64,000 nucleotides of DNA from Candidatus Poribacteria bacterium (GTDB lineage: Bacteria > Poribacteria > WGA-4E > WGA-3G), in NCBI GenBank assembly GCA_963665235.2, contig CAXXLX010000001.1, forward strand, positions 3,712,001 to 3,776,000, written 5' to 3'. This document shows, one piece after another, positions 1 to 64,000 of this stretch; within the stretch, counting starts at the first letter, position 1, and each line of letters opens with the position of its first letter. Below the pieces are notes generated by a model that saw only the letters and a program-made list of their open reading frames with translations, did no database searches and had not been told where the DNA came from. The position numbers were made by a program, and so were the translations under genes.

Positions 1-127
1 CCCAGCGGGGCGGTATCTTTATAGAAGCGCGAGGGCCAGACAAGCTAGCCCCAGCGGGGCGGTATCTTTATAGAAAACACAACAACACAACACAAGCTAG
101 CCCCAGCGGGGCGGTATCTTTATAGAA
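1..127 (+). repeat. Three copies of hairpin repeat TAGCCCC-AGC-GGGGC-GGTATCTTTATAGAA with ~20-nt linkers (array probably continues left of the window)
   Basis: Copies start at <1, 46 and 98 (period 49 and 52 bp). Confidence 0.9.
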
Positions 128-452
128 AACACAACACCCTAGCTCATAATCACAAACCTTCTATTGCTTAAAATCCGAGAAATCCGATAAATCGGAACGG
201 TCTCAAAAAGTAGGAGGCAGAACGATAAGAAAAGTAGGCAGAACTGATAAACGAAAAATCGGCGGTCGAAATGTCACAACTCATTTTTTTTGTGTTGTGA
301 AAAAGACGGGTCGAAAATGCTTCTAAACATAGACGGGGCGTGAGTTTGTGCGACTGCAGCACTGAGAAGTAAATGTTACACTTTGTGTCAAAAGTGTAAC
401 ATTTACACCGGTTTTGTACAAAAACTTTACACACCCAACTTTACACACCCAT

Positions 453-481
453 TTGACAATCAGAGAACAAACGTGTATAAT
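453..481 (+). promoter_or_regulatory. Consensus sigma70-type promoter
   Basis: TTGACA (453-458), 17 bp spacer, TATAAT (476-481). Confidence 0.7.
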
Positions 482-635
482 AACCCAAGTTGCTACTTAT
501 AAGTTTTTAGACCCGGAAACACCGTCTTTAATGAAAATATGCTGATAATTAGGCAATATTTGTAGCGTCCACTTTTAGTTTGCACACAAATATGCACAAT
601 CTGGAAGATTATGCTACTATGTGGCAACTTAGGTT
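482..635. mobile_element. MITE, AACCCAAGTTGC-TIR family, 5-bp TSD ATAAT
   Basis: Ends AACCCAAGTTGC / GCAACTTAGGTT; ATAAT at 477-481 and 636-640; homologous copy in the opposite orientation at 29060-29202. Confidence 0.85.
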
Positions 636-769
636 ATAATATAAATAGGATTTACAAAGCCTACTGTCTGTGTTTTCACACGGACGCTAGACAGAAAAAT
701 CTAAGAGCAGATTTTCGCATAAGTCTCATTGAAATTTAAATACTATCTACTAACAGAAGGAGTCAAAAG

Positions 770-1678
770 TTGAAAAACATTTTTTTATTTTTAATGCTGC
801 TCGTTGCCGGATTTGCAACGGTCAGCATAGTTGGCTGTGAAAAAGGTATAACTAAGCCGGTTGTGGATGGGATGAAACCTACAATGGATGACCCTGAAGC
901 ATATACAGTCGCTACAGTTGAAATGGCAATTGAGCGTTACAAAACCGAAGGTCGCGATGCCACCCTCGCCTACTATAACGACCCTATGAGCATCAATGGA
1001 CAGTGGTATGTCTTTATCGTTGATGATACCGATATTTTTGTAGCACACCCTGCGTTACCTACGTTAGTAGGGACAGATCTGAAAAACGTCGTTGGTGCTG
1101 ACGGTTATCCAATCGGGATAGAAATCGCCAAGGCGACAGAAGATGGACATTGGATTAACTATTTATGGCATAATCCAGCAGCGAACAAATTAGAGACAAA
1201 ACGTACGTGGGCCCTCCGGTATGATGGTTATATCTTCGGTTCCGGGCATTATGAACCGTGGAACCCCGACCCCGCTACACTTCCAGAGGTCTCCAAAGAT
1301 GATCCGGAGGCGTTTACAGTTGATTTTGTATACAAAGCAATTGCCCGTTATGAGTTTGAAGGGCTTGAAGCTGCGGTAGCTTACTACAACGACCCAGCGA
1401 GTATTGATGGTCAATGGTATGCGTCTATCACATCTCCAAACGATATTTTTCTTGCACACGCGCCAAGACCTGACCTCGTAGGGACAGACATCAAGGATGT
1501 TAAAGGCCTCGATGGTTCACCGCTCGGGGAAGAACTTGTCACAGCGACAGGCAGCGGAGCCTGGTTTGAATATGAGTGGGCCAATCCTGAAAGCGGCGAA
1601 GTAGAGCTGAAACGCGCGTGGGCAATTCGGCACGACGGTTACCTCTTCGGTGCCGGGTACTATACATTAGTCCCGTAG
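770..1678 (+). CDS. Lipoprotein with two tandem single-Cache (sCache_2-like) domains
   Basis: Signal peptide with VGC lipobox; duplicated DDPEA..YYNDP..GQWY..AH...LVGTD...W..Y.W.NP....E.KR.WA.R.DGY.FG.G motif. Confidence 0.8.
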   Translation: MKNIFLFLMLLVAGFATVSIVGCEKGITKPVVDGMKPTMDDPEAYTVATVEMAIERYKTEGRDATLAYYNDPMSINGQWYVFIVDDTDIFVAHPALPTLVGTDLKNVVGADGYPIGIEIAKATEDGHWINYLWHNPAANKLETKRTWALRYDGYIFGSGHYEPWNPDPATLPEVSKDDPEAFTVDFVYKAIARYEFEGLEAAVAYYNDPASIDGQWYASITSPNDIFLAHAPRPDLVGTDIKDVKGLDGSPLGEELVTATGSGAWFEYEWANPESGEVELKRAWAIRHDGYLFGAGYYTLVP

Positions 1679-2360
1679 GGACGATATATTTATAGAAGCG
1701 AAGGTTCAGGTCCCAGCGTAGTCCCGTAGGGACGATATATTTATAGAAGCGAAGGTTCAGGTCCCAGCGTAGTCCCGTAGGGACGATATATTTATAGAAG
1801 CGAAGGTTCAGGTCCCAGCGTAGTCCCGTAGGGACGATATATTTATAGAAGCGGAGGTTCAGGTCCCAGCGTAGTCCCGTAGGGACGATATATTTATAGA
1901 AGCGAAGGTTCAGGTCCCAGCGTAGTCCCGTAGGGACGATATATTTATAGAAGCGGAGGTTCAGGTCCCAGCGTAGTCCCGTAGGGACGATATATTTATA
2001 GAAGCGAAGGTTCAGGTCCCAGCGTAGTCCCGTAGGGACGATATATTTATAGAAGCGGAGGTTCAGGTCCCAGCGTAGTCCCGTAGGGACGATATATTTA
2101 TAGAAGCGAAGGTTCAGGTCCCAGCGTAGTCCCGTAGGGACGATATATTTATAGAAGCGAAGGTTCAGGTCCCAGCGTAGTCCCGTAGGGACGATATATT
2201 TATAGAAGCGGAGGTTCAGGTCCCAGCGTAGTCCCGTAGGGACGATATATTTATAGAAGCGAAGGTTCAGGTCCCAGCGTAGTCCCGTAGGGACGATATA
2301 TTTATAGAAAACACCGCCCCTAGACCGGACTAAACCCCGTAGGGGTGATATGTTTATAGA
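1668..2360 (+). repeat. Tandem array: 12 full 51-bp units, a 13th hairpin core and one variant core
   Basis: Unit TAGTCCCGTAGGGACGATATATTTATAGAAGCG(A/G)AGGTTCAGGTCCCAGCG; variant TAAACCCCGTAGGGGTGATATGTTTATAGA at 2331. Confidence 0.97.
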
Positions 2361-2408
2361 GGTTAGGGAAACCAACGGACATTTATTATCAAACTCACGT
2401 TCACACAA

Positions 2409-3473
2409 TTAATCCTGCACAAGGAGAGAACGAATTGCACGCGCGGCTGTTTCTGTATCCTGAAGTGGGACAGTAGAGACAGGTTCGCTAAGTGCTTCGG
2501 CAATATGCTGTTTTAATCCATCAAGTCCACAGCAGGTTACAATGCCGTGTTCCGCTAAATATTGATATACGTTGTCCCGTTTCGGCCGTCTCGCTTTCAC
2601 TTGTGACAACGTTAAGACAATCACCTTATGTCCACTGCTTGCCGCTTCACAGACCATAGAGAAGCTGTCAGCAGTGACGATAAGGAGGTCGCTTAAGGCA
2701 AGGATAGCTTGATACGGGTCGGCAAGTGCTGAAGGCGTGTCGGGGGTAATGAACAGCGGACACCACGCTGCATCTGTCAGTACTGCTGATAGGTATGCCG
2801 TGACATCAGGGGGTGTTCGGCGGGAAACTGTGACGAATAGTTGCGCGTTCATTTTTTTCGCGACCGCTACGCCAATTTCGTGCAGACGTTCGGCATCCTT
2901 TATGGTAATCGTCTCATGTCGATCTGTCCCGCCGAGGAGGACGCCGATGCGTGTGCAGTCCGGCAGGTTAAGCTCCTGTGTGAGCAGTTTCCGCTCGGCA
3001 TTCAACGGACCTGGCGAAATAGGGTTCGGCACGCCGATTGTTTTACATATTCTATTGCTACGTCTTGTGCTGTGCCACGACAGCATCGGGAGGATAGCAA
3101 GCTCGAAATGACGAATGCCTACCGGTGAAGGTCTGCGACAGGTGACGGTCTTAGCATGAAGCACTTTGCCCAAAAGGAGGTTGACCGCTGCTACAGATGA
3201 GCCGGTGGAAAGGATAACGTCAGCCGTGCGGATTTGTGAGATAGCATTGGACGCAGATTCGGTCAGGCTCCATCGGAGGAGCATGTAGATAAAGGGTGTA
3301 GGCAATGGCATGCCGCCGAAAATGCATATCAAAATGCGCAAGAGATTGTCGCGCCACTTCTGCCGGAATTCTATCTCAAGCCATTCCATTTGGCAGTCGG
3401 GCAATTTTTGGACAATACCGAGGGATTGCTTGTAATGTCCCGGTTTGTTGTCGCTTAAAACAATAACCTTCAT
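2409..3473 (-). CDS. ELM1/GtrOC1-family (mitochondrial fission ELM1-like) protein
   Basis: LSDNKPGHYKQSLG N-terminus, GVLLGG, SRRTP and VTADSFSMVCEAASSG motifs. Confidence 0.85.
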   Translation of the reverse strand: MKVIVLSDNKPGHYKQSLGIVQKLPDCQMEWLEIEFRQKWRDNLLRILICIFGGMPLPTPFIYMLLRWSLTESASNAISQIRTADVILSTGSSVAAVNLLLGKVLHAKTVTCRRPSPVGIRHFELAILPMLSWHSTRRSNRICKTIGVPNPISPGPLNAERKLLTQELNLPDCTRIGVLLGGTDRHETITIKDAERLHEIGVAVAKKMNAQLFVTVSRRTPPDVTAYLSAVLTDAAWCPLFITPDTPSALADPYQAILALSDLLIVTADSFSMVCEAASSGHKVIVLTLSQVKARRPKRDNVYQYLAEHGIVTCCGLDGLKQHIAEALSEPVSTVPLQDTETAARAIRSLLVQD

Positions 3474-4237
3474 TTTACCGTATAATCAATCAACGTTGTA
3501 ACCCCGCGTTCATCTTCCATTTTGACGATGCCGACATACGGCACAAACCATACTGTCTGACGCTGCACTGCTATTTCAGTTTTCTCGAAGACGAAATGGG
3601 CAATTTCTGTCTGATATTCAAGCTGATATGCATTCTCAAAGTTGCCAGCAGGCGTTTCAAGCGGTCCCTCGGCAACAACTGAGCCCTTAACACTAACCTG
3701 CACCTCAAAAGGTATATGGAGCAGACCCAAGTTTTGCAAGAAGATATGTCCCATGCGTTTCACATTGAGTGCCTCCCATTGACGATTACTGCTCAGCGGC
3801 TCCTGAAGAAAAACGAGGTCCGGGGCCGTGATTGGGTCTATAACAATTTCTAGAGTCAATCCCACAAATTCATCTTTCACGATTTTAGGAAGTTCATTCT
3901 GAATATAACGGTCTAGCTTTTCACCGACAGCGAAAAAAACCTCGTTTTGCGTAACGCGACACTGCTCAGGTTTCAGATAGTCCACTTCGGTTTCAGATAG
4001 TGGTGGACGGTAGACGAAAATCTTGTACTCCTCTCCCCGCAAGTCCAATTCCTTTGCAGTCTCCCGTGTCCATTGTGTCCCATCGGGATTTTGATAACCC
4101 CATCGGCTGCCGACAGCATCGGGAAAGTAGTTCGGCATCACCTCCACATCTGGCGGTGCTGTTTCATCAGAACCACAGCTATATAGCAGTAGCATGCTAC
4201 AGAGGATGAGAAAAGTTAACCGAATTTGATTCTTCAT
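3470..4237 (-). CDS. Hypothetical lipoprotein
   Basis: Signal peptide with LYSC lipobox; TPAGNF and WFVPYVGIVK motifs; AGAGG SD before ATG 4237. Confidence 0.7.
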   Translation of the reverse strand: MKNQIRLTFLILCSMLLLYSCGSDETAPPDVEVMPNYFPDAVGSRWGYQNPDGTQWTRETAKELDLRGEEYKIFVYRPPLSETEVDYLKPEQCRVTQNEVFFAVGEKLDRYIQNELPKIVKDEFVGLTLEIVIDPITAPDLVFLQEPLSSNRQWEALNVKRMGHIFLQNLGLLHIPFEVQVSVKGSVVAEGPLETPAGNFENAYQLEYQTEIAHFVFEKTEIAVQRQTVWFVPYVGIVKMEDERGVTTLIDYTVK

Positions 4238-4307
4238 GTTGCCTCTTGCCCATAAGCGGGGTTTCAAACCCGACTAACAGCTGAATATGCATCAAACGCA
4301 AACCTAC

Positions 4308-5636
4308 TTAGGCTATCCCGATATACCGTGCGACGAAGAGCGCAGCGAAGAAGTAGATGAGCGGGTGCAGCTCTTTTCTGCGTCCCGTGACCAACTTCAT
4401 AAACGCTATGGATATAAACCCGAAAGCAATCCCATGCGTAATACTGAACGCAAGCGGTGTCATCACCAAAGTCAGGGATGCGGGTATAGCTTCCGTGATA
4501 TCGTCCCAATCCACATGGATAAGCTCTTTGAGCATCAAGAAACCGACGATGATTAAAGCGGGAGCGATAACTGGGTAAAATGTATTTCCATCGATAACAT
4601 ATCCGGACCCAACAATTTCAACGACCGGATAAAAGAATAGGGCAAGCAGCATGAGAATCCCTGTGACAATAGAGGCAAGCCCAGTGCGTGCGCCTGCGGT
4701 AATACCTGACGCACTCTCAATGTAACACGTTACTGTGGAAGTGCCAAGGACAGCTCCGCCTGCTGACCCGATAGCATCGGACAGAAGTGCCTGTCGTGCT
4801 TTTGAGAGTTTTCCATCTTTAAGCAGCTCCGCCTTATGCCCGGTAGCTGTGAGTGTACCGATGCTATCGAACATATCTTGCGCGAAGAAGACAAATATCA
4901 CAGGAATCAATTCTTGCCGAGCGAAAATATTTGGAAATCGTAGTTCAAAAAGTGTCGGTAAGATGGAGGGCGGCATGGAGACTATGCCTTGATATTTGGT
5001 AAACCCAAGCGCAAGTGTCAAAGCCGCAGTCGCAAGGATGCCGATGATGATTGCTCCACGGACCTCCCTCGCCATGAGTATCAGTATCACGAGAATGCCG
5101 AAGAGCGAAAGCAGCACCGGCGGAGATGTGAAATTGCCGAGCGTTACAAATGTGGCAGGATGTGCCGTAATGATACCGCTCATCCGCAAACCGATAAAGG
5201 TGATAAAGATGCCAATTCCTACAGCAATTGCGTGATGAAGCGAGACCGGCAACGTGTTCATAATCGCCTCACGTAACCCTACAAACGATAGCAGAATGAA
5301 CAGGACACCAGATATGAAGACAATACCTAATGCCTCTGGCCACGCTACACCTATTAGGTCAGGGTTGCACACCTCAAAAACAAAATAGGCGTTAATTCCC
5401 ATCGCGGGGGCAAGCGCGACAGGATAGTTCGCGAGAAACGCTATCAGGAACGTTGCACCTGCACTGGAAAGACAGGTCGCAACCATCACTGCACCCTGAT
5501 TCATGCCGGCCACTGAAAGCATCGCTGGTTGGACAAAGATGATATAGCACATCGTCAGGAACGTTGTGCATCCCCCGATAATTTCTCGCTTGACTGTTGT
5601 CTCAAGTTCTTGTAAGCGAAATAGCTTTTCTAACAT
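4308..5636 (-). CDS. NCS2/AzgA-family purine permease
   Basis: TTVKREIIGGCTTFLTMCYIIFV, LAPAMGINAYF, YIESASGITAGARTGL; polytopic membrane protein. Confidence 0.93.
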   Translation of the reverse strand: MLEKLFRLQELETTVKREIIGGCTTFLTMCYIIFVQPAMLSVAGMNQGAVMVATCLSSAGATFLIAFLANYPVALAPAMGINAYFVFEVCNPDLIGVAWPEALGIVFISGVLFILLSFVGLREAIMNTLPVSLHHAIAVGIGIFITFIGLRMSGIITAHPATFVTLGNFTSPPVLLSLFGILVILILMAREVRGAIIIGILATAALTLALGFTKYQGIVSMPPSILPTLFELRFPNIFARQELIPVIFVFFAQDMFDSIGTLTATGHKAELLKDGKLSKARQALLSDAIGSAGGAVLGTSTVTCYIESASGITAGARTGLASIVTGILMLLALFFYPVVEIVGSGYVIDGNTFYPVIAPALIIVGFLMLKELIHVDWDDITEAIPASLTLVMTPLAFSITHGIAFGFISIAFMKLVTGRRKELHPLIYFFAALFVARYIGIA

Positions 5637-5865
5637 ATTTTTCTCTTCCTTTTCCGATTTTTTTAATTACAATTTGCACCTATCTTTCTATTATACACAG
5701 AAAACCCTAACTTTGTCAAGAACAAATTTAATCTACACTTTTCTAAAGTTTGGACAATTTTATGAGTTTACATTCGCGGTGTTGTCTGAATCGCGGATTA
5801 GCGCGGAGAACGCGGAGAACGCGGAGTGTCCGGTGCGTAACAATCCAAGCTTTGTGATTATAGGT

Positions 5866-5984
5866 TAGGGTGTTGTGTTTTCTATAAACATTCCGCCCTT
5901 AAGGAGCGGGCTGTTTGCCCGAATACTGGGGCTAGGTTGTGATGTGGTTGCGTTTTCTATAAACATTCTGCCCCTACGGGGCTG
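5866..5984 (-). repeat. Two reverse-strand hairpin-TTTATAG repeats, one interrupted by a 27-bp insertion
   Basis: TCTATAAACATTCCGCCC[TTAAGGAGCGGGCTGTTTGCCCGAATA]CTGGGGCTA and TCTATAAACATTCTGCCCCTACGGGGC. Confidence 0.75.
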
Positions 5985-6211
5985 CGCTTCCGCGCATTCG
6001 AGTCTATTTTCTACAAATTGGACTTGTGTGAGGAACTTAGAGAAAAATGAGAAATGCTTTGGAAATCGGGCATCAACCGGGCAGATATTGTCCAAACTAC
6101 AGTACACTTTTGCAATTTGTTTTGTTGCAAATTCCCCTATAATATGTTATACTTTAAGAAAATGGAAACGTAACTGGAAAACACATTCTGTCACTTTACG
6201 CGGAGAAACGC

Positions 6212-6855
6212 ATGGCATCGGTTGCAGTTCAGACGTATCTGACCCCCGAGCAATATCTCGCCTGGGAACGGAAGACAGATACCAAACATGAATACCTTTA
6301 TTGTAGCATAAACTTCCAGTTTGTGCTCTTTATTGTAGCATAAACTTCCAGTTTGTGTCTTCCGTTCTCCGTTTGATTTCTAACAACCGGTAATGATAGA
6401 ATAATTAATAAAAATGGTATAACAACCGCGCTTAACAACGAATTGGTCGGAAGCGATTGTATAGTTGTTGCAAGTGATATGCGTGTGCGGACTAGCCCGG
6501 ATACATCTTACTTCTATCCGGATGTCGTTGTCGTTTGTGGTGAACCACAATTTGAGGATAACTCCTTCGATGTGCTACTCAATCCGGTGCTTATCGTAGA
6601 AGTGCTCTCCCCCTCAACAGCAGATTACGACAGAGGTGAAAAATTTGAGCACTACAAGCAATTAATATCCTTGCAAGAATATATCATCGTTTCACAGAAT
6701 AGGGTTCACATTGAACACTATCTGCGCTTCGGGGGCGATGGGTATTAAACGAATTTCGTGCACCTGAAAATGTGCTCCCGCTCCCTTCAGTAGAAGGGGC
6801 ACTGGTTCTGCGGGACATCTACGCACGGGTCAAATTCCGTGAGAATTCACTATAG
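6212..6855 (+). pseudogene. Uma2-family endonuclease pseudogene
   Basis: MASVAVQTYLTPEQYLAWERKTDTKHEYL is broken at ~6296 by a 2x32-bp GTAG-hairpin repeat; core YPDVVVVC..VEVLSPST at 6443-6748; frameshift near 6730 before WVLNEFRAPENVLPLPS..DIYARVKF; intact paralog at 55443-56021. Confidence 0.85.
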
Positions 6856-6916
6856 GCACGGTGCCAGTTAGGTTGAAAAATTAGGTTAACTTCACAATTT
6901 AGATAGGAAAACATTT

Positions 6917-7972
6917 ATGCCGATTGTATCTCATGTTGTTTTAAGAGAGTTCGTATACGATATATATCGCGCCGCTGGTGGGACCGAAGAGGATGCACGT
7001 ATCGTTAGTGACCACGTCGTCGATTCTAATCTCGCTGGGCACGATTCCCACGGTGTCATCAACGCTCCGAACTACATCGGTGGCATGTCAGGTGGCCCAT
7101 CAGTAGACAAAATGGAAATTGTCCGGGAGAGTGGTGCAGCAACGGTTATCAATGTGAACGGGGCATTGGGGATGGTTGCAGCACGGAAAGCGATGGAGAT
7201 AGCCGTTGAGAAGGCACGTACCTGCACTATCGGTGCGGTCGGTTTACATCGGTGTGGGCATGCTGGCCGGATGGGTGAATATCCGCCTATTGCTGCACGT
7301 GCGGGGATGATTGGCATCGTCTTGTTGAATGGCGGCGGCCGGTTTATGCATCCGCATGGAGGTACGTCCCGAAGGTTACCTCCGAATCCGATTGCGATAT
7401 CGGTGCCTCGTGCGAACGGCAACCCGCTTCTGTTAGACATGACGCTCAGCGTAGTTGCCGGCGGAAAATTTCTCGTCCAAGAAGCACGTGGTGAACCCAT
7501 ACCGGAGGGATGGTTGATAGATGCAGCGGGCAACCCGGTCACCGATGCCGCTGCGTTTCGTGAACGGGGACAGGATACTGCTGTCATGCCCCTCGGTGGA
7601 TTTCAGTTCGGACACAAAGGCTTCGGACTCGGGGTGATGATAGACGCTATCGCTGGTGGGCTATCCTGGGCAGGATGCAGCAGTGAAAAACCAACGCGCG
7701 GCGCAAGCGGTATTGCAATGTTTGCTATTAACATCGAAGATTTTATTGACCTCGCCGATTATGAACAAGAAATTGAATATCTCGTCGAGTGGGTCAAGTC
7801 ATCAGCAAGGCTACCGGGGGTCGACGAAATTTATGTCCCCGGTGAATTTGAGGAACGGAGCCGAGAGAAACGTCTGAAGGAAGGTATACCGATTGAAGAA
7901 TCAACATGGCAGCGACTTGTTGACGCAGCGAAACGCCTCAACGTTGCTACACCGAACGAGGAGGAAAAATGA
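6917..7972 (+). CDS. Ldh_2-family oxidoreductase (malate/L-sulfolactate/hydroxycarboxylate dehydrogenase-like)
   Basis: NLAGHDSHGV, HAGRMGEY, NPIAI, GHKGFGL and VPGE motifs. Confidence 0.9.
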   Translation: MPIVSHVVLREFVYDIYRAAGGTEEDARIVSDHVVDSNLAGHDSHGVINAPNYIGGMSGGPSVDKMEIVRESGAATVINVNGALGMVAARKAMEIAVEKARTCTIGAVGLHRCGHAGRMGEYPPIAARAGMIGIVLLNGGGRFMHPHGGTSRRLPPNPIAISVPRANGNPLLLDMTLSVVAGGKFLVQEARGEPIPEGWLIDAAGNPVTDAAAFRERGQDTAVMPLGGFQFGHKGFGLGVMIDAIAGGLSWAGCSSEKPTRGASGIAMFAINIEDFIDLADYEQEIEYLVEWVKSSARLPGVDEIYVPGEFEERSREKRLKEGIPIEESTWQRLVDAAKRLNVATPNEEEK

Positions 7973-8580
7973 AAATCTTAACGAGTTTGTTCACCCTTCT
8001 GCTCATCAGTATCACAGGGTGTGCACTGCTAAACCAGCCGATAGATGAACTTGATTCATCACAACTAACCTGCGAAACTAACCCGCGCCTCGTAGATGGC
8101 GATTTGGAAACAGTCAGTGTTCTTACCGTGAACGGTCTCGTCCGAAAAGAGTATAAAATTTTCGAAGGCGGACGCAATGACCCTTTTCGCGAACAGCGGC
8201 AATATGTGACTGAACTTGAAGGCACGCTCCGAACCGAAGCCGTGATAAAACTAGACGCGCCGACCTATGTGTCCCATATTGTGCTTTATCCGGCATCGCG
8301 CATCCCCAAGTTGTCATTAGTGACAACAACGGTCGAGCCCCCACAGTTTAGTGTCTCATTTGAAGCTGTCCGAGACAAACAACACACGGATATAGAGAGC
8401 CTGAAACCGATTCGATTCAACATTGCACGAAAGGTGCTTTATTTACGCATTGGTGCAAACGCAATTGAGGATAAAAAGAATTCCATACGTGGTGAAAACG
8501 ACGCGATTGAAATACCGTTGAAAGGGGCTGAAATCCGCGAGATTAAATTTTACGTCCGAAAATCTGATGAACCGATGTGA
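7969..8580 (+). CDS. Hypothetical lipoprotein
   Basis: ITGC lipobox; GGAGG SD; 4-bp overlap with the upstream gene. Confidence 0.7.
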   Translation: MKILTSLFTLLLISITGCALLNQPIDELDSSQLTCETNPRLVDGDLETVSVLTVNGLVRKEYKIFEGGRNDPFREQRQYVTELEGTLRTEAVIKLDAPTYVSHIVLYPASRIPKLSLVTTTVEPPQFSVSFEAVRDKQHTDIESLKPIRFNIARKVLYLRIGANAIEDKKNSIRGENDAIEIPLKGAEIREIKFYVRKSDEPM

Positions 8581-8636
8581 GCGAGGCCCTAAAAAGACCG
8601 CAGCACCCCGCGGAAATTTGTATTCGATAAAACATA

Positions 8637-8666
8637 TTGACATATTTCTATAATATTAGGTATAAT
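8637..8666 (+). promoter_or_regulatory. Sigma70-type promoter, probably giving a leaderless mRNA
   Basis: TTGACA, 18 bp spacer, TATAAT; ATG only 5 nt downstream with no SD. Confidence 0.55.
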
Positions 8667-8671
8667 ACTTT

Positions 8672-9583
8672 ATGGCATATTATGATGAAATCATTAAACA
8701 CATTACGGGGAGGTTTCCCAATTCGTTAGCAGCGTTAGCCCTGGGGACATCAAAGATAAAGGTCCTAGGGCAGCTGAACACCGAGCACGTCACGGTTCGG
8801 AGGCATCACAGTGATATGACGTTTCGTATCCGGCTGGCTGATGAGGAGGCTATCCTACATATAGAGGCACAAACCGACGACAGCAGGCATAAACCGATGC
8901 ACCTCCGGATGCTGGCGTATTCGAGTTTTCTTGCCCTTGAACACGGTAAGAAAGTTTATTCAACGGTGTTCTATCTCCGTCCTCCTGCGGGTCAAAATGA
9001 CCTCGGTTTCTATAGCTATGGCAACGAAGAGCTGGGAGGTATATCGTTCCGGTACAACGTCATCCGTGTCTATGACCTGCCGGGTGAGGCGTTTTTAGAC
9101 CCTGCGGCTATAGGATTGCTCCCTTTCACAGCTTTGATGAAACCGCCCGCGGATATGACCCCTCAAGCTTGGGTTGAGAAGTGTATAGAGACGACCCAGG
9201 CAGCGGATGTCAGCCGAGAAATGCGGGCGAACCTTTTATTTGCACTCTCCCTTTTTGGGAGTTTAGTGCATCCGAACGAGCTTTTTCAAGACCCTAGATT
9301 GGAGGCAATCATGCAAGAATCTCCATTTTACGAACTGGTAATACAACGCGGCATCACACAAGGCGATGCACAAGGCTATCAACGCGGCATTGAACAAGGT
9401 GTGCGCGCCAAACAGGATGCTGTTATCAAGTTGCTGACGCACCAATTCCCGGAAATCTCTGATACCGTTGTAAATGAAATCCGACAAATCAAGGAATTCT
9501 CACGGCTTGATACACTCTTCGATCAGATACTCACCGCTAAAACCTTTGAGGATATCGAGCTCAACGGAAGTAGCACACAATAG
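8672..9583 (+). CDS. Rpn family (YhgA-like PD-(D/E)XK) nuclease
   Basis: SD..F...LHIEAQT, RMLAY, LLPFTALM; G.TQG/QGIEQG repeats and a DUF4351-like tail; internal GGAGG-ATG at 9301/9311. Confidence 0.85.
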   Translation: MAYYDEIIKHITGRFPNSLAALALGTSKIKVLGQLNTEHVTVRRHHSDMTFRIRLADEEAILHIEAQTDDSRHKPMHLRMLAYSSFLALEHGKKVYSTVFYLRPPAGQNDLGFYSYGNEELGGISFRYNVIRVYDLPGEAFLDPAAIGLLPFTALMKPPADMTPQAWVEKCIETTQAADVSREMRANLLFALSLFGSLVHPNELFQDPRLEAIMQESPFYELVIQRGITQGDAQGYQRGIEQGVRAKQDAVIKLLTHQFPEISDTVVNEIRQIKEFSRLDTLFDQILTAKTFEDIELNGSSTQ

Positions 9584-9587
9584 GCAT

Positions 9588-9709
9588 TAGACATTATAAT
9601 GATTTAATCGGAGTATGCAAGCAAAGATAGCGAGGTCTCCTGTCCCTATAAACAAGGGTTCAAATCGGGTGGGGAAACCCCGCCCCTACGCTGAACCGGC
9701 ATAATGTCT
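9588..9709. mobile_element. MITE, TAGACATTAT-TIR family, carrying GTAG-type REP hairpins
   Basis: Ends TAGACATTATAATGATTTAATC / GGCATAATGTCT; homologous to 43392-43570. Confidence 0.75.
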
Positions 9710-9812
9710 CTTAAATAATCTAAGTTGTCACCTTTGTAACATAGTCTACTGACTTTTTCTATAGAACCGTGTTAAGCTAAACACATTACATGTTTGGAGG
9801 ATTAAAACCCGA

Positions 9813-10829
9813 TTGCAAAAACAAGAATTGAAGGGCGTTCCTATACAGAGCAACGCTGAAGTACAAGCCCTTTTTGGGCAGAGCGATACGTTCTTGAAGA
9901 TGATTGAAGACGATTTTGATGTGCGTGTCGTTTTGAAAAGTGACAGCATTGCTGTCATCGGGGAAGATAACAAAAAGGTTGATCAAGTTGTAACGGTATT
10001 AGAATCGCTCCTTCACCGCATCCGCAAAGGAGAACAGATTCAGGCAACCGATATCAACTATGTCATTCGCGCATCAGAGGTCGGTGAAACGACTGGCTTA
10101 GATGAGGGCAAAGCGGAGTCTATTCCGGTGTTCTCAAAACGCGGCGTAATCCGTCCGAAAACTGCCGGGCAAAAAAGATACGTTGAGGCGATTAAGCATA
10201 ATGACCTCGTGTTCGGCATCGGACCTGCGGGAACAGGGAAAACCTACCTCGCTATGGCAATGGCTGTCTCCGCCCTTAAAAGTGGACAAGTGAGCCGTAT
10301 CATCTTGACGCGCCCGGCCGTTGAAGCCGGTGAACGTCTCGGTTTTTTACCGGGCGACATCGCCGCAAAGGTACACCCTTATCTCCGCCCGCTATACGAC
10401 GCATTATACGATATGATGCCACCAGAAACGCTTGACAACTACATTGAACGGAATGTGATTGAGGTTGCCCCAATCGCTTTCATGCGCGGCAGAACTCTTA
10501 ACAATTCTTTTGTCGTTTTGGACGAAGCACAAAACGCAACAATTGAACAGATGAAAATGTTTCTAACACGCCTCGGCTTCGATTCAAAAGCCGTCGTGAC
10601 AGGTGATATTACCCAAACCGATTTACCAACGCACAAAGTCTCAGGACTCGCAGACGCACAAGAAGTCCTCTCCGGAATCAAGGGGATTCAGTTCATATAC
10701 TTCTCAAAAGTGGATGTCGTCCGGCACGCATTGGTGCAACGCATCATCGAAGCTTATGAACAGGCAACACCACAAGATGTAAGACAGATACCGACAGGGC
10801 CAGAAAAACCTGAAGAGGAGCAGCTTTGA
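9813..10829 (+). CDS. phoH: PhoH-family ATPase
   Basis: GPAGTGKTYLA, LTRPAVEAGERLGFLPG, MRGRTL, LDEAQN, GDITQTDL. Confidence 0.95.
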   Translation: MQKQELKGVPIQSNAEVQALFGQSDTFLKMIEDDFDVRVVLKSDSIAVIGEDNKKVDQVVTVLESLLHRIRKGEQIQATDINYVIRASEVGETTGLDEGKAESIPVFSKRGVIRPKTAGQKRYVEAIKHNDLVFGIGPAGTGKTYLAMAMAVSALKSGQVSRIILTRPAVEAGERLGFLPGDIAAKVHPYLRPLYDALYDMMPPETLDNYIERNVIEVAPIAFMRGRTLNNSFVVLDEAQNATIEQMKMFLTRLGFDSKAVVTGDITQTDLPTHKVSGLADAQEVLSGIKGIQFIYFSKVDVVRHALVQRIIEAYEQATPQDVRQIPTGPEKPEEEQL

Positions 10830-11311
10830 TTGGCATAACGAACACAAGCTGCAGGACAACGTTTGATGTAGCTGTTATTTATAAGGCAGCATTGGCAACA
10901 TTAAAGGCACATTGTGCCGAAACATGTGAAGTTAGCGTCCTCTTAACAGATGATGAAGAGATGCAGCGGCTCAACAATACCTATCGCGGGATTGACGCAC
11001 CGACAGACGTTCTAGCGTTTGCAATGCAGGAAGGCGAAAATGTGGGCGGTACCAATTTGAACCTGCTCGGCGATATCGTTATCTCCTTGGAAACAGCAGC
11101 ACGACAGGCTAAAACCGCAGCACACTCGCTTGAAAACGAAGCCGCATTTCTAACGGTACATGGCATGCTGCATCTACTCGGATACGACCATCAGACCCCA
11201 GCGGAAACTGAAATTATGTTTGAAAAACAGGAAAATATTTGGCGTGCGCTCTGCCCGAAAAAAACAGAGGCCATAAACCCAGTTTCCGCACAAAACACCG
11301 CAGAAACATAA
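10826..11311 (+). CDS. ybeY: rRNA maturation RNase YbeY
   Basis: LN..YRG.D.PTDVL.F, LGDIVIS, HGMLHLLGYDH. Confidence 0.95.
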   Translation: MIGITNTSCRTTFDVAVIYKAALATLKAHCAETCEVSVLLTDDEEMQRLNNTYRGIDAPTDVLAFAMQEGENVGGTNLNLLGDIVISLETAARQAKTAAHSLENEAAFLTVHGMLHLLGYDHQTPAETEIMFEKQENIWRALCPKKTEAINPVSAQNTAET

Positions 11312-11318
11312 CGGAGGT

Positions 11319-12608
11319 GTGATTTTAAGATTGGATGAACTACATTTAGTTATCAAATTGGTTAGCTTAGGGATTCTATTAATTTTAAGCGCGCTGTTCT
11401 CCGCAGCGGAGGCGTTGCTTGCACGATTGACGCGAGCCGATATCCTTTCACTTGCAGAAGAGGGCGGAAAACGTTACGAGGTATTGACCTCCCTCTTACA
11501 CAACCCGCGCCGCTATTCGTTGACGATTATCACAGCGAAAATGCTGCTTATAGTCGCAAGTGTCGTCCTCTTTCTGAAGTTCTGGAACGTAAACGTCTTC
11601 GCGACCGCCGGGCTCGCTGTCGTGCTCCTCGTCGTTTTTACGGAGCTGTTTCCCAAAAACTATGTACAGGGAAGTGGCAGTGGAACAACTATCCGCGCGT
11701 TACGGATTTTACGCGCTGTCTACTGGGGCGGATTCTTAATCCTGATCCCTTTGAACTTTATCGCAAACCTCCTCATCCGTATCTCTGGCGGAAAGGTTAC
11801 GTCTGAACAGGATAGCCTTGTGTCACCAGAGGTACTGGAAACGTTAGATAACGTCGCCGACAGTCAGGAAATTTTAGAACCGGACGACCGAGAAATGATA
11901 GCACGGATTTTAGATTTACCCGATAAAGTCGTCCGAGAAATTATGGTGGCACGAACCGATATGGTCTGTCTCGACCTCGCAACCCCTGAAGCGGAAGTCT
12001 TACAGACAACAATTGCATGTAGACATACCCGTATCCCTATATATAAGGAGACTATTGACGATATTGTCGGAATTTTGCACGTCAAGGATATGTTAGATTA
12101 TTGGGCGCAAGGAAAACCGATTAATCTGAACGAACTTATCGTTGACCGGTCACCTTTCTTCACGCCTGAAAGCAAAAATATTTCGGAACTGTTCCGCGAA
12201 CTGCGCGAACATAAACAACACATCGCTATTGTCGTAGATGAATACGGCGGTACAGCCGGAATTGTAACCCTAGAGAATATCATTGAAGAAATCGTCGGCG
12301 AAATCCAAGATGAGGACGAAGCGGACGAGCAAGAGGAATACGTCCAAACCGGACCTAACACCTATTCTGTTGATGCCAGACTAAACCTCGTTGAATTGAA
12401 CGAAAAACTCAGCACAGCATTGGAGGCTGAGAATATTGATACCATCGGCGGCTTTGTCGTAGACCATCTCGGACGCGTCCCTGAAGCGAACACCGTTTTT
12501 GACTACCGAGGTATCCGTTTTACGATACTGGAGGCAGACGAACGGCGAATCCATCGTATCCAAATTCAGATGCCGCAAACGGCTGACGAGGATGCAGATT
12601 CCGAATAA
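11319..12608 (+). CDS. Hemolysin/CorC family protein (CNNM-CBS-CorC_HlyC)
   Basis: SALFSAAE, TELFPK, VREIMVAR, HTRIPIY, VVDEYGGTAGIVTLENIIEEIVGEI. Confidence 0.93.
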   Translation: MILRLDELHLVIKLVSLGILLILSALFSAAEALLARLTRADILSLAEEGGKRYEVLTSLLHNPRRYSLTIITAKMLLIVASVVLFLKFWNVNVFATAGLAVVLLVVFTELFPKNYVQGSGSGTTIRALRILRAVYWGGFLILIPLNFIANLLIRISGGKVTSEQDSLVSPEVLETLDNVADSQEILEPDDREMIARILDLPDKVVREIMVARTDMVCLDLATPEAEVLQTTIACRHTRIPIYKETIDDIVGILHVKDMLDYWAQGKPINLNELIVDRSPFFTPESKNISELFRELREHKQHIAIVVDEYGGTAGIVTLENIIEEIVGEIQDEDEADEQEEYVQTGPNTYSVDARLNLVELNEKLSTALEAENIDTIGGFVVDHLGRVPEANTVFDYRGIRFTILEADERRIHRIQIQMPQTADEDADSE

Positions 12609-12620
12609 TTGAGAACTCTC

Positions 12621-13025
12621 ATGAAACTCTGTTTACAAACCCTGGCAACTTCAATCACACTGATTGTTATTTTCTTGGCAGGCTGCATAGACCCGTCTAC
12701 CGTAAAGCCAAATGAGGTAACGCCCAAACCGCGCGGCAAAACGGCAAAGGTATCTCCAAAGAACTTCGTTAATCTGGAGTACCTTGCTACCCTAAAAGGT
12801 GTAGAATATATAGAACTCGCACGCGAAAAGAAAGGGGGAATCCCTCTGCCGTGGGAACCGCTCACTGTTTCTGTAGACACGTGGAAAAGGCGATTGGAAA
12901 AACAAAAGGAATTGCTCCTAGGCATGAGATCAAAACAGATAACTCTTGAAGAATATAATGAACAAACACTCCAAGTTTATCGGGAAGATGGTCTTGTAAC
13001 GACTATCCATGCAGCTAATAATTGA
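12621..13025 (+). CDS. Hypothetical lipoprotein (possibly the N-terminal half of a frameshifted gene continuing in 13009-13572)
   Basis: LAGC lipobox; overlaps the next ORF by 17 bp. Confidence 0.55.
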   Translation: MKLCLQTLATSITLIVIFLAGCIDPSTVKPNEVTPKPRGKTAKVSPKNFVNLEYLATLKGVEYIELAREKKGGIPLPWEPLTVSVDTWKRRLEKQKELLLGMRSKQITLEEYNEQTLQVYREDGLVTTIHAANN

Positions 13026-13572
13026 ACTATGGCGAGTTCAATTGACGACGGCGTTTCGAGAATGGTCGAACCTTGTGTATGCCGAAAATCCTGATGATTT
13101 TGATACCTTGCTGCTGTGGGTACTCGCAGGGGGAATGGATGGGAATTGGGTACATCCTTATGGTGCAGAAAAGACAGCAGCGACCCGGCGTTTGTATGAA
13201 ATGAACCCGAACCACCCCTGGGTCCTTCACAAACTTGCCAAATGTCTTCTGGGAACAAACCCACAAGAGGCACTCGGTTACGCACAAAAGGCACAAGAAT
13301 TAGACCCGCGTTATCTTCCGTTGGGTGTTGAGGGATTATGTTACTTTCAAATGGGTGATTACCAAAAAGCATTAGCATCGTTTCTACGCTCACATCAAAA
13401 TGCGGTGGTAACCTCACAACCCTCTTACATCATCAAAGCTATCAGTGTGTGGGTAGGTCAAGCAGAAGATGTTGTGAACAGTAGAGGCGAAGGGGAGGAA
13501 ATACGTGAAAAGATAAGAAAAGCTGGGCAACCTATCCTCGGTCGTGAGCTACCTACAAGGTTGTACCGATAA
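13009..13572 (+). CDS. TPR-containing hypothetical protein (possibly the C-terminal half)
   Basis: EALGYAQKAQELDP and GLCYFQMGDYQKALASF TPR motifs; no clear SD. Confidence 0.55.
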   Translation: MQLIIELWRVQLTTAFREWSNLVYAENPDDFDTLLLWVLAGGMDGNWVHPYGAEKTAATRRLYEMNPNHPWVLHKLAKCLLGTNPQEALGYAQKAQELDPRYLPLGVEGLCYFQMGDYQKALASFLRSHQNAVVTSQPSYIIKAISVWVGQAEDVVNSRGEGEEIREKIRKAGQPILGRELPTRLYR

Positions 13573-13646
13573 AACAAAAATATCCGATGTACATAAGGAA
13601 TGTTGCCACACCCATCATACCAAAGAATGCCTAAGATTAAAAAAAT

Positions 13647-13676
13647 TTGACAAAGGTCCTAAGTTTGTGGTATAAT
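13647..13676 (+). promoter_or_regulatory. Promoter for tRNA-Pro/recO
   Basis: TTGACA, 18 bp spacer, TGnTATAAT. Confidence 0.7.
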
Positions 13677-13699
13677 ATATATGTTATGAAAACGAAAAA

Positions 13700-13774
<75 letters not shown>

Positions 13775-13797
13775 TTTTATCTCCGCTGGATAAAAAC

Positions 13798-14562
13798 ATG
13801 CCTATCCAAAAAACCCCAGCAATTGTGCTTCGCGCTTTTCCGCTGCGCGAAGCACATAAAATCATCACCTTCTATACACCAGATTTTGGTAAAGTTAAAG
13901 CTGTCGCCTACGGGGTCAAAAGCCCAAAAAGTCGACTCAGCGGCAGTTTGGAACTGCTTAACCACGGCATGCTTTTTTTTAACTATCGCGAAAACAGAGA
14001 ATTGCAAAGTCTTAGCAACTTTGAGATGATAGAAGGGTTCGATGGAATTCGCACCGATTTTACACGGATTACCTACGGATGCTATTTCGCCGAATTAGTC
14101 GACGCTATGGCATTAGAGGGGGATGCAAACCCCGCCATCTTTAATTTACTCCGAAATACCTACCACGTTTTAACCGATACCGAGGATGTCCGACTGCTCG
14201 CCCGGGTTTTTGAAATTAAATTTCTCGACCTGGTAGGGTATGCTCCGCAACTTTCGCAGTGTGCCTATTGTGATTCCGTTCCTGAAAACGCAGGCGCAAC
14301 TACGCGACTATTTAGTGTGCCACATGGCGGACTGCTTTGCACGAAGTGTCAACATAAAGACATTACCGCATTTTCAATGGCACCCGGCAGTTGCGAATTG
14401 CTAAAGGCATTACGGAAATCGGAGTTGAGCAAACTAAACCGAATTCGTGCTTCTACGCGTAATCACCGTGAACTGAAACTGGTGCTCAGTAGTTTTATCC
14501 AATACCATACAGAGCGAAATCTGAAAAGCCTCCGATTCATTGAAACCGTTTTAGACGTGTAA
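13798..14562 (+). CDS. recO: DNA repair protein RecO
   Basis: AIVLR...EAHKIITFYTPDFGKV, KSPKSRLSGSLE, zinc finger CAYC..GGLLCTKC, LKSL. Confidence 0.93.
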   Translation: MPIQKTPAIVLRAFPLREAHKIITFYTPDFGKVKAVAYGVKSPKSRLSGSLELLNHGMLFFNYRENRELQSLSNFEMIEGFDGIRTDFTRITYGCYFAELVDAMALEGDANPAIFNLLRNTYHVLTDTEDVRLLARVFEIKFLDLVGYAPQLSQCAYCDSVPENAGATTRLFSVPHGGLLCTKCQHKDITAFSMAPGSCELLKALRKSELSKLNRIRASTRNHRELKLVLSSFIQYHTERNLKSLRFIETVLDV

Positions 14563-14601
14563 TTCTATACACATATCGATATTTTTTCTAAAAAAAATTG
14601 C

Positions 14602-14630
14602 TTGACATATTTCGAAAAATATGATATTCT
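14602..14630 (+). promoter_or_regulatory. Promoter upstream of the TonB-dependent receptor
   Basis: TTGACA, 17 bp spacer, TGnTATTCT. Confidence 0.55.
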
Positions 14631-14746
14631 ATTGATATTATGTTGGTGAGGTTTTGCCATCATTCCCCTTTAAATGCTATCACCTCGTCAACAGACCGTG
14701 CGAAGTAGGATACTATTATTTAAAAGCTAAAAGGAGTACTGGTAAA

Positions 14747-17700
14747 TTGAAAGTAGATAACATCTTAAAAACATTACTGTGTGTTCTGAGCATCTGCATG
14801 TTCATAACCGTAGTTGGTATTCATACCGCTTCTTCTGCCACAATCGGTAAAATTTCCGGGATTGTTACAGCGGAAGCGACAAAACAACCGTTGGCGAACG
14901 TCACTGTCACAATTGTCGGGACAAGTAGCACGGCAACGACAAACGATGCCGGTTACTATGTCATGACCAACATTCCCCCAGGCGGCTATGATGTAAAAGT
15001 TGAAATTGCTGGTTACCGTTCCAAGACTATTTCCGCAGCAAAGGTTTTCACAGGGCTCACCACAACCCTAAACTTTGCGTTAGAAGTCTCCGAAGTTGTT
15101 GAACTTGAAGGCGTAACGGTAACAGCTACCAAACCCCTAATTAAGAAGGACGTTACGCAGACAACGCGGATTATTGAAGCAGACGAAATTGCGTCTATGC
15201 CACGTGACACGGTAAACGGCATTTTGCAAACGCAAGCGGGTGTCTCAGTGTTAAACTCAACTGGCAGCCTCCATATTCGCGGTGGTCGCTCCATGGAGGT
15301 TAAATATCTTATTGACGGTATTCCAGTAAACGACCCGATTTTCAGCGGTTTTGGCGTACATATCAGCACGAACGCGCTTGAACAGATGGAAGTCATCACC
15401 GGCGGGTTCAATGCGGAACATGGCAACGCACAATCTGGGATTATTAATCTTGTTACGAAGGTCGGGCGGCAAAACTTTTCTGGCAGAATCCGCTACCGAG
15501 TTGGGCAGTGGGCACAACATCACGGCGACCCAGTATACGGCTCATGGCGCGATCCGGACAACGGTTTCCAACCTGTCGCGCTTGAACCTTTCAGAGGCAT
15601 TTTCATCGGTGAACCCCACGATTATCAAACCCCCTACAGAGGTCAAGACGTTACCGTCGAGGAGCTAGCAGAACGAGAAGGGGATGACAAGGTAGTCTTC
15701 ACAGAAATCCTCCCTGGCGTGTATGCGGATAGAACAGAAAACCCGCTCCTTCCGGTGATAGACCCCGATACAGGGGAAGCGAAGGTTGACCCCGATACAG
15801 GCGAAACGATTATGGAACGTCAACCTTATACGGATGCCGATGGCACCGTTATCGACTATGAGAAAAAACAGGTCACGCTCATAGATGGCTACATCGTAGA
15901 TCTGGAACAGTATAGCGGGTTATTCAACGATACCAAAAAGTATGACCTTTCGCCAAGTCATGTCGGAGAATTTGCACTCAGCGGCCCCATCTTGGGCAAC
16001 CGCTTGACCTTCTCCCTCGCCAGCCAGCTGCGCCGAGATGAAAGCTATTTACCCAATAGTGGTGGGGATGGGTATACCCTTCAGGGGAAACTCAAGTTTG
16101 AAGTAACACCTGAACTTAAACTCACCACAAGCGGTCTGTTCGATACGCGCGAAAGTTTCTCTTACGGTGGCGGTCTCCGATTTGCGCCTGATGCAATACC
16201 GGTGGGTACGAGAGATTCGCGAAACCTCTCGATTCAACTCTCACATAATCTCAGCTCCGGCACCTTTTATACCCTTACGTTCGGCCAGTTCTACCGGACC
16301 GTTTCAAGCAATCAGCCCGGAAAAGTGTGGGATCCGTTGAATAAAACGTTTGAGGAAAATGCCTACGACCCTGAAAAATCCTTCGAGCAGAATCAGGAAG
16401 AGGGACGCATTAGAAACCCACCGAAGGAGGCATATAACGACACAACCTACGCAATCGCGGGAGACAACGAATCCTGGGCCGACCGCAATTCGACCACCTC
16501 CATCTTTAAAGCGGATTTCGCAAGTCAGGTAACAGCGAATCATCAACTCCAGACAGGTATTGAATTCACCACAAATCACCTCTACAACCTGGGAACATCA
16601 AATTACGGAAGTTCAAACCTCTATATGGAGTATTATGACGTAACGCCTTCATCCATGACTCTCTATGCACAAGATAAGATGGAGTATGCGGGTATGATTG
16701 TCAATGCAGGTTTACGGTATGATATGCATAATCCGGATGGGGTTTCCCCCGCCGATCCGTTAGACCCGCTTGAATTGAATGACGATGGCACTATCAAATT
16801 GGATAAGACCGTTTATAAGGTTGGGCTCCCTGTCATTAAAGACCCGGTTGAGCCTTCTACTAAACATACCATCTCACCGCGACTCGGCATCTCCTTCCCG
16901 GTTACCGACAGGGCAAAGTTGCACCTGACTTACGGGCACTATTACCAGATGCCACGGGGCGATGATCTCTACGAAAATCTTAGCTTTGATATGCGTGGTG
17001 CCATCCGAAGAAGAGGAAACCCGGACCTCGAACCCGAACGGACTATCGCCTACGAAGTTGGTGTTACCCAACAGTTCACCGATGATTTAACCGTTGACAT
17101 TACAGGATTTACCAAGGATATTGATAACCTTATCAGTAGCATACATGTCGACATCACAAACGATTACAGCTATTTTATCAACGACATCTACGGACGCGTT
17201 CAAGGCGTTGAGCTCACAGTTCGTAAGTGGCGCACGGCACAAAGTCGGGTCTCCGGTATGCTGAGTTACACCTATTCTGTTGCGAAAGGCAAGGGTTCCA
17301 GTCGAAATTTAGGATACCTCACCTATTACCGGCAACAGCCTGAAGTCACCGAAAGTCATCCGTTAGCCTGGGATCAGCGGCACATCGTTTCTGGGACGTT
17401 AGATATCCAATTGCCGTTTAATTCCTCAGTCAACTTTGTCGGACGGTATGGTAGCGGTTTACCCTATACCCCGAATCCACGGTCACCGACTAAGCCTGAT
17501 ATCAACTCGAAGCGTTACCCAGCAACTTACAATGTTGACGCGCTTATCAGCAAACGGAGCCGAATTGGGGGGATAACGTATACCTTCTTTGCGGACATTC
17601 GGAACATCTTCAACACGAAGAATCTGGATGACCTGCTCGATGCAGTCACCTATGATCGATACGGTATTCCGCTTACTTCACAGAAGCATACCAGTCCGTT

Positions 17701-17752
17701 TTCGTGGAGTTCGCCACGCTTAGTGATGGTAGGCGTAAGTTTGGATTTTTAG
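14747..17752 (+). CDS. TonB-dependent receptor with N-terminal carboxypeptidase-regulatory-like domain
   Basis: AAGGAG SD then TTG at 14747; signal peptide; GKISG.V, LHIRGGR..EV.YLIDG, TGGFNAEHGNAQSG, SPRLGISFP, GNPDLEPE; C-terminal Phe. Confidence 0.92.
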   Translation: MKVDNILKTLLCVLSICMFITVVGIHTASSATIGKISGIVTAEATKQPLANVTVTIVGTSSTATTNDAGYYVMTNIPPGGYDVKVEIAGYRSKTISAAKVFTGLTTTLNFALEVSEVVELEGVTVTATKPLIKKDVTQTTRIIEADEIASMPRDTVNGILQTQAGVSVLNSTGSLHIRGGRSMEVKYLIDGIPVNDPIFSGFGVHISTNALEQMEVITGGFNAEHGNAQSGIINLVTKVGRQNFSGRIRYRVGQWAQHHGDPVYGSWRDPDNGFQPVALEPFRGIFIGEPHDYQTPYRGQDVTVEELAEREGDDKVVFTEILPGVYADRTENPLLPVIDPDTGEAKVDPDTGETIMERQPYTDADGTVIDYEKKQVTLIDGYIVDLEQYSGLFNDTKKYDLSPSHVGEFALSGPILGNRLTFSLASQLRRDESYLPNSGGDGYTLQGKLKFEVTPELKLTTSGLFDTRESFSYGGGLRFAPDAIPVGTRDSRNLSIQLSHNLSSGTFYTLTFGQFYRTVSSNQPGKVWDPLNKTFEENAYDPEKSFEQNQEEGRIRNPPKEAYNDTTYAIAGDNESWADRNSTTSIFKADFASQVTANHQLQTGIEFTTNHLYNLGTSNYGSSNLYMEYYDVTPSSMTLYAQDKMEYAGMIVNAGLRYDMHNPDGVSPADPLDPLELNDDGTIKLDKTVYKVGLPVIKDPVEPSTKHTISPRLGISFPVTDRAKLHLTYGHYYQMPRGDDLYENLSFDMRGAIRRRGNPDLEPERTIAYEVGVTQQFTDDLTVDITGFTKDIDNLISSIHVDITNDYSYFINDIYGRVQGVELTVRKWRTAQSRVSGMLSYTYSVAKGKGSSRNLGYLTYYRQQPEVTESHPLAWDQRHIVSGTLDIQLPFNSSVNFVGRYGSGLPYTPNPRSPTKPDINSKRYPATYNVDALISKRSRIGGITYTFFADIRNIFNTKNLDDLLDAVTYDRYGIPLTSQKHTSPFSWSSPRLVMVGVSLDF

Positions 17753-17764
17753 TTGAATAGAATC

Positions 17765-17876
17765 AGGACTTACGCAAATGTAGCAGGACCCTCGTAGGGG
17801 CGGGGTCCCCCCGCCCGCTAGGTCTCCCCTATGCTCCCATTAGCATAAGGATTTATCAACGCGCTGCGTAAGTCCT
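17765..17876. mobile_element. MITE, AGGACTTACGCA-TIR family, containing a GTAG-REP hairpin
   Basis: Perfect 12-bp TIR AGGACTTACGCA/TGCGTAAGTCCT; internal GTAGGGGCGGGGTCCCCCCGCCC. Confidence 0.8.
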
Positions 17877-17899
17877 ATAGGATAATACGGCGGTGAATA

Positions 17900-18142
17900 A
17901 TGCGAATGCAAGAAATTGTAGAAGCTATAAAGACGTTAAGTCCCACCGAGCGGTACCACCTACGGTGCCTATTGAAAGAGCAGGACGAAGCTGAGAAACT
18001 GGAAGTATTTCATCAAGTCCTGCTTTCGAAAGGCTTAATTAAAGAGGTGAAGAAACCTCCTGTCACTGACACGTCTGAACGGCAACTCATTGAAGTCAAG
18101 GGAAAACCTGTCTCAGAAACAATCATTGAGGAGCGGAAGTAG
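17900..18142 (+). CDS. Putative antitoxin (VapB-like)
   Basis: Small ORF ending GKPVSETIIEER directly upstream of a PIN toxin. Confidence 0.7.
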   Translation: MRMQEIVEAIKTLSPTERYHLRCLLKEQDEAEKLEVFHQVLLSKGLIKEVKKPPVTDTSERQLIEVKGKPVSETIIEERK

Positions 18143-18145
18143 GCG

Positions 18146-18607
18146 ATGATCTACTATATGGATAGTAGTTGTCTTGTTAAAAGTTACATCAATGAAATTG
18201 GTTCAGGATGGGTTCTCAGCATCACTAATCCTGTTGCAGGAAACGAAATTTATACTGTCCGCATTACAGGTGTTGAGATTGTTTCTGCTGTCTCGCGACG
18301 GAAACGGGAGGGCACAATTATCTCTGCTGATGCCGCGATGGTAATCGCTACCTTGAAAAATGACTTACTCAATACGTATCACATCATTGAGGTGACCGAG
18401 CAACTAGTGAATCGGGCGATGACTTTAGCTGAAACTCATGGTTTACGCGGCTCTGATGCGGTGCAGCTCGCAGCGGCATGCGAAGTTCAGGCACTTTGTA
18501 TCCCAAGTGGAATTCCACCGCTTTCCTTTCTCTCCGCGGATAGGGCACTCAATACCGCAGCTATCGCTGAAGGACTGTCAGTAGATGATCCAAATGCCCA
18601 TCCTTAA
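18146..18607 (+). CDS. vapC: PIN-domain VapC toxin
   Basis: YYMDSSCLVK.Y..E.GS, VEI.SA, LRGSDAVQLAAA, SADRAL..AA..EGL. Confidence 0.9.
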   Translation: MIYYMDSSCLVKSYINEIGSGWVLSITNPVAGNEIYTVRITGVEIVSAVSRRKREGTIISADAAMVIATLKNDLLNTYHIIEVTEQLVNRAMTLAETHGLRGSDAVQLAAACEVQALCIPSGIPPLSFLSADRALNTAAIAEGLSVDDPNAHP

Positions 18608-18611
18608 ATAA

Positions 18612-18658
18612 GGAATTCACCACGCTTGATTACGGTGGGCGTGAGTTTAGATTTTTAA
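18612..18658 (+). repeat. Diverged duplicate of the last 47 bp of the TonB receptor gene
   Basis: 37/47 identical to 17706-17752; encodes SPRLITVGVSLDF* versus SPRLVMVGVSLDF*. Confidence 0.85.
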
Positions 18659-18810
18659 AGCAGAATCTGGGAAAAGTATGTGAAGGAATATGCAGCGGGA
18701 ACAAATATTGTCCGCCTAGCAATAGATGTTGCCGCTGCTTTTCCTAATTAGATAGACACAGGCGAACGCGAGTCGGGGCAACGCATATCAATACAGTTTA
18801 AATTAAAAAA

Positions 18811-18839
18811 GATAGCATATTCGCGTAGAATATGCTATC
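18811..18839. promoter_or_regulatory. Perfect 12-bp inverted repeat, operator-like
   Basis: GATAGCATATTC-gcgta-GAATATGCTATC, 20 bp upstream of ATG 18860. Confidence 0.55.
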
Positions 18840-18859
18840 ATAATCTATATAATGAAGAG

Positions 18860-19336
18860 ATGTCCATCATAATGATTGAAAATCAAAAAGATTACGATAG
18901 AGATAACGAAATTGTTCCTTTTATCGGCATCCAGCGAAAATATGTAAACCTAGCGTCAAAAGTCTATTCGATCCTGTTTTTAGGGTATGCGTCCTGGATT
19001 TTCACACGAAAGTTCCTCAACAGCAGCAAAATATTGGAGGAAAGATTAGATGGAATTTGGGCACACCTTGCCGGGTTCAGTATCGTAGAGGGTGTCGTTA
19101 TGATTGCTATTATTCAAATCGGAGATATTGCTATGTATTTGACAAATAAGTTGAAAAAACAGGCCGAAACAGCCGAAGCTAAAGGCAGAGCCGAAGGTAG
19201 AGCCGAAGGCAGAGCCGAAATCTATCAACTGTGGGCAGCATGGAACGAACGCAGAATGGAAGCTGAAATGAAAGGCATACCGTTCAATGAACCCCCACCC
19301 GAACCTCCTCAAAACCTGAACGATATACAGGATTGA
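18860..19336 (+). CDS. Hypothetical membrane protein with GRAE repeats
   Basis: Two hydrophobic segments; KGRAEGRAEGRAE; W.AWN.RR.EAE.KG.PF.EPPP tail. Confidence 0.7.
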   Translation: MSIIMIENQKDYDRDNEIVPFIGIQRKYVNLASKVYSILFLGYASWIFTRKFLNSSKILEERLDGIWAHLAGFSIVEGVVMIAIIQIGDIAMYLTNKLKKQAETAEAKGRAEGRAEGRAEIYQLWAAWNERRMEAEMKGIPFNEPPPEPPQNLNDIQD

Positions 19337-19518
19337 TGCCAACGTTCGCTAGACCAGAACGCAACGTTATTATTTCACTCTTAGATCGGTTTCTATAAAC
19401 ATATCGTCCATACTGGACTAAGAGGAAGGGGCAGAAACACCCGTCCCTTAGAGATGAGTGTCTATAACGGCTATGACGCGGAAAAAACCAAGTTACAAAA
19501 CTATTGGAAGACTATTAA

Positions 19519-20346
19519 ATGAATCTTCAAAAGACAAAAAAACTATCAGAAATCTACAACCGGGAAGAGGATTTCTCATCGGATCTCGCCGATAACCTTG
19601 AAGTACTACAGGTCGGAAATTTTGAAGACTCGGAAACTGAAGCCAACGTCGGCACGCGCAGGGCAGATATTGTTGCCGTTGGAACAGATGGGACACTCGT
19701 GGTCGAAAATCAATTCGGCAAAGCAGATTGGGATCATTGGGGCAGACTTGAGGCATACGCGCGCCTGAAAGAAGCCGATGTAGCGGCATTAGTCGCTGAA
19801 AACTTTGAAGAGCTAATGATTGTTACATGCAATCTTCGTAATGAAGATAGCAAGGTTAACTGGTATTTGATTCAAGTAGAAGTAAATTCACACGACGAAC
19901 TTGCTTTTCACCACGTTGCACGCCCAGCAATAGATATCCAAACCGAAAAGAAAGCTGACATTGGATATAGCGAATTCTGGCAGCCGATTCGTCAGGGTGA
20001 ATTCGGGGAACTATTTTCAGGAAAACCTGTACGTATAAGGGACGAAGGTTGGATTCCCAAGAACGTCAGCGGAGTGCAAATGTTTCTTATACTTAACAAT
20101 CACGATTGCTACATTCAGCTGACATTTAAGAGAACCGATAGAGTGGAACACCGGGACAAAGTTATGGAACTATTCCCAAAATCAGAATACAACTACGAGT
20201 ATACAGAAGCAGACAAATCTGTATCAGTTGTATTTCCCCTACTTGACAAAGGTAAGAACAACCGAGAAGATTGGAATGAAATCCGTCAGAAATTAGTCGA
20301 CTTAGGCACCGACATCTACAATAAAATAGATGAATCTGACCTATAG
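19519..20346 (+). CDS. PD-(D/E)XK endonuclease-like domain plus DUF4268-like C-terminal domain
   Basis: EEDFS..LA.NL, EANVG..RADIVA, VVENQFG..D.DH.G; YSEFW opens the C-terminal domain. Confidence 0.7.
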   Translation: MNLQKTKKLSEIYNREEDFSSDLADNLEVLQVGNFEDSETEANVGTRRADIVAVGTDGTLVVENQFGKADWDHWGRLEAYARLKEADVAALVAENFEELMIVTCNLRNEDSKVNWYLIQVEVNSHDELAFHHVARPAIDIQTEKKADIGYSEFWQPIRQGEFGELFSGKPVRIRDEGWIPKNVSGVQMFLILNNHDCYIQLTFKRTDRVEHRDKVMELFPKSEYNYEYTEADKSVSVVFPLLDKGKNNREDWNEIRQKLVDLGTDIYNKIDESDL

Positions 20347-20602
20347 TGGGTTCAGAAATGCCTGATAAAATTTAACTTCCCGAAGGACAACGAAACGAGG
20401 AAAACAAGGCGGCTCTATTATGAAAACATTAAGAAGCAGGCATTTCCGCCCCAACTCTTAGTCCCGTAAGGACCGATATGTTTATAGAAGCAGCGGTTTC
20501 TGCCTCACTCATTCCGCTTTTTTCGGCATGAAAAGTGTTTAGAGCAAACGGATATTTATTATCAAGCTCACGCGTAAGTTACAAAACTATAGGAGTATTA
20601 AA

Positions 20603-21001
20603 ATGAATAACATTGAATATAGCGAATTCTGGCAGCCGATTCGTCAGGGTAAATTCGGGGAACTATTTTCAGCAGAACCTGTACTTATCAAGGAGCGTTG
20701 GATGTCTAAGAGAATCCCTAACCGTGACATCTCAGTTTATCTCTGGCTTAACGCCAAAGACTGTTACGTTCAATTATATTTCAACGGAGAAAACCGCTCG
20801 GAACGCAGAGAGGAAATTTTGGCGTTATTTCCAGAATCAGATTATACTAGGGAACGTAAGAATTCTCCCAAAGAAACAAAAGTCAAATTTCCTGTTCTTG
20901 ACAAAGGTAGGAACAACCGAGAAGATTGGGATGAAATTCGCGAGGCATTAGTCACCATGGGCGCCGACATCTACAACAAAATCAACGAATCTGACCTATA
21001 G
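20603..21001 (+). CDS. Stand-alone DUF4268-like domain, paralog of the C-terminus of 19519-20346
   Basis: YSEFWQPIRQG.FGELFS and FP.LDKG.NNREDW.EIR..LV..G.DIYNKI.ESDL shared; TAGGAG SD. Confidence 0.75.
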   Translation: MNNIEYSEFWQPIRQGKFGELFSAEPVLIKERWMSKRIPNRDISVYLWLNAKDCYVQLYFNGENRSERREEILALFPESDYTRERKNSPKETKVKFPVLDKGRNNREDWDEIREALVTMGADIYNKINESDL

Positions 21002-21040
21002 CAAAACATTTAACGGGAGACCTATCTAGAGGAATTCACA

Positions 21041-22042
21041 ATGGACACAAATTATAACGTAGCAATCATCGGGTGTGGAGGAATTTCCCACATGCATGCC
21101 GCGTGGTATGTGAACGAACCGAGGGCAACCCTAACCGCAGTTGCCGACCTCGACCAGGAACGCCTGAATACATACCAAGAAAGATACGGGGTCGAAAAAC
21201 AGTACACCGATTACATCGAAATGCTCAAAACAGAGGATATCGACCTTGTATCGGTCTGTACACGGCCGAAACTGCATGCCCCGCTCGTCGTTGAAGCGGC
21301 AAAACACGGCATCAAAGGCATACTGTCAGAAAAACCGATGGCGGAAAATCTCGGCCAAGCAAAGGCGATGCTTGACTCCTGTTCACAGCACGGCGTGAAA
21401 TTGGCGATTGACCATCAAGTGCGATTTAGTGCCCCCTATCAGCAGGGACAAAAAATGATTGCGGATGGGGTTATCGGAGACGTTTTCCGCATTCACGGCA
21501 TCTGTGGCGGCGGAGATCTAAAGGATAACGCAACACATACCGTCGATCTGATGCTATATATCTACGGAGACAAACCCATCAGTTGGGTGATAGGTCAGAT
21601 TGAACGTATCGGCACGCCCACCAAATACGATTTGCACTCCGAAAATTTCGCAATCGGATACTTCAAATTTGAGGACAATGCCCGCGGTATTATCGAATCC
21701 GGCAGCGATACCGCCCCTGGATATCATCACATCTACTGCTACGGCACAGAAGGCGAACTGGAACTCGCCGCCCCTGGCGGACCAGGTCTCCGCTACCGTA
21801 ATCAGGCATCCGGCGGCGAATGGGTCACACCCGAACTGCCTTCCGAAATCACGCCTGTAACAGACCTCATTAACGCCATTGAAGAGGATAGAGAACACCG
21901 CTCAAGCGGTTATCAAGGATACGCCACCCTTGAACTGCTCATGGCAATCTACGAGTCATCTCGAAAACGGAGACGTGTTCAGCTGCCTATGGAAGAGATG
22001 GAGTCACCGTTGACACTGATGATTGAGGATGGTTGGGTATAG
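21041..22042 (+). CDS. Gfo/Idh/MocA oxidoreductase
   Basis: AIIGCGGIS, SEKPMA, H.VD motifs. Confidence 0.92.
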   Translation: MDTNYNVAIIGCGGISHMHAAWYVNEPRATLTAVADLDQERLNTYQERYGVEKQYTDYIEMLKTEDIDLVSVCTRPKLHAPLVVEAAKHGIKGILSEKPMAENLGQAKAMLDSCSQHGVKLAIDHQVRFSAPYQQGQKMIADGVIGDVFRIHGICGGGDLKDNATHTVDLMLYIYGDKPISWVIGQIERIGTPTKYDLHSENFAIGYFKFEDNARGIIESGSDTAPGYHHIYCYGTEGELELAAPGGPGLRYRNQASGGEWVTPELPSEITPVTDLINAIEEDREHRSSGYQGYATLELLMAIYESSRKRRRVQLPMEEMESPLTLMIEDGWV

Positions 22043-22053
22043 GAGAAAAGTAG

Positions 22054-22668
22054 ATGAACTTCGATTCCACCAGCACAATATTTCTGATCGGATTTCCGAT
22101 TCTGTTCGGGATTATGGCACTCTTTTTCTTGGTAATTGGGTTGCGCGGCATTTTAACCAAACGCCCTTTCTTAGTGTCAAATAGATGGCTGCTTCTGATA
22201 ATGTTTGCAATATTCGTACCGCTCACCTTACAGACGTTGTTTTTTCCGCCACCCGGTTCATTTCTCGTCAAGTGGTTAAACCCAAGCATATTCATAGTTG
22301 TGCTTGTCATGATGTGTTTTGCATTGAGAGGATATGTCGCTTATGGCGTTACGGATACGTCATTTCGTGACGGACTGCTGGCAGGACTCCAAAAACTACA
22401 ATTACCTTACGAGGAAAGCCTTTCCATCGTTCGGCTTCCATCTGTTGAGGCTGACTTACAGGTGTCCGTGCAGGCTTGGATGGGTGCCGGACAGATTAAG
22501 GTCAAACAACGCGGACACGGTTCGCTGCTAGCAGAAATTATCAGTGAAATGAACGAACATTTCCGCATGTCGTCTACGCCTGCAAACCTGACTACCTGTA
22601 TTTTCTTTGTGATTATGGGAGTGATTATGATTACTGCTGGAATTGGAACGGTGCTGCTATTCCAATGA
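22054..22668 (+). CDS. Hypothetical membrane protein
   Basis: About four TM segments; AGGAG SD. Confidence 0.7.
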   Translation: MNFDSTSTIFLIGFPILFGIMALFFLVIGLRGILTKRPFLVSNRWLLLIMFAIFVPLTLQTLFFPPPGSFLVKWLNPSIFIVVLVMMCFALRGYVAYGVTDTSFRDGLLAGLQKLQLPYEESLSIVRLPSVEADLQVSVQAWMGAGQIKVKQRGHGSLLAEIISEMNEHFRMSSTPANLTTCIFFVIMGVIMITAGIGTVLLFQ

Positions 22669-22724
22669 GAGCAGCAAAGACCGCTCTATTCTTAATCCGC
22701 TACGATAAGCTTGGGACATAACAG

Positions 22725-24539
22725 ATGATTTCTGAGTACTTGAACGAAAAAAACCGCGCTATCCTCATAAAAGTCATCCTATTTTGCATTCTGATTACTG
22801 CGGGAGCGTTGGTCCTACGAAACCTTGGGCACAGCAAAATCACCTATTGGGATGAAGGTTTCCATGCGATTGTTGCTCGGAATTTGACGAAACATCCGTT
22901 GAAGTTCACCCTCTATGATCAGCCGTGGCTTTCATACAATTATAAAAGTTGGGGGGATAATCATATATGGTTACACAAACCGCCTGTCGCCATGTGGGAA
23001 ATCTGTCTTTCTCACTTCATTTTCGGCATCAACGCCTTCGCGCTCCGGTTGCCATCTGCTATCAGTCTTATTTTGGTGGCCTGGTTGACATATAGAATCA
23101 CTTCCACGCTTTTCGATAAACGTGCTGGACTTATCGCGGCATTCCTTCAGGCGTTCAATCCGTTTCTCTTTGAATCTGTTCACGGCTATCGCTATTCGGA
23201 CCACATTGACATAGCACTGCTTCTCTGGGTGACAGTTTCGTGTTGGTTTCTGCTTCGTGGGATTCAGTCAGGGAAACGGCGAAATTACATCTTATCCGGT
23301 GTCGCCATGGGAATAGCCTATCTCTCAAAAAGCTATCTGGCACTGATAACTTTCGGCATAGCGTTTGTCGTTTGGTTTGTTGCATGGTACAAACGGAGAC
23401 TGCATCCCGTAAGCGTCACTACAGAGGAGGAAGCCGCCCCACGCTCTGATGGCGAAAAGATGCGAATTCGGCTCAGCGATGTGCTCCTACAACTCCTCGT
23501 CGGCATTGGAACGGTCGCCCCGTGGACACTCTACTGTTTGATAAAACACCCGAAGGAATTTTTATGGGAACATAAACGTGTTATCGACCATCTCAATACG
23601 GATGTTGAAAGTTGGGCAGCATCGTGGGACCGGCCGCTCTTTGACTATATGACGTTGTTCTACCCGCTTTTTTACGCCGCACTCTTTGCAATCGTGTTGT
23701 GTCTGCTGATAGTGATGTTCAGACGTTGGCGGTTACCCGAGCTTTTCATATTAGCGTGGGCAATCGGTGTGATTGTTCCGCACACACTTGCACAGACGAA
23801 AACGCCATCGGCGACGATGATAGCTGTTCCACCCCTACTTATATGTCTCGCAGCAGTCATAAGTCAGGCCTGGCAAAGACGCGATTGGCTTTACACAGCG
23901 ATTTGGGGGGCAGCAATGCTTGCAATTTTTATCATCCCTGGCGGGCAAACGCTAGTCCGGGGGCGGGACCAATTTGATGGAGCGGATATATTCCTGCCTT
24001 TCGTTCGGACAAACTTCTGGATTATTGAGCAGCTCCTCGGATTTGCCGTGTTGCTGGCACTGTTCGCTGGAATGTCCTACCTAATACGCAAAAGAGCTTG
24101 GCAGAAATGGATATGGCTTACAGTTCGCATAGCTGCCCTATCACTCGCTCTATTTTACGCGGGACATTACGTAAATGCAGCATACAGGGTCACATCGCGA
24201 AATCTGCAAATTCCGTTATATGTCCAAAGTGGGGAACGTATCCAACGTGAGCTCCCTGAAAATGCCTGCTTTTTCCTTGACGATGAACGGAGGGGCTCAC
24301 ATTTCGATTTGATGTACTACGCCGATAGGTCTACGTATCCTATCTATCACAGCGGCATGGCTGCCCCGCGAGACCTGCCACGCGACGCAAGCGCAGCACG
24401 CGCAGCAGGAGCAATTCCCTACATCTTCTCTATCAAAGAGACGCAATACGATTACCCACTGCTGATTGAAGCGGAGGTAGATATAGGAGATGGCAAAAAA
24501 CAGTGGTATCGAATCTTTGAAATCACAGAAACAGAATGA
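22725..24539 (+). CDS. ArnT/PMT-like GT-C glycosyltransferase (GT39/83-like)
   Basis: WDEGFHA, HKPPV..W, FALRLPSA, LAYLSK; many TM helices. Confidence 0.85.
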   Translation: MISEYLNEKNRAILIKVILFCILITAGALVLRNLGHSKITYWDEGFHAIVARNLTKHPLKFTLYDQPWLSYNYKSWGDNHIWLHKPPVAMWEICLSHFIFGINAFALRLPSAISLILVAWLTYRITSTLFDKRAGLIAAFLQAFNPFLFESVHGYRYSDHIDIALLLWVTVSCWFLLRGIQSGKRRNYILSGVAMGIAYLSKSYLALITFGIAFVVWFVAWYKRRLHPVSVTTEEEAAPRSDGEKMRIRLSDVLLQLLVGIGTVAPWTLYCLIKHPKEFLWEHKRVIDHLNTDVESWAASWDRPLFDYMTLFYPLFYAALFAIVLCLLIVMFRRWRLPELFILAWAIGVIVPHTLAQTKTPSATMIAVPPLLICLAAVISQAWQRRDWLYTAIWGAAMLAIFIIPGGQTLVRGRDQFDGADIFLPFVRTNFWIIEQLLGFAVLLALFAGMSYLIRKRAWQKWIWLTVRIAALSLALFYAGHYVNAAYRVTSRNLQIPLYVQSGERIQRELPENACFFLDDERRGSHFDLMYYADRSTYPIYHSGMAAPRDLPRDASAARAAGAIPYIFSIKETQYDYPLLIEAEVDIGDGKKQWYRIFEITETE

Positions 24540-24545
24540 CAGGTG

Positions 24546-24864
24546 TTTATAGAGAACGTGATGGTTGTGAAAACTAACCCCGTAGGGGTGCTATCTTTAT
24601 AGAGAACGTGATGATTGTGAAAACTAACCCCGTAGGGGTGCCATCTTTATAGAGGACGTGATGATTGTGAAAACTAACCCCGTAGGGGTGCCATCTTTAT
24701 AGAGGACGTGATGGTTGTGAAAACTAACCCCGTAGGGGTGCTATCTTTATAGAGGACGTGATGGTTGTGAAAACTAACCCCGTAGGGGTGCTATCTTTAT
24801 AGAGACGTGATGATTGTGAAAACTAACCCCGTAGGGGTGCTATCTTTATAGAGAACGTGATGGT
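24546..24864 (+). repeat. Tandem array of six ~50-bp hairpin-TTTATAG units plus a partial unit
   Basis: Unit TTTATAGAG(A/G)ACGTGAT(G/A/T)GTTGTGAAAACTAACCCCGTAGGGGTGC(T/C)ATC-like; period 50 bp (one 49 bp). Confidence 0.95.
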
Positions 24865-24990
24865 TATTGGCTATTGAAAACCGTTGGAAACCATTAGCAA
24901 GAGAAAGAAAACAAAGAGGAAGAGCCATCTTATATTTCTTGCCAATTGTGCGCCAATCCCCAATCGCTAATCGCCAATGAGCTATTTGCC
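24865..24990. repeat. TAGCAAGA...TCTTGCCAA element embedded in 7-10-bp short repeats
   Basis: Related copies at ~33797-33870, 41289-41331, 52553-52640, 53337-53430 and 54375-54510. Confidence 0.65.
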
Positions 24991-25010
24991 AAAAAAGGAT
25001 ACACCGGAAT

Positions 25011-27152
25011 ATGTTAGAGCCAAATAATTTTACCACTTGGGCATTACCGCCCGATGCCTTGGCACGATTCGGAAAAGGACAAGTGCTTGACTTAGCTGTC
25101 TCCTCGGATGGTAAATATCTTGCCGTTGGAAGTTGGGCCGGCGCGTGGTGGTATGAACTCTCCACAGGCACCCCCCTTACGTTGTGTGAAACAGAGCGAG
25201 GTATGATTGACTGTATTGCCCTTTGCCCTGCTGAGAAACCGTGGTTGGCTATTTCGAACTCCGATAGGCATGGGGCACCGGTAGTCAAAGTGTGGGATGT
25301 GCAAACAGGTGAATGTGTATCTGTTCTCGCTCCGTTGCCGAAACCGATTTGCGATTTCCTCTGTTTTTCGTCGTCATCAGGTGAATGGGTTGCTGCAGTC
25401 GCAGAAGAACTTAATACCGAGTTTTCTATCTATATTTGGAACGCGGCGACTGGCACACTACACGCTGAGTTGAATCTTCCGATTGCTGACATTCCATCGC
25501 ACTCGTACGACGATTTGCTCTACTTTGCTACTATCGGTGCTGTGGCGTTTTCACCCAACAATCGCCTGCTTGCCGGTATTCCTAGCTCCCGTGCACTTGA
25601 TAACGCTGAACGCGTTAGTTTCATTTCTGTATGGGATACAACGGTCCAGGAACACATCAGTCTTCTCACAGACGATACGGAAGTTTTGCACTCCTTATGT
25701 TTTTCACCTACCGGACAGCTCCTCGCTACCGGGGGTGCTAAAGGGAGTGTCAAGGTATGGGATGTCTCTACTTGGCAGCTGCATCAGACATATCCATCAC
25801 GTGGGGATTATCTGATGAATGTTTCCTACGCCTCCGATGGTACACTGCGCGTAATGGGTGTCTCTCATGATGAATGCACGGTCACTGTATGGGATGTAGA
25901 ACAGCAAAAGGAGCTTTCCACTTTTCAAGGAAAAATCTATTTTGATGGCGAAATTCAGCCCACTCATTTTTCCAGCGGCGCTCATCTCGCCTTAAAAATT
26001 GATTCTGAAGTGCAGGTCAAATCGGTAAGTGCCAACGGCAAGCTTTTCACACTGCCTTGGGACCTCGGTTATCCACATTCGCTCACATTCTCGGCGGATG
26101 GAAAGACGCTCGCCTGTGGTTATCGCAACTTTGGGGGTGTCATGTTATATGATAGGACAACCCATCATTCGCAACAGATAGCCGTTGAACCGATGTGTGA
26201 AACTCATGCCGTTTTTTCAGATGCTACATCGGGAAAACTCTATACGACCGGGTTTCCGCCAACCTCCAGTGAGTATTGGGGAGACACCCTCACGTTGTGG
26301 GAAATTGGACAAAGTGAACCGATAGCTGAATTGCCTCCTCCTGTCGAGCATCCGGAAAAGTTTGGTCGGTATAGCATGGCATATTCGCCCATAACAAACC
26401 TTCTTGCTTGCGGAAATGAAACGAATGCTGAGGACTTGCCTGAAAATGACCCTGAAAACGGCGCGGTTTATGTATGGGATGTCGCCCGGGGACAGATGCA
26501 GCACATATTCAGAGGCAAACATACGGATTCTGTCGGGTTTGTGAGGTTCAGTCCGGATGGCACACGCCTTATCAGTAGAGATACTGATGGCACAGATCGG
26601 GTGTGGGACGTAACGTGCAGTGAAGAGATAGTCGAATTTCCTGAAAATTTTATGAAGCATGGAGTTTTTGACTACGCTCGTTATGAAGCTGAATATGAAG
26701 CGTTAGCAGAACGCTTTGAAGAGGTATACTTTTTATCTGGTTTCAGACCTCAGGTGTTTTCTTCGTGTGGAAATCTCATTGCGGGTGCATTTTCTGATGA
26801 CAAGATATTAGTGTGGGATATTGAGCGGTGTGAAGCACGCGTGACAATACACAAACCTCTGACAGTGTCAAGGCCTCCTTCGGTGGATCCGATAGAGCTT
26901 TCCCCTTGTGGTCGGTATTTAGCTTACGGTGAAGTTTGGGAAGAGGGTGTAAAGAAAGTTCCTGTTCGGTTGTGGGACATCAGCACCGGTGAAAACATCG
27001 CCACCTTTCGGGGGCATCCGACAGATATTCAGTGCCTTGCGTTTTCACCGGACAGCACAGTTTTAGCAAGCGGTAGTTTCGATGGCACTATTCTGCTCTG
27101 GGATTTGACACCTTATCTATCTCATCACGGATGCAATACGGGAACATTGTAA
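25011..27152 (+). CDS. WD40-repeat protein
   Basis: LPPDALARFGKG N-terminus; repeated FSP.G..LA.G...VWD; GHPTDIQCLAFSPD..LASGSFDGTILLWD. Confidence 0.9.
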   Translation: MLEPNNFTTWALPPDALARFGKGQVLDLAVSSDGKYLAVGSWAGAWWYELSTGTPLTLCETERGMIDCIALCPAEKPWLAISNSDRHGAPVVKVWDVQTGECVSVLAPLPKPICDFLCFSSSSGEWVAAVAEELNTEFSIYIWNAATGTLHAELNLPIADIPSHSYDDLLYFATIGAVAFSPNNRLLAGIPSSRALDNAERVSFISVWDTTVQEHISLLTDDTEVLHSLCFSPTGQLLATGGAKGSVKVWDVSTWQLHQTYPSRGDYLMNVSYASDGTLRVMGVSHDECTVTVWDVEQQKELSTFQGKIYFDGEIQPTHFSSGAHLALKIDSEVQVKSVSANGKLFTLPWDLGYPHSLTFSADGKTLACGYRNFGGVMLYDRTTHHSQQIAVEPMCETHAVFSDATSGKLYTTGFPPTSSEYWGDTLTLWEIGQSEPIAELPPPVEHPEKFGRYSMAYSPITNLLACGNETNAEDLPENDPENGAVYVWDVARGQMQHIFRGKHTDSVGFVRFSPDGTRLISRDTDGTDRVWDVTCSEEIVEFPENFMKHGVFDYARYEAEYEALAERFEEVYFLSGFRPQVFSSCGNLIAGAFSDDKILVWDIERCEARVTIHKPLTVSRPPSVDPIELSPCGRYLAYGEVWEEGVKKVPVRLWDISTGENIATFRGHPTDIQCLAFSPDSTVLASGSFDGTILLWDLTPYLSHHGCNTGTL

Positions 27153-27226
27153 ACAGGAACGGCTAACGGACGTGGCGTTTCAACATCCGCATTCCATAAA
27201 AATTCAGCATTTTTTCATAAAAAAAA

Positions 27227-27255
27227 TTGACATTTCTCGAAAATTAAGGTATACT
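27227..27255 (+). promoter_or_regulatory. Promoter upstream of higA-like gene, reading into the IsrB element
   Basis: TTGACA, 17 bp spacer, TATACT. Confidence 0.65.
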
Positions 27256-27469
27256 TGATATGTCAACTGGGGATGTAACGATGGCGTGTCCATACTACTA
27301 TATAATCTCAGCGAGTTAACCACTAAGGTGATAATTATGGAGATTAAACCAATCAAAACTCAAGCAGACTATGAAGCTGCACTGAAGGAAATAGAACGAC
27401 TTTGGGGGACGAGCCACGGGTCGCCAGAAGGGGATAAACTTGATGTGCTTGTTACACTAGTAGAGGCTT

Positions 27470-27675
27470 GTAAAGATCACCCAGCTAAAGCTTGGGTGCT
27501 TTGACAAAGCGTAGCCACACACGTTCCCTGTCAAGGATTAAGTTCTTCACTACAGTAATATATCGGGTATTCTGAGCGTGGCAGCTCATAAGATGTCTCG
27601 GATGCTCCCCAAGTCCGACCCCTCTCTGAATACCTGATCTGGATGGGGAAATATACAACCCGAAAGGGAGATTAC
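27470..27675 (+). ncRNA. omegaRNA scaffold (HEARO-like); guide supplied by the 5' flank
   Basis: Non-coding 210 nt before isrB; GGATGCTCCCCAAGTCC...CCCTCT with downstream GGGGA complement and a CCCGAAAGGG hairpin, typical of IscB/IsrB omegaRNAs. Confidence 0.75.
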
Positions 27676-27680
27676 AAACT

Positions 27681-28709
27681 ATGTTTGTTCCGGTTCAAAG
27701 CAAGTCTGGCAATCCATTAATGCCGACAGATTCTAACAAAGCAGGCGTGCTAATCAAAAAAGGATTGGCAACGCCATATTGGCGTAACGGTATCTTTTGT
27801 ATTCGGCTAAACTACGAGACAAAAGAACACACACAGAAAATCTGTGTAGGCGTGGATCCTGGTTCCAAGAAAGAAGGCTTCACGGTGAAGTCTGAGGCTC
27901 ACACATATCTGAATGTGCAAGCCGATGCACATAACAAAGTTGGAAAAAAAGTTAAAAGAAGACGTATCTTGAGACGGGGTCGTAGAACCCGGAAGTGTCC
28001 AAACCGGAAGCATCGAACAAATCGAGCAGCGAAGAAAGAACGTCTTCCGGCAGGCACACGTGCCCGTTGGGATTGGAAACTTCGGATATTAGATTGGTTG
28101 TCTAAACTCTATCCTGTTACACACGTCTGTGTTGAGGACATCAAAGCACGGACTATTGAACATGCTAAGAAATGGAACACAGCTTTTAGTCCGCTTGAGG
28201 TGGGCAAGACATGGTTTTATGGTGAAATAGAAAAGCGGTGGGAACTGCTAACCCTTCAAGGGTGGCAGACAAAACAGCTGCGCGACAGGCTCGGTTTGAA
28301 AAAGTCATCTCAAAAGTTGGCAGCGACTTTTGAGGCACATTGTGTTGACGCGTGGTGTTTAGCCTACCATACCGTGGGGGGGGATGCGGAAACCGTGGAC
28401 AATACAGATATATTCTGCATTTCACCGATACCCATACGCAGGCGGGAACTGCATCGGCAGAACCCACAAACCGGGGGAAACAGACCCCGCTATGGGGGGA
28501 CTGTGCTAACGGATACACTTATCAAAAACACACTGATCAAACATGGTAAGCATGGTATCACACGCCTTGCGGGTATTAATGCGAAAGGGGTGTTTTCTAT
28601 CTATAGCTTAGAAGGCGAACGCCTCACAACAAGTGCGAAACGCACAGATTTTCAAGTCCTAACACGCTTGAACTTCAACTACAAAGGCGGATTTTCCTCC
28701 CCCGCATAA
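27681..28709 (+). CDS. isrB: IsrB RNA-guided nickase (PLMP/RRXRR, split RuvC, no HNH)
   Basis: PLMP; RuvC-I VGVDPG; Arg-rich bridge helix RRRILRRGRR; RuvC-II VEDI; RuvC-III HCVDA; 342 aa with no HNH/CxxC insert. Confidence 0.88.
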   Translation: MFVPVQSKSGNPLMPTDSNKAGVLIKKGLATPYWRNGIFCIRLNYETKEHTQKICVGVDPGSKKEGFTVKSEAHTYLNVQADAHNKVGKKVKRRRILRRGRRTRKCPNRKHRTNRAAKKERLPAGTRARWDWKLRILDWLSKLYPVTHVCVEDIKARTIEHAKKWNTAFSPLEVGKTWFYGEIEKRWELLTLQGWQTKQLRDRLGLKKSSQKLAATFEAHCVDAWCLAYHTVGGDAETVDNTDIFCISPIPIRRRELHRQNPQTGGNRPRYGGTVLTDTLIKNTLIKHGKHGITRLAGINAKGVFSIYSLEGERLTTSAKRTDFQVLTRLNFNYKGGFSSPA

Positions 28710-29059
28710 ATGCTGGGGGTTTCCAATCCGAAGAACTTGATGAAGAGGAACATTATCCGATTCCACCGCCAGACCCTATTGAAGCAATCCTTCACTACAT
28801 GGAAAACCAAGGGTTATCTGAAGATGACCTCGAACCCTATCTCGGTTCGTGTCCTTACGTATTAGAAGTCCTGAATCGGCAACGCAGCTTGTCTCTGGAC
28901 ATGATTCGGAAATTGCACAAAGCACTCGGAATTCCAGATGATATCTTGGTTCAACCTTATGCATTACGAACGAATTCATGAAAAATTTCGGTTTTCATTA
29001 GAATTAGTTTCAACAACATTTCCACTTTGTAGGAATTTGTTATCAAAACTAGCTATATT

Positions 29060-29202
29060 AACGCAAGTTGCCATATAGTAGCACAAACTTCCTAGTTTGT
29101 GCCATAAGGGTGTAAACTAAAAGTTCACGCTACAATTAGCAGCAGTTTTTCACTAAAAGCGGCGTTCCCAAGTCTAAAAACTTATAGGTAGCAACTTGGG
29201 TT
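29060..29202. mobile_element. MITE, AACCCAAGTTGC-TIR family, 5-bp TSD ATATT
   Basis: Ends AACGCAAGTTGC / GCAACTTGGGTT; ATATT at 29055-29059 and 29203-29207; reverse complement aligns with 482-635. Confidence 0.85.
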
Positions 29203-29207
29203 ATATT

Positions 29208-32207
29208 ATGAGGAAAACAAAAATTATGAGATTATTACGATATATACTATGCCTATTCACAATTTTGGCATTCCTTGCACTACCGGTAAGTGCGGATGTC
29301 GATTGGAAAGCACTTGATGTAGGAAATTTATCCTCTGCTATTTACAATACCGCAGTCGTTGGATTTCCCAGTAGTCCTACATCGAACCCCTCCGGATGGT
29401 GGCCTGCCGGAACAAATGACTCCTACATCTATGAAGGCGATATTTGGATCGGTGCCAAAAAAGGCGGGGAAATTGGCGTTTCTGAAGCAGATGGACGGCA
29501 CAGCGAAATTTGGCCGACCGACGACGTGCCGGAGGTCATTTCAAACAAACCCGGTGTGACAGCAAAAGGGACACCGACAAGTCAAACCATCATGTTCAAA
29601 TGCTCTGACACCAACCCCGCAGCAAACACGGGGTTAATCCTCGGGCTAGAACTTGAGGTCAACGGATATCAATGGAGTTATGCGCCACTTTACGATTTCT
29701 TTATCCTTGAGTACAACGTCAAAAACGTTGGAGAGGACACGCTTGAAGACCTATTTATGGCGTTCCGATACGACGTGGATATCTCCAGCAATGAAACCGG
29801 GACATCGAACTACTCCGCTGATGACTTCGTCGCCCTCGATCAGACTCCAGACGGGCTCAACCCTGACGCACACCCGAACCGTTATCTCTCTTACGGATTC
29901 TCCAACGCTTCCTCACCGGGTTACATCGGTTTGCGTGTTCTAGACGCATATCTCGGGGAGGATGAGGAAGATGCCGCGGCAAAAATCCCGTTCACAGCAC
30001 ATAAGCGGATTACGATTTCTACTGACCCAACCACTGATGCCGAGATGTACGCGCTAATCAGTACTCCTGGGGTTGAACCGCTTCCTGCAAACTATGACGA
30101 CCAACGTTTCATCCAATCTTATGGCCCGATTGAATCGTTCGCGCCCGGCGACTCCTTCAATATCATAATCACAGTCGCAATCGGCGAAGGCCTTTCAGGA
30201 TTGCAAGCGGCTTCGGATTGGGCCCAGAAATTGTACGACGACGATTACATTGCCCCAGCACCACCCCCCTCACCCCTTCTCGCAGCTTATCCAGCAGATG
30301 GACAGGTGTCGCTCGTCTGGGAGAGTGCCGAACGTTGGGTGGATGCGGGAGTCAATAAAAGCATTGAGGAATACATTGACCCAACCGACCCGGATAAAAT
30401 CTTTGAAGGATATCGGGTGTACAGACGGGATACCAGTTACAATCAGGACACCGGCACCCCTGTGGAAAGCTGGAAATTGCTAATGGAATTAGACAAACCG
30501 AGTGCCACAGGCAATTTCTTCACAGTGGCACACGTCGGCAAGCAGTCCGATGCTATCATTGAAAATGAGGGAGACGAGCCCTACTTCGCTGACTTCTTCA
30601 AAAACGCAACGTACGCCATTAAATTCAATTCAAGCACTAATTTTGAGGTGATTAACACAACGTTGTGGGAAGTTATGGCGTATAATGCCGAATTTCCAGC
30701 AAATGGCGGCGGGTACGTTGTCGTCAAAGATCCGGCCACAGGTGAAGCTTACCCGGATGGGACATACCGCTCTGGAGAACTCATCTATTTCGGTGGGCTC
30801 TACGTTAAAATTACCGATGGTCCCTCAGGGCCTCCGGTCGCAGGGGATATTTTCCGCGTCGTTTCCACACCATCAATTGCCCTCGGTGAGGATGTAGGTA
30901 TCAAGAATTTCTATACCGATGAAGGGCTAATTAATGGAACGCAATACACCTACGCGGTCACCTCTTACGATACAGGCAACCCGCAAAAGGGATTGCCCGC
31001 GATGGAGAGCAGTCAAATTGAAACGATGGTTCATGTTGTACCACGTCCTCACCCAGCAGGATACAAAGCACCTGTTGTTGAGGTCAAACAGGCCGACGCT
31101 GTAAACGTCACTGTTGAACCCATGGTGCTCGTACCAAGCGATATTACGGGAAATGAATATAAGATTGTCTGGTACGGCGCAAAACAGGTCGGACCCGCAG
31201 GATACATCACAGGCCCCGGCTATCAACCCCCCGGTTATGAAATCGTTGACACCGTAACGAATCAAACGGTAGTCGAAAGACAACCTTTCGCTTGGTATGA
31301 CCCTGCCAACCAGCAAGCTGTTGAAGTGCTCTCCCCGATGTTTGATGGCATCGTCTTGAAGCTAACAGGTGCTGATGTCTCCTACGGAACCCCAGCCGAA
31401 AACGGAATTAACGCCGTTAAATTGACAGCAGGCACAGTCACCGACTGGTCAGTGAAAATTGAATCCCCCGGCGTGGCTGATAACACCTGGCCAAACGTCT
31501 GGTGGTCCACCTATTATCGTCCGCATACCTACACTATCACGTTTACTGACGATACACACGTCAAAGTGGTAGACGAAGATACGGGGGAAGAGATAGCATT
31601 CAATGACCAACGGGCCGATGGATACGCTATCCTGACAGGGGCAGGTTGGAGCGATGAATACGTCCCAGCGGATACAGCAGGTTATTTCCGTATTTTCATT
31701 CGCGGTGCTTACGTGTACATTTTCGATCCGAACAGTGAAATCTCTGCTGGCGATGTATTTACTGTCGAAATGGGCGGTATTAGTGCACCACAAGATGGAG
31801 ACGAGCTGCTTTTGACAACTCAAGGCGCATCGCTTGATGCTGAAGACATCAAAGCGGAGCTCGAAAACATTCGCGTCGTGCCGAATCCTTACCTTGTCAC
31901 AAACAGAGCTGTAACCGAAGTAGGAACAGACAAAATCTTTTTCACACATCTCCCACCTCGATGCACAATCCGAATTTATACGCTGACAGGTGAATTGGTA
32001 CGCGAAATTGAGCATGAAAGTACTACCCCCTTTAATCCTGATGAACGGTTAGGACAAGGAGACAAAGGAAGCACAGCTGAATTCAATCTCCTTAACCGCT
32101 ATAATCAGGCAATAGCAAGTGGTGTGTACATCTATCATGTTGAAGCAGTAGATGAGAGCAAGACTGCCATCGGAAACAAAATCGGGCGGTTTGCAATCAT
32201 TAGATAA
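29208..32207 (+). CDS. Large secreted protein with FN3-like region and C-terminal Ig-like (T9SS-CTD/FlgD-like) domain
   Basis: Signal peptide (start 29208 or 29226); PAPPPSP..V.L.W, FEGYRVYR, D.GL.NG..Y.YAVT.YD; IRVVPNPY..FTHLP..CTIRIYT..GELVR..ASGVYIYHV. Confidence 0.8.
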   Translation: MRKTKIMRLLRYILCLFTILAFLALPVSADVDWKALDVGNLSSAIYNTAVVGFPSSPTSNPSGWWPAGTNDSYIYEGDIWIGAKKGGEIGVSEADGRHSEIWPTDDVPEVISNKPGVTAKGTPTSQTIMFKCSDTNPAANTGLILGLELEVNGYQWSYAPLYDFFILEYNVKNVGEDTLEDLFMAFRYDVDISSNETGTSNYSADDFVALDQTPDGLNPDAHPNRYLSYGFSNASSPGYIGLRVLDAYLGEDEEDAAAKIPFTAHKRITISTDPTTDAEMYALISTPGVEPLPANYDDQRFIQSYGPIESFAPGDSFNIIITVAIGEGLSGLQAASDWAQKLYDDDYIAPAPPPSPLLAAYPADGQVSLVWESAERWVDAGVNKSIEEYIDPTDPDKIFEGYRVYRRDTSYNQDTGTPVESWKLLMELDKPSATGNFFTVAHVGKQSDAIIENEGDEPYFADFFKNATYAIKFNSSTNFEVINTTLWEVMAYNAEFPANGGGYVVVKDPATGEAYPDGTYRSGELIYFGGLYVKITDGPSGPPVAGDIFRVVSTPSIALGEDVGIKNFYTDEGLINGTQYTYAVTSYDTGNPQKGLPAMESSQIETMVHVVPRPHPAGYKAPVVEVKQADAVNVTVEPMVLVPSDITGNEYKIVWYGAKQVGPAGYITGPGYQPPGYEIVDTVTNQTVVERQPFAWYDPANQQAVEVLSPMFDGIVLKLTGADVSYGTPAENGINAVKLTAGTVTDWSVKIESPGVADNTWPNVWWSTYYRPHTYTITFTDDTHVKVVDEDTGEEIAFNDQRADGYAILTGAGWSDEYVPADTAGYFRIFIRGAYVYIFDPNSEISAGDVFTVEMGGISAPQDGDELLLTTQGASLDAEDIKAELENIRVVPNPYLVTNRAVTEVGTDKIFFTHLPPRCTIRIYTLTGELVREIEHESTTPFNPDERLGQGDKGSTAEFNLLNRYNQAIASGVYIYHVEAVDESKTAIGNKIGRFAIIR

Positions 32208-32233
32208 AACGAACGCACTCGTAGGAAACAAAT

Positions 32234-33370
32234 ATGTATAATACTACTATTTTTGATGTGAATTTACAAAATGCTAGGACAGGGAAGAATATGCTGAACT
32301 GCTATCCTTACCGTCTTCTACTCCTACTCTTAGCGGCTGTCATGTTCTTCCCGGCACTCGCGGGGTATGCTACCACGAATGTCGGCACCGCCGGGGCACA
32401 ATTTCTCAAAATTGGACCGGGGGCGCGAGCGGACAGTTTAGGCGGCGCGTTCGGCGCAATCGCTAACGACGTTACCACAATCTATTGGAACCCAGCAGGG
32501 TTAAGTCAAATTGAAAGCACAAGCTTTTCAGATACGCATACGGTATGGCTTGCAGATACACGATATAACTATCTTGCGTTTGCCACACCCATCGAAAAGG
32601 TTGGCACCCTCGGTGCTAGCGTCACCTTTCTCAACGTGCCCGACACAGAAATCACAACCCTTGCCAAACCAGATGGCACCGGGCTGTGGTATTCAGCATG
32701 GGATACAGCCGTGTCTTTAGCCTATTCCAGACAACTCTATGAAAAGGACTCTGGGGCAAAACTCTCATTTGGCATTAATGCCAAATATATTCACCAGCAA
32801 ATTCATCGGGAAAGCGCAACAGGGTTCGCAATTGATGTCGGAACGTTATACCATACCGGCTGGCGGAGCTTACGTATCGGCATGGCTTTCTCAAACTTCG
32901 GTCCTGAAATGCGTTTCAGCGGGCCCGATTTGGAAACAGGCGGTAAAGAGGGGGGCGATGAAAGAAACGCCGAGTATCGACCCTATCCAGATACCACAAA
33001 TCCAGCCCGAAAAGCGGAGTTGCAAACCGTCGAATACCCGTTACCTGTCAATTTTCGACTTGGTATCGCCTATGATCTGATGGATACAGACATCAACCGA
33101 CTCACCCTCGCTCTTGATGGAAATCATCCGAATGACAATAGCGAACGACTCAACCTCGGATTAGAATACTGGTACAAAAAACGTGCAGCAATCCGGGCAG
33201 GCTATAAACTCCGCCTCGGCCCCGACCGTAGTGACGATGAAGAAGGTATCACCCTCGGCGCGGGGATACACTTAAAGATTCGTGAAATGCAAGTGTCTCT
33301 CGATTACGCTGTCGCCAATTTTCAATACCTACAACATGCACAGCGCGTCAGTTTGGGACTAACGTTCTAA
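32234..33370 (+). CDS. PorV/PorQ-family outer-membrane beta-barrel (start may be 32291)
   Basis: GTAGAQFLKIGPGARA.SLGGAF, YWNPAGL, DVGTLY, LP..FR.G; C-terminal Phe. Confidence 0.85.
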   Translation: MYNTTIFDVNLQNARTGKNMLNCYPYRLLLLLLAAVMFFPALAGYATTNVGTAGAQFLKIGPGARADSLGGAFGAIANDVTTIYWNPAGLSQIESTSFSDTHTVWLADTRYNYLAFATPIEKVGTLGASVTFLNVPDTEITTLAKPDGTGLWYSAWDTAVSLAYSRQLYEKDSGAKLSFGINAKYIHQQIHRESATGFAIDVGTLYHTGWRSLRIGMAFSNFGPEMRFSGPDLETGGKEGGDERNAEYRPYPDTTNPARKAELQTVEYPLPVNFRLGIAYDLMDTDINRLTLALDGNHPNDNSERLNLGLEYWYKKRAAIRAGYKLRLGPDRSDDEEGITLGAGIHLKIREMQVSLDYAVANFQYLQHAQRVSLGLTF

Positions 33371-33408
33371 GAAACGTAACAACGAAAAAATCTATAGGAG
33401 GGTATTTC

Positions 33409-33633
33409 ATGGAAACCCATACCTTTACGGCGAGCATCTCCCAGGAAGGCAATTGGTTCGTTGCAAAATGTTTGGAGGTAGATATTGCCAGCCAAGGGAA
33501 AAGTGAAGACGAAGCGATTGACAATCTCAGAGGGGCGTTAGAACTCTATTTCGAGCTACCCCGTCCAGTAACCATGCCGAAGCTACGCAAATTTGAGGCT
33601 GAAATATTAGCCCACGAACCCGCTTCGTTTTAA
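33409..33633 (+). CDS. hicB: HicB-family antitoxin (no intact hicA adjacent)
   Basis: QEG.WFVA.CLE.DIASQG.SE.EAI.NL..ALELYFE. Confidence 0.85.
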   Translation: METHTFTASISQEGNWFVAKCLEVDIASQGKSEDEAIDNLRGALELYFELPRPVTMPKLRKFEAEILAHEPASF

Positions 33634-33681
33634 ACGCACGGGGCCGCTTTTGTAGTTGCGGAAGGCAACTTAGGATAGAAT

Positions 33682-33790
33682 AACGTGAGTTTGGAAAAAG
33701 TTTTCTTTAGTCCAGTATGGACGATATGTTTATAGAAGCACACAACCCCACAACTCTTAGCCCAGTATGGGCGGTATGTTTATAGCATTA
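33682..33790 (+). repeat. AACGTGAGTTT end followed by two hairpin-TTTATAG repeats
   Basis: GTCCA-GTA-TGGAC (33708) and GCCCA-GTA-TGGGC (33758), period 50 bp. Confidence 0.8.
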
Positions 33791-33896
33791 TGGTTGTTGG
33801 AAACCTATAGCAAGAGGAAAAGAACTCTGAAGCGCGTCAGAGACCTCTTTCTCTTGCCAACGGTTTCCAATAGTCGAATACGAAAAGGAGCTAGAC

Positions 33897-34949
33897 ATGC
33901 AAACAGCGAATGAAGGACGAACTCACAATTTTGAACCGTTCCGTGTCGGATTTCTGAACGTTTCATCTTACTCACACATGCCGTTGTGGGCCCCAAACAT
34001 CAACCCACGCCCCGGCCAGCAGGATACACCGTTCACCGGAATGCGAATCACCCATTGCTGGGATATTGAATATGAGAAAGCAGAAGGGGTCGCCGCACTC
34101 TACGGCTGCGAAGTTGTCAAGAACTTTGATGACATGTTAGGAAAAGTAGATGGCATCATATCAGGCGGATACTATAACCACCCTTGGAACCATATCCTCC
34201 ATGAACCTTATATTGAGGCGGGGTTGCCGAATTTGATTAACCGTCCGTTTACAAATTCCCTCGCCAAAGCGCGGAAAATGATTGACCTCGCACAAAAACA
34301 CGGCGCGACTCTCATCGTCCCCTCAAGTCATGAGCATAACGACGCTATCTCACGAGCGAAGGCATGGGCAACCGATAAACAAATTGTCTGTTACACAGCA
34401 ACCAATTCGTTCGACGACTATCCCACACACGGCATCCACGGGGTTTATATGGTCTGCAAAGCAATTGCTGAAGCGGGAAATCCGGTCGTGTCCGTTGCGT
34501 ATCAAGCGGACAGCTGGCATAGTCCCCCCGGGGTAATAACCTTTGAACACCTCAATAGCGGTGGACATCAATTCTACGGGACACTTCATCAGGTGAGCGG
34601 TTCATGGGGCACGGTACAGATTCATACGCAGGCTGCTTACGGTGGCGAGAACTTTAGAATTCACACAGGCACAGGCTATCCTTTCGATAAGACAGAAATC
34701 TGGATGCCGACGATTTGGGCATTCCAGAACATGGCACTGCACGACGATATGTCACAAACCTTTGAGCAGATTTGGCATAAGACGAACGTCTTTCTTGCGG
34801 GATGGAAATCAATTTTAGAAAACGGTGGTAATCCTGTGAAATTGATAGATGTTCCCGAAGACTGGGAGTCACCTGCCGAACTACCGAATCACCCCGAGCA
34901 CGATACGGTATCCCTGTTTCGGAAAAGGTTTGGGGACGGTTCAGTATAA
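33897..34949 (+). CDS. Divergent Gfo/Idh/MocA-like oxidoreductase
   Basis: ITHCWD, DMLGKVDG, PY.EAGLP.LINRPF, HGIHG. Confidence 0.7.
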   Translation: MQTANEGRTHNFEPFRVGFLNVSSYSHMPLWAPNINPRPGQQDTPFTGMRITHCWDIEYEKAEGVAALYGCEVVKNFDDMLGKVDGIISGGYYNHPWNHILHEPYIEAGLPNLINRPFTNSLAKARKMIDLAQKHGATLIVPSSHEHNDAISRAKAWATDKQIVCYTATNSFDDYPTHGIHGVYMVCKAIAEAGNPVVSVAYQADSWHSPPGVITFEHLNSGGHQFYGTLHQVSGSWGTVQIHTQAAYGGENFRIHTGTGYPFDKTEIWMPTIWAFQNMALHDDMSQTFEQIWHKTNVFLAGWKSILENGGNPVKLIDVPEDWESPAELPNHPEHDTVSLFRKRFGDGSV

Positions 34950-35042
34950 ATAACTTAATTTGATGGCGTAGTTGATGCGGTCTAGGCACTAAGGGCCCAC
35001 AACGGGTTCTTGTGAGCGTGTTTCGAGCTGCCGCTGCAACGT

Positions 35043-35417
35043 TTAGATCTGTTTTCGCATCACTTCCATCTGTTTGTTCTGGGCTTCAATCTTTTCATCT
35101 TGGGCGCGCACGTCTTTCCGCTGTAATGCAACGAGGATTTGGGGAATTCCAACGACAACTACAATGAACGCGATTAAAGCGATTACCAGGGCAAAAATCT
35201 GGTTCAAACGTTTGTCCATCTCCGAAATTGTGACATTGACGGTTTTAATTTCCTGAGAGACATAATCCTTTATCCTTGTCTCGGATGCCGCAACTGCCGA
35301 CTCAACTTCCTCTTTGACCATCAAACGAAGATTGTTAATATCTGTTGGAGTGAGGTCGCTAAACGCAGGCGCGATAAAGAGAAAAGGTACTGCGATCAAA
35401 ATCATGATTAATTTCAT
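35043..35417 (-). CDS. Hypothetical protein (signal peptide, coiled coil, one TM), possibly truncated by a premature stop
   Basis: AAGGAG SD; frame continues TLQRQLETRSQEPVVGP* after the TAA. Confidence 0.6.
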   Translation of the reverse strand: MKLIMILIAVPFLFIAPAFSDLTPTDINNLRLMVKEEVESAVAASETRIKDYVSQEIKTVNVTISEMDKRLNQIFALVIALIAFIVVVVGIPQILVALQRKDVRAQDEKIEAQNKQMEVMRKQI

Positions 35418-35610
35418 CTTTCTCTCCTTTAAGGTGATAATTGTTTCCCTATTTTTCCCAAGAATCCTCAAGTAGCGTTTACCATGATTTGGTATTGTGG
35501 TGTTTTCACAATACAATTCTAACAAATATTGATGATAAATGCAATCCGAAAATGTGAGAGTCTACGTCCTTAAGCACAGCACAACATCTTACAAAAAGTT
35601 GGGGGAGCTG

Positions 35611-36501
35611 CTATTTAGCCGCAAATTCCCGATTCCAGTCATGATGCGATTTCGCGACGCGCTCCGGATTTTTTCGGCTGCGAGCGATAAACCCCGGCAC
35701 ATGCGCACGCCCGGTCGGCAACCCAATTTGACTGTAGCGCGTATCAACGCTCCAACGCACCGTGCGTCCACGGTTCGGCAGCCCACGGTGAACAACCCGT
35801 TCACTCGTCAGCAAAAAATCCCCGACATCAAGCTCGGCAGTAACAATATCACCGGGGGGTAATTCTGTTTCACTGATACCCAAACTGCCAGTATGACCGG
35901 GGGTCTGCACCTGCGGACTATGTTTAATAAGGTTGAAACGGTGTGAGCCCCGGATGACTTGCATACACCCGCTTTCCTCGGTCGCTTTAACCAGTGGAAT
36001 CCAGACGTTTACAACGAGCGTCCTGCCAGCCTCTTCGGGGATAAGATATGCCAAATCCTGGTGCCATGGGATAACGGTAATATCCTGATTAGGCAATTTG
36101 GCGCGATAATTAAACTGCGGGTGCGCGAAAATCTCCTCACCGATAAGCGATGCCACAGTGTCCAACAGTGCGGGGGCAGTTCTGAGCGTGAACATGCCAG
36201 CAGTTCGGATTTTCTGGTCCCGAAAAGCGTGCCGCCAAATCCAGTTCCGGTCAGAACACGCCTCGGATACCATCGCCAACCGTGTTTCAAACGGTTCAGC
36301 ATCGTATGTTTTCGAGGGGTCAAGGATGCCGTGTTCAACCGCAGCTCGCGTACCATCGTCAACCCGTTGCGTGAGTTCATCAATTAGGGGTTGCAGTGCC
36401 TGATTTGGGAGCAGGTTTCGGACGAACAGAAAACCGTCGTCATGAAATTGCTGCTGTTGTTGCGGGGTAAGTGCTGTTTCCGAATTGTGTTGTGTAGCCA
36501 T
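35611..36501 (-). CDS. Phytanoyl-CoA dioxygenase (PhyH) family
   Basis: QFHDDGFL, PWHQD, WIPL, GSH, VHRG.PN...RWS.D.R. Confidence 0.9.
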   Translation of the reverse strand: MATQHNSETALTPQQQQQFHDDGFLFVRNLLPNQALQPLIDELTQRVDDGTRAAVEHGILDPSKTYDAEPFETRLAMVSEACSDRNWIWRHAFRDQKIRTAGMFTLRTAPALLDTVASLIGEEIFAHPQFNYRAKLPNQDITVIPWHQDLAYLIPEEAGRTLVVNVWIPLVKATEESGCMQVIRGSHRFNLIKHSPQVQTPGHTGSLGISETELPPGDIVTAELDVGDFLLTSERVVHRGLPNRGRTVRWSVDTRYSQIGLPTGRAHVPGFIARSRKNPERVAKSHHDWNREFAAK

Positions 36502-36523
36502 TGTGTCCCTCCATCGCGTGCCT

Positions 36524-37267
36524 TTACAAAATAGGTGTGAGTAGAGAAGCTGAGCCCGCGTCCAAGAACACCGAGCAGTCCGGGTGATTTTGCAAAATAG
36601 AGGCGGGATGCATCGGTGTTATCTCACCTGTCAAGCAGTTTTTGACAGCCGCCGCCTTTCGTTCATCGGGGACCGTGCAAATAATCGCCTTTGCCTTCAT
36701 AATCTGCTGGATGGACATAGAGATAGCATGCGTCGGCACCTCAGCTAATCCGCTGAACCATCCTTCGCCGACCTGTTGTAACCGACAGGCTTCATCTAAT
36801 TCAACAACGATATAGGATGCGTCAGTTTCAAAATCGGCGGGTGGGTCGTTGAAAGCGAGGTGTCCATTTTCGCCTATGCCGACAAACGCCACATCAATCG
36901 GATGTTGCGCGATAATCCGATTTAACCGTTCGCATTCGGCTTGCGGGTCGTCCGTTTCACCTCTCAAAAAATGCACCGTCCCCGGTTGTACGACATCCAC
37001 CAATCGCTCCTGTAAATATTTGCGAAAGCTAGCGGGATGTGTCTCTGAAAGTCCGATGTACTCGTCCAGATGGAACATTGTCGTTTTTGCCCAGTCAATA
37101 GCGGTGTCAGCGGTAAGTGCATTGAGAAAATCGAATTGCGATGCCCCCGTTGCAACAATGAAATTGGCGTGCCCGTTTGCGGAGATAGCCTCTCGGAGTT
37201 TTACGCTTGCAGCATGTGCTGCAGCTTCACTGGTTTCCTGCTTTGTTGCTGCTTTATAAATATTCAT
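36524..37267 (-). CDS. nagB: Glucosamine-6-phosphate deaminase
   Basis: [33 protein letters not shown]. Confidence 0.85.
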
Positions 37268-37908
37268 GTGCTTAAGATCTTTGCAAAATCCCGTTTCCAA
37301 CTCGGTGTGAGGGCGGGTAGTTTTCGTGCTTGTGTAATTTTGTCGCGGTTCGTTCTATCGAAATAACGTAGGTTAATTATGTCTGTAACGCTCATCCGTT
37401 CAGGTGAAACCTCAACACGTTCAATTGCATCGCCGGCGGTGATTTTTCCTTCGGCAAGCACTCGGAAGTAGAAACCGACGCGTCTGCTCTCCAAAAACTG
37501 TTTCGGAAATTCGGGCAGTCCCATTTTATGTCCCAATTTGAAACAAGGTATACGCGGTTGTGTGATTTGAAGTTTCACTGTCGTGCCTACCTGAAAGACA
37601 TCCCCTATATGAACTTCGTGCTCTAGCATACCTTCAACGGTGAGGTTTTCGCCAAATTGTCCGGGGGTCAAATCATCTCTATCCAATTCCTGCTGCCAGT
37701 AGGTGTAATGTTCGCCCGGATAGCCGTAGACAGCTTTATAGGTACCGCCATGCACCTTTAGGTCACCCTGTCCATCGCCATCAATGTTGTGCTCTCTGAG
37801 CATAACGGTGCCTGATACCGGGAGCTTGAAAATCCCGGTTTGGATAGTTTTTCCTTCGTGTTGAATCGGTTTCGGTTTCGAGACGTTTATAGATAAGAGC
37901 TTCATCAT
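37264..37908 (-). CDS. MOSC-domain protein (YiiM-like)
   Basis: TGIFK, GDGQGD..HGG..KAV, FGENL, QPRIPC.KL, GFY.RVL..G. Confidence 0.9.
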
Positions 37909-37930
37909 GACTTTTCTAGCTTTACACCCC

Positions 37931-38359
37931 CTATATATTTTCCCAGTCTATGTCCGCAAGCGTCTCTGCTATGACAGCTTGTTCATGAATCGCATCAAGC
38001 CGAGATAAACTACGTATCGCATTGATTTTGCGGACAAGGCTATCAGGAACATCGTCAAAGCGCAGCTCAAGAACTCTCAGGGTATTCTTCCGTTGCACAC
38101 GCATCTCCCCGCGTCTTTCACCGCGTCTTTCACCGCGTGCCTCCCCTTGTTGGAAAGACTGTTCAATTATGGATTGTGGCATCTCTCTTGCCTCCTTTAG
38201 TTGGTTGCAATCAATCCGTGCGACGATATTTTCATCGGCAATCTCCAAAAGCCCTTTCACGTTATCGGGCTCTTCAAGGAGCTGTCGGATGCTTCTATCT
38301 GCAAATTGTGCAATCGGGACATTGTAGTAAGAGAACGTATCCGTTTCGCTATTTTTCAT
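37931..38359 (-). CDS. Rpn-derived protein lacking the nuclease core
   Basis: Rpn-like N-terminus (FADRSIR.LL) joined directly to a QQGEARGERRGE/DUF4351-like tail; AAGGAGG-ATG at 38182. Confidence 0.65.
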   Translation of the reverse strand: MKNSETDTFSYYNVPIAQFADRSIRQLLEEPDNVKGLLEIADENIVARIDCNQLKEAREMPQSIIEQSFQQGEARGERRGERRGEMRVQRKNTLRVLELRFDDVPDSLVRKINAIRSLSRLDAIHEQAVIAETLADIDWENI

Positions 38360-38484
38360 AGTTCCCACCTTTGTAAGTAAGTTTGGTTCCAGATGTTTTA
38401 ATCATTATAACAAAATTCACATCATAAGTCAAATATAACCAAGGGAAATCCGAGTGCGTAAAATTTTTGTCCAAATACTCTTCT

Positions 38485-38920
38485 GTAGGAATGTGCTGGG
38501 CACGCGAGACTCTTCCGTAGGAGCGTGCTGGGCACGCGATTTTCTAAGGCAACTTGTGGGAAACAGTAAGCTCTTAGCCCCAGCGGGGCGGTATGTTTAT
38601 AGCGTCACACAACCCCCCTCTCTTAGCCCCAGCGGGGCGGTATGTTTATAGAAGCAGGGGTATCTGCCTCTCCCCAAATAGGACAACCCTAAGCAAAAAA
38701 CCTCGATTGTTACGCAGTTTAAAATCCGCGAAATCCGTGTAATCCGCGATTCCGACACACACAACACCACTTAATCCCAACACCTTGATGCCCATACATT
38801 GGACACTCCGTGCCTTCCGTGTCCTCTGTGTCCTCCGCGATTCTGACAACACACGCGAAATCCATCTTTCCACTCTTCCACTCTTCCACTCTTCCACCCT
38901 TCCACCCTTCCACCCTTCCC
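38485..38920. repeat. Mosaic of repeats
   Basis: Two GTAG-REPs (38485, 38517); two hairpin-TTTATAG units (38575, 38624); 9-bp TCCGCG/TCCGTG repeats; 8-bp TTCCAC(T/C)C tandem. Confidence 0.8.
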
Positions 38921-39026
38921 TCTATCATAGTCCAAAAACTTTACACACCCGAAATTCCCACGCGATTTGCGAAAATCCGGTATTTCTGATAAAATATCAT
39001 ACAATTGACAACTAAGGAGAAATAGT

Positions 39027-39881
39027 ATGACGAACAGTCCAATTCTCAAAGGCGAACCCTTCAGCCCCGAGAAAACAGCACAGATAGCACAACAATTTTT
39101 CCAAGATGGATTTGTCCATATTCCAGGGGTGTTGACGAACGCAGAGGTTATCGCGCTTCGCGAGAAAACCGATGAACTCTTCGCTGACCCACAGTTAGCA
39201 GACAGAACAAATCCAGACTTGGCAGATGTCCGGTATATCCAAATGACAACACACCCAGAATCGGGTGAACAACTCCCGTTTATTTTGCGGAATACCATTG
39301 AACTCGATCCGCTCTTTCGGGATATGCTGCTTCGTGAACCGATTTTGAGTTTGGCAGAGGCGATAGTCGGTAAGAATTGCAAATTTTGTGGACAGAATGT
39401 CCTCCGAAATCTGCCCGGCCTCTCCATTAGCAATTGGCACGTAGACGGTTCGGTGCATTTTCCTGTGACCGATGAAATGCCACGGCACGACCCACGTTTA
39501 CGGATGCCTGTGATGTGGTTCACAGTTCAGATGGCATTGACCGATATCGATTCAATTGCGGAGGGGCCGACACAATATGTACGCAGGAGTCATTATTCCG
39601 GTAGGCACCCGAACGAGCAGGAAAATCCGGAATTTGAGGGAAATAAGCCGGTCTCTATTTTATGCAAAGCGGGTGATATCTATTTACAAGACCCGCAGTG
39701 TTGGCACCGCGGTGCCCCGAACCTTTCCAACAAAACCCGTTATATTTTGCAGTCACAATATGCGGCGTATTGGGCGTATTGGCGGTTTAGTCTCTGTAAC
39801 AGCGTGCCTGTCCCAAACGACGCGCTTGAAAATGCAAGTGAGCGGTTGCTGACTCTGTTGGGACGTAGTAGACCAAATTAA
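39027..39881 (+). CDS. Phytanoyl-CoA dioxygenase (PhyH) family
   Basis: FFQDGFV, WHVD, GPT..V..SH, WHRGAPN. Confidence 0.9.
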   Translation: MTNSPILKGEPFSPEKTAQIAQQFFQDGFVHIPGVLTNAEVIALREKTDELFADPQLADRTNPDLADVRYIQMTTHPESGEQLPFILRNTIELDPLFRDMLLREPILSLAEAIVGKNCKFCGQNVLRNLPGLSISNWHVDGSVHFPVTDEMPRHDPRLRMPVMWFTVQMALTDIDSIAEGPTQYVRRSHYSGRHPNEQENPEFEGNKPVSILCKAGDIYLQDPQCWHRGAPNLSNKTRYILQSQYAAYWAYWRFSLCNSVPVPNDALENASERLLTLLGRSRPN

Positions 39882-39889
39882 GGATAAAC

Positions 39890-41290
39890 ATGTCAGAAAC
39901 ACCTCTTTACTTCAAAACAATTACCGAAATTAGCGAACTATTTGCTGCAAAGCAGCTATCACCTGTAGAGGTGACAGCTGCTATGTTGCAGCGGATTGAA
40001 ATGCTTGACGAACGATTGAAGAGCTACGCCACAGTCATGGCTGACCACGCGATGGCCGCTGCACAGAAGGCAGAACAGGAGCTCGGTGCGGGAGTGTGCC
40101 GAAGCCCACTGCACGGTGTCCCGATTGCAGTGAAAGACCTCTGCTTTACAAAGGGGGTCCGCACGATGGGGGGCGCGAAGGTGCTAAAAAACCACGTCCC
40201 CGACTTCGACAGCACAGTTGTGCAAAAACTACAATCGGCAGGGGCAGTGCTGCTCGGCAAACTCAACCTAACAGAAGGGGCAATGGGCGGTTATAACCCG
40301 GAATTCGACATTCCGATAAACCCGTGGAACCCCGAACGGTGGACAGGCTCATCTTCAAGCGGGTCCGGCGTTGCAACAGCTGCAGGATTATGTTCAGGTT
40401 CAATCGGCAGCGACACAGGCGGTTCAATTCGGTTTCCCTCGGCCGCGTGCGGCATCGTTGGATTGAAACCGACATGGGGAAGAGTCAGCAGATACGGTGT
40501 ACTTGCACTCGCCGAATCCATGGACCACGTCGGTCCCATGACTCGCAGTGTAGCAGACGCGGCGATTATGCTTGAGACTATCGCCGGCTGTGACCCCAAC
40601 GACCCAACCTCTCTGCCGGAGCCTGTACCGGCGATGCTTGATGGGATGACGCAGAATATCAAAGGGGTGAAAATCGGGTTCGATGAAAATTACACAACGA
40701 AAGACGTTGACCCCGAACTTGCTGAAGCCGTGTGTGCTGGCGTAGAATTATTACAAGAATTGGGAGCTGATATCGTCCCGGTGCAATTGCCGGATATGGA
40801 TGAATACGTGTTAGCATGGCCGACAATCTGTTCAGCCGAAGCGGTGGCAGCGCATGCTGCAACTTACCCCTCACAACGAGATGCTTACGGCCCTTGGTTT
40901 CAAGGATGGCTTGATATGGGAGCACAAGTGACAGGAGCCGGGTATGTTGAAGCGAACAAATTACGCGCTGCCTGCACAGGACACCTCCGACGCGTTTTTC
41001 AAGACATTGACGTGTTGGTATGTCCATCAATGTCTGCCCCCCCGCATATCGTTACGCCAGAAGTGTTATACGGTCCGAAGGAGACCAGACCTGCAAGGTT
41101 TCAACGGTTCACGGCACCGTTTGATTACAACGGCGCGCCGACGCTCTCTGTGCCGTGCGGTCTAAACAGCGAAGGCTTACCGTTGAGCATTCAGTTTGTC
41201 GGAAAACATCTATCTGAACCGCTGTTATGTCAAGTCGGTCACGCCTACGAAAGCGCGACGGAGTGGCATCAGCTTCATCCGGTGATTTAG
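39890..41290 (+). CDS. Amidase-signature family amidase
   Basis: LHGVPIAVKD, GSSSGSG, GSDTGGSIRFPS..CG.VGLKPT. Confidence 0.93.
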   Translation: MSETPLYFKTITEISELFAAKQLSPVEVTAAMLQRIEMLDERLKSYATVMADHAMAAAQKAEQELGAGVCRSPLHGVPIAVKDLCFTKGVRTMGGAKVLKNHVPDFDSTVVQKLQSAGAVLLGKLNLTEGAMGGYNPEFDIPINPWNPERWTGSSSSGSGVATAAGLCSGSIGSDTGGSIRFPSAACGIVGLKPTWGRVSRYGVLALAESMDHVGPMTRSVADAAIMLETIAGCDPNDPTSLPEPVPAMLDGMTQNIKGVKIGFDENYTTKDVDPELAEAVCAGVELLQELGADIVPVQLPDMDEYVLAWPTICSAEAVAAHAATYPSQRDAYGPWFQGWLDMGAQVTGAGYVEANKLRAACTGHLRRVFQDIDVLVCPSMSAPPHIVTPEVLYGPKETRPARFQRFTAPFDYNGAPTLSVPCGLNSEGLPLSIQFVGKHLSEPLLCQVGHAYESATEWHQLHPVI

Positions 41291-41358
41291 CCATTAGCCA
41301 TTAGCAATTAGCAAGAGGTTGTGATTCTAAGCACAGAAACTTTACACAAATCGCCCAA

Positions 41359-42303
41359 TTACTGCAAGTGGTAACCGTCCTTCGCGACGCGAATGCTATA
41401 GAGCCCACCACCCGCTGTGATATAGAGCGTTTTCCGCAATTCGCCCCGGCCGAAGGCAACATTGGTTGGCAATTCCGGCGTCTCAATATACGCCAATTCT
41501 GTTCCATCGGGGGAATAGACACATATACCGAATCGGGTTTTGTCGCGAACAGCAACGTAGAGATTGCCTTCTGCATCAACTTCAAATCCATCTGGACCGT
41601 GTTCCGGAGCGTAATCTACAAGTGTTTTACGGAAGGTTGCGGTGCCATCAGGTGTCAAATCGTACGCGAGAAGTGCCATCCGTCCAACATGGGTTGGCAA
41701 CTCCTCCGGCATTGCCCGAAACGAACCGCTATCGTTGCTCCCAACATATAACGTTTCCTGATCAGGTGAAACCGCTATTCCGTTCGGTTTGCCGGAATCC
41801 GCAATTATCAGATGAACGGAACCGTCCGCATCGATGCGATAAACCCCCATAACCGGTTGCTCTACAGGCTCATGGCCAACGTACCGGGGGTCAGTAAAAT
41901 AGATGCGTCCCTGTTCATCAATTGTGAGGTCGTTCGGTGAATTGAAAGGTCTCCCTTCATATAGACCAGCAATAATATCGCTTTTACCTGTTTCCATATC
42001 GGTTCGCGTGATACGCTGTCCTCCGAAATCTGCCCCTTCCGCGATAACCAAACGGCCTTGGGCATCAAATTTCATCCCGTTTGACATTCCGCTTGGCGAG
42101 CGAAAGACAGTGGTTTCCCCTGTTTCAGGGTCATATCGCATAATATGTCCGGCTTGCATATCGGCTTCGTGTGTAAAGGTGATGTCGCTGAAATAGACTG
42201 TCCCATCTGGGGCGACAGTTGGCCCCTCAGTGAAATGAGCGTCGTTGAATAAAACCTCAAGCTCAGGGTTACGAGGCAGAATTTCTTCTACTGAATTTGG
42301 CAT
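41359..42303 (-). CDS. SMP-30/gluconolactonase family
   Basis: FTEGP, SNG, NSPND, PNGIA.SPD, PDG..VD.EGNLY, PTN.AFG. Confidence 0.92.
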   Translation of the reverse strand: MPNSVEEILPRNPELEVLFNDAHFTEGPTVAPDGTVYFSDITFTHEADMQAGHIMRYDPETGETTVFRSPSGMSNGMKFDAQGRLVIAEGADFGGQRITRTDMETGKSDIIAGLYEGRPFNSPNDLTIDEQGRIYFTDPRYVGHEPVEQPVMGVYRIDADGSVHLIIADSGKPNGIAVSPDQETLYVGSNDSGSFRAMPEELPTHVGRMALLAYDLTPDGTATFRKTLVDYAPEHGPDGFEVDAEGNLYVAVRDKTRFGICVYSPDGTELAYIETPELPTNVAFGRGELRKTLYITAGGGLYSIRVAKDGYHLQ

Positions 42304-42342
42304 ATTTAGCTCCTTTTGAAAAGATTTTTGTATATAGTCAAC

Positions 42343-43359
42343 TTACCCCATCGGATGTGGGCCGTGGGTTGTTGCACTTTGCCGGGCGTGTGCATAAACT
42401 GCGTCCTGGATTTCAAGTATCCGCACCGCATCCACTACCGACGGCTCAAACGTGTGTCCTTCACGGATTGCGTCAAACGCGCTTTGCATTATGTTTCGTA
42501 TCCTTGCACCGTGCGGTATGTCCTCGCTAAATTGGACACCCTCCGTTGTGTGGACCTCAATCAACGGTTCACCCTCTTTCCCGTACTGCTCAAAGACCGA
42601 TGCCTTTGTGCCGATAAACCTGAAGAAATGATCGCCGCCGCGTTTGCCCGCCGGATAGGTATACCCGGCCTCAACGATTCCGGTAGTCCCGTCCGCTGTT
42701 CTGAGCACACCGATACCGCTATCCTCTATATTCCGAGCATGCATAGCGTTAGACATGACCGCACCCACGACTGTAATCTCCTGATTACCGACAAATTGAA
42801 GGAACGTATCTATGCCGTGTGCTGCTTCAACTGCCCAACACCCACCGCCGGAGATACGCGGGTCGTTGTGCCAATAGGAGGGGGTGGGATCATAACGAGA
42901 TGGCGGGCCGTTGTTCAATCTGCTGTTATACAACACAAGGTCACCGAAGCTGCCATCCGCTATCGTCTCCTCGACAACCTGGACAATACGACTTGCCCGG
43001 TTCGGTAGCACAAGGGCACTGAATACGCCGTGCTTTTCGGATGCCTCCGCCACAGGGCGTAACCGGTCGGCACAGTCCGCGAACGGTTTATCCAAAAGAT
43101 ACGGAATACGGCGGTCAACACACGCCTGAACGTGCATCGGTATTTCAATATGTTTACCAGCGACGAGGGCAGCATCCGGTTTGCAGGCATCCAAGCAGTG
43201 GACTGCGGAATCAAACGCTGGCACTTGAAAGTCGTGTGCCAGCTGTTCGCGCGGTGAATGCTCCGCATCCATGACACCGACAATGTCGTGTCCTAGTGCT
43301 TCAGCGGTGCGTGCCATGCTCCGGCCGTGATGACTATAAGAAAGAAGGGCTATTCTCAT
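42343..43359 (-). CDS. Gfo/Idh/MocA oxidoreductase
   Basis: LDKPFA, SGGG....AAHGID. Confidence 0.85.
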   Translation of the reverse strand: MRIALLSYSHHGRSMARTAEALGHDIVGVMDAEHSPREQLAHDFQVPAFDSAVHCLDACKPDAALVAGKHIEIPMHVQACVDRRIPYLLDKPFADCADRLRPVAEASEKHGVFSALVLPNRASRIVQVVEETIADGSFGDLVLYNSRLNNGPPSRYDPTPSYWHNDPRISGGGCWAVEAAHGIDTFLQFVGNQEITVVGAVMSNAMHARNIEDSGIGVLRTADGTTGIVEAGYTYPAGKRGGDHFFRFIGTKASVFEQYGKEGEPLIEVHTTEGVQFSEDIPHGARIRNIMQSAFDAIREGHTFEPSVVDAVRILEIQDAVYAHARQSATTHGPHPMG

Positions 43360-43391
43360 GGTTTGTCTCTGTGTTATAGGTTTATGGCTAT

Positions 43392-43570
43392 TAGACATTA
43401 TGCCGATTTAATTGTTGTAGGGGCGGAGTCTCCCCGCCCTGTTTCGTTAGGAGTGCCTGGGCGTAGGGGCGGGGTCCCCCCGCCCGATTTGAAGCTATGT
43501 TTATAGGGCGAGGGGACCTCGCCCCTACAGTGTTCGCAGGCAGCCCCTGATTAAATCATTATAATGTCTA
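43392..43570. mobile_element. MITE, TAGACATTAT-TIR family, carrying three GTAG-REP hairpins
   Basis: TAGACATTAT / ATAATGTCTA; interior homologous to 9588-9709. Confidence 0.8.
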
Positions 43571-43590
43571 GTGTTTTACGTCATTGCTAT

Positions 43591-44520
43591 TCACGCCTCG
43601 GTTTCTTCCAGGACCTGCTGGAAGTCTTCGGGCGTGTTCGCCAACATAGCAGCGCGGAGCAGTGCCTGAAGCTGCTGCGGGTCGTCGATTTGCTCCAATG
43701 CGGGTTTAAAGCGAAGCGCAGCATCGGACTGCAAGCGAAGGGTTAGTGCTTCAAAGATGCTTTGCTGCACACCTTGCTGCACACCTTGCTGTATACCTTG
43801 CTGTATACCTTTTTGGTGTGCCTCCGCTGTCGCTTTCTCTGTTAGGTGTCGGATAATATCTAATTCGTACATCGTCTCCTCCTTTACAATAGCTAAAATC
43901 ATATTCATATCATAAACTAAATTGCCTAAAATAGCCATGCTCCCAATATACTCAGATGGCTCTGGCACATCTGCGCGCGCCGCAGTTTGAACACATCGCC
44001 GAAACCACGCCTCCGCATCTACACCCGCAGGACGCTCCATCAACGGCGTAAACGGAAGCAACCCGACCGCATTTGAATCCAATACCGCCTGACCATCCAT
44101 ATCTATCAACCGAACAACCTTATACTCTATCAAAATCCGGTGATCCGCTAAATCCTGTGTAAAACGTCCCGGGTCATTTTTACCCGCATCTGGGCGAATA
44201 TAGATGACATAAGAATACACAAGCAACCGATATTTCGCAGCTATCCACATGATGTAACCCCCCATTCTTAGGGGCATGGGCGGGTCATAGCTGTCTGTGG
44301 TCTGGAACTCAATGTGCAACAACGCCTCTCTGCCATCAACTTCCACTTTGATAAGCACGTCTGCCTGATGCATCTCAATCGTTGGTTGTTCAGGTGTGAT
44401 GATTTCCAGCACGGTGAAATCTTTGTCACCTATACAAAGGTTTGCAAAATCATCAGGGTGTTCCTGAACATAATCTTTAGAAATAGTGTCAACTACTGCC
44501 ACTTTATCTCCTTTCGCCAC
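43591..44520 (-). CDS. Rpn family nuclease
   Basis: ADVL..V....LHIEFQT, PLRM, LLPFTPLM, QGIQQG repeats; internal AAGGAGG-ATG at 43872. Confidence 0.85.
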   Translation of the reverse strand: MAKGDKVAVVDTISKDYVQEHPDDFANLCIGDKDFTVLEIITPEQPTIEMHQADVLIKVEVDGREALLHIEFQTTDSYDPPMPLRMGGYIMWIAAKYRLLVYSYVIYIRPDAGKNDPGRFTQDLADHRILIEYKVVRLIDMDGQAVLDSNAVGLLPFTPLMERPAGVDAEAWFRRCVQTAARADVPEPSEYIGSMAILGNLVYDMNMILAIVKEETMYELDIIRHLTEKATAEAHQKGIQQGIQQGVQQGVQQSIFEALTLRLQSDAALRFKPALEQIDDPQQLQALLRAAMLANTPEDFQQVLEETEA

Positions 44521-44629
44521 TACGGCGTACGCTTATTTAACATTATACACGAAATGTGTTAACTTTTTCAACCTTAGAATCACAACATCTTGCCAGGAGA
44601 GAAAATAATGAAAATCTGCGATTTTCAAC

Positions 44630-45078
44630 GTTTCGGTGTCAAAACCCAATGCTTTAGCTTTGGGATGTAGACACCGCTAAAAACTTTGATTGCACACTAA
44701 ACCTTTTTAGTTGTTTTACGTCTAATAGATTTAGAGTGTACGGTTGCTATAGAGGGCAGTTACGCGCCTCCTGATTAGACTTCCTATAGTGTAAAGCTCT
44801 AATGTCAGTATTCGGGGTGAAACCCCGCTCCTCCGTCAGAAAGTGTAGCATGACAGTCGTTAGTAGGGAAAGACAGGTAATGCTGAAACCCGTTTGAACA
44901 ATACGACTCAAAACAAATTTCACAAGGACACTTCGGTGTCGCAGTCAGGGTAGTGTCTGTTGCAGTAGGCTTCTGTCCCTGGAGAACCGCTATAGGTTTT
45001 CTAAACAAGGTCGTTGATCGCACGAAAGCTTTCGCATAACTTTGCGGAAGCCCAAGTCTTTAGACTTGGGTCTATCAC
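44630..45078 (+). mobile_element. Protein-less IS605-type element / putative large structured omega-like RNA
   Basis: Left end CGGTGTC-AAAACCCAATGCTTTAGCTTTGGGATGTA-GACACCG; right end GAAGCCCAAGTCTTTAGACTTGGGTCTATCAC; internal TTCG and GAAA hairpins. Confidence 0.7.
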
Positions 45079-48058
45079 AGATAAACTCTAATTCCTGTGT
45101 TAGCAATTGTGGGTCTCTGCAAACGTGAAAACGCCACTTTTTCAGTTTTCCCCAATTGTTCACAGCGGATACCCACCGTTTGGCAGCAGCATGCTTGGCG
45201 TGCACCTGATCTGGTTCAAAACCTTTGATTTCTAATATGAGGTGGTCTCCGTTCTTGAAGCGGACGATAAAATCCGGTTCGTAACGGTGAGAAAACCCAT
45301 TGTGTTCGTACGGAATGCCGAGTCCGAGATGATCATTTCGTACATAGCATTCCACAATTTCTGATTGCTCAAGCCGAAATACTGCTGCACGTTCCCAGCT
45401 GTCTGTATCCAACACTACCTGATTCACATGGCTGCGTTGTGTTCCAACACAGGGCCGCGATGTGAGAAAATCAACATCAGCCGATGTCCCAATCGGTGCA
45501 TACCGGTTTAGAATAGGCAGCAGCGGTATTTCTCCCTTCGCCTCGTCAGGTTGGATAGCGGCCATCAACCTTTCCACAATACGCATAACGTATTTTTCCT
45601 GTCCAAGTTCACACGGGTGCTCCCCGCGAAAATCAACCTTTGTTTTGACATAGTTATCAACATACCGAAAGACCTGTGGAAAGAGCCGATGCCGTGAGAG
45701 TAGCCTTAGCTTCGGATTACTGTTCGGATCAGGGGCGGTGTCCCTATCCCCAACTAACTTGCGCACAATCCGATGTGCAATTTCAAACTTAATCGCCTGT
45801 AGGTGAGTGCTATCATAATACGCCTCGCGGTCCTGAAGTTTAACTTCTCCCGGCCCGGATGTCGAAGGCGCGCCCGTTTCGTATCCTACAGCAGGTTTAA
45901 CAAAAAGTGCTGTCGGATTCCGTTCAGGTTGAATCTGAAGCGGTTCAGTAGAGGTAATGTCAGCCTTGATTTCGTTCTTACGCAATGCGAAGGCATACCC
46001 TTCAACAACCGGATATTTAATCTCAAAATGTTCACGTTCAGGCAACGCCCGGACGTGGTTTTTCGGTTTGTCATCCGGGGCACTCGCTGTAGTGGGTCTG
46101 CCTCTAAACGGAATAACCGAAAAGGGTATACCGTAAACATCAACATATTCCTCGGTAAGCAGCCCCGTCTCTGGGTCCGGTGTATAATTCATGCGGCGCA
46201 ACCCGCGCCCGACTACCTGCTCACAAAGGAGTTGACTACTAAAGGCGCGTAACCCCAAAATATGTGTGACGTTGTTCGCGTCCCATCCCTCGTTTAGCAT
46301 TGCGACTGAGACAACGCATCGGATTTGCTCGCCCGGTTGCCCACGCTTACCGATTGTGGCGACTATCTGTCGGAGCTGCTCCGCTGCATCCGATTTCGAT
46401 TGACTGGCATCAGCCTTCTCCGCTTGTGCCAACATTTTGCTATCGATACGTAACGTTCGTTTCACATTCTCTGTATTTGAAAATAGGTCGGGGAAAATTG
46501 CCCCCTGTTCGTAGACCGTCCGCGTCTTCTGCTTTTTTCGTTTTTCGTTTGAGGTGTCCTCGTCAGCAACCTCAACCGTCCGTTCGCCGGAGATTTTTTC
46601 GTAAAAATACGCCGCTATGTCGGTATTGGCACAGACGACAATCATGACAGGTGGCGTTTTTTCTTGGGCATCGGAGGCTTCCTGAATGTATTCAAACCGC
46701 TCTTTCCATTGACTTGCAAGCGTGATAAGAGCGGGTTCCGCCTCGCGATAGATAGCATCCGGTTTAGGTGTCCGTTTCCGTCTGCCCGGGGACGTATCTG
46801 CTGCTGAGAGCTCATCATTGATTGTTTTCCACAATCGAAAGTATTTCGGCTCAGGTCTACCTGTGGTATCGCTCACTGGCAAGCGGGGAATTTTTGTGAT
46901 GCCGCTCTCAATTGCGTCAACCAAACCGAAATCGCTAACAAGCCACGGAAAGGGGTCCCCCTCTGCATGACCGCTGCCTTTTATGTAAAACGGCGTAGCG
47001 GAGAGGTCAACACAAAACTTAACACCGCACCCTACGTTAATCTTGTCCAAACCTTCCACCCAAACAGTGGCTTCTTGACGTTCCCGCTTTTCATCGGCGG
47101 AGAGTTTTTCGGCATCCTCCTCTATAGGTGCTGGACGGTAGGCGTGATGTCCCTCGTCGTTCAGCACCATAATTGGCGCGCGGTCGGACAATTCCCCCAA
47201 GACACGTTTCGCAAAAACTTCCGGTGTTTCCTTGCCTTTATTGATAACTGTGTATGTCTTCCCACCTTCACTATGTGGCGACTCAGGGGCAAATTGATGC
47301 CAATTGGTAATCAAGACTTTTCCGCTATTGAGCAGTGGCCGGAGTTTTGTCGGGATGAGTTCAAACTCGTCGTAGTAGTTATTCGCCTCTTCGGGACGTA
47401 AAACTTGCAGCCGTTGTTTGATTGTGAGGTTCGGACAGACGATAAGGGCAGCTGCGGGAAAACGTTCGTCAGATGGCACTTTTCCACGATTGCAAAATGC
47501 CCACGCGATGAGCATCGCCATCACAACGGTTTTACCGCTACCGGTCGCCATTTTGCACCCGTAACGGATTAGAGCGGGAATATCTTCTGTGTTTGGAATA
47601 TCCACTAACTTGGCGAGGTCTTCATCGGTGAACTGCGGAGTGAAACGGAGATGTTTGCCACCCTGACGTATTTCGGCAAGATAGATAGCTGTCTCAACCG
47701 CTTCACGTTGGCAGAAAAAGAGTCTTCGGAATAGGTCGTCCCGTGTCCAATGCCGTAGCAGTTCACGGGTGATGGGAGTAGCGTTGCGATAATTGGCATC
47801 CCGCCACCGTTTAACATCGGCCCGTAGCGCGTTGACTAGCGGCAGGTCATCCCACTCCTCTTCTCGGAAGAGTTGGAGCTGTTCGCTGCCGGTGCGCTGT
47901 GTTTTATACCAATAGCCTGCATCTCGCCGTCCCGGTTGTTTGACCGCTGCGCCTGTTTCCGTATCGTAAACCCAGTGGGTGTTTGGCTCTTCGTACGGGC
48001 TGCATAGGATAGGTTGCTCTACAGGTTGGATTGGAATGTCAGGTCGGTTTTGATTCAT
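44990..48058 (-). CDS. Type III restriction Res subunit (DEAD-like helicase plus nuclease, BPTD_3080-like); last ~28 aa come from the inserted element
   Basis: FFCQREAVET, KMATGSGKT, NDEGHH, DLSATPF, SVAMLNEGWD, EQVVGRGLRR, PDF...LEIKG. Confidence 0.88.
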   Translation of the reverse strand: MNQNRPDIPIQPVEQPILCSPYEEPNTHWVYDTETGAAVKQPGRRDAGYWYKTQRTGSEQLQLFREEEWDDLPLVNALRADVKRWRDANYRNATPITRELLRHWTRDDLFRRLFFCQREAVETAIYLAEIRQGGKHLRFTPQFTDEDLAKLVDIPNTEDIPALIRYGCKMATGSGKTVVMAMLIAWAFCNRGKVPSDERFPAAALIVCPNLTIKQRLQVLRPEEANNYYDEFELIPTKLRPLLNSGKVLITNWHQFAPESPHSEGGKTYTVINKGKETPEVFAKRVLGELSDRAPIMVLNDEGHHAYRPAPIEEDAEKLSADEKRERQEATVWVEGLDKINVGCGVKFCVDLSATPFYIKGSGHAEGDPFPWLVSDFGLVDAIESGITKIPRLPVSDTTGRPEPKYFRLWKTINDELSAADTSPGRRKRTPKPDAIYREAEPALITLASQWKERFEYIQEASDAQEKTPPVMIVVCANTDIAAYFYEKISGERTVEVADEDTSNEKRKKQKTRTVYEQGAIFPDLFSNTENVKRTLRIDSKMLAQAEKADASQSKSDAAEQLRQIVATIGKRGQPGEQIRCVVSVAMLNEGWDANNVTHILGLRAFSSQLLCEQVVGRGLRRMNYTPDPETGLLTEEYVDVYGIPFSVIPFRGRPTTASAPDDKPKNHVRALPEREHFEIKYPVVEGYAFALRKNEIKADITSTEPLQIQPERNPTALFVKPAVGYETGAPSTSGPGEVKLQDREAYYDSTHLQAIKFEIAHRIVRKLVGDRDTAPDPNSNPKLRLLSRHRLFPQVFRYVDNYVKTKVDFRGEHPCELGQEKYVMRIVERLMAAIQPDEAKGEIPLLPILNRYAPIGTSADVDFLTSRPCVGTQRSHVNQVVLDTDSWERAAVFRLEQSEIVECYVRNDHLGLGIPYEHNGFSHRYEPDFIVRFKNGDHLILEIKGFEPDQVHAKHAAAKRWVSAVNNWGKLKKWRFHVCRDPQLLTQELEFICDRPKSKDLGFRKVMRKLSCDQRPCLENL

Positions 48059-48401
48059 GAAGATTCCTCGGTTTGTGTTTCAGACGTTTCTTTTTCTGCC
48101 AGCAGAAACCTGCGAAAAATCGCGAGCAGAGCCCCTCCTTTTGCACGACGGGTCCCCTTTATGGGGCAGTGCGAAGCCGTTGTTCCGGGATGGGAAGTCT
48201 GCTGTAGATGAACCACCGCCGGAGATTTCGTAGAGACTTGATTACCCTTTTATAAGCGTTGTGTCCTGGTGTGAGCCGCTGCGCGGATTTTATTCGGCAT
48301 CGCCAAGGGCTTGGAGAGCCTGTTCAATCTCGGCTCTAAGCTTCTCAAGATTGGGTCTATCAATCTTACCAAGTGCCCTTATCACATCCGCAAGCACATG
48401 A

Positions 48402-50351
48402 TCAAACTTGTCCTGCTTCCAAGTCGTTTAACTTGGAATCAGCGAGCTGCAAATCGATAAGTGCCAAGGCTTTATGAAAATTTGCTTTAGCTTCCGCAGT
48501 GTGCCCTAAACTGACCTTTGCATCTGCCTTACCTTTGTAAGCATGAACATTCTTTGGGGCGAGTCGTATTATCTCGTCATAATCGTCAATTGCCGCATCG
48601 TATTGCTCTATGTTTTTCTTTGCACTAGCTCGATGCAGGTAAGCACCAGTATCCTCCTGTTTATGTTGGAGGACTTTATCGTAATCATCAATCGCCTCTT
48701 TGTATCGCTTTAGTCTACTTTTGGCATGGCCCCGATTGGAGTAGGCTTCAGCATTATCTGGATTTAGCCGAAGTGCCTCATCGTAATCATCAATCGCCTC
48801 TTTGTATCGCTTTAGTCTACTTTTGGCATGGCCCCGATTGGAGTAGGCTTCAGCATTATCTGGATTTAGCCGAAGTGCCTCATCGTAATCGTCAATCGCC
48901 TCTTTGTATTGTCTAAGTCCATGTTTTGCAAGTCCCCGATTGAAATAGGCTTCAGCATCATCTGATTTCAAACAAAGTCCTTTGTCATAATCTTCAATGG
49001 CAGCCTTGTATTCTTTCTGTCCGCTTCTTGTGTTTCCTCGCATAAAGTAGGCATCTGCATAGTCTGGTTTGAGTTCTATCACCTTGTCATAATCTTCAAT
49101 GGCAGCCTCGTATTGATCTAAATCGACTTTTGCTTTCCCGCGATTATAGTATGCATCTATATAGTCTGGTTTTAGCTCAATTGCCTTATCATAATCTTCG
49201 ATGACAGCCTCAAGTTCCCCGAGTTCACATTTCGCTTTTCCTCGATGGAAGTAGAATTGGGCATAATCTGGTTTGAGTTCTATCGCCTTATCATAATCGG
49301 CAATCGCTGTCTTGGTCTTTCCTTGTTTAATACTCGTGTACCCTCGCCAGAAGTAGGCTGGTGCAAAATTAGGATTTTTTCTCATAACCGTGTAAAAATC
49401 GCTCCTGGCATCTATATATTGTTCTATTTCTATCTTGACACAACCGCGATTAAAGTAGGCTTCCGTGAAAGATGCGTCTAAACGGATAGCTTTGTCGAAG
49501 TCAGCAATCGCATCGTCGTACTGGCCGAGGTATCGCTTTGCAAGTCCCCGGACGCGATAGGTTTCGGAATTATCAGGTTGTAACTGGAGGGATTTGTCAA
49601 AATCCTCCAGGGCGGCTTCATATTGGCCGAGGCTCCCCTTTGCACGCCCGCGCAATACATAGATAAGGGCATCGTTTCCTTTAAGCTGTAGCACTTGTGT
49701 ATAGTCTTCAATGGCAGCTTCGTATTCTTCCAAGTCACTCCATGCACATCCCCGGTTGTAGTAGGCATCTGCATAATCCGGTTGTAATTGAATACTATTA
49801 GTGTAGTCTTCAATTGCAGCCTCATATTGCTTGAGCAGGGATTTTGCGCCCCCACGGTCGTTGTAGAACAGTGCTTTATCCGGATTAAGTTTAATTGCCG
49901 CGTCATAATCAACAAGGGCACCTTCAACGTCTTGCAGTGTTCTTTTCAGATTGCCGCGGTTGTAGTATGCATCTGCATAGTCTGGTTTGAGCTCGATCGC
50001 CTTATCGTAGGCAGAAGATGCCTTTTCTCTCTGGTCATATTCTGTGAGGAGGCACCCTACAGAAAGCCAAGCATGGGCGGCTAGTTCGTTATTGGGCCCC
50101 TCGGCGATAGTCGCGACAGCTTGCCACTTTTCAATGGCATCCTTAAGTTCCCCATCGTGTTGCAGTAGATAGGCATCGAGTATTGCTTTATCCACGAGAT
50201 GGAGTTCTGTGTTTTGGAGCTCCATCCGTACGGTTTCCTTAGCTTCTCCAGATTTTTCTGAATCGACGAGATTCTCTATGAGTTCAATTAGGGTTTTGAT
50301 ATTCACGGTTTTCCCCTGAATAATGTGTTTGAAAAAAGTTGGATACATCAC
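48402..50351 (-). CDS. Tetratricopeptide repeat protein
   Basis: About 16 AY.NRG.AK..L..Y..AI.DYD.AI.L.P repeats; exact 102-bp duplication at 48678-48881. Confidence 0.9.
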   Translation of the reverse strand: MMYPTFFKHIIQGKTVNIKTLIELIENLVDSEKSGEAKETVRMELQNTELHLVDKAILDAYLLQHDGELKDAIEKWQAVATIAEGPNNELAAHAWLSVGCLLTEYDQREKASSAYDKAIELKPDYADAYYNRGNLKRTLQDVEGALVDYDAAIKLNPDKALFYNDRGGAKSLLKQYEAAIEDYTNSIQLQPDYADAYYNRGCAWSDLEEYEAAIEDYTQVLQLKGNDALIYVLRGRAKGSLGQYEAALEDFDKSLQLQPDNSETYRVRGLAKRYLGQYDDAIADFDKAIRLDASFTEAYFNRGCVKIEIEQYIDARSDFYTVMRKNPNFAPAYFWRGYTSIKQGKTKTAIADYDKAIELKPDYAQFYFHRGKAKCELGELEAVIEDYDKAIELKPDYIDAYYNRGKAKVDLDQYEAAIEDYDKVIELKPDYADAYFMRGNTRSGQKEYKAAIEDYDKGLCLKSDDAEAYFNRGLAKHGLRQYKEAIDDYDEALRLNPDNAEAYSNRGHAKSRLKRYKEAIDDYDEALRLNPDNAEAYSNRGHAKSRLKRYKEAIDDYDKVLQHKQEDTGAYLHRASAKKNIEQYDAAIDDYDEIIRLAPKNVHAYKGKADAKVSLGHTAEAKANFHKALALIDLQLADSKLNDLEAGQV

Positions 50352-50392
50352 GCTCTCAGTTTATGAACGTACCCCGCTTGCCGATAAGCGGT

Positions 50393-50866
50393 TTAAGGAG
50401 AGAAAAATTCACTGATTTTTTCTAACAAACGCCGGTGCCTCTCAGTTGAGATAGAACCGATGTACCCTGGTATATCATCTACTCCTTTCTGATCTAGAAA
50501 GCCGAGTCGAATCAGAGACGTGTCTATAAGAAAATTTACATCTTCATCTTTATCCTTATCAGCAATTTCGTCAAAACCCTTAACCTCATTTTCCAGCTTA
50601 CGAGATAGGCCACAAACAATAAATGCCTTATAATTTTCCGGCAACTTCCGCAGACAAAGCGCAGGTCTAATCTTTTCTGTTCCAGTTCGAGCGTCTTTTA
50701 AATACACCAAAACTACGTCCCTTTCCTTTATTTCTGGAAACTCAAAGGGGCAGTCCGTACACTTATACAAATGTCTTTCTTCTCCGGAGTCATAGCGCAT
50801 CTCCGACACACTGGTATTCTTCTTACATTTTGGACAATTTGGCAAGATGAGTCCTCCTTTCTGCAT
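50393..50866 (-). CDS. PemK/MazF-like toxin with N-terminal Zn ribbon
   Basis: CPKC..CTDC, then VVLV....G..K.RPAL.L, ..CGLS, SLIRLGFL, IGSIS.ERH..LL. Confidence 0.65.
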   Translation of the reverse strand: MQKGGLILPNCPKCKKNTSVSEMRYDSGEERHLYKCTDCPFEFPEIKERDVVLVYLKDARTGTEKIRPALCLRKLPENYKAFIVCGLSRKLENEVKGFDEIADKDKDEDVNFLIDTSLIRLGFLDQKGVDDIPGYIGSISTERHRRLLEKISEFFSP

Positions 50867-50999
50867 ATACCTGGATTCGCGTTTGCTCTAATGAGATGTG
50901 ACAATCAAAATAGATAATTATCTAGAAAGTTTACCACCTTGAATGTCAAAGTTCACTACAACCTTGAAGGCCATGCGCGCGGAAGCGTAAAGAACTCAC

Positions 51000-51617
51000 T
51001 TATTCGGCAGGATTCTCACAATCAGGATTTGCTTTGATGAGCATATCCAGTGTATATTCTGGTTCGTCATCGCCATAAGCCGCCTCAAGACCGCGCGCAG
51101 GCAACCACGTACGTGTTTCCAAGGAACCTTTATAGTCGGGATTTACCCCGATGAGCATGTCCAACGTATACTCAGGTTCGTCATCGCCATAAGCCGCCTC
51201 AAGACCGCGCGCAGGTAATAGTTCAGTTTGAACTGTCATCTCAATTTTCTCCTCATGCTTCTCAATCAAGTTACCAATGAAATCCATTAGTGGAGCGAAG
51301 AGGTGATTTTCATTCTCACCAACAACATCAATTAATTTTTTCGAACATGCGACAAGTCGTTCATAATCATCGTCGGTTAGCGAGGCTAAAAACTGCTCTT
51401 CATTTGTACCGATCAATGCATCAACAGTACTGGCAAGCGATTGAACTGGACTGCCCGGTTTAAGAAGTGATGCCGCAGCGAAGAGACCTAATGTCGCGAG
51501 TGACAGAAGGGTCTCATAACTCTGATGTATCGGTATCACACCAAGTCGAAGGGATATTTGCTTTTGGGCACCAAATCCGTGAGACTCTTCAAATTCACTG
51601 AGGGTTGCCATTAACAT
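51000..51617 (-). CDS. Composite antitoxin-like protein
   Basis: HigA-N-like DYERLV...LIDVVGENENH..L..IG.LIEK.E plus two copies of ARGLEAAYGDDEPEYTLDMLI..NPD; upstream of the PemK-like gene. Confidence 0.55.
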   Translation of the reverse strand: MLMATLSEFEESHGFGAQKQISLRLGVIPIHQSYETLLSLATLGLFAAASLLKPGSPVQSLASTVDALIGTNEEQFLASLTDDDYERLVACSKKLIDVVGENENHLFAPLMDFIGNLIEKHEEKIEMTVQTELLPARGLEAAYGDDEPEYTLDMLIGVNPDYKGSLETRTWLPARGLEAAYGDDEPEYTLDMLIKANPDCENPAE

Positions 51618-51902
51618 AGTTTATTCCTTTAAGCTTCTTTTATTGTGTTTCAGGTGTATGGGTGTGTAAAGCTTTTGTACAAAAGCATGTTGCCATGGAT
51701 ATTGCACGAATGATGTGCTCGGAGAAACCGTTGATTGTCCTTATCACATATTTAAGGTATACGGTATTTTACGAAAAAAGTCAAGTTAATTTTTTATAGG
51801 ACGTTTCTATAAGCATTTCGCCCTGATGGGGCTGCCCTTTGGTACACCCGAGTTTATTTTTTGGTGCGTTGTGATTGCTAATAACAGAATTTTTAGACAT
51901 AC

Positions 51903-52343
51903 TCAAAATCCTAGTTCACGAATCTCATCATCAGTGTCACCATCTGACACGGGGTGCTGCTGCGCCCATTCCTTCTGTTTGAAATGATGGCGCAAAAACG
52001 CTATGGAACCGGGAACGCCGAGTTTATCCGTAAGGATTTTCGCGCCCAATTCACAGATTTCAATATTGGTGAGTTCCAGTAAACCTTTACGCCATGCATC
52101 GATTCTTTCGGCCCTGATGCGTTCTTCCGCTTCCTGCGCGATTTTTCTCTCCTGAATCTGGTTGACCATTGTAGGGATATCCGGGTCATCATCTAACCAT
52201 TTATGCCGCTCAGCAATGTAATCGTAATCGTTAGGTTTACACTGCTTGAGAAACTGCTCCGTATAGGTGGGGCCCATTTGTCCCGTCAATTCTTCAAGTC
52301 CCATTTTATAAAGTTCGCCCTCTGTCATTTCTAATATCTCCAT
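51903..52343 (-). CDS. Hypothetical protein with two tandem antitoxin-like units
   Basis: E.Y..G.E.L...MGP....FL..DY..ERHKWL and EI.ELG.K.L..KLG..G...FL. Confidence 0.55.
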   Translation of the reverse strand: MEILEMTEGELYKMGLEELTGQMGPTYTEQFLKQCKPNDYDYIAERHKWLDDDPDIPTMVNQIQERKIAQEAEERIRAERIDAWRKGLLELTNIEICELGAKILTDKLGVPGSIAFLRHHFKQKEWAQQHPVSDGDTDDEIRELGF

Positions 52344-52949
52344 TTCAGACCTGCAAAACATCGCGAGCACCGCGCGCTCTTGAGGAGCGGGCTGCTCGCC
52401 TGAATACTAAAAGTAGTCTACAAAATATCACAAGCGCAGCTCGCTCCTATAGAAGTATAGCACAGTTTGACAAAGCATGGCAAACTTTTTGGACCAAGCT
52501 AGCCCCAGCGGGGCGGAATGTTTATAGCATGTTGGCGGAAACCTATGGCTGTTGGAAACCTTTAGCAAGAAGGTTGTGATGCTAAGTATATCTCGGCCGC
52601 GCGTCAGAGTCCTCTTCCTCTTGCCAATTGCTAAATTGCCAAAGAGATTGTTACGCACCGGACACTCTGCTTCCTTCGCGCCTTCCGTGATTCAGAAAAA
52701 AATGCGTAGATGTTAGCAACAAACCTCTTTTTTCCGCGTTCTCTGTGTCCTCTGTGTAATCCGCGATTCTGACAAAAAAGATGGAACATAAATACAAACA
52801 CTTTACACATGCCCTCTGACGCGCGTCAGGAACCTGTTTCGCCTCAAAACCTCTGGTTTCCAATCGCCAATCGCCAACATTTTTTACCCTTGACATACTA
52901 GTCGAATTAGTGTAAACTTAAAGGAAGCCTTAGAAAGGGAACTCAACAA

Positions 52950-53330
52950 ATGCAAGAAAAACGATATTTTACAGTTGAAGAAGCAAACCGATGTATTCCA
53001 CACTTGGTCGAAGCTATATCAAGATTAAACGTTCTAAAGGACGAATTGGAGCAGCTTCACGCTGTGCTCACACCGGTTTTTAAGGTGGTTTCAACCAATG
53101 GCGGCCATAAAGATGCCCCCGCTTTCTTCAGAATTGCCGAAGCATTTCAGATCATCGTAGAAAGTATTGCGCGCCTCGGCTGTCACCTCAAAGGACTTGA
53201 CCCGGGCCTGATCGATTTCCCACACCTACGCAACGGCAAAGAGGTCTATCTCTGCTGGCAATACGGTGAACCAGAAATCCAGTACTGGCACGACATTGAG
53301 GACGGGTTTGGTGGACGTAAACCGTTATAG
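52950..53330 (+). CDS. DUF2203-family protein
   Basis: RYFTVEEAN, KGLD.GLIDFP, VYLCW..GE..I.YWH....GF.GR.PL. Confidence 0.85.
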   Translation: MQEKRYFTVEEANRCIPHLVEAISRLNVLKDELEQLHAVLTPVFKVVSTNGGHKDAPAFFRIAEAFQIIVESIARLGCHLKGLDPGLIDFPHLRNGKEVYLCWQYGEPEIQYWHDIEDGFGGRKPL

Positions 53331-53503
53331 GAATGTGGCTATTGGCTGTTGGCAAGAAATATAAGAAAGAGAAGATCCGCTTTCTTTTCTTTGTCTTGCT
53401 AATCGCTAAGTGCTATTTGCTAATCGCGAAAAGTGAATGAACACAGGGAAACCGGACGCATAGCAGACATGGGACATACCTCTCCAATATACCGTATTTA
53501 CTG

Positions 53504-54301
53504 CTACAGTGCGCGTTGCTTCAGAAAATAGAAGTGATTTGTCGGCCCGTGCCCCTGTCCAATATCCAATGCATGTTGGATAGCATGGGTGATGTACGTC
53601 TTCGATGCCCGGATAGCGTCGATTAAATCGTTTCCTTGCGCGAGGTGCGTGGCAATCGCTGCGGAATAGGTGCATCCGGTGCCGTGTGTATTTTCCGTGT
53701 CAACCCGTTCCGCCTCAAAAAAGGCCCAGTCCCCATTGTAGTAAAGCACATCTATTGCCTTGTTCCCGCCGAGGTGCCCCCCCTTAACAAGGACAGCCTG
53801 ACAACCGAGCTCTGAAATCGTTCGTGCAGCGGCTTTAGCATCATCAGTCGTTTTAATTTCCTGTTGTGCCAACAGCTCCGCCTCATAGACGTTAGGTGTG
53901 ATAACTGTTGCAATCGGAATCAATGTCTGCTTGAGGCTCTCAATCGCTTCCGTTTTTAACAACGGAAACCTACTTTTAGAAATCATGACAGGGTCCACTA
54001 CGATTGCCGGTGGGGTGTATTCGCGTAATTTTCGTGCCACCGTCTCCACAATCGCTGAAGAGGATAACATCCCTGTTTTGACACTAGCCACGTCAAAGTC
54101 TGTAAAAACAGCGTCTAGCTGTGCCTCAAGTAATGCAATTGGTAGGTCAAACGCATCGGTGACCGCCACCGTATTCTGTGCTGTTACGGAGGTAATTGCA
54201 GACATTGCAAACCCGCCATTTGCTGAAATCGCTTTGATATCCGCCTGTATTCCGGCCCCGCCACCTGAATCCGAACCTGCGATTGTTAAAATCTGTTTCA
54301 T
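53504..54301 (-). CDS. thiD: Hydroxymethylpyrimidine/phosphomethylpyrimidine kinase
   Basis: LTIAGSDSGGGAGIQADIK, KTGML, VDPVM, TPN..E, THGTGCT. Confidence 0.95.
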   Translation of the reverse strand: MKQILTIAGSDSGGGAGIQADIKAISANGGFAMSAITSVTAQNTVAVTDAFDLPIALLEAQLDAVFTDFDVASVKTGMLSSSAIVETVARKLREYTPPAIVVDPVMISKSRFPLLKTEAIESLKQTLIPIATVITPNVYEAELLAQQEIKTTDDAKAAARTISELGCQAVLVKGGHLGGNKAIDVLYYNGDWAFFEAERVDTENTHGTGCTYSAAIATHLAQGNDLIDAIRASKTYITHAIQHALDIGQGHGPTNHFYFLKQRAL

Positions 54302-54644
54302 ATTTGCTCTGCCTAATCCTTGAATAATTGATAACACATTGTATCATGTCCATCAATTTGGTGCAAGGGTTTTATTGGCTGTTGGCAAATGGTTATTGAC
54401 TGTTGGAAACCATTGGAAACCATTGGAAACCAGAAATCTTTGACGCGTGTCAAAAACCTGCTTAGAATCACAACCTCTTGCTAATTGCTATTCGCTAATT
54501 GCTATTTGCTAAACAGGTTGACATGTTTCCTAAATCTGTGATATGCTTTAGGCGAGTTATAGGGTTTAAAACGCCATATATGTCACGATACAGTAAAATC
54601 TATAGGAAGGAAATTGAGAAATGCTATAGGAAGGAAATTGAGAA

Positions 54645-55406
54645 ATGCGATTGAAAGATAAGGTCGCGCTGATTGGCGGGGCTGGCGCAAATATGAGCCG
54701 GGCGACTGCACTACTCTTCGCACAAGAAGGCGCGAAGGTGGCACTTGCCGCACGCACAACTGGGAAAATGGAAGAGACTGCGAAACGTATCCGCACTAAC
54801 GGTGGCACTGCGCTTACACACCAAACCGATTTGACAGATGCCGCACAGGTAGACGCACTTATTGAGGCTGTCACCGCGGAATTTGGTGGAGTTGACTGCT
54901 TTATTCACGCCGCTGGCGGGTTTTTCTCAACGGAACACGATATTACCACTATGGATGCAACCTATTGGGAGGGCGCGTTGCAAAACAACCTGCGAACGCT
55001 TTTCAATCCTGTCCGCCGGCTTGTGCCGATTTTAGAAACACGCGGGGGTGGGTGTATCATTACCATTTCAGCCGGGGCACGTGTCCGTCAAGATGCAAAC
55101 GCCGCTTATGCCGCAGCAAAAGCCGGGATGGTAGCGACAGCGAAAAATCTCGCGAAGGAATTATACGACAAAAATATCCGCGCGCATGCATTATGTCCAG
55201 GGATTATCTGGGAACCGCTGCCCGACGGAAAAATCACCCCCGTAGAGACGCAGCTGGAACGACTCGGCAACCCGATCGATGTGGCTTATGCTGCACTATG
55301 GCTCTGCTCGGACGAGGCAGCATGGGTCACAGGATTGGAATTGACAATCGATGGCGGAGATGCCCTATTCATTGATTCTCCAATCCGACGAGAGGTGTTG
55401 GCATAA
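54645..55406 (+). CDS. SDR-family oxidoreductase
   Basis: KVALIGGAG, YAAAK, PG, DGG; SD region duplicated (24-bp repeat at 54600-54648). Confidence 0.88.
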   Translation: MRLKDKVALIGGAGANMSRATALLFAQEGAKVALAARTTGKMEETAKRIRTNGGTALTHQTDLTDAAQVDALIEAVTAEFGGVDCFIHAAGGFFSTEHDITTMDATYWEGALQNNLRTLFNPVRRLVPILETRGGGCIITISAGARVRQDANAAYAAAKAGMVATAKNLAKELYDKNIRAHALCPGIIWEPLPDGKITPVETQLERLGNPIDVAYAALWLCSDEAAWVTGLELTIDGGDALFIDSPIRREVLA

Positions 55407-55442
55407 CCTCGGGTATAGAGCAAACCACAAAATCTCAGCTCG

Positions 55443-56021
55443 CTATTCAGGGAACGTAATGCGCGCGTATATCTCTTGTAAAGGCAACTCACATTGAATA
55501 GAAGGGAGTGGAAGTTGTTCCGCAAGGTTTTGGAAATTGGTAATAATCCACGAATCTGTTTGCCGAAGGTGACGTTCGACGTTCACCCTATCTTGAGAAA
55601 CGAGGATATATTCTTGCAGGGAGTGGAGCTGTTGGTAGTGTGAAAATTTTTCGTTTCTGTCATAAAATTCAGTTGTGGGAGAGAACACTTCCACAAGAAT
55701 AATCGGATTGAGAAGTGTATCAAACGTTTTATCTTCAAAACGGGGTTCTTCACAAACAACAACGACATCTGGATAGAAATAGGACGTTGTGGAGGGGGTG
55801 CTCACACGCATTTCGTTTGCATACACTTCACATCCGCTACCTTTCAAGCGGCCGTGAAGTCCAGCCGAAATGTTCATTGTAATCAGGTTATGGGCACGAC
55901 TTGCCCCGGACATAGCGATAATTTCACCGTTGACGTATTCGCTTCTGATTGTGTGTGCTTTCCGTTCTAAATCAATGTATTCTTGAGGTGTAAGGTATGT
56001 CTGCGCTGCGTTCGTTGCCAT
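55443..56021 (-). CDS. Uma2-family endonuclease
   Basis: EY.NGEI.AM.GAS..HN, YPDVVVVC, VEV.SP.T, LQEYILVSQ. Confidence 0.9.
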   Translation of the reverse strand: MATNAAQTYLTPQEYIDLERKAHTIRSEYVNGEIIAMSGASRAHNLITMNISAGLHGRLKGSGCEVYANEMRVSTPSTTSYFYPDVVVVCEEPRFEDKTFDTLLNPIILVEVFSPTTEFYDRNEKFSHYQQLHSLQEYILVSQDRVNVERHLRQTDSWIITNFQNLAEQLPLPSIQCELPLQEIYARITFPE

Positions 56022-56073
56022 GATCTCCTCCCTGAATTTTCCGTTCCGTATAACTGCATTATAACATAACAGG

Positions 56074-57204
56074 TTAGCCATCTCCAAAGAGAGCGAGATA
56101 TTTCTCTAAGGCAAATAAGCGGTTGCGGTGGGATCCGGTAATCTCCTTCAGAATTCCGAGCTCTGTTAAGGATTTTAGGAGCTGATTAGCACTTGAAAAA
56201 GCCATTCCTAATTGAGCTTCAACCCAGCTTACGTTAACAATTGGCTGCCCAAACATGAGCCGAAGTAATTTGTTCGCGTTTTTCGCCCTGGAACCAAGCG
56301 TTAGGATTTCGGTGTCATATTCTTCACGAAGCGACATGATTGCGCGGAATGTCTCAATGCCGTGCTTTGCAGTGTCAATAATACCGCGTAAGAAAAAAAC
56401 GACCCACTGCTCTAAGTCATTTGATACGCGAACTCTAGAAAGTGAGTCGTAATAAGCAACCCTATATTCCTCAAAAAAGGAAGACATGTAGAGCACTGGC
56501 TTGCTTAGTATTTGTGCCTCGATGAGTTGCAAGACAATCAGCAGTCTCCCGCATCTGCCATTTCCATCTAAGAAAGGATGGATGGTTTCAAACTGATAGT
56601 GTGTGATGGCAACTTTAATCAGTTCTGGAATTTGTAGGGTGCGGTTGTGCCAAAATCTTTCAAGGTCGAGTAAAAGTGTTTGAATCTCCTCCGGGGAGGG
56701 GGGAACATAATGCGCGGTTGCTAATGATGAACCTCCAATCCAATTTTGACTTCTGCGAATTTCACCCGGAGCACTATGTTTTCCACGTTCCCCCGATAGT
56801 AAAATTTTGTGTGCCGCCAGTAGTAAACGCATACAGACGGACAGCTCTGGCAGTTTAGCTACCGAGAAGTTCATCGCTTTGATATAGTTCTGAACTTCGT
56901 CCCAATCGTCGCGTTTCTCCAGTGTGAGTTCTTCTTTTGGAAGCAAGACATCGTTAAGCTCTGTTTTTGTGCCTTCAATCAGATTGGAGTCCCTTGCCTC
57001 CTTCACCATCTTCATTTTGATGAAAAAATCGCCATCCGGTATCAGTTCCGCGTATCCGTTTAGTTCACCTAAAGACCTGCTTGCTTGTTCCAGAAGCACA
57101 TCTATTTGTGGATTTTCCCAAGTGAACTGACGGTTTACGAAGGAGGGCGTGAAACTTTCATATTCGCGTTGTTGTTTGTATTCACCCGCCACGAATTTTT
57201 TCAT
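56074..57204 (-). CDS. Fic-family protein with C-terminal HTH
   Basis: HYQFETIHPFLDGNGRCGR; S..IEG. Confidence 0.93.
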   Translation of the reverse strand: MKKFVAGEYKQQREYESFTPSFVNRQFTWENPQIDVLLEQASRSLGELNGYAELIPDGDFFIKMKMVKEARDSNLIEGTKTELNDVLLPKEELTLEKRDDWDEVQNYIKAMNFSVAKLPELSVCMRLLLAAHKILLSGERGKHSAPGEIRRSQNWIGGSSLATAHYVPPSPEEIQTLLLDLERFWHNRTLQIPELIKVAITHYQFETIHPFLDGNGRCGRLLIVLQLIEAQILSKPVLYMSSFFEEYRVAYYDSLSRVRVSNDLEQWVVFFLRGIIDTAKHGIETFRAIMSLREEYDTEILTLGSRAKNANKLLRLMFGQPIVNVSWVEAQLGMAFSSANQLLKSLTELGILKEITGSHRNRLFALEKYLALFGDG

Positions 57205-57221
57205 ATTAGCATTTCTTCCAT

Positions 57222-57398
57222 TTTTTCGTAATATAGAATTTTATATTACGGTTTTCAGCAATTTTTCGTAATATAGAATTTTATATTACGGTCTTCCAAA
57301 AACCTTACACACCCCTATATTATCATTTTTGCCTGTTTTTGACAATAAAGAATTCTATATTATCATTTTTGCCTGTTTTTGACAATAAAGAATTCTAT
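57222..57398. repeat. Two pairs of ~40-bp direct repeats in the moxR-fic intergenic region
   Basis: TTTTTCGTAATATAGAATTTTATATTACGGT x2; CTATATTATCATTTTTGCCTGTTTTTGACAATAAAGAATT x2. Confidence 0.85.
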
Positions 57399-57407
57399 TC
57401 TATATTT

Positions 57408-58391
57408 TCACTTTTGGAAACTGTTGCGGACTTCGGTGACAATAGTATCAGGCGCGATGCCTTCACCCTGCCCCTCAAAATTGAGAAGAATGCGGTGACG
57501 AAGTGCAGGCAAAAGCACAGACTCAACATCTGCCACGGCAACGTTATAACGTTCATCAAGGAGTGCTTTGATTTTCGCTGTGAGGACTATCGCCTGAACA
57601 CTCCGGATACCTGCACCTATGTGGACATAACGTTTAACGATGTCAGGTGCGTCCTCGGCATCCGGATGCGTTCTTCGGACGAGGCGGATAATATGACGTT
57701 CAACATGTTCGGCAATGATAACCCGACGCACAAGCGACCGCATCCGGTTGAGCGTTTCCGCCTCCGTCACTTTCTCAATGGTGATGGCCGTATCAGAGGT
57801 GGTGCGGCGCAAAATCTGAACGATTTCATCCTCATCGGGAAATTCAACGATGAGTTTAAACAAAAACCGATCGAGTTGTGCCTCCGGGAGCGGATAGGTA
57901 CCCTCCATTTCCAACGGATTTTGTGTGGCAAGCACACAGAAAGGCTCCTCAAGTTTGTGACTCGACCGACCGACCGTGACGGTCCGGTCCTGCATCGCCT
58001 CAAGGAGCGCGGATTGTGTACGTGGCGTTGCACGGTTAATCTCATCGGCAAGGATAAGTTGTGCGAAGATGGGCCCCTGCTGAAACTCAAACTGCTTCCC
58101 ACCATGTTCATCCTCCACGAGAAAGGTGGTACCGGTAATGTCGGATGGCATCATATCGGGTGTAAACTGAATCGGTTTGAAGGTGAGGTTCAGTGCTTCG
58201 CTGAGCGTTCGGATGAGCTGGGTTTTGCCAAGCCCGGGTACGCCTTCAAGGAGGGCATGCCCATCGGCAAGTAGACAAAGCAGGACACCCTCAATAATTG
58301 CGTCTTGGCCGACAATCCGTTTCTGGACTTCGGCCTTGACGTTATAGAAGGTCTCGCGGAAGTTATGAATTTGGGTTTCTAATGCTTCCAT
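57408..58391 (-). CDS. moxR: MoxR-family AAA+ ATPase
   Basis: GHALLEGVPGLGKT, IQFTPD, ADEINRA, LATQNPLE.EGTYPLPEAQLDRF. Confidence 0.93.
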   Translation of the reverse strand: MEALETQIHNFRETFYNVKAEVQKRIVGQDAIIEGVLLCLLADGHALLEGVPGLGKTQLIRTLSEALNLTFKPIQFTPDMMPSDITGTTFLVEDEHGGKQFEFQQGPIFAQLILADEINRATPRTQSALLEAMQDRTVTVGRSSHKLEEPFCVLATQNPLEMEGTYPLPEAQLDRFLFKLIVEFPDEDEIVQILRRTTSDTAITIEKVTEAETLNRMRSLVRRVIIAEHVERHIIRLVRRTHPDAEDAPDIVKRYVHIGAGIRSVQAIVLTAKIKALLDERYNVAVADVESVLLPALRHRILLNFEGQGEGIAPDTIVTEVRNSFQK

Positions 58392-58412
58392 TATTTGCTT
58401 GCTAGTAAAGAA

Positions 58413-59462
58413 TTACCAGTTGCCTCGCGTGACATAGAGTGACCGATTTTCCATGGGGAGTGAGATTTGCTTACCGCCCAACCGGTGCGATTCTATCATG
58501 CCCATGAGGGTTTCTTGGCTGCGCCGCGCGAGATGGACGGGCCCCTTCGTTTCCCGGTCCTCGTCAAGTGCTTCAGCGATGTCTGTGATGCCCATTACGG
58601 TGCCGGTAGCGCGGGAGGTCTCCGGAAACGGCACTTCCTCAAAGAAGGTGCCATCCTTTTTCCGAAATTGTACCTCTCTGCTGTTGTTCTGCACCCGGAT
58701 TTTGCCGCCAGTGCCGCACACCTCAAATTCGGGCCCGGTGCCCGCGGTGTTATAACCGTGAACGCCATTAGCGAAACGGATATAACCGCTCGTTACCGCT
58801 GGGTCTACGTTCAGACGGTTTTCATCCCAATCTGAGTCTTTACAGACAACGGTGCCCTGCACGAAACTGACCTCCGGGTCACCTGCAAGGAAGAGGAGCA
58901 TATCGGCGGCGTGGGTTAACCCCCAGAGGGCAGAACTCGCGCCGTATTGTGCAATGGTACACTGGACATTCCCGATTTCACCAGCATCAACCAGCGCGCG
59001 GACTTGACGATAGATAGGCATATATCGCCGCTGTGTGCCGTAGTTGAATTTGACGCCGTGCTTTTCAACGATGTCTACCATGACATCCGCCTCCTCCATG
59101 GAGCAGCAGAGCGGTTTTTCACAGTAGATGCCCTTGACACCGTTTTCAGCAGCAAACACCGTAATATCGGCATGCGGTCCGGGGCGTGTGGCGATACAGA
59201 CAATGTCAGGTTTCTCTTTTTCCAACATCTCTTGATAATCGGTATAGGCGCGTTCGGCACCGTAACGTTGGCGAATAGCTTCCGCTTTTTCAGCGACGAC
59301 ATCGGAGACAGCGATGAGGTCAGTTCTTTCGCAAGCGACTGCTGCAGCGGCGTGTGAAAAGGGTTGCCATATAAAGTTGTCCGGACGGTTTGCGACTTCA
59401 TCGTCAATGGTCGCACCCATCCGTCCACATCCGATGAGACAGGTTTTGTATGTACGTGGCAT
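58413..59462 (-). CDS. Gfo/Idh/MocA oxidoreductase
   Basis: IGCGRMG, CEKPL; AAGGAG SD. Confidence 0.9.
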   Translation of the reverse strand: MPRTYKTCLIGCGRMGATIDDEVANRPDNFIWQPFSHAAAAVACERTDLIAVSDVVAEKAEAIRQRYGAERAYTDYQEMLEKEKPDIVCIATRPGPHADITVFAAENGVKGIYCEKPLCCSMEEADVMVDIVEKHGVKFNYGTQRRYMPIYRQVRALVDAGEIGNVQCTIAQYGASSALWGLTHAADMLLFLAGDPEVSFVQGTVVCKDSDWDENRLNVDPAVTSGYIRFANGVHGYNTAGTGPEFEVCGTGGKIRVQNNSREVQFRKKDGTFFEEVPFPETSRATGTVMGITDIAEALDEDRETKGPVHLARRSQETLMGMIESHRLGGKQISLPMENRSLYVTRGNW

Positions 59463-59473
59463 GATTCTCTCCT

Positions 59474-60928
59474 TTAATCCCCGGCATAGAGTTTTCCGAA
59501 ATAGGGGCGGAAGCCTGCGGGGCCAGGATATCCCTCCCAATATTGTGGATTTTCTGGAAACGCGGTGTCGCCGCCACTTCGGAGCCAGGCGATTAAGGCT
59601 GGGTCCATGTCACGGCGTGTGATTTCGTCAACCGCGGCGGCGTGCAACTTCGCGACGACGTTCGGGTGGTCATCTTGTACGTACTCGAGCTCTCCGAGCC
59701 TGACAAGTTTTGAATGTTCAGGTTTGGCGGTGACCTCTAAGCTCCACTCCTGGTCGAAGGCGGTAAAAAGGATAGCTTCTTCTCGTTGTGAGGCGCGCTG
59801 CCATCTATCAATACTTCCGCCTGATAAGGCAACCTGTCTTTCCCCCGTTTTTCCTTCGCGGGCGGGGGTTAAGATGTCATGCCCTACAACGCCTTCCGGT
59901 GCTGCTTCGCCGAGGATGCCGAGAATCGTTGGGAAGAAGTCCTGCGGTTGGACAATAACGTTGCTGCGGCCCGTATCTCCCTCCGGTAAGCGGATAAAGA
60001 GTGGGACGTGTCCCTCCTGTTCACGGACAGGTTGTCCTTTACCAAATGAGCCCCGGTCGCCTACGTTCGTGCCGTGGTCGCCTGTTAAGATGACAGCCGT
60101 ATTCTTATCGAGTCCCGTGGATTCCAAAGCGTCCACAAATTGTCCGAAGCAGTGGTCCATCCATGTGAGTTTGGCGGAGTATTGAGCTTTGATGTGCTGT
60201 CTCGCCTCGTCAGATAGGTTTTGATTGTTTCTGCCGCCGAGGCTACGGGGGTCAATGAGTCCATCATAACCGGGACGTTTATCATATTTTTTCATGAATT
60301 CAGGCGGCGCGTCCCACGGTTCGTGTGGGTCGAAGCAATCCACCCAGAGAAAGAAGTTCTCACGATTGGCGTTGTCCTTTAGAAATTGGGCGGCGGTGTT
60401 GAAGAGTTTCGCACAGTTCCAATCCTCCAGTCTTTTACGATTTCGGTTGGCACGCGCGTAACTTCGGAGCATATTTGATTGTGACACCTTATCGTCGAGG
60501 CAATCAAACAGGGGTTGCCGAGTCCAATTGTCAGGGACAGGGAGGGTGTCCATAATCCAGTCTCGGTCAACTTCCGCGCCCCGGACGAATGTCCATGCAT
60601 GAAAGGGCCAGTCGAAGTTATGCCCCCCGTTGACGAGGTGCGGTGTGTCGTGAATAAGCTGGGTCGCATACCCTTTTTGGGCAAGCGTCCAGGGTAAGGT
60701 TTGACGTTCGTGTCGGAGCGGTTTCCACGGATGGAAGGGACCGCCGTATTGACTGGTGATAACATCGGTGCGGTACGGAATAGTTGGGAAACTTGCACAA
60801 AATGCGCGGTCGAATGCCCAAGCTTTAGACGCGAACCGGTCTATGTTAGGTGTCTCAATCCAGTCGTTACCGTTTGCCCCAATGTGGTCATAACGAAGTG
60901 TGTCAATGACGATGTAAGCGATGTTCAT
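59474..60928 (-). CDS. Sulfatase-fold (alkaline phosphatase superfamily) hydrolase with Thr at the FGly position
   Basis: NI..IVIDTLRYD, TPNID, SFPTIPYR, FDPHEPWD, GDHG. Confidence 0.85.
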   Translation of the reverse strand: MNIAYIVIDTLRYDHIGANGNDWIETPNIDRFASKAWAFDRAFCASFPTIPYRTDVITSQYGGPFHPWKPLRHERQTLPWTLAQKGYATQLIHDTPHLVNGGHNFDWPFHAWTFVRGAEVDRDWIMDTLPVPDNWTRQPLFDCLDDKVSQSNMLRSYARANRNRKRLEDWNCAKLFNTAAQFLKDNANRENFFLWVDCFDPHEPWDAPPEFMKKYDKRPGYDGLIDPRSLGGRNNQNLSDEARQHIKAQYSAKLTWMDHCFGQFVDALESTGLDKNTAVILTGDHGTNVGDRGSFGKGQPVREQEGHVPLFIRLPEGDTGRSNVIVQPQDFFPTILGILGEAAPEGVVGHDILTPAREGKTGERQVALSGGSIDRWQRASQREEAILFTAFDQEWSLEVTAKPEHSKLVRLGELEYVQDDHPNVVAKLHAAAVDEITRRDMDPALIAWLRSGGDTAFPENPQYWEGYPGPAGFRPYFGKLYAGD

Positions 60929-60982
60929 AATAAAATCCTCCAGTGATTACGGCACACGGCATGTGCCTACTACTATGTGACT

Positions 60983-61717
60983 TCACCACTTCGGAATGGC
61001 ACCGAGTAGCAATTTTTGCTGCGGTGTGCCCTCCTCACGAAGTTTTGTGACGCGTGGTCCGTTAAAAGGTTCACGCGATTTCATCCAGGCGTTCTGATAA
61101 CACATAAGGCAGACCCGTCGACGTTGTGAAGAGGTATTGGCTGCCCCGCGATGCCATGTCCATCCATCGAACATGACCGCCTGCCCAGGGGACACTAACA
61201 CCCGCTTCTCGTCAGGAAGTTGGACAGAACTTGGAGGCGGACGAAACGGGGCTCTGTGACTGCCCGGTTGAACAACGGTCGGTCCCATGTCATCGGTGAT
61301 TTCGTCAAGATAGTAGCCGCAGTTAATCTGTGCAGGTAGACTGCCGTAAGGCGTTCCGTAAGGGTCTACGGGCCACGGTCCATCCCGATGCCAGTTTTGG
61401 TCAGGTGTTCCGGGTTCAGTGATACGGGCAGTTGCACTGTGGAGCTGTACACATGTGCCTAATATCGCCTCCATCCGCTTTAGCACCGGGGGATTATCTA
61501 ACAGAAATGCGAACCGGTCGTCCTCTTCAAGCAGTTCACCGATGAATTGACTTTTTTCCCGTCTCTCGTAGCTTTCATCGAGTGCGTTGCGCAACGATTC
61601 AATCTGCTCAGGCGTTGCGGCGTTATCGACAATGAGATACCCCCATTTTAGGAAGAAATTGACCTCCTGTTGTAGTTGATGGTCAAGCTCAACGTTGAGT
61701 GTTGTGGGCACTACCAT
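60983..61717 (-). CDS. Phytanoyl-CoA dioxygenase (PhyH) family
   Basis: WHRD, GPT...PGSH, WHRG.AN. Confidence 0.9.
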   Translation of the reverse strand: MVVPTTLNVELDHQLQQEVNFFLKWGYLIVDNAATPEQIESLRNALDESYERREKSQFIGELLEEDDRFAFLLDNPPVLKRMEAILGTCVQLHSATARITEPGTPDQNWHRDGPWPVDPYGTPYGSLPAQINCGYYLDEITDDMGPTVVQPGSHRAPFRPPPSSVQLPDEKRVLVSPGQAVMFDGWTWHRGAANTSSQRRRVCLMCYQNAWMKSREPFNGPRVTKLREEGTPQQKLLLGAIPKW

Positions 61718-61720
61718 CGT

Positions 61721-62545
61721 TTATTCCTCCTTTATTGCGGCGCGGTCAGCTGCTGCCCATTCTTCCCAGCGCGCTTCATCTGCACTGAGGAAGCCGGAGT
61801 TGCATCGGGGTTGAAGCTGCTCGTCAACGCCGAGAAGCCGCATCCGTTGATGATTGTTTGCTGCCTTCGCCTCTGCCAACAACTGCTGTGTGTGTGGCCC
61901 GCTATGGTGGTCGGTATGTTTGAGCCAGGTCAAGTTGTAGTAGATGCTAAAGAAGTAGCGCAGCTGCCCTGACGTATTCGGTGTCCCCGAATGGACAAGT
62001 CCGTTGTGTGTGATGACGACATCCCCCGCTTTCATGTGGATAACCGTCTCAGCGGGGTGCGGTTTTCCGCGGTCAGCATCTTCAATGGTAATCGGCTTGC
62101 GGTGTGAACCGATGATAACGCGGAGGGGCCCAAATTCATCTGTGAGGTCTTGCAAATATGAGATGGCGTTGATGGCGTTAGGACGGTGATATGCATCGGT
62201 GTATGGGACATGTGCCCATCGGTCGCGATGCCACCCGGAGACTCTGCCTTCAGCCGCCTCGGGTTCAATGGAGGTGAACGCAGCAAGTGTCAGATTGTCG
62301 AGCTGTACAAAGGGCCCCATCACCTTTTCTATGAACTCAAGGAGAGTGGGGTGGGTGACAGCGGGCCACATCAATTCCGGTGCCAATTCAAGCGTATTTC
62401 CAAACCAGGTTTGTCCGTTGTTGGCAGCGGAGAGTTCTTGATGTTTTTCTCGCCAGAGTTGCATCTGTGTTTCGTCAAAAACCTTCTCAAAGATTGTGAA
62501 ACCGTTGGTTTTATAGGCTTCTAGGCGTTCGTCGAGTGTTTCCAT
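61721..62545 (-). CDS. Phytanoyl-CoA dioxygenase (PhyH) family
   Basis: WHRD, GPL....GSH, HSG.PN. Confidence 0.9.
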   Translation of the reverse strand: METLDERLEAYKTNGFTIFEKVFDETQMQLWREKHQELSAANNGQTWFGNTLELAPELMWPAVTHPTLLEFIEKVMGPFVQLDNLTLAAFTSIEPEAAEGRVSGWHRDRWAHVPYTDAYHRPNAINAISYLQDLTDEFGPLRVIIGSHRKPITIEDADRGKPHPAETVIHMKAGDVVITHNGLVHSGTPNTSGQLRYFFSIYYNLTWLKHTDHHSGPHTQQLLAEAKAANNHQRMRLLGVDEQLQPRCNSGFLSADEARWEEWAAADRAAIKEE

Positions 62546-62556
62546 CGTTGTGTTCC

Positions 62557-63528
62557 TTATGTTAATTGCGTAAGCGGTGTCTCTACTACGTTTCCCAGAA
62601 TATCCGCTGCAAGTTGCATGGTTTTGACAGCCTCATCTAAGTTGGCAGCGGGAAGTGAAACGGGAGAATCGGATTTGACGCAATCCAAAAAATAGCGATT
62701 CTGTTCAACGGTACCGCTGGAGCCAGCTCCAGTGAGTTTATGCTGTGTGCCATCACAGAAAACGGTGCCGTGGGAGACCCCCTCGAGGTAAGCAGAGATG
62801 TCTCTGCCATGGATTTCGTATCGTTCTAGCCGGGCATCTGTGGTATAGTTGGCGATAAGTTGGGCAACACAGCCGTTGTCAAATAGGATGAGTGCCGCGT
62901 GAACATCTTTGTAATCCGAAATTGTGCGTTGGACGACGCTATGCACCTCCTGAACGTCCGCTTCGGCAAGTGCGCGGAGCGTGTCCAAGGCGTGGATAGG
63001 TGTCTCAAGAAACATATTGTCCATCAAATGTTCAGGGAATCTTCCTGAACGTGCTAAGCGGGTGATGCTTTTGTGGAACTCGCCGACTATTTGGACGATA
63101 GGTCCGCGCGCTGTTACGTGCTGTTTCGCTTGAAGAATAATCGGGTGAAACCGACGATTCCAGCCTACCATCCCTTTTGCCCCGGTCTGTTTAGCGGTAT
63201 CGCGTAAATTGATGGTTTCTGCTATAGACATACCGGGCGGTTTTTCCAGCAGTGTATCAATACCGCGTGCCAAACACGGCGCGGCTGCTTCTCCGTTAAG
63301 GTGTGCCGGTGTAGCGACGAAAATTGCATCAAGCACTTCATTGTCCAACAACGTTTCAATCGTCCCATAACGGTGTGAGACGTTGAACGTATCACCGGCG
63401 TTGTTTCGGGCAGTTTCAACCGGGTCACAGACTGCGACGAGGTCGGTATCCTCAAATTGTGAGAGGGTTTGCATGTGCCCGCGTCCACGGCTGCCACATC
63501 CGATGACTGCGACTCGTAGGTTTGCCAT
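62557..63528 (-). CDS. Gfo/Idh/MocA oxidoreductase
   Basis: VIGCGSRG, LEKPPG, GWNRRF, H.LD. Confidence 0.92.
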   Translation of the reverse strand: MANLRVAVIGCGSRGRGHMQTLSQFEDTDLVAVCDPVETARNNAGDTFNVSHRYGTIETLLDNEVLDAIFVATPAHLNGEAAAPCLARGIDTLLEKPPGMSIAETINLRDTAKQTGAKGMVGWNRRFHPIILQAKQHVTARGPIVQIVGEFHKSITRLARSGRFPEHLMDNMFLETPIHALDTLRALAEADVQEVHSVVQRTISDYKDVHAALILFDNGCVAQLIANYTTDARLERYEIHGRDISAYLEGVSHGTVFCDGTQHKLTGAGSSGTVEQNRYFLDCVKSDSPVSLPAANLDEAVKTMQLAADILGNVVETPLTQLT

Positions 63529-63539
63529 AATATTCTCCG

Positions 63540-64000
63540 TTAGTGTCTGATGTGTGGTGCTTCCATGACCTCTCGCTGTTCTGGAGACATGTCCTCAATG
63601 TAGTCGGGATATTCGATGCGATGCGCCCCCGGGCTGTATGCCTGAAAGCCGGGGCTAAATTTATAGAGCAGGGCACGACGTTGATGCGCGGCTTTCCAAG
63701 GGAGCGTGCCGTGTGTTAAGGTTTCAGTGAAAATAACGGCATCCCCCGCGTTCGCGTTGATTTCAAGCACCTGGTTCTGATATTTTTCATACCTTTTCAT
63801 GCTGCTGGGACAAGGCAGGTTCGCCTTGTGGCTCCCAGGAATGATAGCGAGTCCACCGTCACCGGGTCCCTCGTCGGCGAGCATATACTCCACGACGGTG
63901 AGTCCGGTGTAAATTCGTCCATATTTGAAGAAGTAGGCTTCAGAGAAATTAGGACGTTCAATCCCGCCCCCGTGCAAGGTGCCGCCTTCGGTGCCCTTCT
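63540..64000 (-). CDS. PhyH-family dioxygenase, 5' end outside the window
   Basis: LHGG, GG...IPGSHK, HGTLPW...RR. Confidence 0.85.
   Translation of the reverse strand, partial: KGTEGGTLHGGGIERPNFSEAYFFKYGRIYTGLTVVEYMLADEGPGDGGLAIIPGSHKANLPCPSSMKRYEKYQNQVLEINANAGDAVIFTETLTHGTLPWKAAHQRRALLYKFSPGFQAYSPGAHRIEYPDYIEDMSPEQREVMEAPHIRH

Follow-up and report, generated by a model that had tools for sequence, protein, structure and literature searches.

The block at positions 27470-28739 of the window is very probably an intact, non-autonomous IS200/IS605 transposon of the ISC1 group whose sole gene encodes IsrB (IscB1), a RuvC nuclease that lacks HNH and is a relative of IscB and Cas9. Its mobilisation and guide mechanism are taken from characterised relatives. 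The window, which is the whole stretch of 64,000 nt that was analysed, comes from Candidatus Poribacteria bacterium (assembly GCA_963665235.2, contig CAXXLX010000001.1, positions 3,712,001-3,776,000, forward strand). The element interrupts a host gene of the HTH type, and the features discussed below are as follows.

27227-27255, plus strand: predicted sigma-70-like promoter of the host gene (TTGACA, 17 nt, TATACT; 11 of 12 consensus positions)
27337-27469, plus strand: 5' part of the host HTH gene, 44 codons and one base, contiguous with 28740-28981 in homologues and metagenome contigs
27450-27469, plus strand: predicted guide, 20 nt, the 5' flank adjoining the scaffold; matches the uninterrupted allele beside ATGA
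27470-28739, plus strand: mobile element, 1270 nt, probable non-autonomous ISC1/IsrB member of the IS200/IS605 superfamily, without target duplication
27470-27680, plus strand: predicted omegaRNA scaffold, 211 nt, from the first element base to the isrB start codon
27478-27498, no strand assigned: 5' subterminal hairpin (CACCCAGC/TAAA/GCTTGGGTG), first stem-loop of the omegaRNA and, on the other strand, likely Y1-transposase-binding hairpin at the transposon right end
27681-28709, plus strand: isrB open reading frame, 342 aa, with PLMP (aa 12-15), RuvC I (D59), an Arg-rich bridge helix, RuvC II (E152), RuvC III (H220/D223) and a putative C-terminal TAM-interacting region
28699-28719, no strand assigned: 3' subterminal hairpin (CCCCCGCAT/AA/ATGCTGGGGG), imperfect, with the isrB stop codon inside its loop; likely transposase-binding hairpin at the transposon left end
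28740-28743, plus strand: target motif and predicted TAM, ATGA (TCAT on the transposase strand), made of host-gene bases
28740-28981, plus strand: 3' part of the host HTH gene, AT followed by 79 codons and a stop

The host reading frame opens with ATG at 27337, is left at 27469 after the single base T, and resumes at 28740 with ATGA, from where it remains open to the TGA at 28979-28981. The block between the two parts begins with GTAAAG and ends with ACTTG, and its removal in silico gives GAG GCT T/AT GAA GAG (the slash marks the joint), which reads E A Y E E. Neither edge can be shifted by a base, as the left flank ends in T and the block in G, while the block starts with G and the right flank with A; the boundary of the element is therefore unambiguous. 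An uninterrupted allele was found in related metagenome DNA from two public DNA runs, where 27469 is joined exactly to 28740 and all 1270 nt are skipped. The empty-site contig of run X5 is 638 nt long with a shorter side of 146 nt, and in that of run X7 the shorter side is just 26 nt. The flanks of the empty allele are about 9% diverged from the present ones (41 differences in 455 aligned bases of one contig). In addition, six intact homologues in related genomes (L043, L044, L045, L047, L048 and L051) read ...LVTLVE(A/V)Y(A/E)(E/Q)... across the junction; these are six of eleven loci, the other five having been left out for a misread frame. The claim of an earlier note that excision of the block restores the EAYEE frame is thus borne out by the sequence, the six homologues and the two empty-site contigs, and its claim that no target-site duplication is present agrees with the exact joint, at which zero bases are duplicated.

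The host gene had been labelled higA. A likeness to HTH and HigA proteins was observed, as Pfam HTH_3 scores 19.6-20 bits against a cut-off of 23 and the HigA structures 5ycl and 5ifg in the PDB match the protein weakly (E about 2e-5). The NCBIfam search of the protein returned zero matches. The interval from 27152 to 27337 is too short for a toxin gene, and none adjoins the homologue in L045. The weak likeness to HigA is therefore retained, but a firm HigA identity does not follow from a sub-cut-off HTH_3 score and a gene with no adjoining toxin gene.

Sequence and fold both identify the 342-aa protein as IsrB, as had been proposed. Pfam RRXRR was found over aa 3-155 (E 1.4e-30), and apart from it the Pfam search of the protein gave nothing at E of 0.1 or below, HNH included. 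The NCBIfam model guided_IscB covers aa 5-155 only, with a score under its cut-off; a partial match of this kind is expected because the protein lacks the HNH domain. The top sequence match in the PDB is 8DMB (DtIsrB), and the match to IscB chains is confined to the N-terminal part. The PLMP motif aligns to ..GRPLMPT.. of DtIsrB, and the RuvC motifs align to those of 8DMB with a spacing of 67 residues between E152 and H220. Residues D59, E152, H220 and D223 were found to be invariant in 41 unique full-length homologues and also in a 26-row alignment. The view that all three RuvC motifs are kept and HNH is absent is thus upheld by Pfam, by the PDB alignment and by the 41 homologues.

The AF2 model of the protein has a mean pLDDT of 74.6, with aa 1-80 at 84-95 and aa 280-328 at 76-88, and falls below 50 at aa 251-273 and in the C-terminal 14 residues (aa 329-342). 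Its top fold match is again DtIsrB 8DMB (E 6.9e-23, TM 0.63/0.65, 30% identity). The putative C-terminal TAM-interacting region lies within the 338 columns of this fold alignment, but the match in sequence extends only to aa 277 and patches of the region are below a pLDDT of 50. The dN/dS of isrB was observed to be 0.11-0.21 against six of the seven copies compared, dS being saturated for the seventh, and the open reading frame is under purifying selection. [quoted passage not shown]

Directly upstream of isrB and co-oriented with it, 27470-27680 is a conserved structured RNA. A hand-written structure of 38 pairs was examined in 36 homologous sequences, where 91.7% of the cells are paired and 25 of the 38 pairs show compensatory (double) changes. 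Pairing in the controls amounts to 77.6% in shuffles and 34-48% when the structure is slid, and none of 500 shuffles reached as high. RNAalifold likewise gave compensatory changes in 20 of its 28 predicted pairs. The HEARO model (RF02033), a family that was reportedly first described by Weinberg et al. in 2009, matches over its full length at 27470-27675 with 18.7 bits, and two sibling copies score 30.8-32.8 bits, all far under the gathering score of 83. These matches begin exactly at the first base of the element. As to the omegaRNA that a covariance model had been anticipated to recognise, a structured RNA at the element end is found and the Rfam gathering threshold is not reached (18.7-32.8 against 83). 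The scaffold is, as judged from its sequence, a divergent omegaRNA, an assignment that depends on its own covariation rather than on the HEARO score.

The guide had been placed in the 5' flank, and this position, directly 5' of the scaffold start at 27470, is retained. The guide was assigned by its position alone, and its length of 20 nt is borrowed from the available text on DtIsrB (PMC9581776). A search with the terminal 16 nt of the 5' flank plus ATGA, made for 27 copies, found no second occurrence anywhere in the genome, and hence none of these copies has an element-free twin site in the assembly.

Contigs of the metatranscriptome run X9 cover 27470-27655; they come from a multi-copy element, carry neither end nor strand information and may include DNA carry-over. 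The depth in X9 is 97-515 over the omegaRNA and 0-5 over the open reading frame, which we considered as a sign of expression and dropped, since depth is skewed the same way in the DNA runs X5 and X7. The higher scaffold depth in all three runs arises from the stronger conservation of the multi-copy scaffold relative to the open reading frame. Two other candidates were set aside: a self-splicing IStron, as neither group I nor group II intron models matched in an Rfam search of 27000-29200, and an S15-leader Rfam match at 28960-29018 of the minus strand, which at 20.3 bits against a cut-off of 39.5 is attributed to chance.

The element has subterminal imperfect hairpins in place of terminal inverted repeats, and these are conserved across the copies with compensatory changes. 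Compensatory changes in helix 2 of the covariation structure support the 27478-27498 hairpin, and hairpins with the same loop adjoin the tnpA genes of the genome. The 3' subterminal hairpin was found to be kept in all copies. ATGA lies directly 3' of the element in all 28 resolved copies of this genome, and among 71 resolved copies from other genomes (taken from the best 80 loci of 280 relatives) 63 are followed by ATGA and eight by GTGA. HEARO elements have been reported adjoining ATGA or GTGA. The proposal that the flank is NTGA-like is therefore confirmed by 28 of 28 copies, and the flank fits both the published NTGA TAM and the published N/ATGA target.

The element itself has no tnpA. A tnpA in trans had been named as something to look for, and Y1 transposase genes are present elsewhere in the genome: Y1_Tnp (PF01797) gave 13 matches, 12 of which score over the family cut-off, and at least one IS605 family has the hairpin and terminal sequence of the element's 3' end in common with it. 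The last 50 nt of the element align with the tnpA-side end of three copies of this IS605 family in 36-38 of 53 columns, and these copies are flanked by ATAA, not ATGA. The HUH motif of the three TnpA proteins reads HVH in one and PVH in two, so that the helper may be another TnpA.

A total of 56 DNA matches and 31 protein matches to the element were found in its own genome. There are 29 element 5' ends with differing flanks, and the 3' end is resolved in 28 copies, comprising 21 of full length and seven ORF-less mini-elements of 450-567 nt; for the copy with its 5' end at 1658347 of contig C1 a 3' end could not be recognised, and it was excluded from the counts. The other copies thus share the boundaries of this one, as had been expected. 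DNA identity to the nearest copies is 92-95% (dS 0.11-0.14), and a difference of 5-8% from its closest siblings does not call for a recent move of this copy. The earlier description of the locus as a recent insertion is not supported, given this divergence and an empty allele that was seen only in flanks about 9% diverged.

The same observations would also suit a fossil copy, that is, a once-mobile IsrB element which is now untranscribed, immobile and nuclease-inactive and which is kept since disruption of an orphan HTH gene costs nothing. Apart from the distance to its siblings and to the empty allele, this reading is favoured by the altered HUH motif in two of the three TnpA copies that share a terminus and by the host-promoter transcript being a prediction. 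We nevertheless consider it unlikely. The isrB frame is open with its four RuvC residues and PLMP motif kept, and dN/dS against the three nearest copies is 0.11-0.19, which indicates that the protein was still under selection once the copies had separated. Furthermore, the hairpins at both termini and the helices of the omegaRNA are undamaged and match those of the siblings exactly or almost so, and 20 protein matches in the genome have an uninterrupted isrB frame (L021-L040).

For the intact transposon, the steps of a likely mechanism can be drawn from DtIsrB and from GstIscB with GstTnpA. TnpA supplied in trans would excise and insert the element as single-stranded DNA at the target TCAT (= ATGA). 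A transcript beginning outside the element, here at the host promoter, would be trimmed to guide and omegaRNA, and the resulting IsrB-RNA complex would recognise the element-free allele (...TGTTACACTAGTAGAGGCTT then ATGA) and nick its non-target strand. Recombination with an element-bearing copy could then restore the element, which would amount to homing or retention; in the portions of the IsrB/ISC1 literature consulted, no IsrB case of homing through a nick was found.

The promoter-like motif at 27227-27255 is the candidate source of a transcript carrying guide, omegaRNA and isrB. It is the sole promoter-like site on the plus strand in 26900-29300, and across the whole region five such sites were found against 4.1 expected, which is no excess. 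No contigs of run X9 lie over 27278-27469, and these contig data indicate nothing either way on read-through. Of the proposed expression from a host promoter at 27227, the motif itself therefore stands and transcription from it is a prediction.

The placement of the copies in the genome was also examined, with insertion sites classed by crude open-frame rules instead of gene calls. By these rules, 18 of the 28 copies have a ribosome-binding site before them and a start codon behind them and abut a start-like ATG, a context seen at 6.0% of the 39,594 genomic ATGA sites. When only the copies outside long open frames are considered, 18 of 21 are at start-like sites against 41.7% expected. In other genomes, at least 100 open codons follow 30 of 70 copies (from the best 80 of 280 relatives) against a background of 17.5%. 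The last 12-15 nt of the element (..CCGAAGA..TTG) were also found to be conserved ahead of the host ATG. The copy studied here is located inside a gene, away from the start codon.

It is possible, although on balance doubtful, that the ATGA target forms part of a strategy. The element would be placed sense-wise between the ribosome-binding site and the start of a host gene, whose promoter would transcribe guide, omegaRNA and isrB with no internal promoter, and the conserved 3' end, about 30 nt downstream of the isrB stop, would pass translation on to the host gene, which would allow insertions of this kind to be tolerated and would favour their retention. Since ATGA contains ATG, some of the enrichment at start codons follows from target choice together with the loss of gene-disrupting insertions. 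In the main texts of the literature consulted, no statement was found on the placement of IscB or IS605 elements at start codons or ribosome-binding sites. As an example, "start codon" occurs zero times in Kapitonov 2016 (PMC4810608), and once in the available text of Meers 2023 (bioRxiv 10.1101/2023.03.14.532601), in a legend on the orientation of upstream ORFs.

The enrichment at start codons and the conserved 3' end could be taken further, to a partial co-option in which the element serves mainly as a leader cassette, modulating the expression of host genes or depending on it, and the RNA-guided nuclease role is secondary. We regard this as highly improbable. This copy is within a gene and not before a start codon, and the catalytic residues are invariant, unlike those of domesticated nuclease-dead relatives. 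The copy number, the ORF-less minis and the empty sites are traits of a transposon, and the caveats on target choice and on the crude site classes weigh against this reading as well. An intact transposon thus remains the preferred reading of the block.

Its nearest described counterparts are compared here as far as the available portions of the respective papers describe them. IsrB proteins are about 350 aa with a PLMP domain and without HNH, use an omegaRNA with a 20-nt guide, nick the non-target strand and have the TAM NTGA (PMC9581776). DtIsrB of Desulfovirgula thermocuniculi (8DMB; Hirano et al. 2022, PMC9581776) shares with the present protein the domain order, PLMP, RuvC I-III and the lack of HNH (342 aa here, 353 aa in DtIsrB). 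The two also have the omegaRNA directly upstream of the open reading frame and the guide 5' of the omegaRNA, and the ATGA observed here fits the NTGA TAM. DtIsrB is distant in sequence (E 7.7e-38 over aa 3-277 only), and its scaffold measures 262 nt (PMC9581776) as against 211 nt to the start codon here, so that our scaffold may be incomplete. The likeness to HEARO lies in a match that spans the whole model, begins where the element begins and lies just ahead of the nuclease gene, and the difference in the low score.

ISC1 transposons have 5'-GT termini, insert at N/ATGA with no target-site duplication and have one end in common with IS605 elements (PMC4810608). ISC1-1_MA of Microcystis aeruginosa (Kapitonov, Makarova and Koonin 2016, PMC4810608) resembles the present element in its single RuvC-only gene, its N/ATGA target without duplication and its subterminal hairpins. 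Both are non-autonomous and have an end in common with a co-resident IS605 whose tnpB is opposite in orientation. The 5' terminus is GTCA in ISC1-1_MA and GTAA or GTCA here, both being 5'-GT, whereas the 3' terminus is CG there and ..TTG here. The two further differ in host (a cyanobacterium against Poribacteria), in number of copies (four against 28 resolved) and in the co-resident IS605 with a similar end, which is flanked here by ATAA rather than ATGA (PMC4810608).

In Geobacillus stearothermophilus, ISGst5 (IscB) and ISGst2 (TnpB) are served by one TnpA with the TAMs TTCAT and TTTAT respectively, and IscB and TnpB cut the donor joint (Meers et al. 2023, bioRxiv 10.1101/2023.03.14.532601). 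The corresponding flanks here are TCAT for the IsrB element and TTAT for the IS605 copies. These systems are alike in that non-autonomous elements and PATE-like minis are moved by a transposase encoded elsewhere, as is predicted in the present case, and in an orientation that follows the upstream gene. They are also alike in a guide derived from the flank, so that the RNA would target the donor joint (bioRxiv 10.1101/2023.03.14.532601). Unlike the IscB of ISGst5, the nuclease here lacks HNH and is predicted to nick instead of cutting both strands.

IsrB, the omegaRNA, the NTGA TAM and the N/ATGA target of ISC1 have all been published already and the locus is nothing new in kind. Its value is as material, since it holds a small IsrB of 342 aa whose catalytic residues are intact, in a genome that supplies 28 predicted natural sets of guide, target and TAM, seven mini-elements that lack the ORF, and transposases that are candidate helpers. 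The lineage is widely spread in Poribacteria, to which, by title, 79 of the best 80 loci among the 280 relatives found belong, and this spread is a convenient natural data set on how guide RNAs are transcribed when their guides lie outside the element. If the excess at start codons is an adaptation rather than the outcome of target choice and selection, it would show how such elements inhabit operons without killing the host gene.

The inserted block spans 1270 nt, from 27470 (GTAAAGATCACCC...) to 28739 (...CCGAAGAACTTG), and interrupts an HTH gene whose frame begins with the ATG at 27337 and is broken off at 27469 after 44 codons and one base. The right flank begins with ATGA at 28740 and the host frame is then open to the stop codon at 28979-28981. 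The earlier note had read this block with an EAYEE junction, no target duplication and a 3' ATGA, and all were found as read: removal of the block in silico gives GAG GCT T|AT GAA GAG (E A Y E E), target duplication is absent, and the boundary positions are fixed, with sliding impossible, because the flanking bases differ on both sides of each boundary. Homologues of the C-terminal half of the HTH gene were observed in 21 of 41 related genomes (own genome included). The uninterrupted protein reads ...GDKLDVLVTLVE(A/V)Y(A/E)(E/Q)... across the junction in the six homologous loci that were read in the correct frame; five further loci, read in a wrong frame, were left out. When contigs of four public runs were placed on 27150-29050, the empty-site joint 27469|28740 was found in one 638-nt contig of metagenome DNA run X5 ('skips 1270', shorter side 146 nt) and in one contig of metagenome DNA run X7, where the shorter side is just 26 nt. 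Over its 455 placed positions the X5 contig has 41 differences from the window, and it therefore comes from a relative rather than the same strain. Element 27470-28739 is a precise insertion, backed by two independent checks, the homologues and the empty-site contigs.

The insertion had also been called recent, which found no support: the nearest copies show 95, 94 and 92% DNA identity (dS 0.11-0.14), and the empty allele was observed in a diverged relative only. The label higA is a weak one, the HTH_3 match being sub-threshold and two solved HigA proteins matching at E about 2e-5. No toxin gene was found adjoining the HTH gene, neither at the present locus nor beside the intact homologue of a relative (L045:1366-1752), and the interrupted HigA-like gene (27337-28981) has the appearance of an orphan antitoxin-type regulator. 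The candidate promoter at 27227-27255 is a very good match, with 11 of 12 consensus positions. The element itself carries the following features.

27478-27498 and 28699-28719: imperfect G+C-rich hairpins at both ends, in place of inverted repeats
27681-28709: isrB open reading frame, 342 aa

The identity of the protein as IsrB, with intact RuvC motifs, was borne out by both sequence and fold. In the Pfam search of the 342-aa protein the sole hit was RRXRR (E 1.4e-30, aa 3-155), with HNH families absent at E<=0.1, and the NCBIfam IscB model matched only the N-terminal half, with a score under the cut-off. Among all PDB sequences the best match was 8DMB, which is DtIsrB from Desulfovirgula thermocuniculi (E 7.7e-38, aa 3-277), and IscB chains were matched in the N-terminal part only. 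An AlphaFold2 model built from 26 family members (mean pLDDT 74.6) likewise had 8DMB as its top fold match (E 6.9e-23, TM 0.63/0.65, 338 columns, 30% identity), above every IscB structure. The PLMP motif is located at aa 12-15, and the RuvC I-III residues aligned with the DtIsrB motifs are D59 (VDPG), E152 (VEDI), and H220 and D223 (HCVD), and none of these four varies among 41 unique full-length homologues of the own genome and its relatives. Hirano et al. 2022 (PMC9581776) showed IsrB proteins to be about 350 aa long, to carry a PLMP domain and to lack HNH. The dN/dS was 0.11-0.21 in six of seven comparisons with other genome copies (dS was saturated in the seventh), and selection therefore acted on the IsrB protein while the copies diverged.

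IsrB relatives (E<=1e-20) were found in 15 of the 41 genomes searched, own genome included; within the same family 13 of the 24 other genomes have them, versus 1 of 16 in the order's other three families. A scan of one genome per species gave 280 relatives, and among the best 80 of these 280 loci 79 are titled Poribacteria and one 'uncultured bacterium'. Of these 80 loci, 71 have a 3' end that could be located; ATGA comes next in 63 and GTGA in eight. Within the own 5.3-Mb genome the element DNA matches 56 places and the protein 31. A motif scan of this genome revealed 29 element 5' ends. They fall into two types, GTAAAGATCACCC... and GTCAATAACCCCC..., and the differences between the types are compensatory. 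One copy without a recognisable 3' end was left out of the counts; the other 28 comprise 21 full-length copies (1261-1410 nt) and seven ORF-less minis in which the RNA region and the 3' end are retained. Each of the 28 terminates in ..TTG with ATGA next to it, and no two have the same flanks. Kapitonov et al. 2016 (PMC4810608) reported that ISC1 transposons, which encode the RuvC-only IscB1, have 5'-GT termini and insert at N|ATGA with no duplication. The minis, on contig C1 of the own genome, are PATE-like and would depend on IsrB and TnpA supplied in trans.

C1:19462, 337433, 504553, 532866, 1154421, 681345(-) and 1888563(-): ORF-less minis, 450-567 nt, ATGA-flanked

A 32-nt omegaRNA fragment (C1:2865794-2865825) was noticed 31 nt upstream of one current copy, and the 5' flank of the C1:2522249 copy holds a ..CTTG|ATGA element end at a distance of 16 nt. 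These remnants of older elements beside current copies suggest that insertion was repeated at or near the same sites.

The copies were observed to lie frequently at start codons, the site classes being crude open-frame rules made without gene calls. In 18 of 28 copies the flanking ATG begins an open frame of 129 codons or more and has no more than 60 open codons ahead of it, and 13 of these 18 have an SD-like motif 9-15 nt before the insertion point. Only 6.0% of 39,594 genomic ATGA sites satisfy this criterion for open frames (binomial P about 7e-16), and with long-open-frame sites set aside 18 of 21 copies are start-like versus 41.7% expected (P about 4e-5). Elsewhere in Poribacteria, at least 100 open codons follow 30 of 70 copies against a background of 17.5%. 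Start-like copies are co-oriented with the downstream long ORF (for example C1:672984, C1:935821 and, on a second contig, C2:343511), and five of the seven minis occupy start-like sites. The window copy is an exception, being one of seven copies inside a long open frame. The excess may stem from retention at start sites or from insertion into them. Meers et al. 2023 (bioRxiv 10.1101/2023.03.14.532601) observed that Geobacillus IscB elements tend to point the same way as the gene upstream. No statement placing IsrB elements at start codons was found in the article passages searched.

No transposase gene is present within element 27470-28739. Elsewhere in the own genome the Y1 transposase family PF01797 is matched 13 times, with 12 matches above the cut-off. 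In three IS605-type copies, each a tnpA with a tnpB-like frame behind it, the tnpA-side end aligns with the final 50 nt of the IsrB element (36-38 of 53 columns) and has the same hairpin and ..GGAAGACTTG, whereas their flank is ATAA and that of the IsrB element is ATGA. At the HUH motif of their closely related TnpA proteins (C1:3153209, C2:339792 and C1:32727; L053-L055) one has HVH and two have PVH, and from this motif the two PVH copies may be catalytically impaired. An IsrB element is located some 2 kb away from the C2:339792 copy. ISC1 and co-resident IS605 elements are reported to have one end in common, and mobilisation of ISC1 by Y1 transposases in trans has been proposed (PMC4810608). 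In Geobacillus, several IscB and TnpB element families are moved by one TnpA, and the motif beside the transposon's left end, TTCAT for IscB and TTTAT for TnpB, is both transposase target and nuclease TAM (bioRxiv 10.1101/2023.03.14.532601); the TCAT and TTAT flanks in the own genome parallel this pair. Two more Y1-transposase-like genes, C1:831796-832125 and C1:1178437-1178781 (L062 and L059), have palindromic repeat arrays on both sides that resemble the REP arrays of REP-associated (RAYT-like) transposases.

The scaffold region comprises the 211 nt from the element's first base to the isrB start codon. HEARO, the Rfam model for the omegaRNA of IscB (RF02033), matches it over the whole model from exactly 27470, with 18.7 bits (E 0.48) against a gathering score of 83, and the scaffold is thus outside HEARO by Rfam's own threshold. 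Two sibling copies with the other 5'-end type scored 32.8 and 30.8 bits, again from the first base. The region's own covariation gives strong evidence for a structured RNA. The alignment holds 36 homologous upstream regions (12 distinct from the own genome and 24 from relatives) and leaves out copies with an extra 45-85 nt insertion. RNAalifold predicted 28 pairs on these sequences, 20 of them with compensatory changes. A hand-written structure of 38 pairs has an outer stem, a first hairpin, a 4-bp pseudoknot and a 9-bp stem that surrounds two hairpins. Pairing holds in 91.7% of its cells, versus 77.6% in shuffled alignments and 34-48% with partners slid. Double changes were observed in 25 of the 38 pairs, and the pseudoknot pairs show no variation. 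None of 500 shuffles reached any of five measures, a count that is not a probability because the sequences are related. In three copies (L004, C1:3598792; L005, C1:3020110; L039, C1:2522249) the extra 45-85 nt lies between the omegaRNA and isrB, directly upstream of the isrB start codon, and contains a separate inverted repeat (..GGAAGTAAAAC..GTTTTACTTCC..); a small nested insertion is one possible origin and duplication of the SD hairpin another.

The anatomy of element 27470-28739 is observed, and we infer its mechanism from characterised relatives. The guide RNA of the Geobacillus elements aims at the donor joint left by excision (bioRxiv 10.1101/2023.03.14.532601), and five IsrB orthologues use NTG or NTGG (PMC9581776). 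Here the predicted guide in the RNA is ...TGTTACACTAGTAGAGGCTT (27450-27469), which would address the HTH gene in its uninterrupted form, ATGA serving as the TAM. IsrB would nick the uninterrupted allele, and recombination would then restore the element. The element is an ordinary, well-preserved representative of a family already on record, and its main interest lies in the large natural set of guide/target/TAM triples together with the start-codon bias.

What the first reader, a model, noticed from the sequence alone, without database searches (positions are those of the whole stretch)
44630..45100. Protein-less IS605-type element that appears to be one large structured RNA ending in a guide
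Seen: 449 bp bounded by a left hairpin (CGGTGTC..CCCAA..TTGGG..GACACCG) and a right end GAAGCCCAAGTC-TTTA-GACTTGGGT-CTATCAC, with no tnpA or tnpB ORF. The interior is rich in stems: CACACTAAACCT/AGATTTAGAGTG, CTATAGAGG/CTTCCTATAG, CGGGGTGAAACCCCG, GACAC-TTCG-GTGTC and CGAAAGCTTTCG. Removing it after TCAAC (44625-44629) restores ..ELEFIC* for the res gene on the opposite strand. Established: TnpB omegaRNAs come from such right ends and use the 3' flank as guide, with the TAM at the left junction. Inference: a mobile RNA-only guide cassette (guide AGATAAACTCTAATTC.., TAM about TCAAC) used in trans by a TnpB. It is longer than typical omegaRNA scaffolds, so the extra domains may be an undescribed ncRNA. 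Its transcript would also be antisense to res. The left boundary is uncertain by a few bases.
Basis: partly seen in the sequence, partly recalled or inferred. Interest (0 to 1): 0.8.

Follow-up and report, generated by a model that had tools for sequence, protein, structure and literature searches.

The report
Protein-less IS605 element carrying guide RNA
This is a small protein-less mobile element of a sponge-symbiont bacterium that carries a conserved folded RNA resembling the guide RNA of the TnpB nucleases encoded elsewhere in the genome, which is a known kind of element.

Summary
The feature is real. Window 44626-45078 (453 bp, + strand, ends good to ±1 nt) is a non-autonomous IS200/IS605 element (PATE) in a Candidatus Poribacteria genome. 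It has left and right hairpins and no ORF. It sits next to the family's conserved TTAT motif, which reads TTTT in this copy.

- **Copies:** 6 in this genome, and matches in 28 of 112 genomes of the family.
- **RNA:** about 320 nt, with strong covariation.
- **Link to TnpB:** the last 131 nt align to the tnpB 3' end and right end of resident ISDra2-like TnpB elements. Their right ends are near-identical to this one.
- **Promoter:** 42 of 56 unique copies carry a sigma-70 promoter just upstream of the RNA. The window copy does not.

It most likely works as a standalone omegaRNA used in trans by TnpB, with the 3' flank as guide. That class is already published, so this is a new member of a known kind.

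- The TAM position is TTAT, not TCAAC.
- Excision restores res as ...ELEFI*, not ELEFIC*.
- One listed stem is a copy-specific insert, and two others are not conserved.

This copy may be inactive. The conserved 5' domain of about 180 nt is unexplained.

The parts
44622..44625 (+). Target/TAM position next to the left end. It reads TTTT here; the family consensus is TTAT.
   Evidence: 32 of 33 family-A copies show TTATC at this place, and the window copy shows TTTTC. 31 of 33 IS605-type elements in this genome show TTATC. Empty alleles show that the C is not part of the empty site.
44626..45078 (+). The whole non-autonomous IS200/IS605 element (PATE family A), 453 bp. The boundaries could be rotated by one base, to 44625-45077.
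   Evidence: Multi-copy alignment. nhmmer finds 6 full-length copies in this genome. 11 of 12 empty alleles in relatives are one base shorter than TTATC plus flank.
44634..44676 (+). Left-end subterminal imperfect palindrome (a hairpin of the kind Y1 TnpA recognises).
   Evidence: Sequence. Compensatory changes between copies: CGGTGTC/GACACCG versus CCGCGAC/GTCGCGG, and CCCAA/TTGGG versus CCCCC/GGGGG. The same hairpin type occurs in full IS605 copies.
44677..44730 (+). Leader. Most relatives carry a sigma-70 promoter here, but none is recognisable in this copy.
   Evidence: No + strand promoter-like site lies inside the element. L060 scores 12 of 12 with a TG. 42 of 56 unique copies score 10 of 12 or better, while G000 copies score 7-8 of 12.
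44731..44909 (+). 5' RNA domain (helices P1-P5), specific to PATE family A. Its function is unknown.
   Evidence: Two sequence subtypes fold to the same architecture. 11 of 12 RNAalifold pairs show two-sided changes. G-U pairs mark the + strand as the folded strand. The domain was not found next to any gene.
44809..44834 (+). Copy-specific 24-26-nt hairpin insert (contains CGGGGTGAAACCCCG) in the linker between P1 and P3.
   Evidence: Absent from the other 5 copies in this genome and from sibling contigs ('left out 24'). Its 15-nt core occurs 5 times in the genome; 4 of those, this one included, share the fuller motif, each after CAG.
44910..45078 (+). 3' omegaRNA-like domain. The last 131 nt (44948-45078) are homologous to the tnpB 3' end plus right end.
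   Evidence: nhmmer alignments to C1:31610-31454, C1:3154669-3154827, C2:338682-338524 and C2:434721-434881. Covariation: 93.8% of cells paired versus 35-49% when the partner is slid; 24 of 38 pairs with two-sided changes.
45051..45078 (+). Right-end hairpin (45051-45070) plus the terminal TCTATCAC.
   Evidence: Sequence. 8 of 9 hairpin pairs show two-sided changes. The last 45 nt of the type (i) tnpB elements L159 and L163 differ from the window's right end by about one base.
45079..45094 (+). Flank in the guide position (16 nt, AGATAAACTCTAATTC). It is antisense to the last res codons.
   Evidence: The position follows the omegaRNA rule: a guide of about 16 nt taken from the flank (passage in PMC8612924). 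It has one exact match in the genome, its own site, and none with 1 mismatch.
45080..48058 (-). Type III restriction res gene. Its stop codon was split by the insertion, so the ORF now reads on to 44990.
   Evidence: Translation. Pfam ResIII, E = 1.2e-07. Orthologues exist in 82 of 112 family genomes. Their C-termini vary.

Best explanation
Window 44626-45078 is a PATE, that is, a protein-less non-autonomous IS200/IS605 element, of a family found only in Candidatus Poribacteria genomes in the pattern scan run here.

The Y1 TnpA of resident IS605 copies would move it as single-stranded DNA. Those copies have the same hairpin ends and the same TTAT target.

Its cargo is an RNA of about 320 nt. 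In most copies this RNA is transcribed from the element's own sigma-70 promoter. The 3' domain of about 170 nt is the counterpart of the omegaRNA of an ISDra2-like TnpB (type (i), 407 aa, four ORFs in this genome). It ends exactly at the right end, so the transcript runs on into the flank, which becomes the guide.

TnpB made elsewhere would bind this RNA in trans. It would then cut the TTAT-flanked empty donor joint left by excision, and recombination would restore the element.

Shown here:
- the element anatomy, copies, ends and target;
- RNA covariation;
- homology to the tnpB-linked right-end region;
- promoters in relatives.

Inferred:
- transcription in this organism;
- TnpB binding, guide use and homing.

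The window copy itself may be inactive. It has no promoter, its target position reads TTTT, and it carries a 24-26-nt insert. The role of the conserved 5' domain (44731-44909) is unknown. It may be removed by processing, or it may stabilise or extend the scaffold.
For: - **Copies:** 6 in this genome. Interior matches occur in 28 of 112 family genomes. 75 full-length matches were found in fetched loci, 56 of them unique, all 405-480 bp with no room for a gene.
- **Distribution:** all 50 of 50 pattern matches in the genome collection carry Poribacteria titles.
- **Ends:** the same TTATC and end hairpins occur in 3 tnpA+tnpB, 12 tnpB-only and 18 protein-less elements of this genome.
- **No target duplication:** 11 of 12 empty alleles read TTA, one T or C, then the right flank.
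- **Homology:** the last 131 nt align to the tnpB 3' end plus right end. Right ends of type (i) elements are near-identical to this one.
- **The candidate nuclease:** type (i) TnpB carries OrfB_IS605 and the Cas12f1-like TNB domain. It matches ISDra2 TnpB structures at E = 1e-43 over residues 14-368.
- **Covariation, 3' domain:** 93.8% of cells paired versus 35-49% for slid partners. The score is 0.479 versus 0.06-0.12. None of 500 shuffles reached it.
- **Covariation, 5' domain:** two subtypes share one fold.
- **Promoter:** a match of 10 of 12 or better in 42 of 56 unique copies, ending about 6 nt before P1.
- **Coding remnant:** no decayed tnpB coding sequence is detectable (best E = 1.1).
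- **Literature (passages read):** standalone omegaRNAs work in trans (PMC10691335). PATEs often encode omegaRNAs (PMC10055086). A TTAT TAM is known for ISDge10 TnpB (PMC13507860).
Against: - No experiment or read-level RNA data shows this RNA, its ends, or any binding to TnpB.
- Only Logan contigs could be laid. They show sibling copies in RNA libraries but cannot prove transcription.
- The window copy has no promoter-like site on the + strand and no upstream + strand gene.
- Its target position reads TTTT, the only such case among 33 copies.
- 8 of 28 genomes with the family have no close type (i) TnpB (best E worse than 1e-180; one of these is cut off by a contig end). The association (20 of 28 versus 26 of 84) is confounded by genus.
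- The 5' domain has no counterpart in tnpB elements at sequence level.
- Rfam holds no matching family, so membership rests on my own alignments.
- One empty allele carries 7 extra bases. One occupied site replaces 240-350 nt of native DNA. Neither is explained by clean peel-and-paste transposition.
Confidence: 0.7

Rival explanations
1. The family is an active standalone omegaRNA, but the window copy is a dead relic. It would be neither transcribed on its own nor excisable or re-targetable, and its only effect would be the 30-codon extension of res.
For: - No promoter-like site inside the element on the + strand. G000 copies score 7-8 of 12 where most relatives score 10-12.
- The target position reads TTTT, against TTAT in 32 of 33 copies.
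- A 24-26-nt insert is present in this copy only.
Against: - The RNA core from P1 to the right end is almost identical among the 5 close G000 copies, which suggests recent spread inside this genome.
- The insert sits in a variable linker.
- Poribacterial promoters may differ from the E. coli consensus that the scan uses.
Confidence: 0.4
2. The structured RNA, or at least its 5' domain, has a function that does not involve TnpB. Examples would be a regulatory RNA, a decoy or an unknown ribozyme. The IS605 ends would only carry it around.
For: - The 5' domain (about 180 nt) is conserved with covariation across two sequence subtypes.
- It has no counterpart in tnpB elements.
- Other PATE families in this genome carry different 5' domains on a similar 3' module.
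- 8 of 28 genomes with the family lack a close type (i) TnpB.
Against: - The RNA ends exactly at the right end with a tnpB-type 3' module.
- No known RNA family matches.
- Every genome with the family has some TnpB match at E <= 1e-30.
Confidence: 0.15
3. The element is a decaying internal-deletion derivative of an IS605 with no RNA function. Its conservation would then only reflect recent copying.
For: - PATEs can arise by deletion.
- The ends and the promoter position match the full IS605.
- An 18-nt stretch of the tnpB coding sequence resembles the P5 hairpin.
Against: - Copies in different genera are 68-81% identical yet keep their helices through two-sided changes.
- 42 of 56 unique copies keep the promoter.
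- No coding remnant is detectable.
Confidence: 0.08
4. The element is an IStron-type group I intron, or an IscB/IsrB-type (HEARO) omegaRNA element, rather than a TnpB-type one.
For: IStron-derived PATEs exist (figure legend in 10.1101/2023.11.20.567912). The RNA is long for a TnpB guide.
Against: - No Rfam match at E <= 1 for any family over the element, its relatives or the cognate IS. My recollection is that Rfam holds group I intron and HEARO models.
- The element lies antisense to res, so splicing would not rescue res.
- Its own promoter and the tnpB-type right end point to TnpB.
Confidence: 0.03

Closest known systems
Standalone (effector-less) omegaRNAs and omegaRNA-bearing PATEs of IS200/IS605 (Altae-Tran et al., as summarised in PMC10691335; Meers et al., PMC10055086)
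   Same: A protein-less element with IS200/IS605 ends in a genome that also holds effector-bearing copies. The RNA scaffold ends at the transposon boundary, and the effector is expected to act in trans (passages read).
   Different: This family was found only in Poribacteria in the pattern scan. In most copies the RNA has its own sigma-70 promoter, and a conserved 5' domain of about 180 nt sits upstream of the omegaRNA-like part. At least 6 PATE families with different 5' domains coexist in one genome. Function in trans is not tested here. I could not see those papers' supplements or figures, which may show similar cases.
ISDra2 TnpB with its reRNA/omegaRNA (Deinococcus radiodurans; PDB 8BF8, 8EXA, 8H1J)
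   Same: The resident type (i) TnpB matches ISDra2 TnpB at E = 1e-43 over nearly its full length. The RNA is derived from the tnpB 3' end plus right end, with a flank guide of about 16 nt (passage in PMC8612924).
   Different: ISDra2 uses a 5-nt TTGAT target and an RNA of about 150 nt encoded with tnpB. Here the target is TTAT or TTAY, the RNA is encoded without tnpB, and it is about twice as long if it starts at P1.
ISDge10 TnpB
   Same: A 4-nt TTAT TAM (passages in PMC13507860), the same motif as the conserved target here.
   Different: No sequence comparison with ISDge10 was made here. Only the motif is shared.
IS608 / IS200-IS605 peel-and-paste transposition by Y1 TnpA
   Same: Subterminal hairpins at both ends, no inverted repeats, insertion next to a conserved tetranucleotide, and no target duplication (mechanism passage in PMC8612924).
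   Different: No tnpA inside the element, so it must be mobilised in trans. 13 Y1 transposase matches exist in this genome.

Membership tests
Non-autonomous IS200/IS605 element (PATE) | Subterminal imperfect palindromes at both ends, without terminal inverted repeats | tested here: met
   Left hairpin at 44634-44676 and right hairpin at 45051-45070. Both covary between copies.
Non-autonomous IS200/IS605 element (PATE) | Insertion next to a short conserved target, with no target-site duplication | tested here: met
   TTATC lies at the left junction in 32 of 33 copies. 11 of 12 empty alleles read TTA, one T or C, then the right flank. One allele has 7 extra bases.
Non-autonomous IS200/IS605 element (PATE) | No protein-coding gene inside | tested here: met
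   No + strand ORF of 40 aa or more. All 75 full-length matches are 405-480 bp. The best tblastn hit of TnpB proteins on family A is E = 1.1.
Non-autonomous IS200/IS605 element (PATE) | An autonomous relative with the same ends and a Y1 TnpA in the same genome | tested here: met
   Three 1.81-kb tnpA+tnpB elements have the same target and hairpin types.
Non-autonomous IS200/IS605 element (PATE) | Excision and insertion by TnpA supplied in trans | not testable with these tools
   This needs an excision assay. Different flanks at every copy and empty alleles in relatives show past mobility only.
TnpB omegaRNA (standalone) | Scaffold homologous to the tnpB 3' end plus right end, stopping at the transposon boundary | tested here: met
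   nhmmer aligns model positions 295-417 to four tnpB elements. Right ends are near-identical.
TnpB omegaRNA (standalone) | Conserved secondary structure on the transcribed strand | tested here: met
   24 of 38 pairs with two-sided changes, and 0 of 500 shuffles reach the observed score. Searches cover the 5' domain.
TnpB omegaRNA (standalone) | Transcription through the right end into the flank | tested here: inconclusive
   A promoter is present in 42 of 56 unique copies but not in the window copy. RNA-library contigs hold sibling copies, and depth at the right end is high, but contigs cannot show transcripts.
TnpB omegaRNA (standalone) | A compatible, apparently intact TnpB in the same genome | tested here: met
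   Four type (i) ORFs of 407-444 aa, Pfam domains and a match to ISDra2 TnpB. I read the GFDFG, FFEDLN and DRDHNAA stretches of the sequence as the RuvC motifs by recall.
TnpB omegaRNA (standalone) | Binding by TnpB and guide-dependent, TAM-dependent DNA cleavage | not testable with these tools
Group I intron / IStron | A group I intron core, with the element in the sense orientation of the interrupted gene | tested here: not met
   No Rfam match at E <= 1. The element is antisense to res.
IscB/IsrB omegaRNA (HEARO) | A match to the HEARO model, with the guide at the 5' side of the RNA | tested here: not met
   No Rfam match at E <= 1. The conserved module abuts the right end. I did not search the genome for iscB.

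The most novel reading that the evidence does not exclude
The 5' P1-P5 domain (44731-44909) would be a separate functional RNA module that protein-less elements fuse to a common TnpB-type 3' guide module. At least 6 PATE families in this one genome each carry a different structured 5' domain behind the same promoter position. On this reading they are modular 'guide-RNA parasites' whose 5' domains tune stability, processing or competition for the shared TnpB, or do something unrelated to TnpB.
Probability: 0.2. Interest if true: 0.7.

Novelty: new member of a known kind. Interest (0 to 1): 0.38.

Why it matters
- It adds a well-delimited natural example of a self-promoted, effector-less omegaRNA element, with many diverged copies that define its fold.
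- It shows that uncultured sponge symbionts hold a rich set of TnpB elements. In this genome, 18 protein-less elements stand against 15 with tnpB.
- For people who engineer TnpB, a natural trans-acting RNA with its own promoter and a short TTAT-type target is a useful template.
- The conserved 5' domain poses a simple question that truncation experiments could answer.
- For annotation, the apparent C-terminal extension of res is an insertion artefact.

Tried and rejected
- **Rfam scans** at E <= 1 over the element and over relatives plus the cognate IS gave only chance-level hits: sR32, mir-1537 and snoR113.
- **Decayed coding sequence:** tblastn of 14 TnpB ORFs against 8 PATEs gave nothing below E = 1 for family A.
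- **Empty site in this genome:** flank pairs of 33 elements gave none.
- **Empty site of the window copy in sequencing runs:** no contig bridges it, so that is no evidence either way.
- **Orthologous res ends** are too variable to fix the original stop.
- **Seven occupied sites in relatives were examined:**
  - L057 had no clean empty allele. Four relatives hold 238-352 nt of other DNA and one holds about 1.8 kb.
  - L058 gave one allele with 7 extra bases.
  - L060, L082, L176 and L177 gave 3, 2, 2 and 4 clean alleles.
  - L178 gave no paired flanks.
  - The junction base is T in 5 alleles (4 of them reading TTAT) and C in 6 (TTAC). The boundary is therefore good only to ±1 nt.
- **RNA libraries:**
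  - In run X10, a 464-nt contig covers the left end and 5' domain of a sibling copy.
  - In run X7, the right-end bin has depth 4626 against 204 at the left end. The same ratio is about 1.5-2.3 in the two runs laid for DNA (library type not on record).
  - These are contigs, so I treat this as a hint only.
- **Association with type (i) TnpB** (20 of 28 versus 26 of 84 genomes) is confounded by genus.
- **Off-target matches of the 16-nt guide:** none with 0-1 mismatch.
- **The 18-mer shared with the tnpB coding sequence** scores 31 against a shuffle maximum of 27 of 200, but the similarity does not extend further.
- **RNAalifold on 24 type (i) 3' ends** predicts a scaffold of about 265 nt closed by a long-range helix. 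It lies in coding sequence and I did not test its covariation, so I do not lean on it.
- **Alignment tools:** mafft-qinsi failed because MXSCARNA is not installed, so I used plain MAFFT alignments.
- **No covariance model** was built.
- **Literature:** 'Poribacteria' plus 'TnpB' found 0 papers. Paper supplements and figures were not seen.

Full report
**What is there.** The window lies in a 5.3-Mb, 4-contig genome.
- Positions 45051-45070 form the right hairpin, followed by TCTATCAC ending at 45078.
- No + strand ORF of 40 aa or more lies inside.
- On the - strand, a 1022-aa ORF (44990-48058) with a ResIII domain runs about 30 codons into the element.

**Copies and host.**
- BLAST and nhmmer find 6 full-length copies in the same genome: five at 88-89% identity and one with the same ends but a diverged interior.
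- The interior alone matches in 28 of 112 genomes of the same family, at 68-81% identity for the longer matches.
- A conserved-motif pattern hit 50 stretches in the collection of 185,579 species genomes. All 50 titles name Candidatus or uncultured Poribacteria.
- In the loci fetched, nhmmer found 98 matches. Of these, 75 are full-length and 56 unique, all 405-480 bp, so none carries a gene.

**Ends and target.**
- Every copy has different flanks.
- TTATC precedes the left hairpin by 6-9 nt in 32 of 33 family-A copies. The window copy has TTTTC.
- The same holds for 31 of 33 IS605-type elements paired in this genome.
- To place the cut, I compared seven occupied sites in relatives with other genomes. 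Of 12 empty alleles viewed, 11 read TTA, one T or C, then the right flank. That is one base shorter than 'TTATC plus flank'.
- The conserved C is therefore the first base of the element, or the boundaries are rotated by one base.
- The junction base is T in 5 alleles (4 reading TTAT) and C in 6 (TTAC), so I cannot choose between the two.
- I give the element as 44626-45078 and the target as TTAT, the TAM reported for ISDge10 TnpB (passages in PMC13507860).
- There is no target duplication.
- Two cases do not fit clean peel-and-paste transposition. One allele has 7 extra bases equal to the hairpin-loop motif. One site has the element replacing 240-350 nt of native DNA.
- For the window copy, every boundary reading consistent with the empty alleles gives res ending ...ELEFI*. 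Orthologous Res tails vary after QEL/EEL.

**Relation to TnpB elements.**
- The genome has 44 matches to the TnpB zinc-ribbon family and 13 to the Y1 transposase family.
- Among the 33 paired elements, 3 are 1.81-kb tnpA+tnpB elements, 12 are about 1.41-kb tnpB-only elements and 18 are protein-less.
- nhmmer aligns the last 131 nt of the window copy (from 44948) to the last ~157 nt of four tnpB elements. The alignment starts inside the end of the tnpB ORF.
- In 24 type (i) elements from this genome and relatives, the right end is the same type. The last 45 nt of two of them differ from the window's by about one base.
- Type (i) TnpB has the OrfB_IS605 and Cas12f1-like TNB domains. It matches the solved ISDra2 TnpB at E = 1e-43 over residues 14-368.
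- tblastn of TnpB ORFs finds no coding remnant in family A (best E = 1.1).

**The RNA.**
- In the full IS605, a TTGACT/TATAAT promoter follows the left hairpin, ahead of tnpA.
- At the same place, 42 of 56 unique family-A copies have a sigma-70 match of 10 of 12 or better. Its -10 box ends about 6 nt before the first helix.
- This sets an RNA of about 320 nt running to the right end.
- The 3' domain (44910-45078) has 38 consensus pairs in 7 helices. 93.8% of cells pair, against 35-49% when partners are slid. 24 pairs show two-sided changes, and no shuffle of 500 reaches the observed score.
- The 5' domain (44731-44909) exists in two sequence subtypes that fold to the same P1-P5 layout. 11 of 12 consensus pairs show two-sided changes, with many G-U pairs that fit only the + strand.
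- Rfam has no match at E <= 1 for the element, its relatives or the cognate IS.

**How it most likely works.**
- ISDra2 TnpB binds an RNA of about 150 nt made from the tnpB 3' end and right end, plus about 16 nt of flank. It cuts the TAM-flanked donor joint (passages in PMC8612924).
- Standalone, mobilised omegaRNAs that work in trans are described (PMC10691335). PATEs that 'often encode' omegaRNAs are noted (PMC10055086).
- The element fits that class. TnpA would move it in trans, and TnpB would use its RNA in trans with 45079 onward as the guide.
- The 3' domain alone has the size of a usual omegaRNA.
- The 5' domain is extra. TnpB may trim it, as a paper title seen in a search listing suggests for TnpB mRNA (PMC10278001), or it may have a role of its own.

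**Limits.**
- Transcription and TnpB use are inferred.
- Only contigs could be laid on the stretch. They show sibling copies in RNA libraries and high depth at the right end, which is a hint at most.
- The window copy has no promoter-like site, a TTTT target and a private 24-26-nt insert, so it may be inactive.
- Close type (i) TnpB is present in 20 of 28 genomes with the family and in 26 of 84 without. This comparison is confounded by genus.

**Verdict.** The finding is a real and well-supported new member of a known kind. Interest is moderate. The open point is the conserved 5' domain, together with the coexistence of several PATE families that carry different 5' domains.

Noticed in passing
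G000 C1:2583948-2584435, C1:1772414-1772890, C1:2603624-2604101, C1:546343-546844, C3:14404-14882 (family B); C1:469802-470416 (C); C1:490753-491347 (D); C1:1891803-1892351 (E); C1:1298508-1298882 (F): At least five further protein-less element families share the TTATC target, left hairpin, promoter position and a related 3' module. Each has a different structured 5' domain. Family C also holds a tandem repeat.
   Followed up: partly
window 44809-44834: A 24-26-nt hairpin insert is present only in this copy. Its 15-nt core occurs 5 times in the genome. Four of those, this one included, share the fuller motif and follow CAG, like a tiny mobile hairpin.
   Followed up: partly
L171 (G104:C1:3998590-3998710) versus L058: The allele without the element has 7 extra bases (GCTTTAG) between TTAT and the right flank. 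These equal the loop motif of the end hairpins and may be an excision footprint.
   Followed up: no
L057 (G104) versus L165, L167, L168, L169: At this site the element stands in place of 240-350 nt of native DNA that four relatives keep, so the event was not a simple insertion.
   Followed up: no
G000 C1, inside the type (i) tnpB of the element at 31454-33262, about 700 nt before its right end: An 18-nt stretch encoding KTGKAE just before GFDFG differs by one base from the P5 hairpin region of the element (window 44870-44887). The local score is 31 against a shuffle maximum of 27.
   Followed up: partly
G000 C1:646133-646148 (right flank of copy c646) and hundreds of other places, e.g. C1:807573-808649: The 16-nt guide-position flank of this copy matches 897 places at 3 mismatches or fewer. 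It lies in a very abundant repeat, spaced about 50 bp apart in the long runs listed.
   Followed up: no
L034 (G013:C1:4996649-4999721), positions 187-1620: A family-A copy is interrupted by an insertion of about 1 kb with two ORFs of 154 and 175 aa. They look to me like a split DDE transposase (not tested). A sibling copy (L052) is intact.
   Followed up: partly
G123:C1:58149-59095 (site of L082): In G123 the same target site seems to hold a different insert of about 780 bp. The left-flank match runs two bases into the element start.
   Followed up: no
window 44542-44571, - strand: An 11 of 12 sigma-70-like site (TTGAAA-18-TATAAT) lies in the left flank, upstream of the - strand ORF 43591-44520 (309 aa, no Pfam match).
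   Followed up: no
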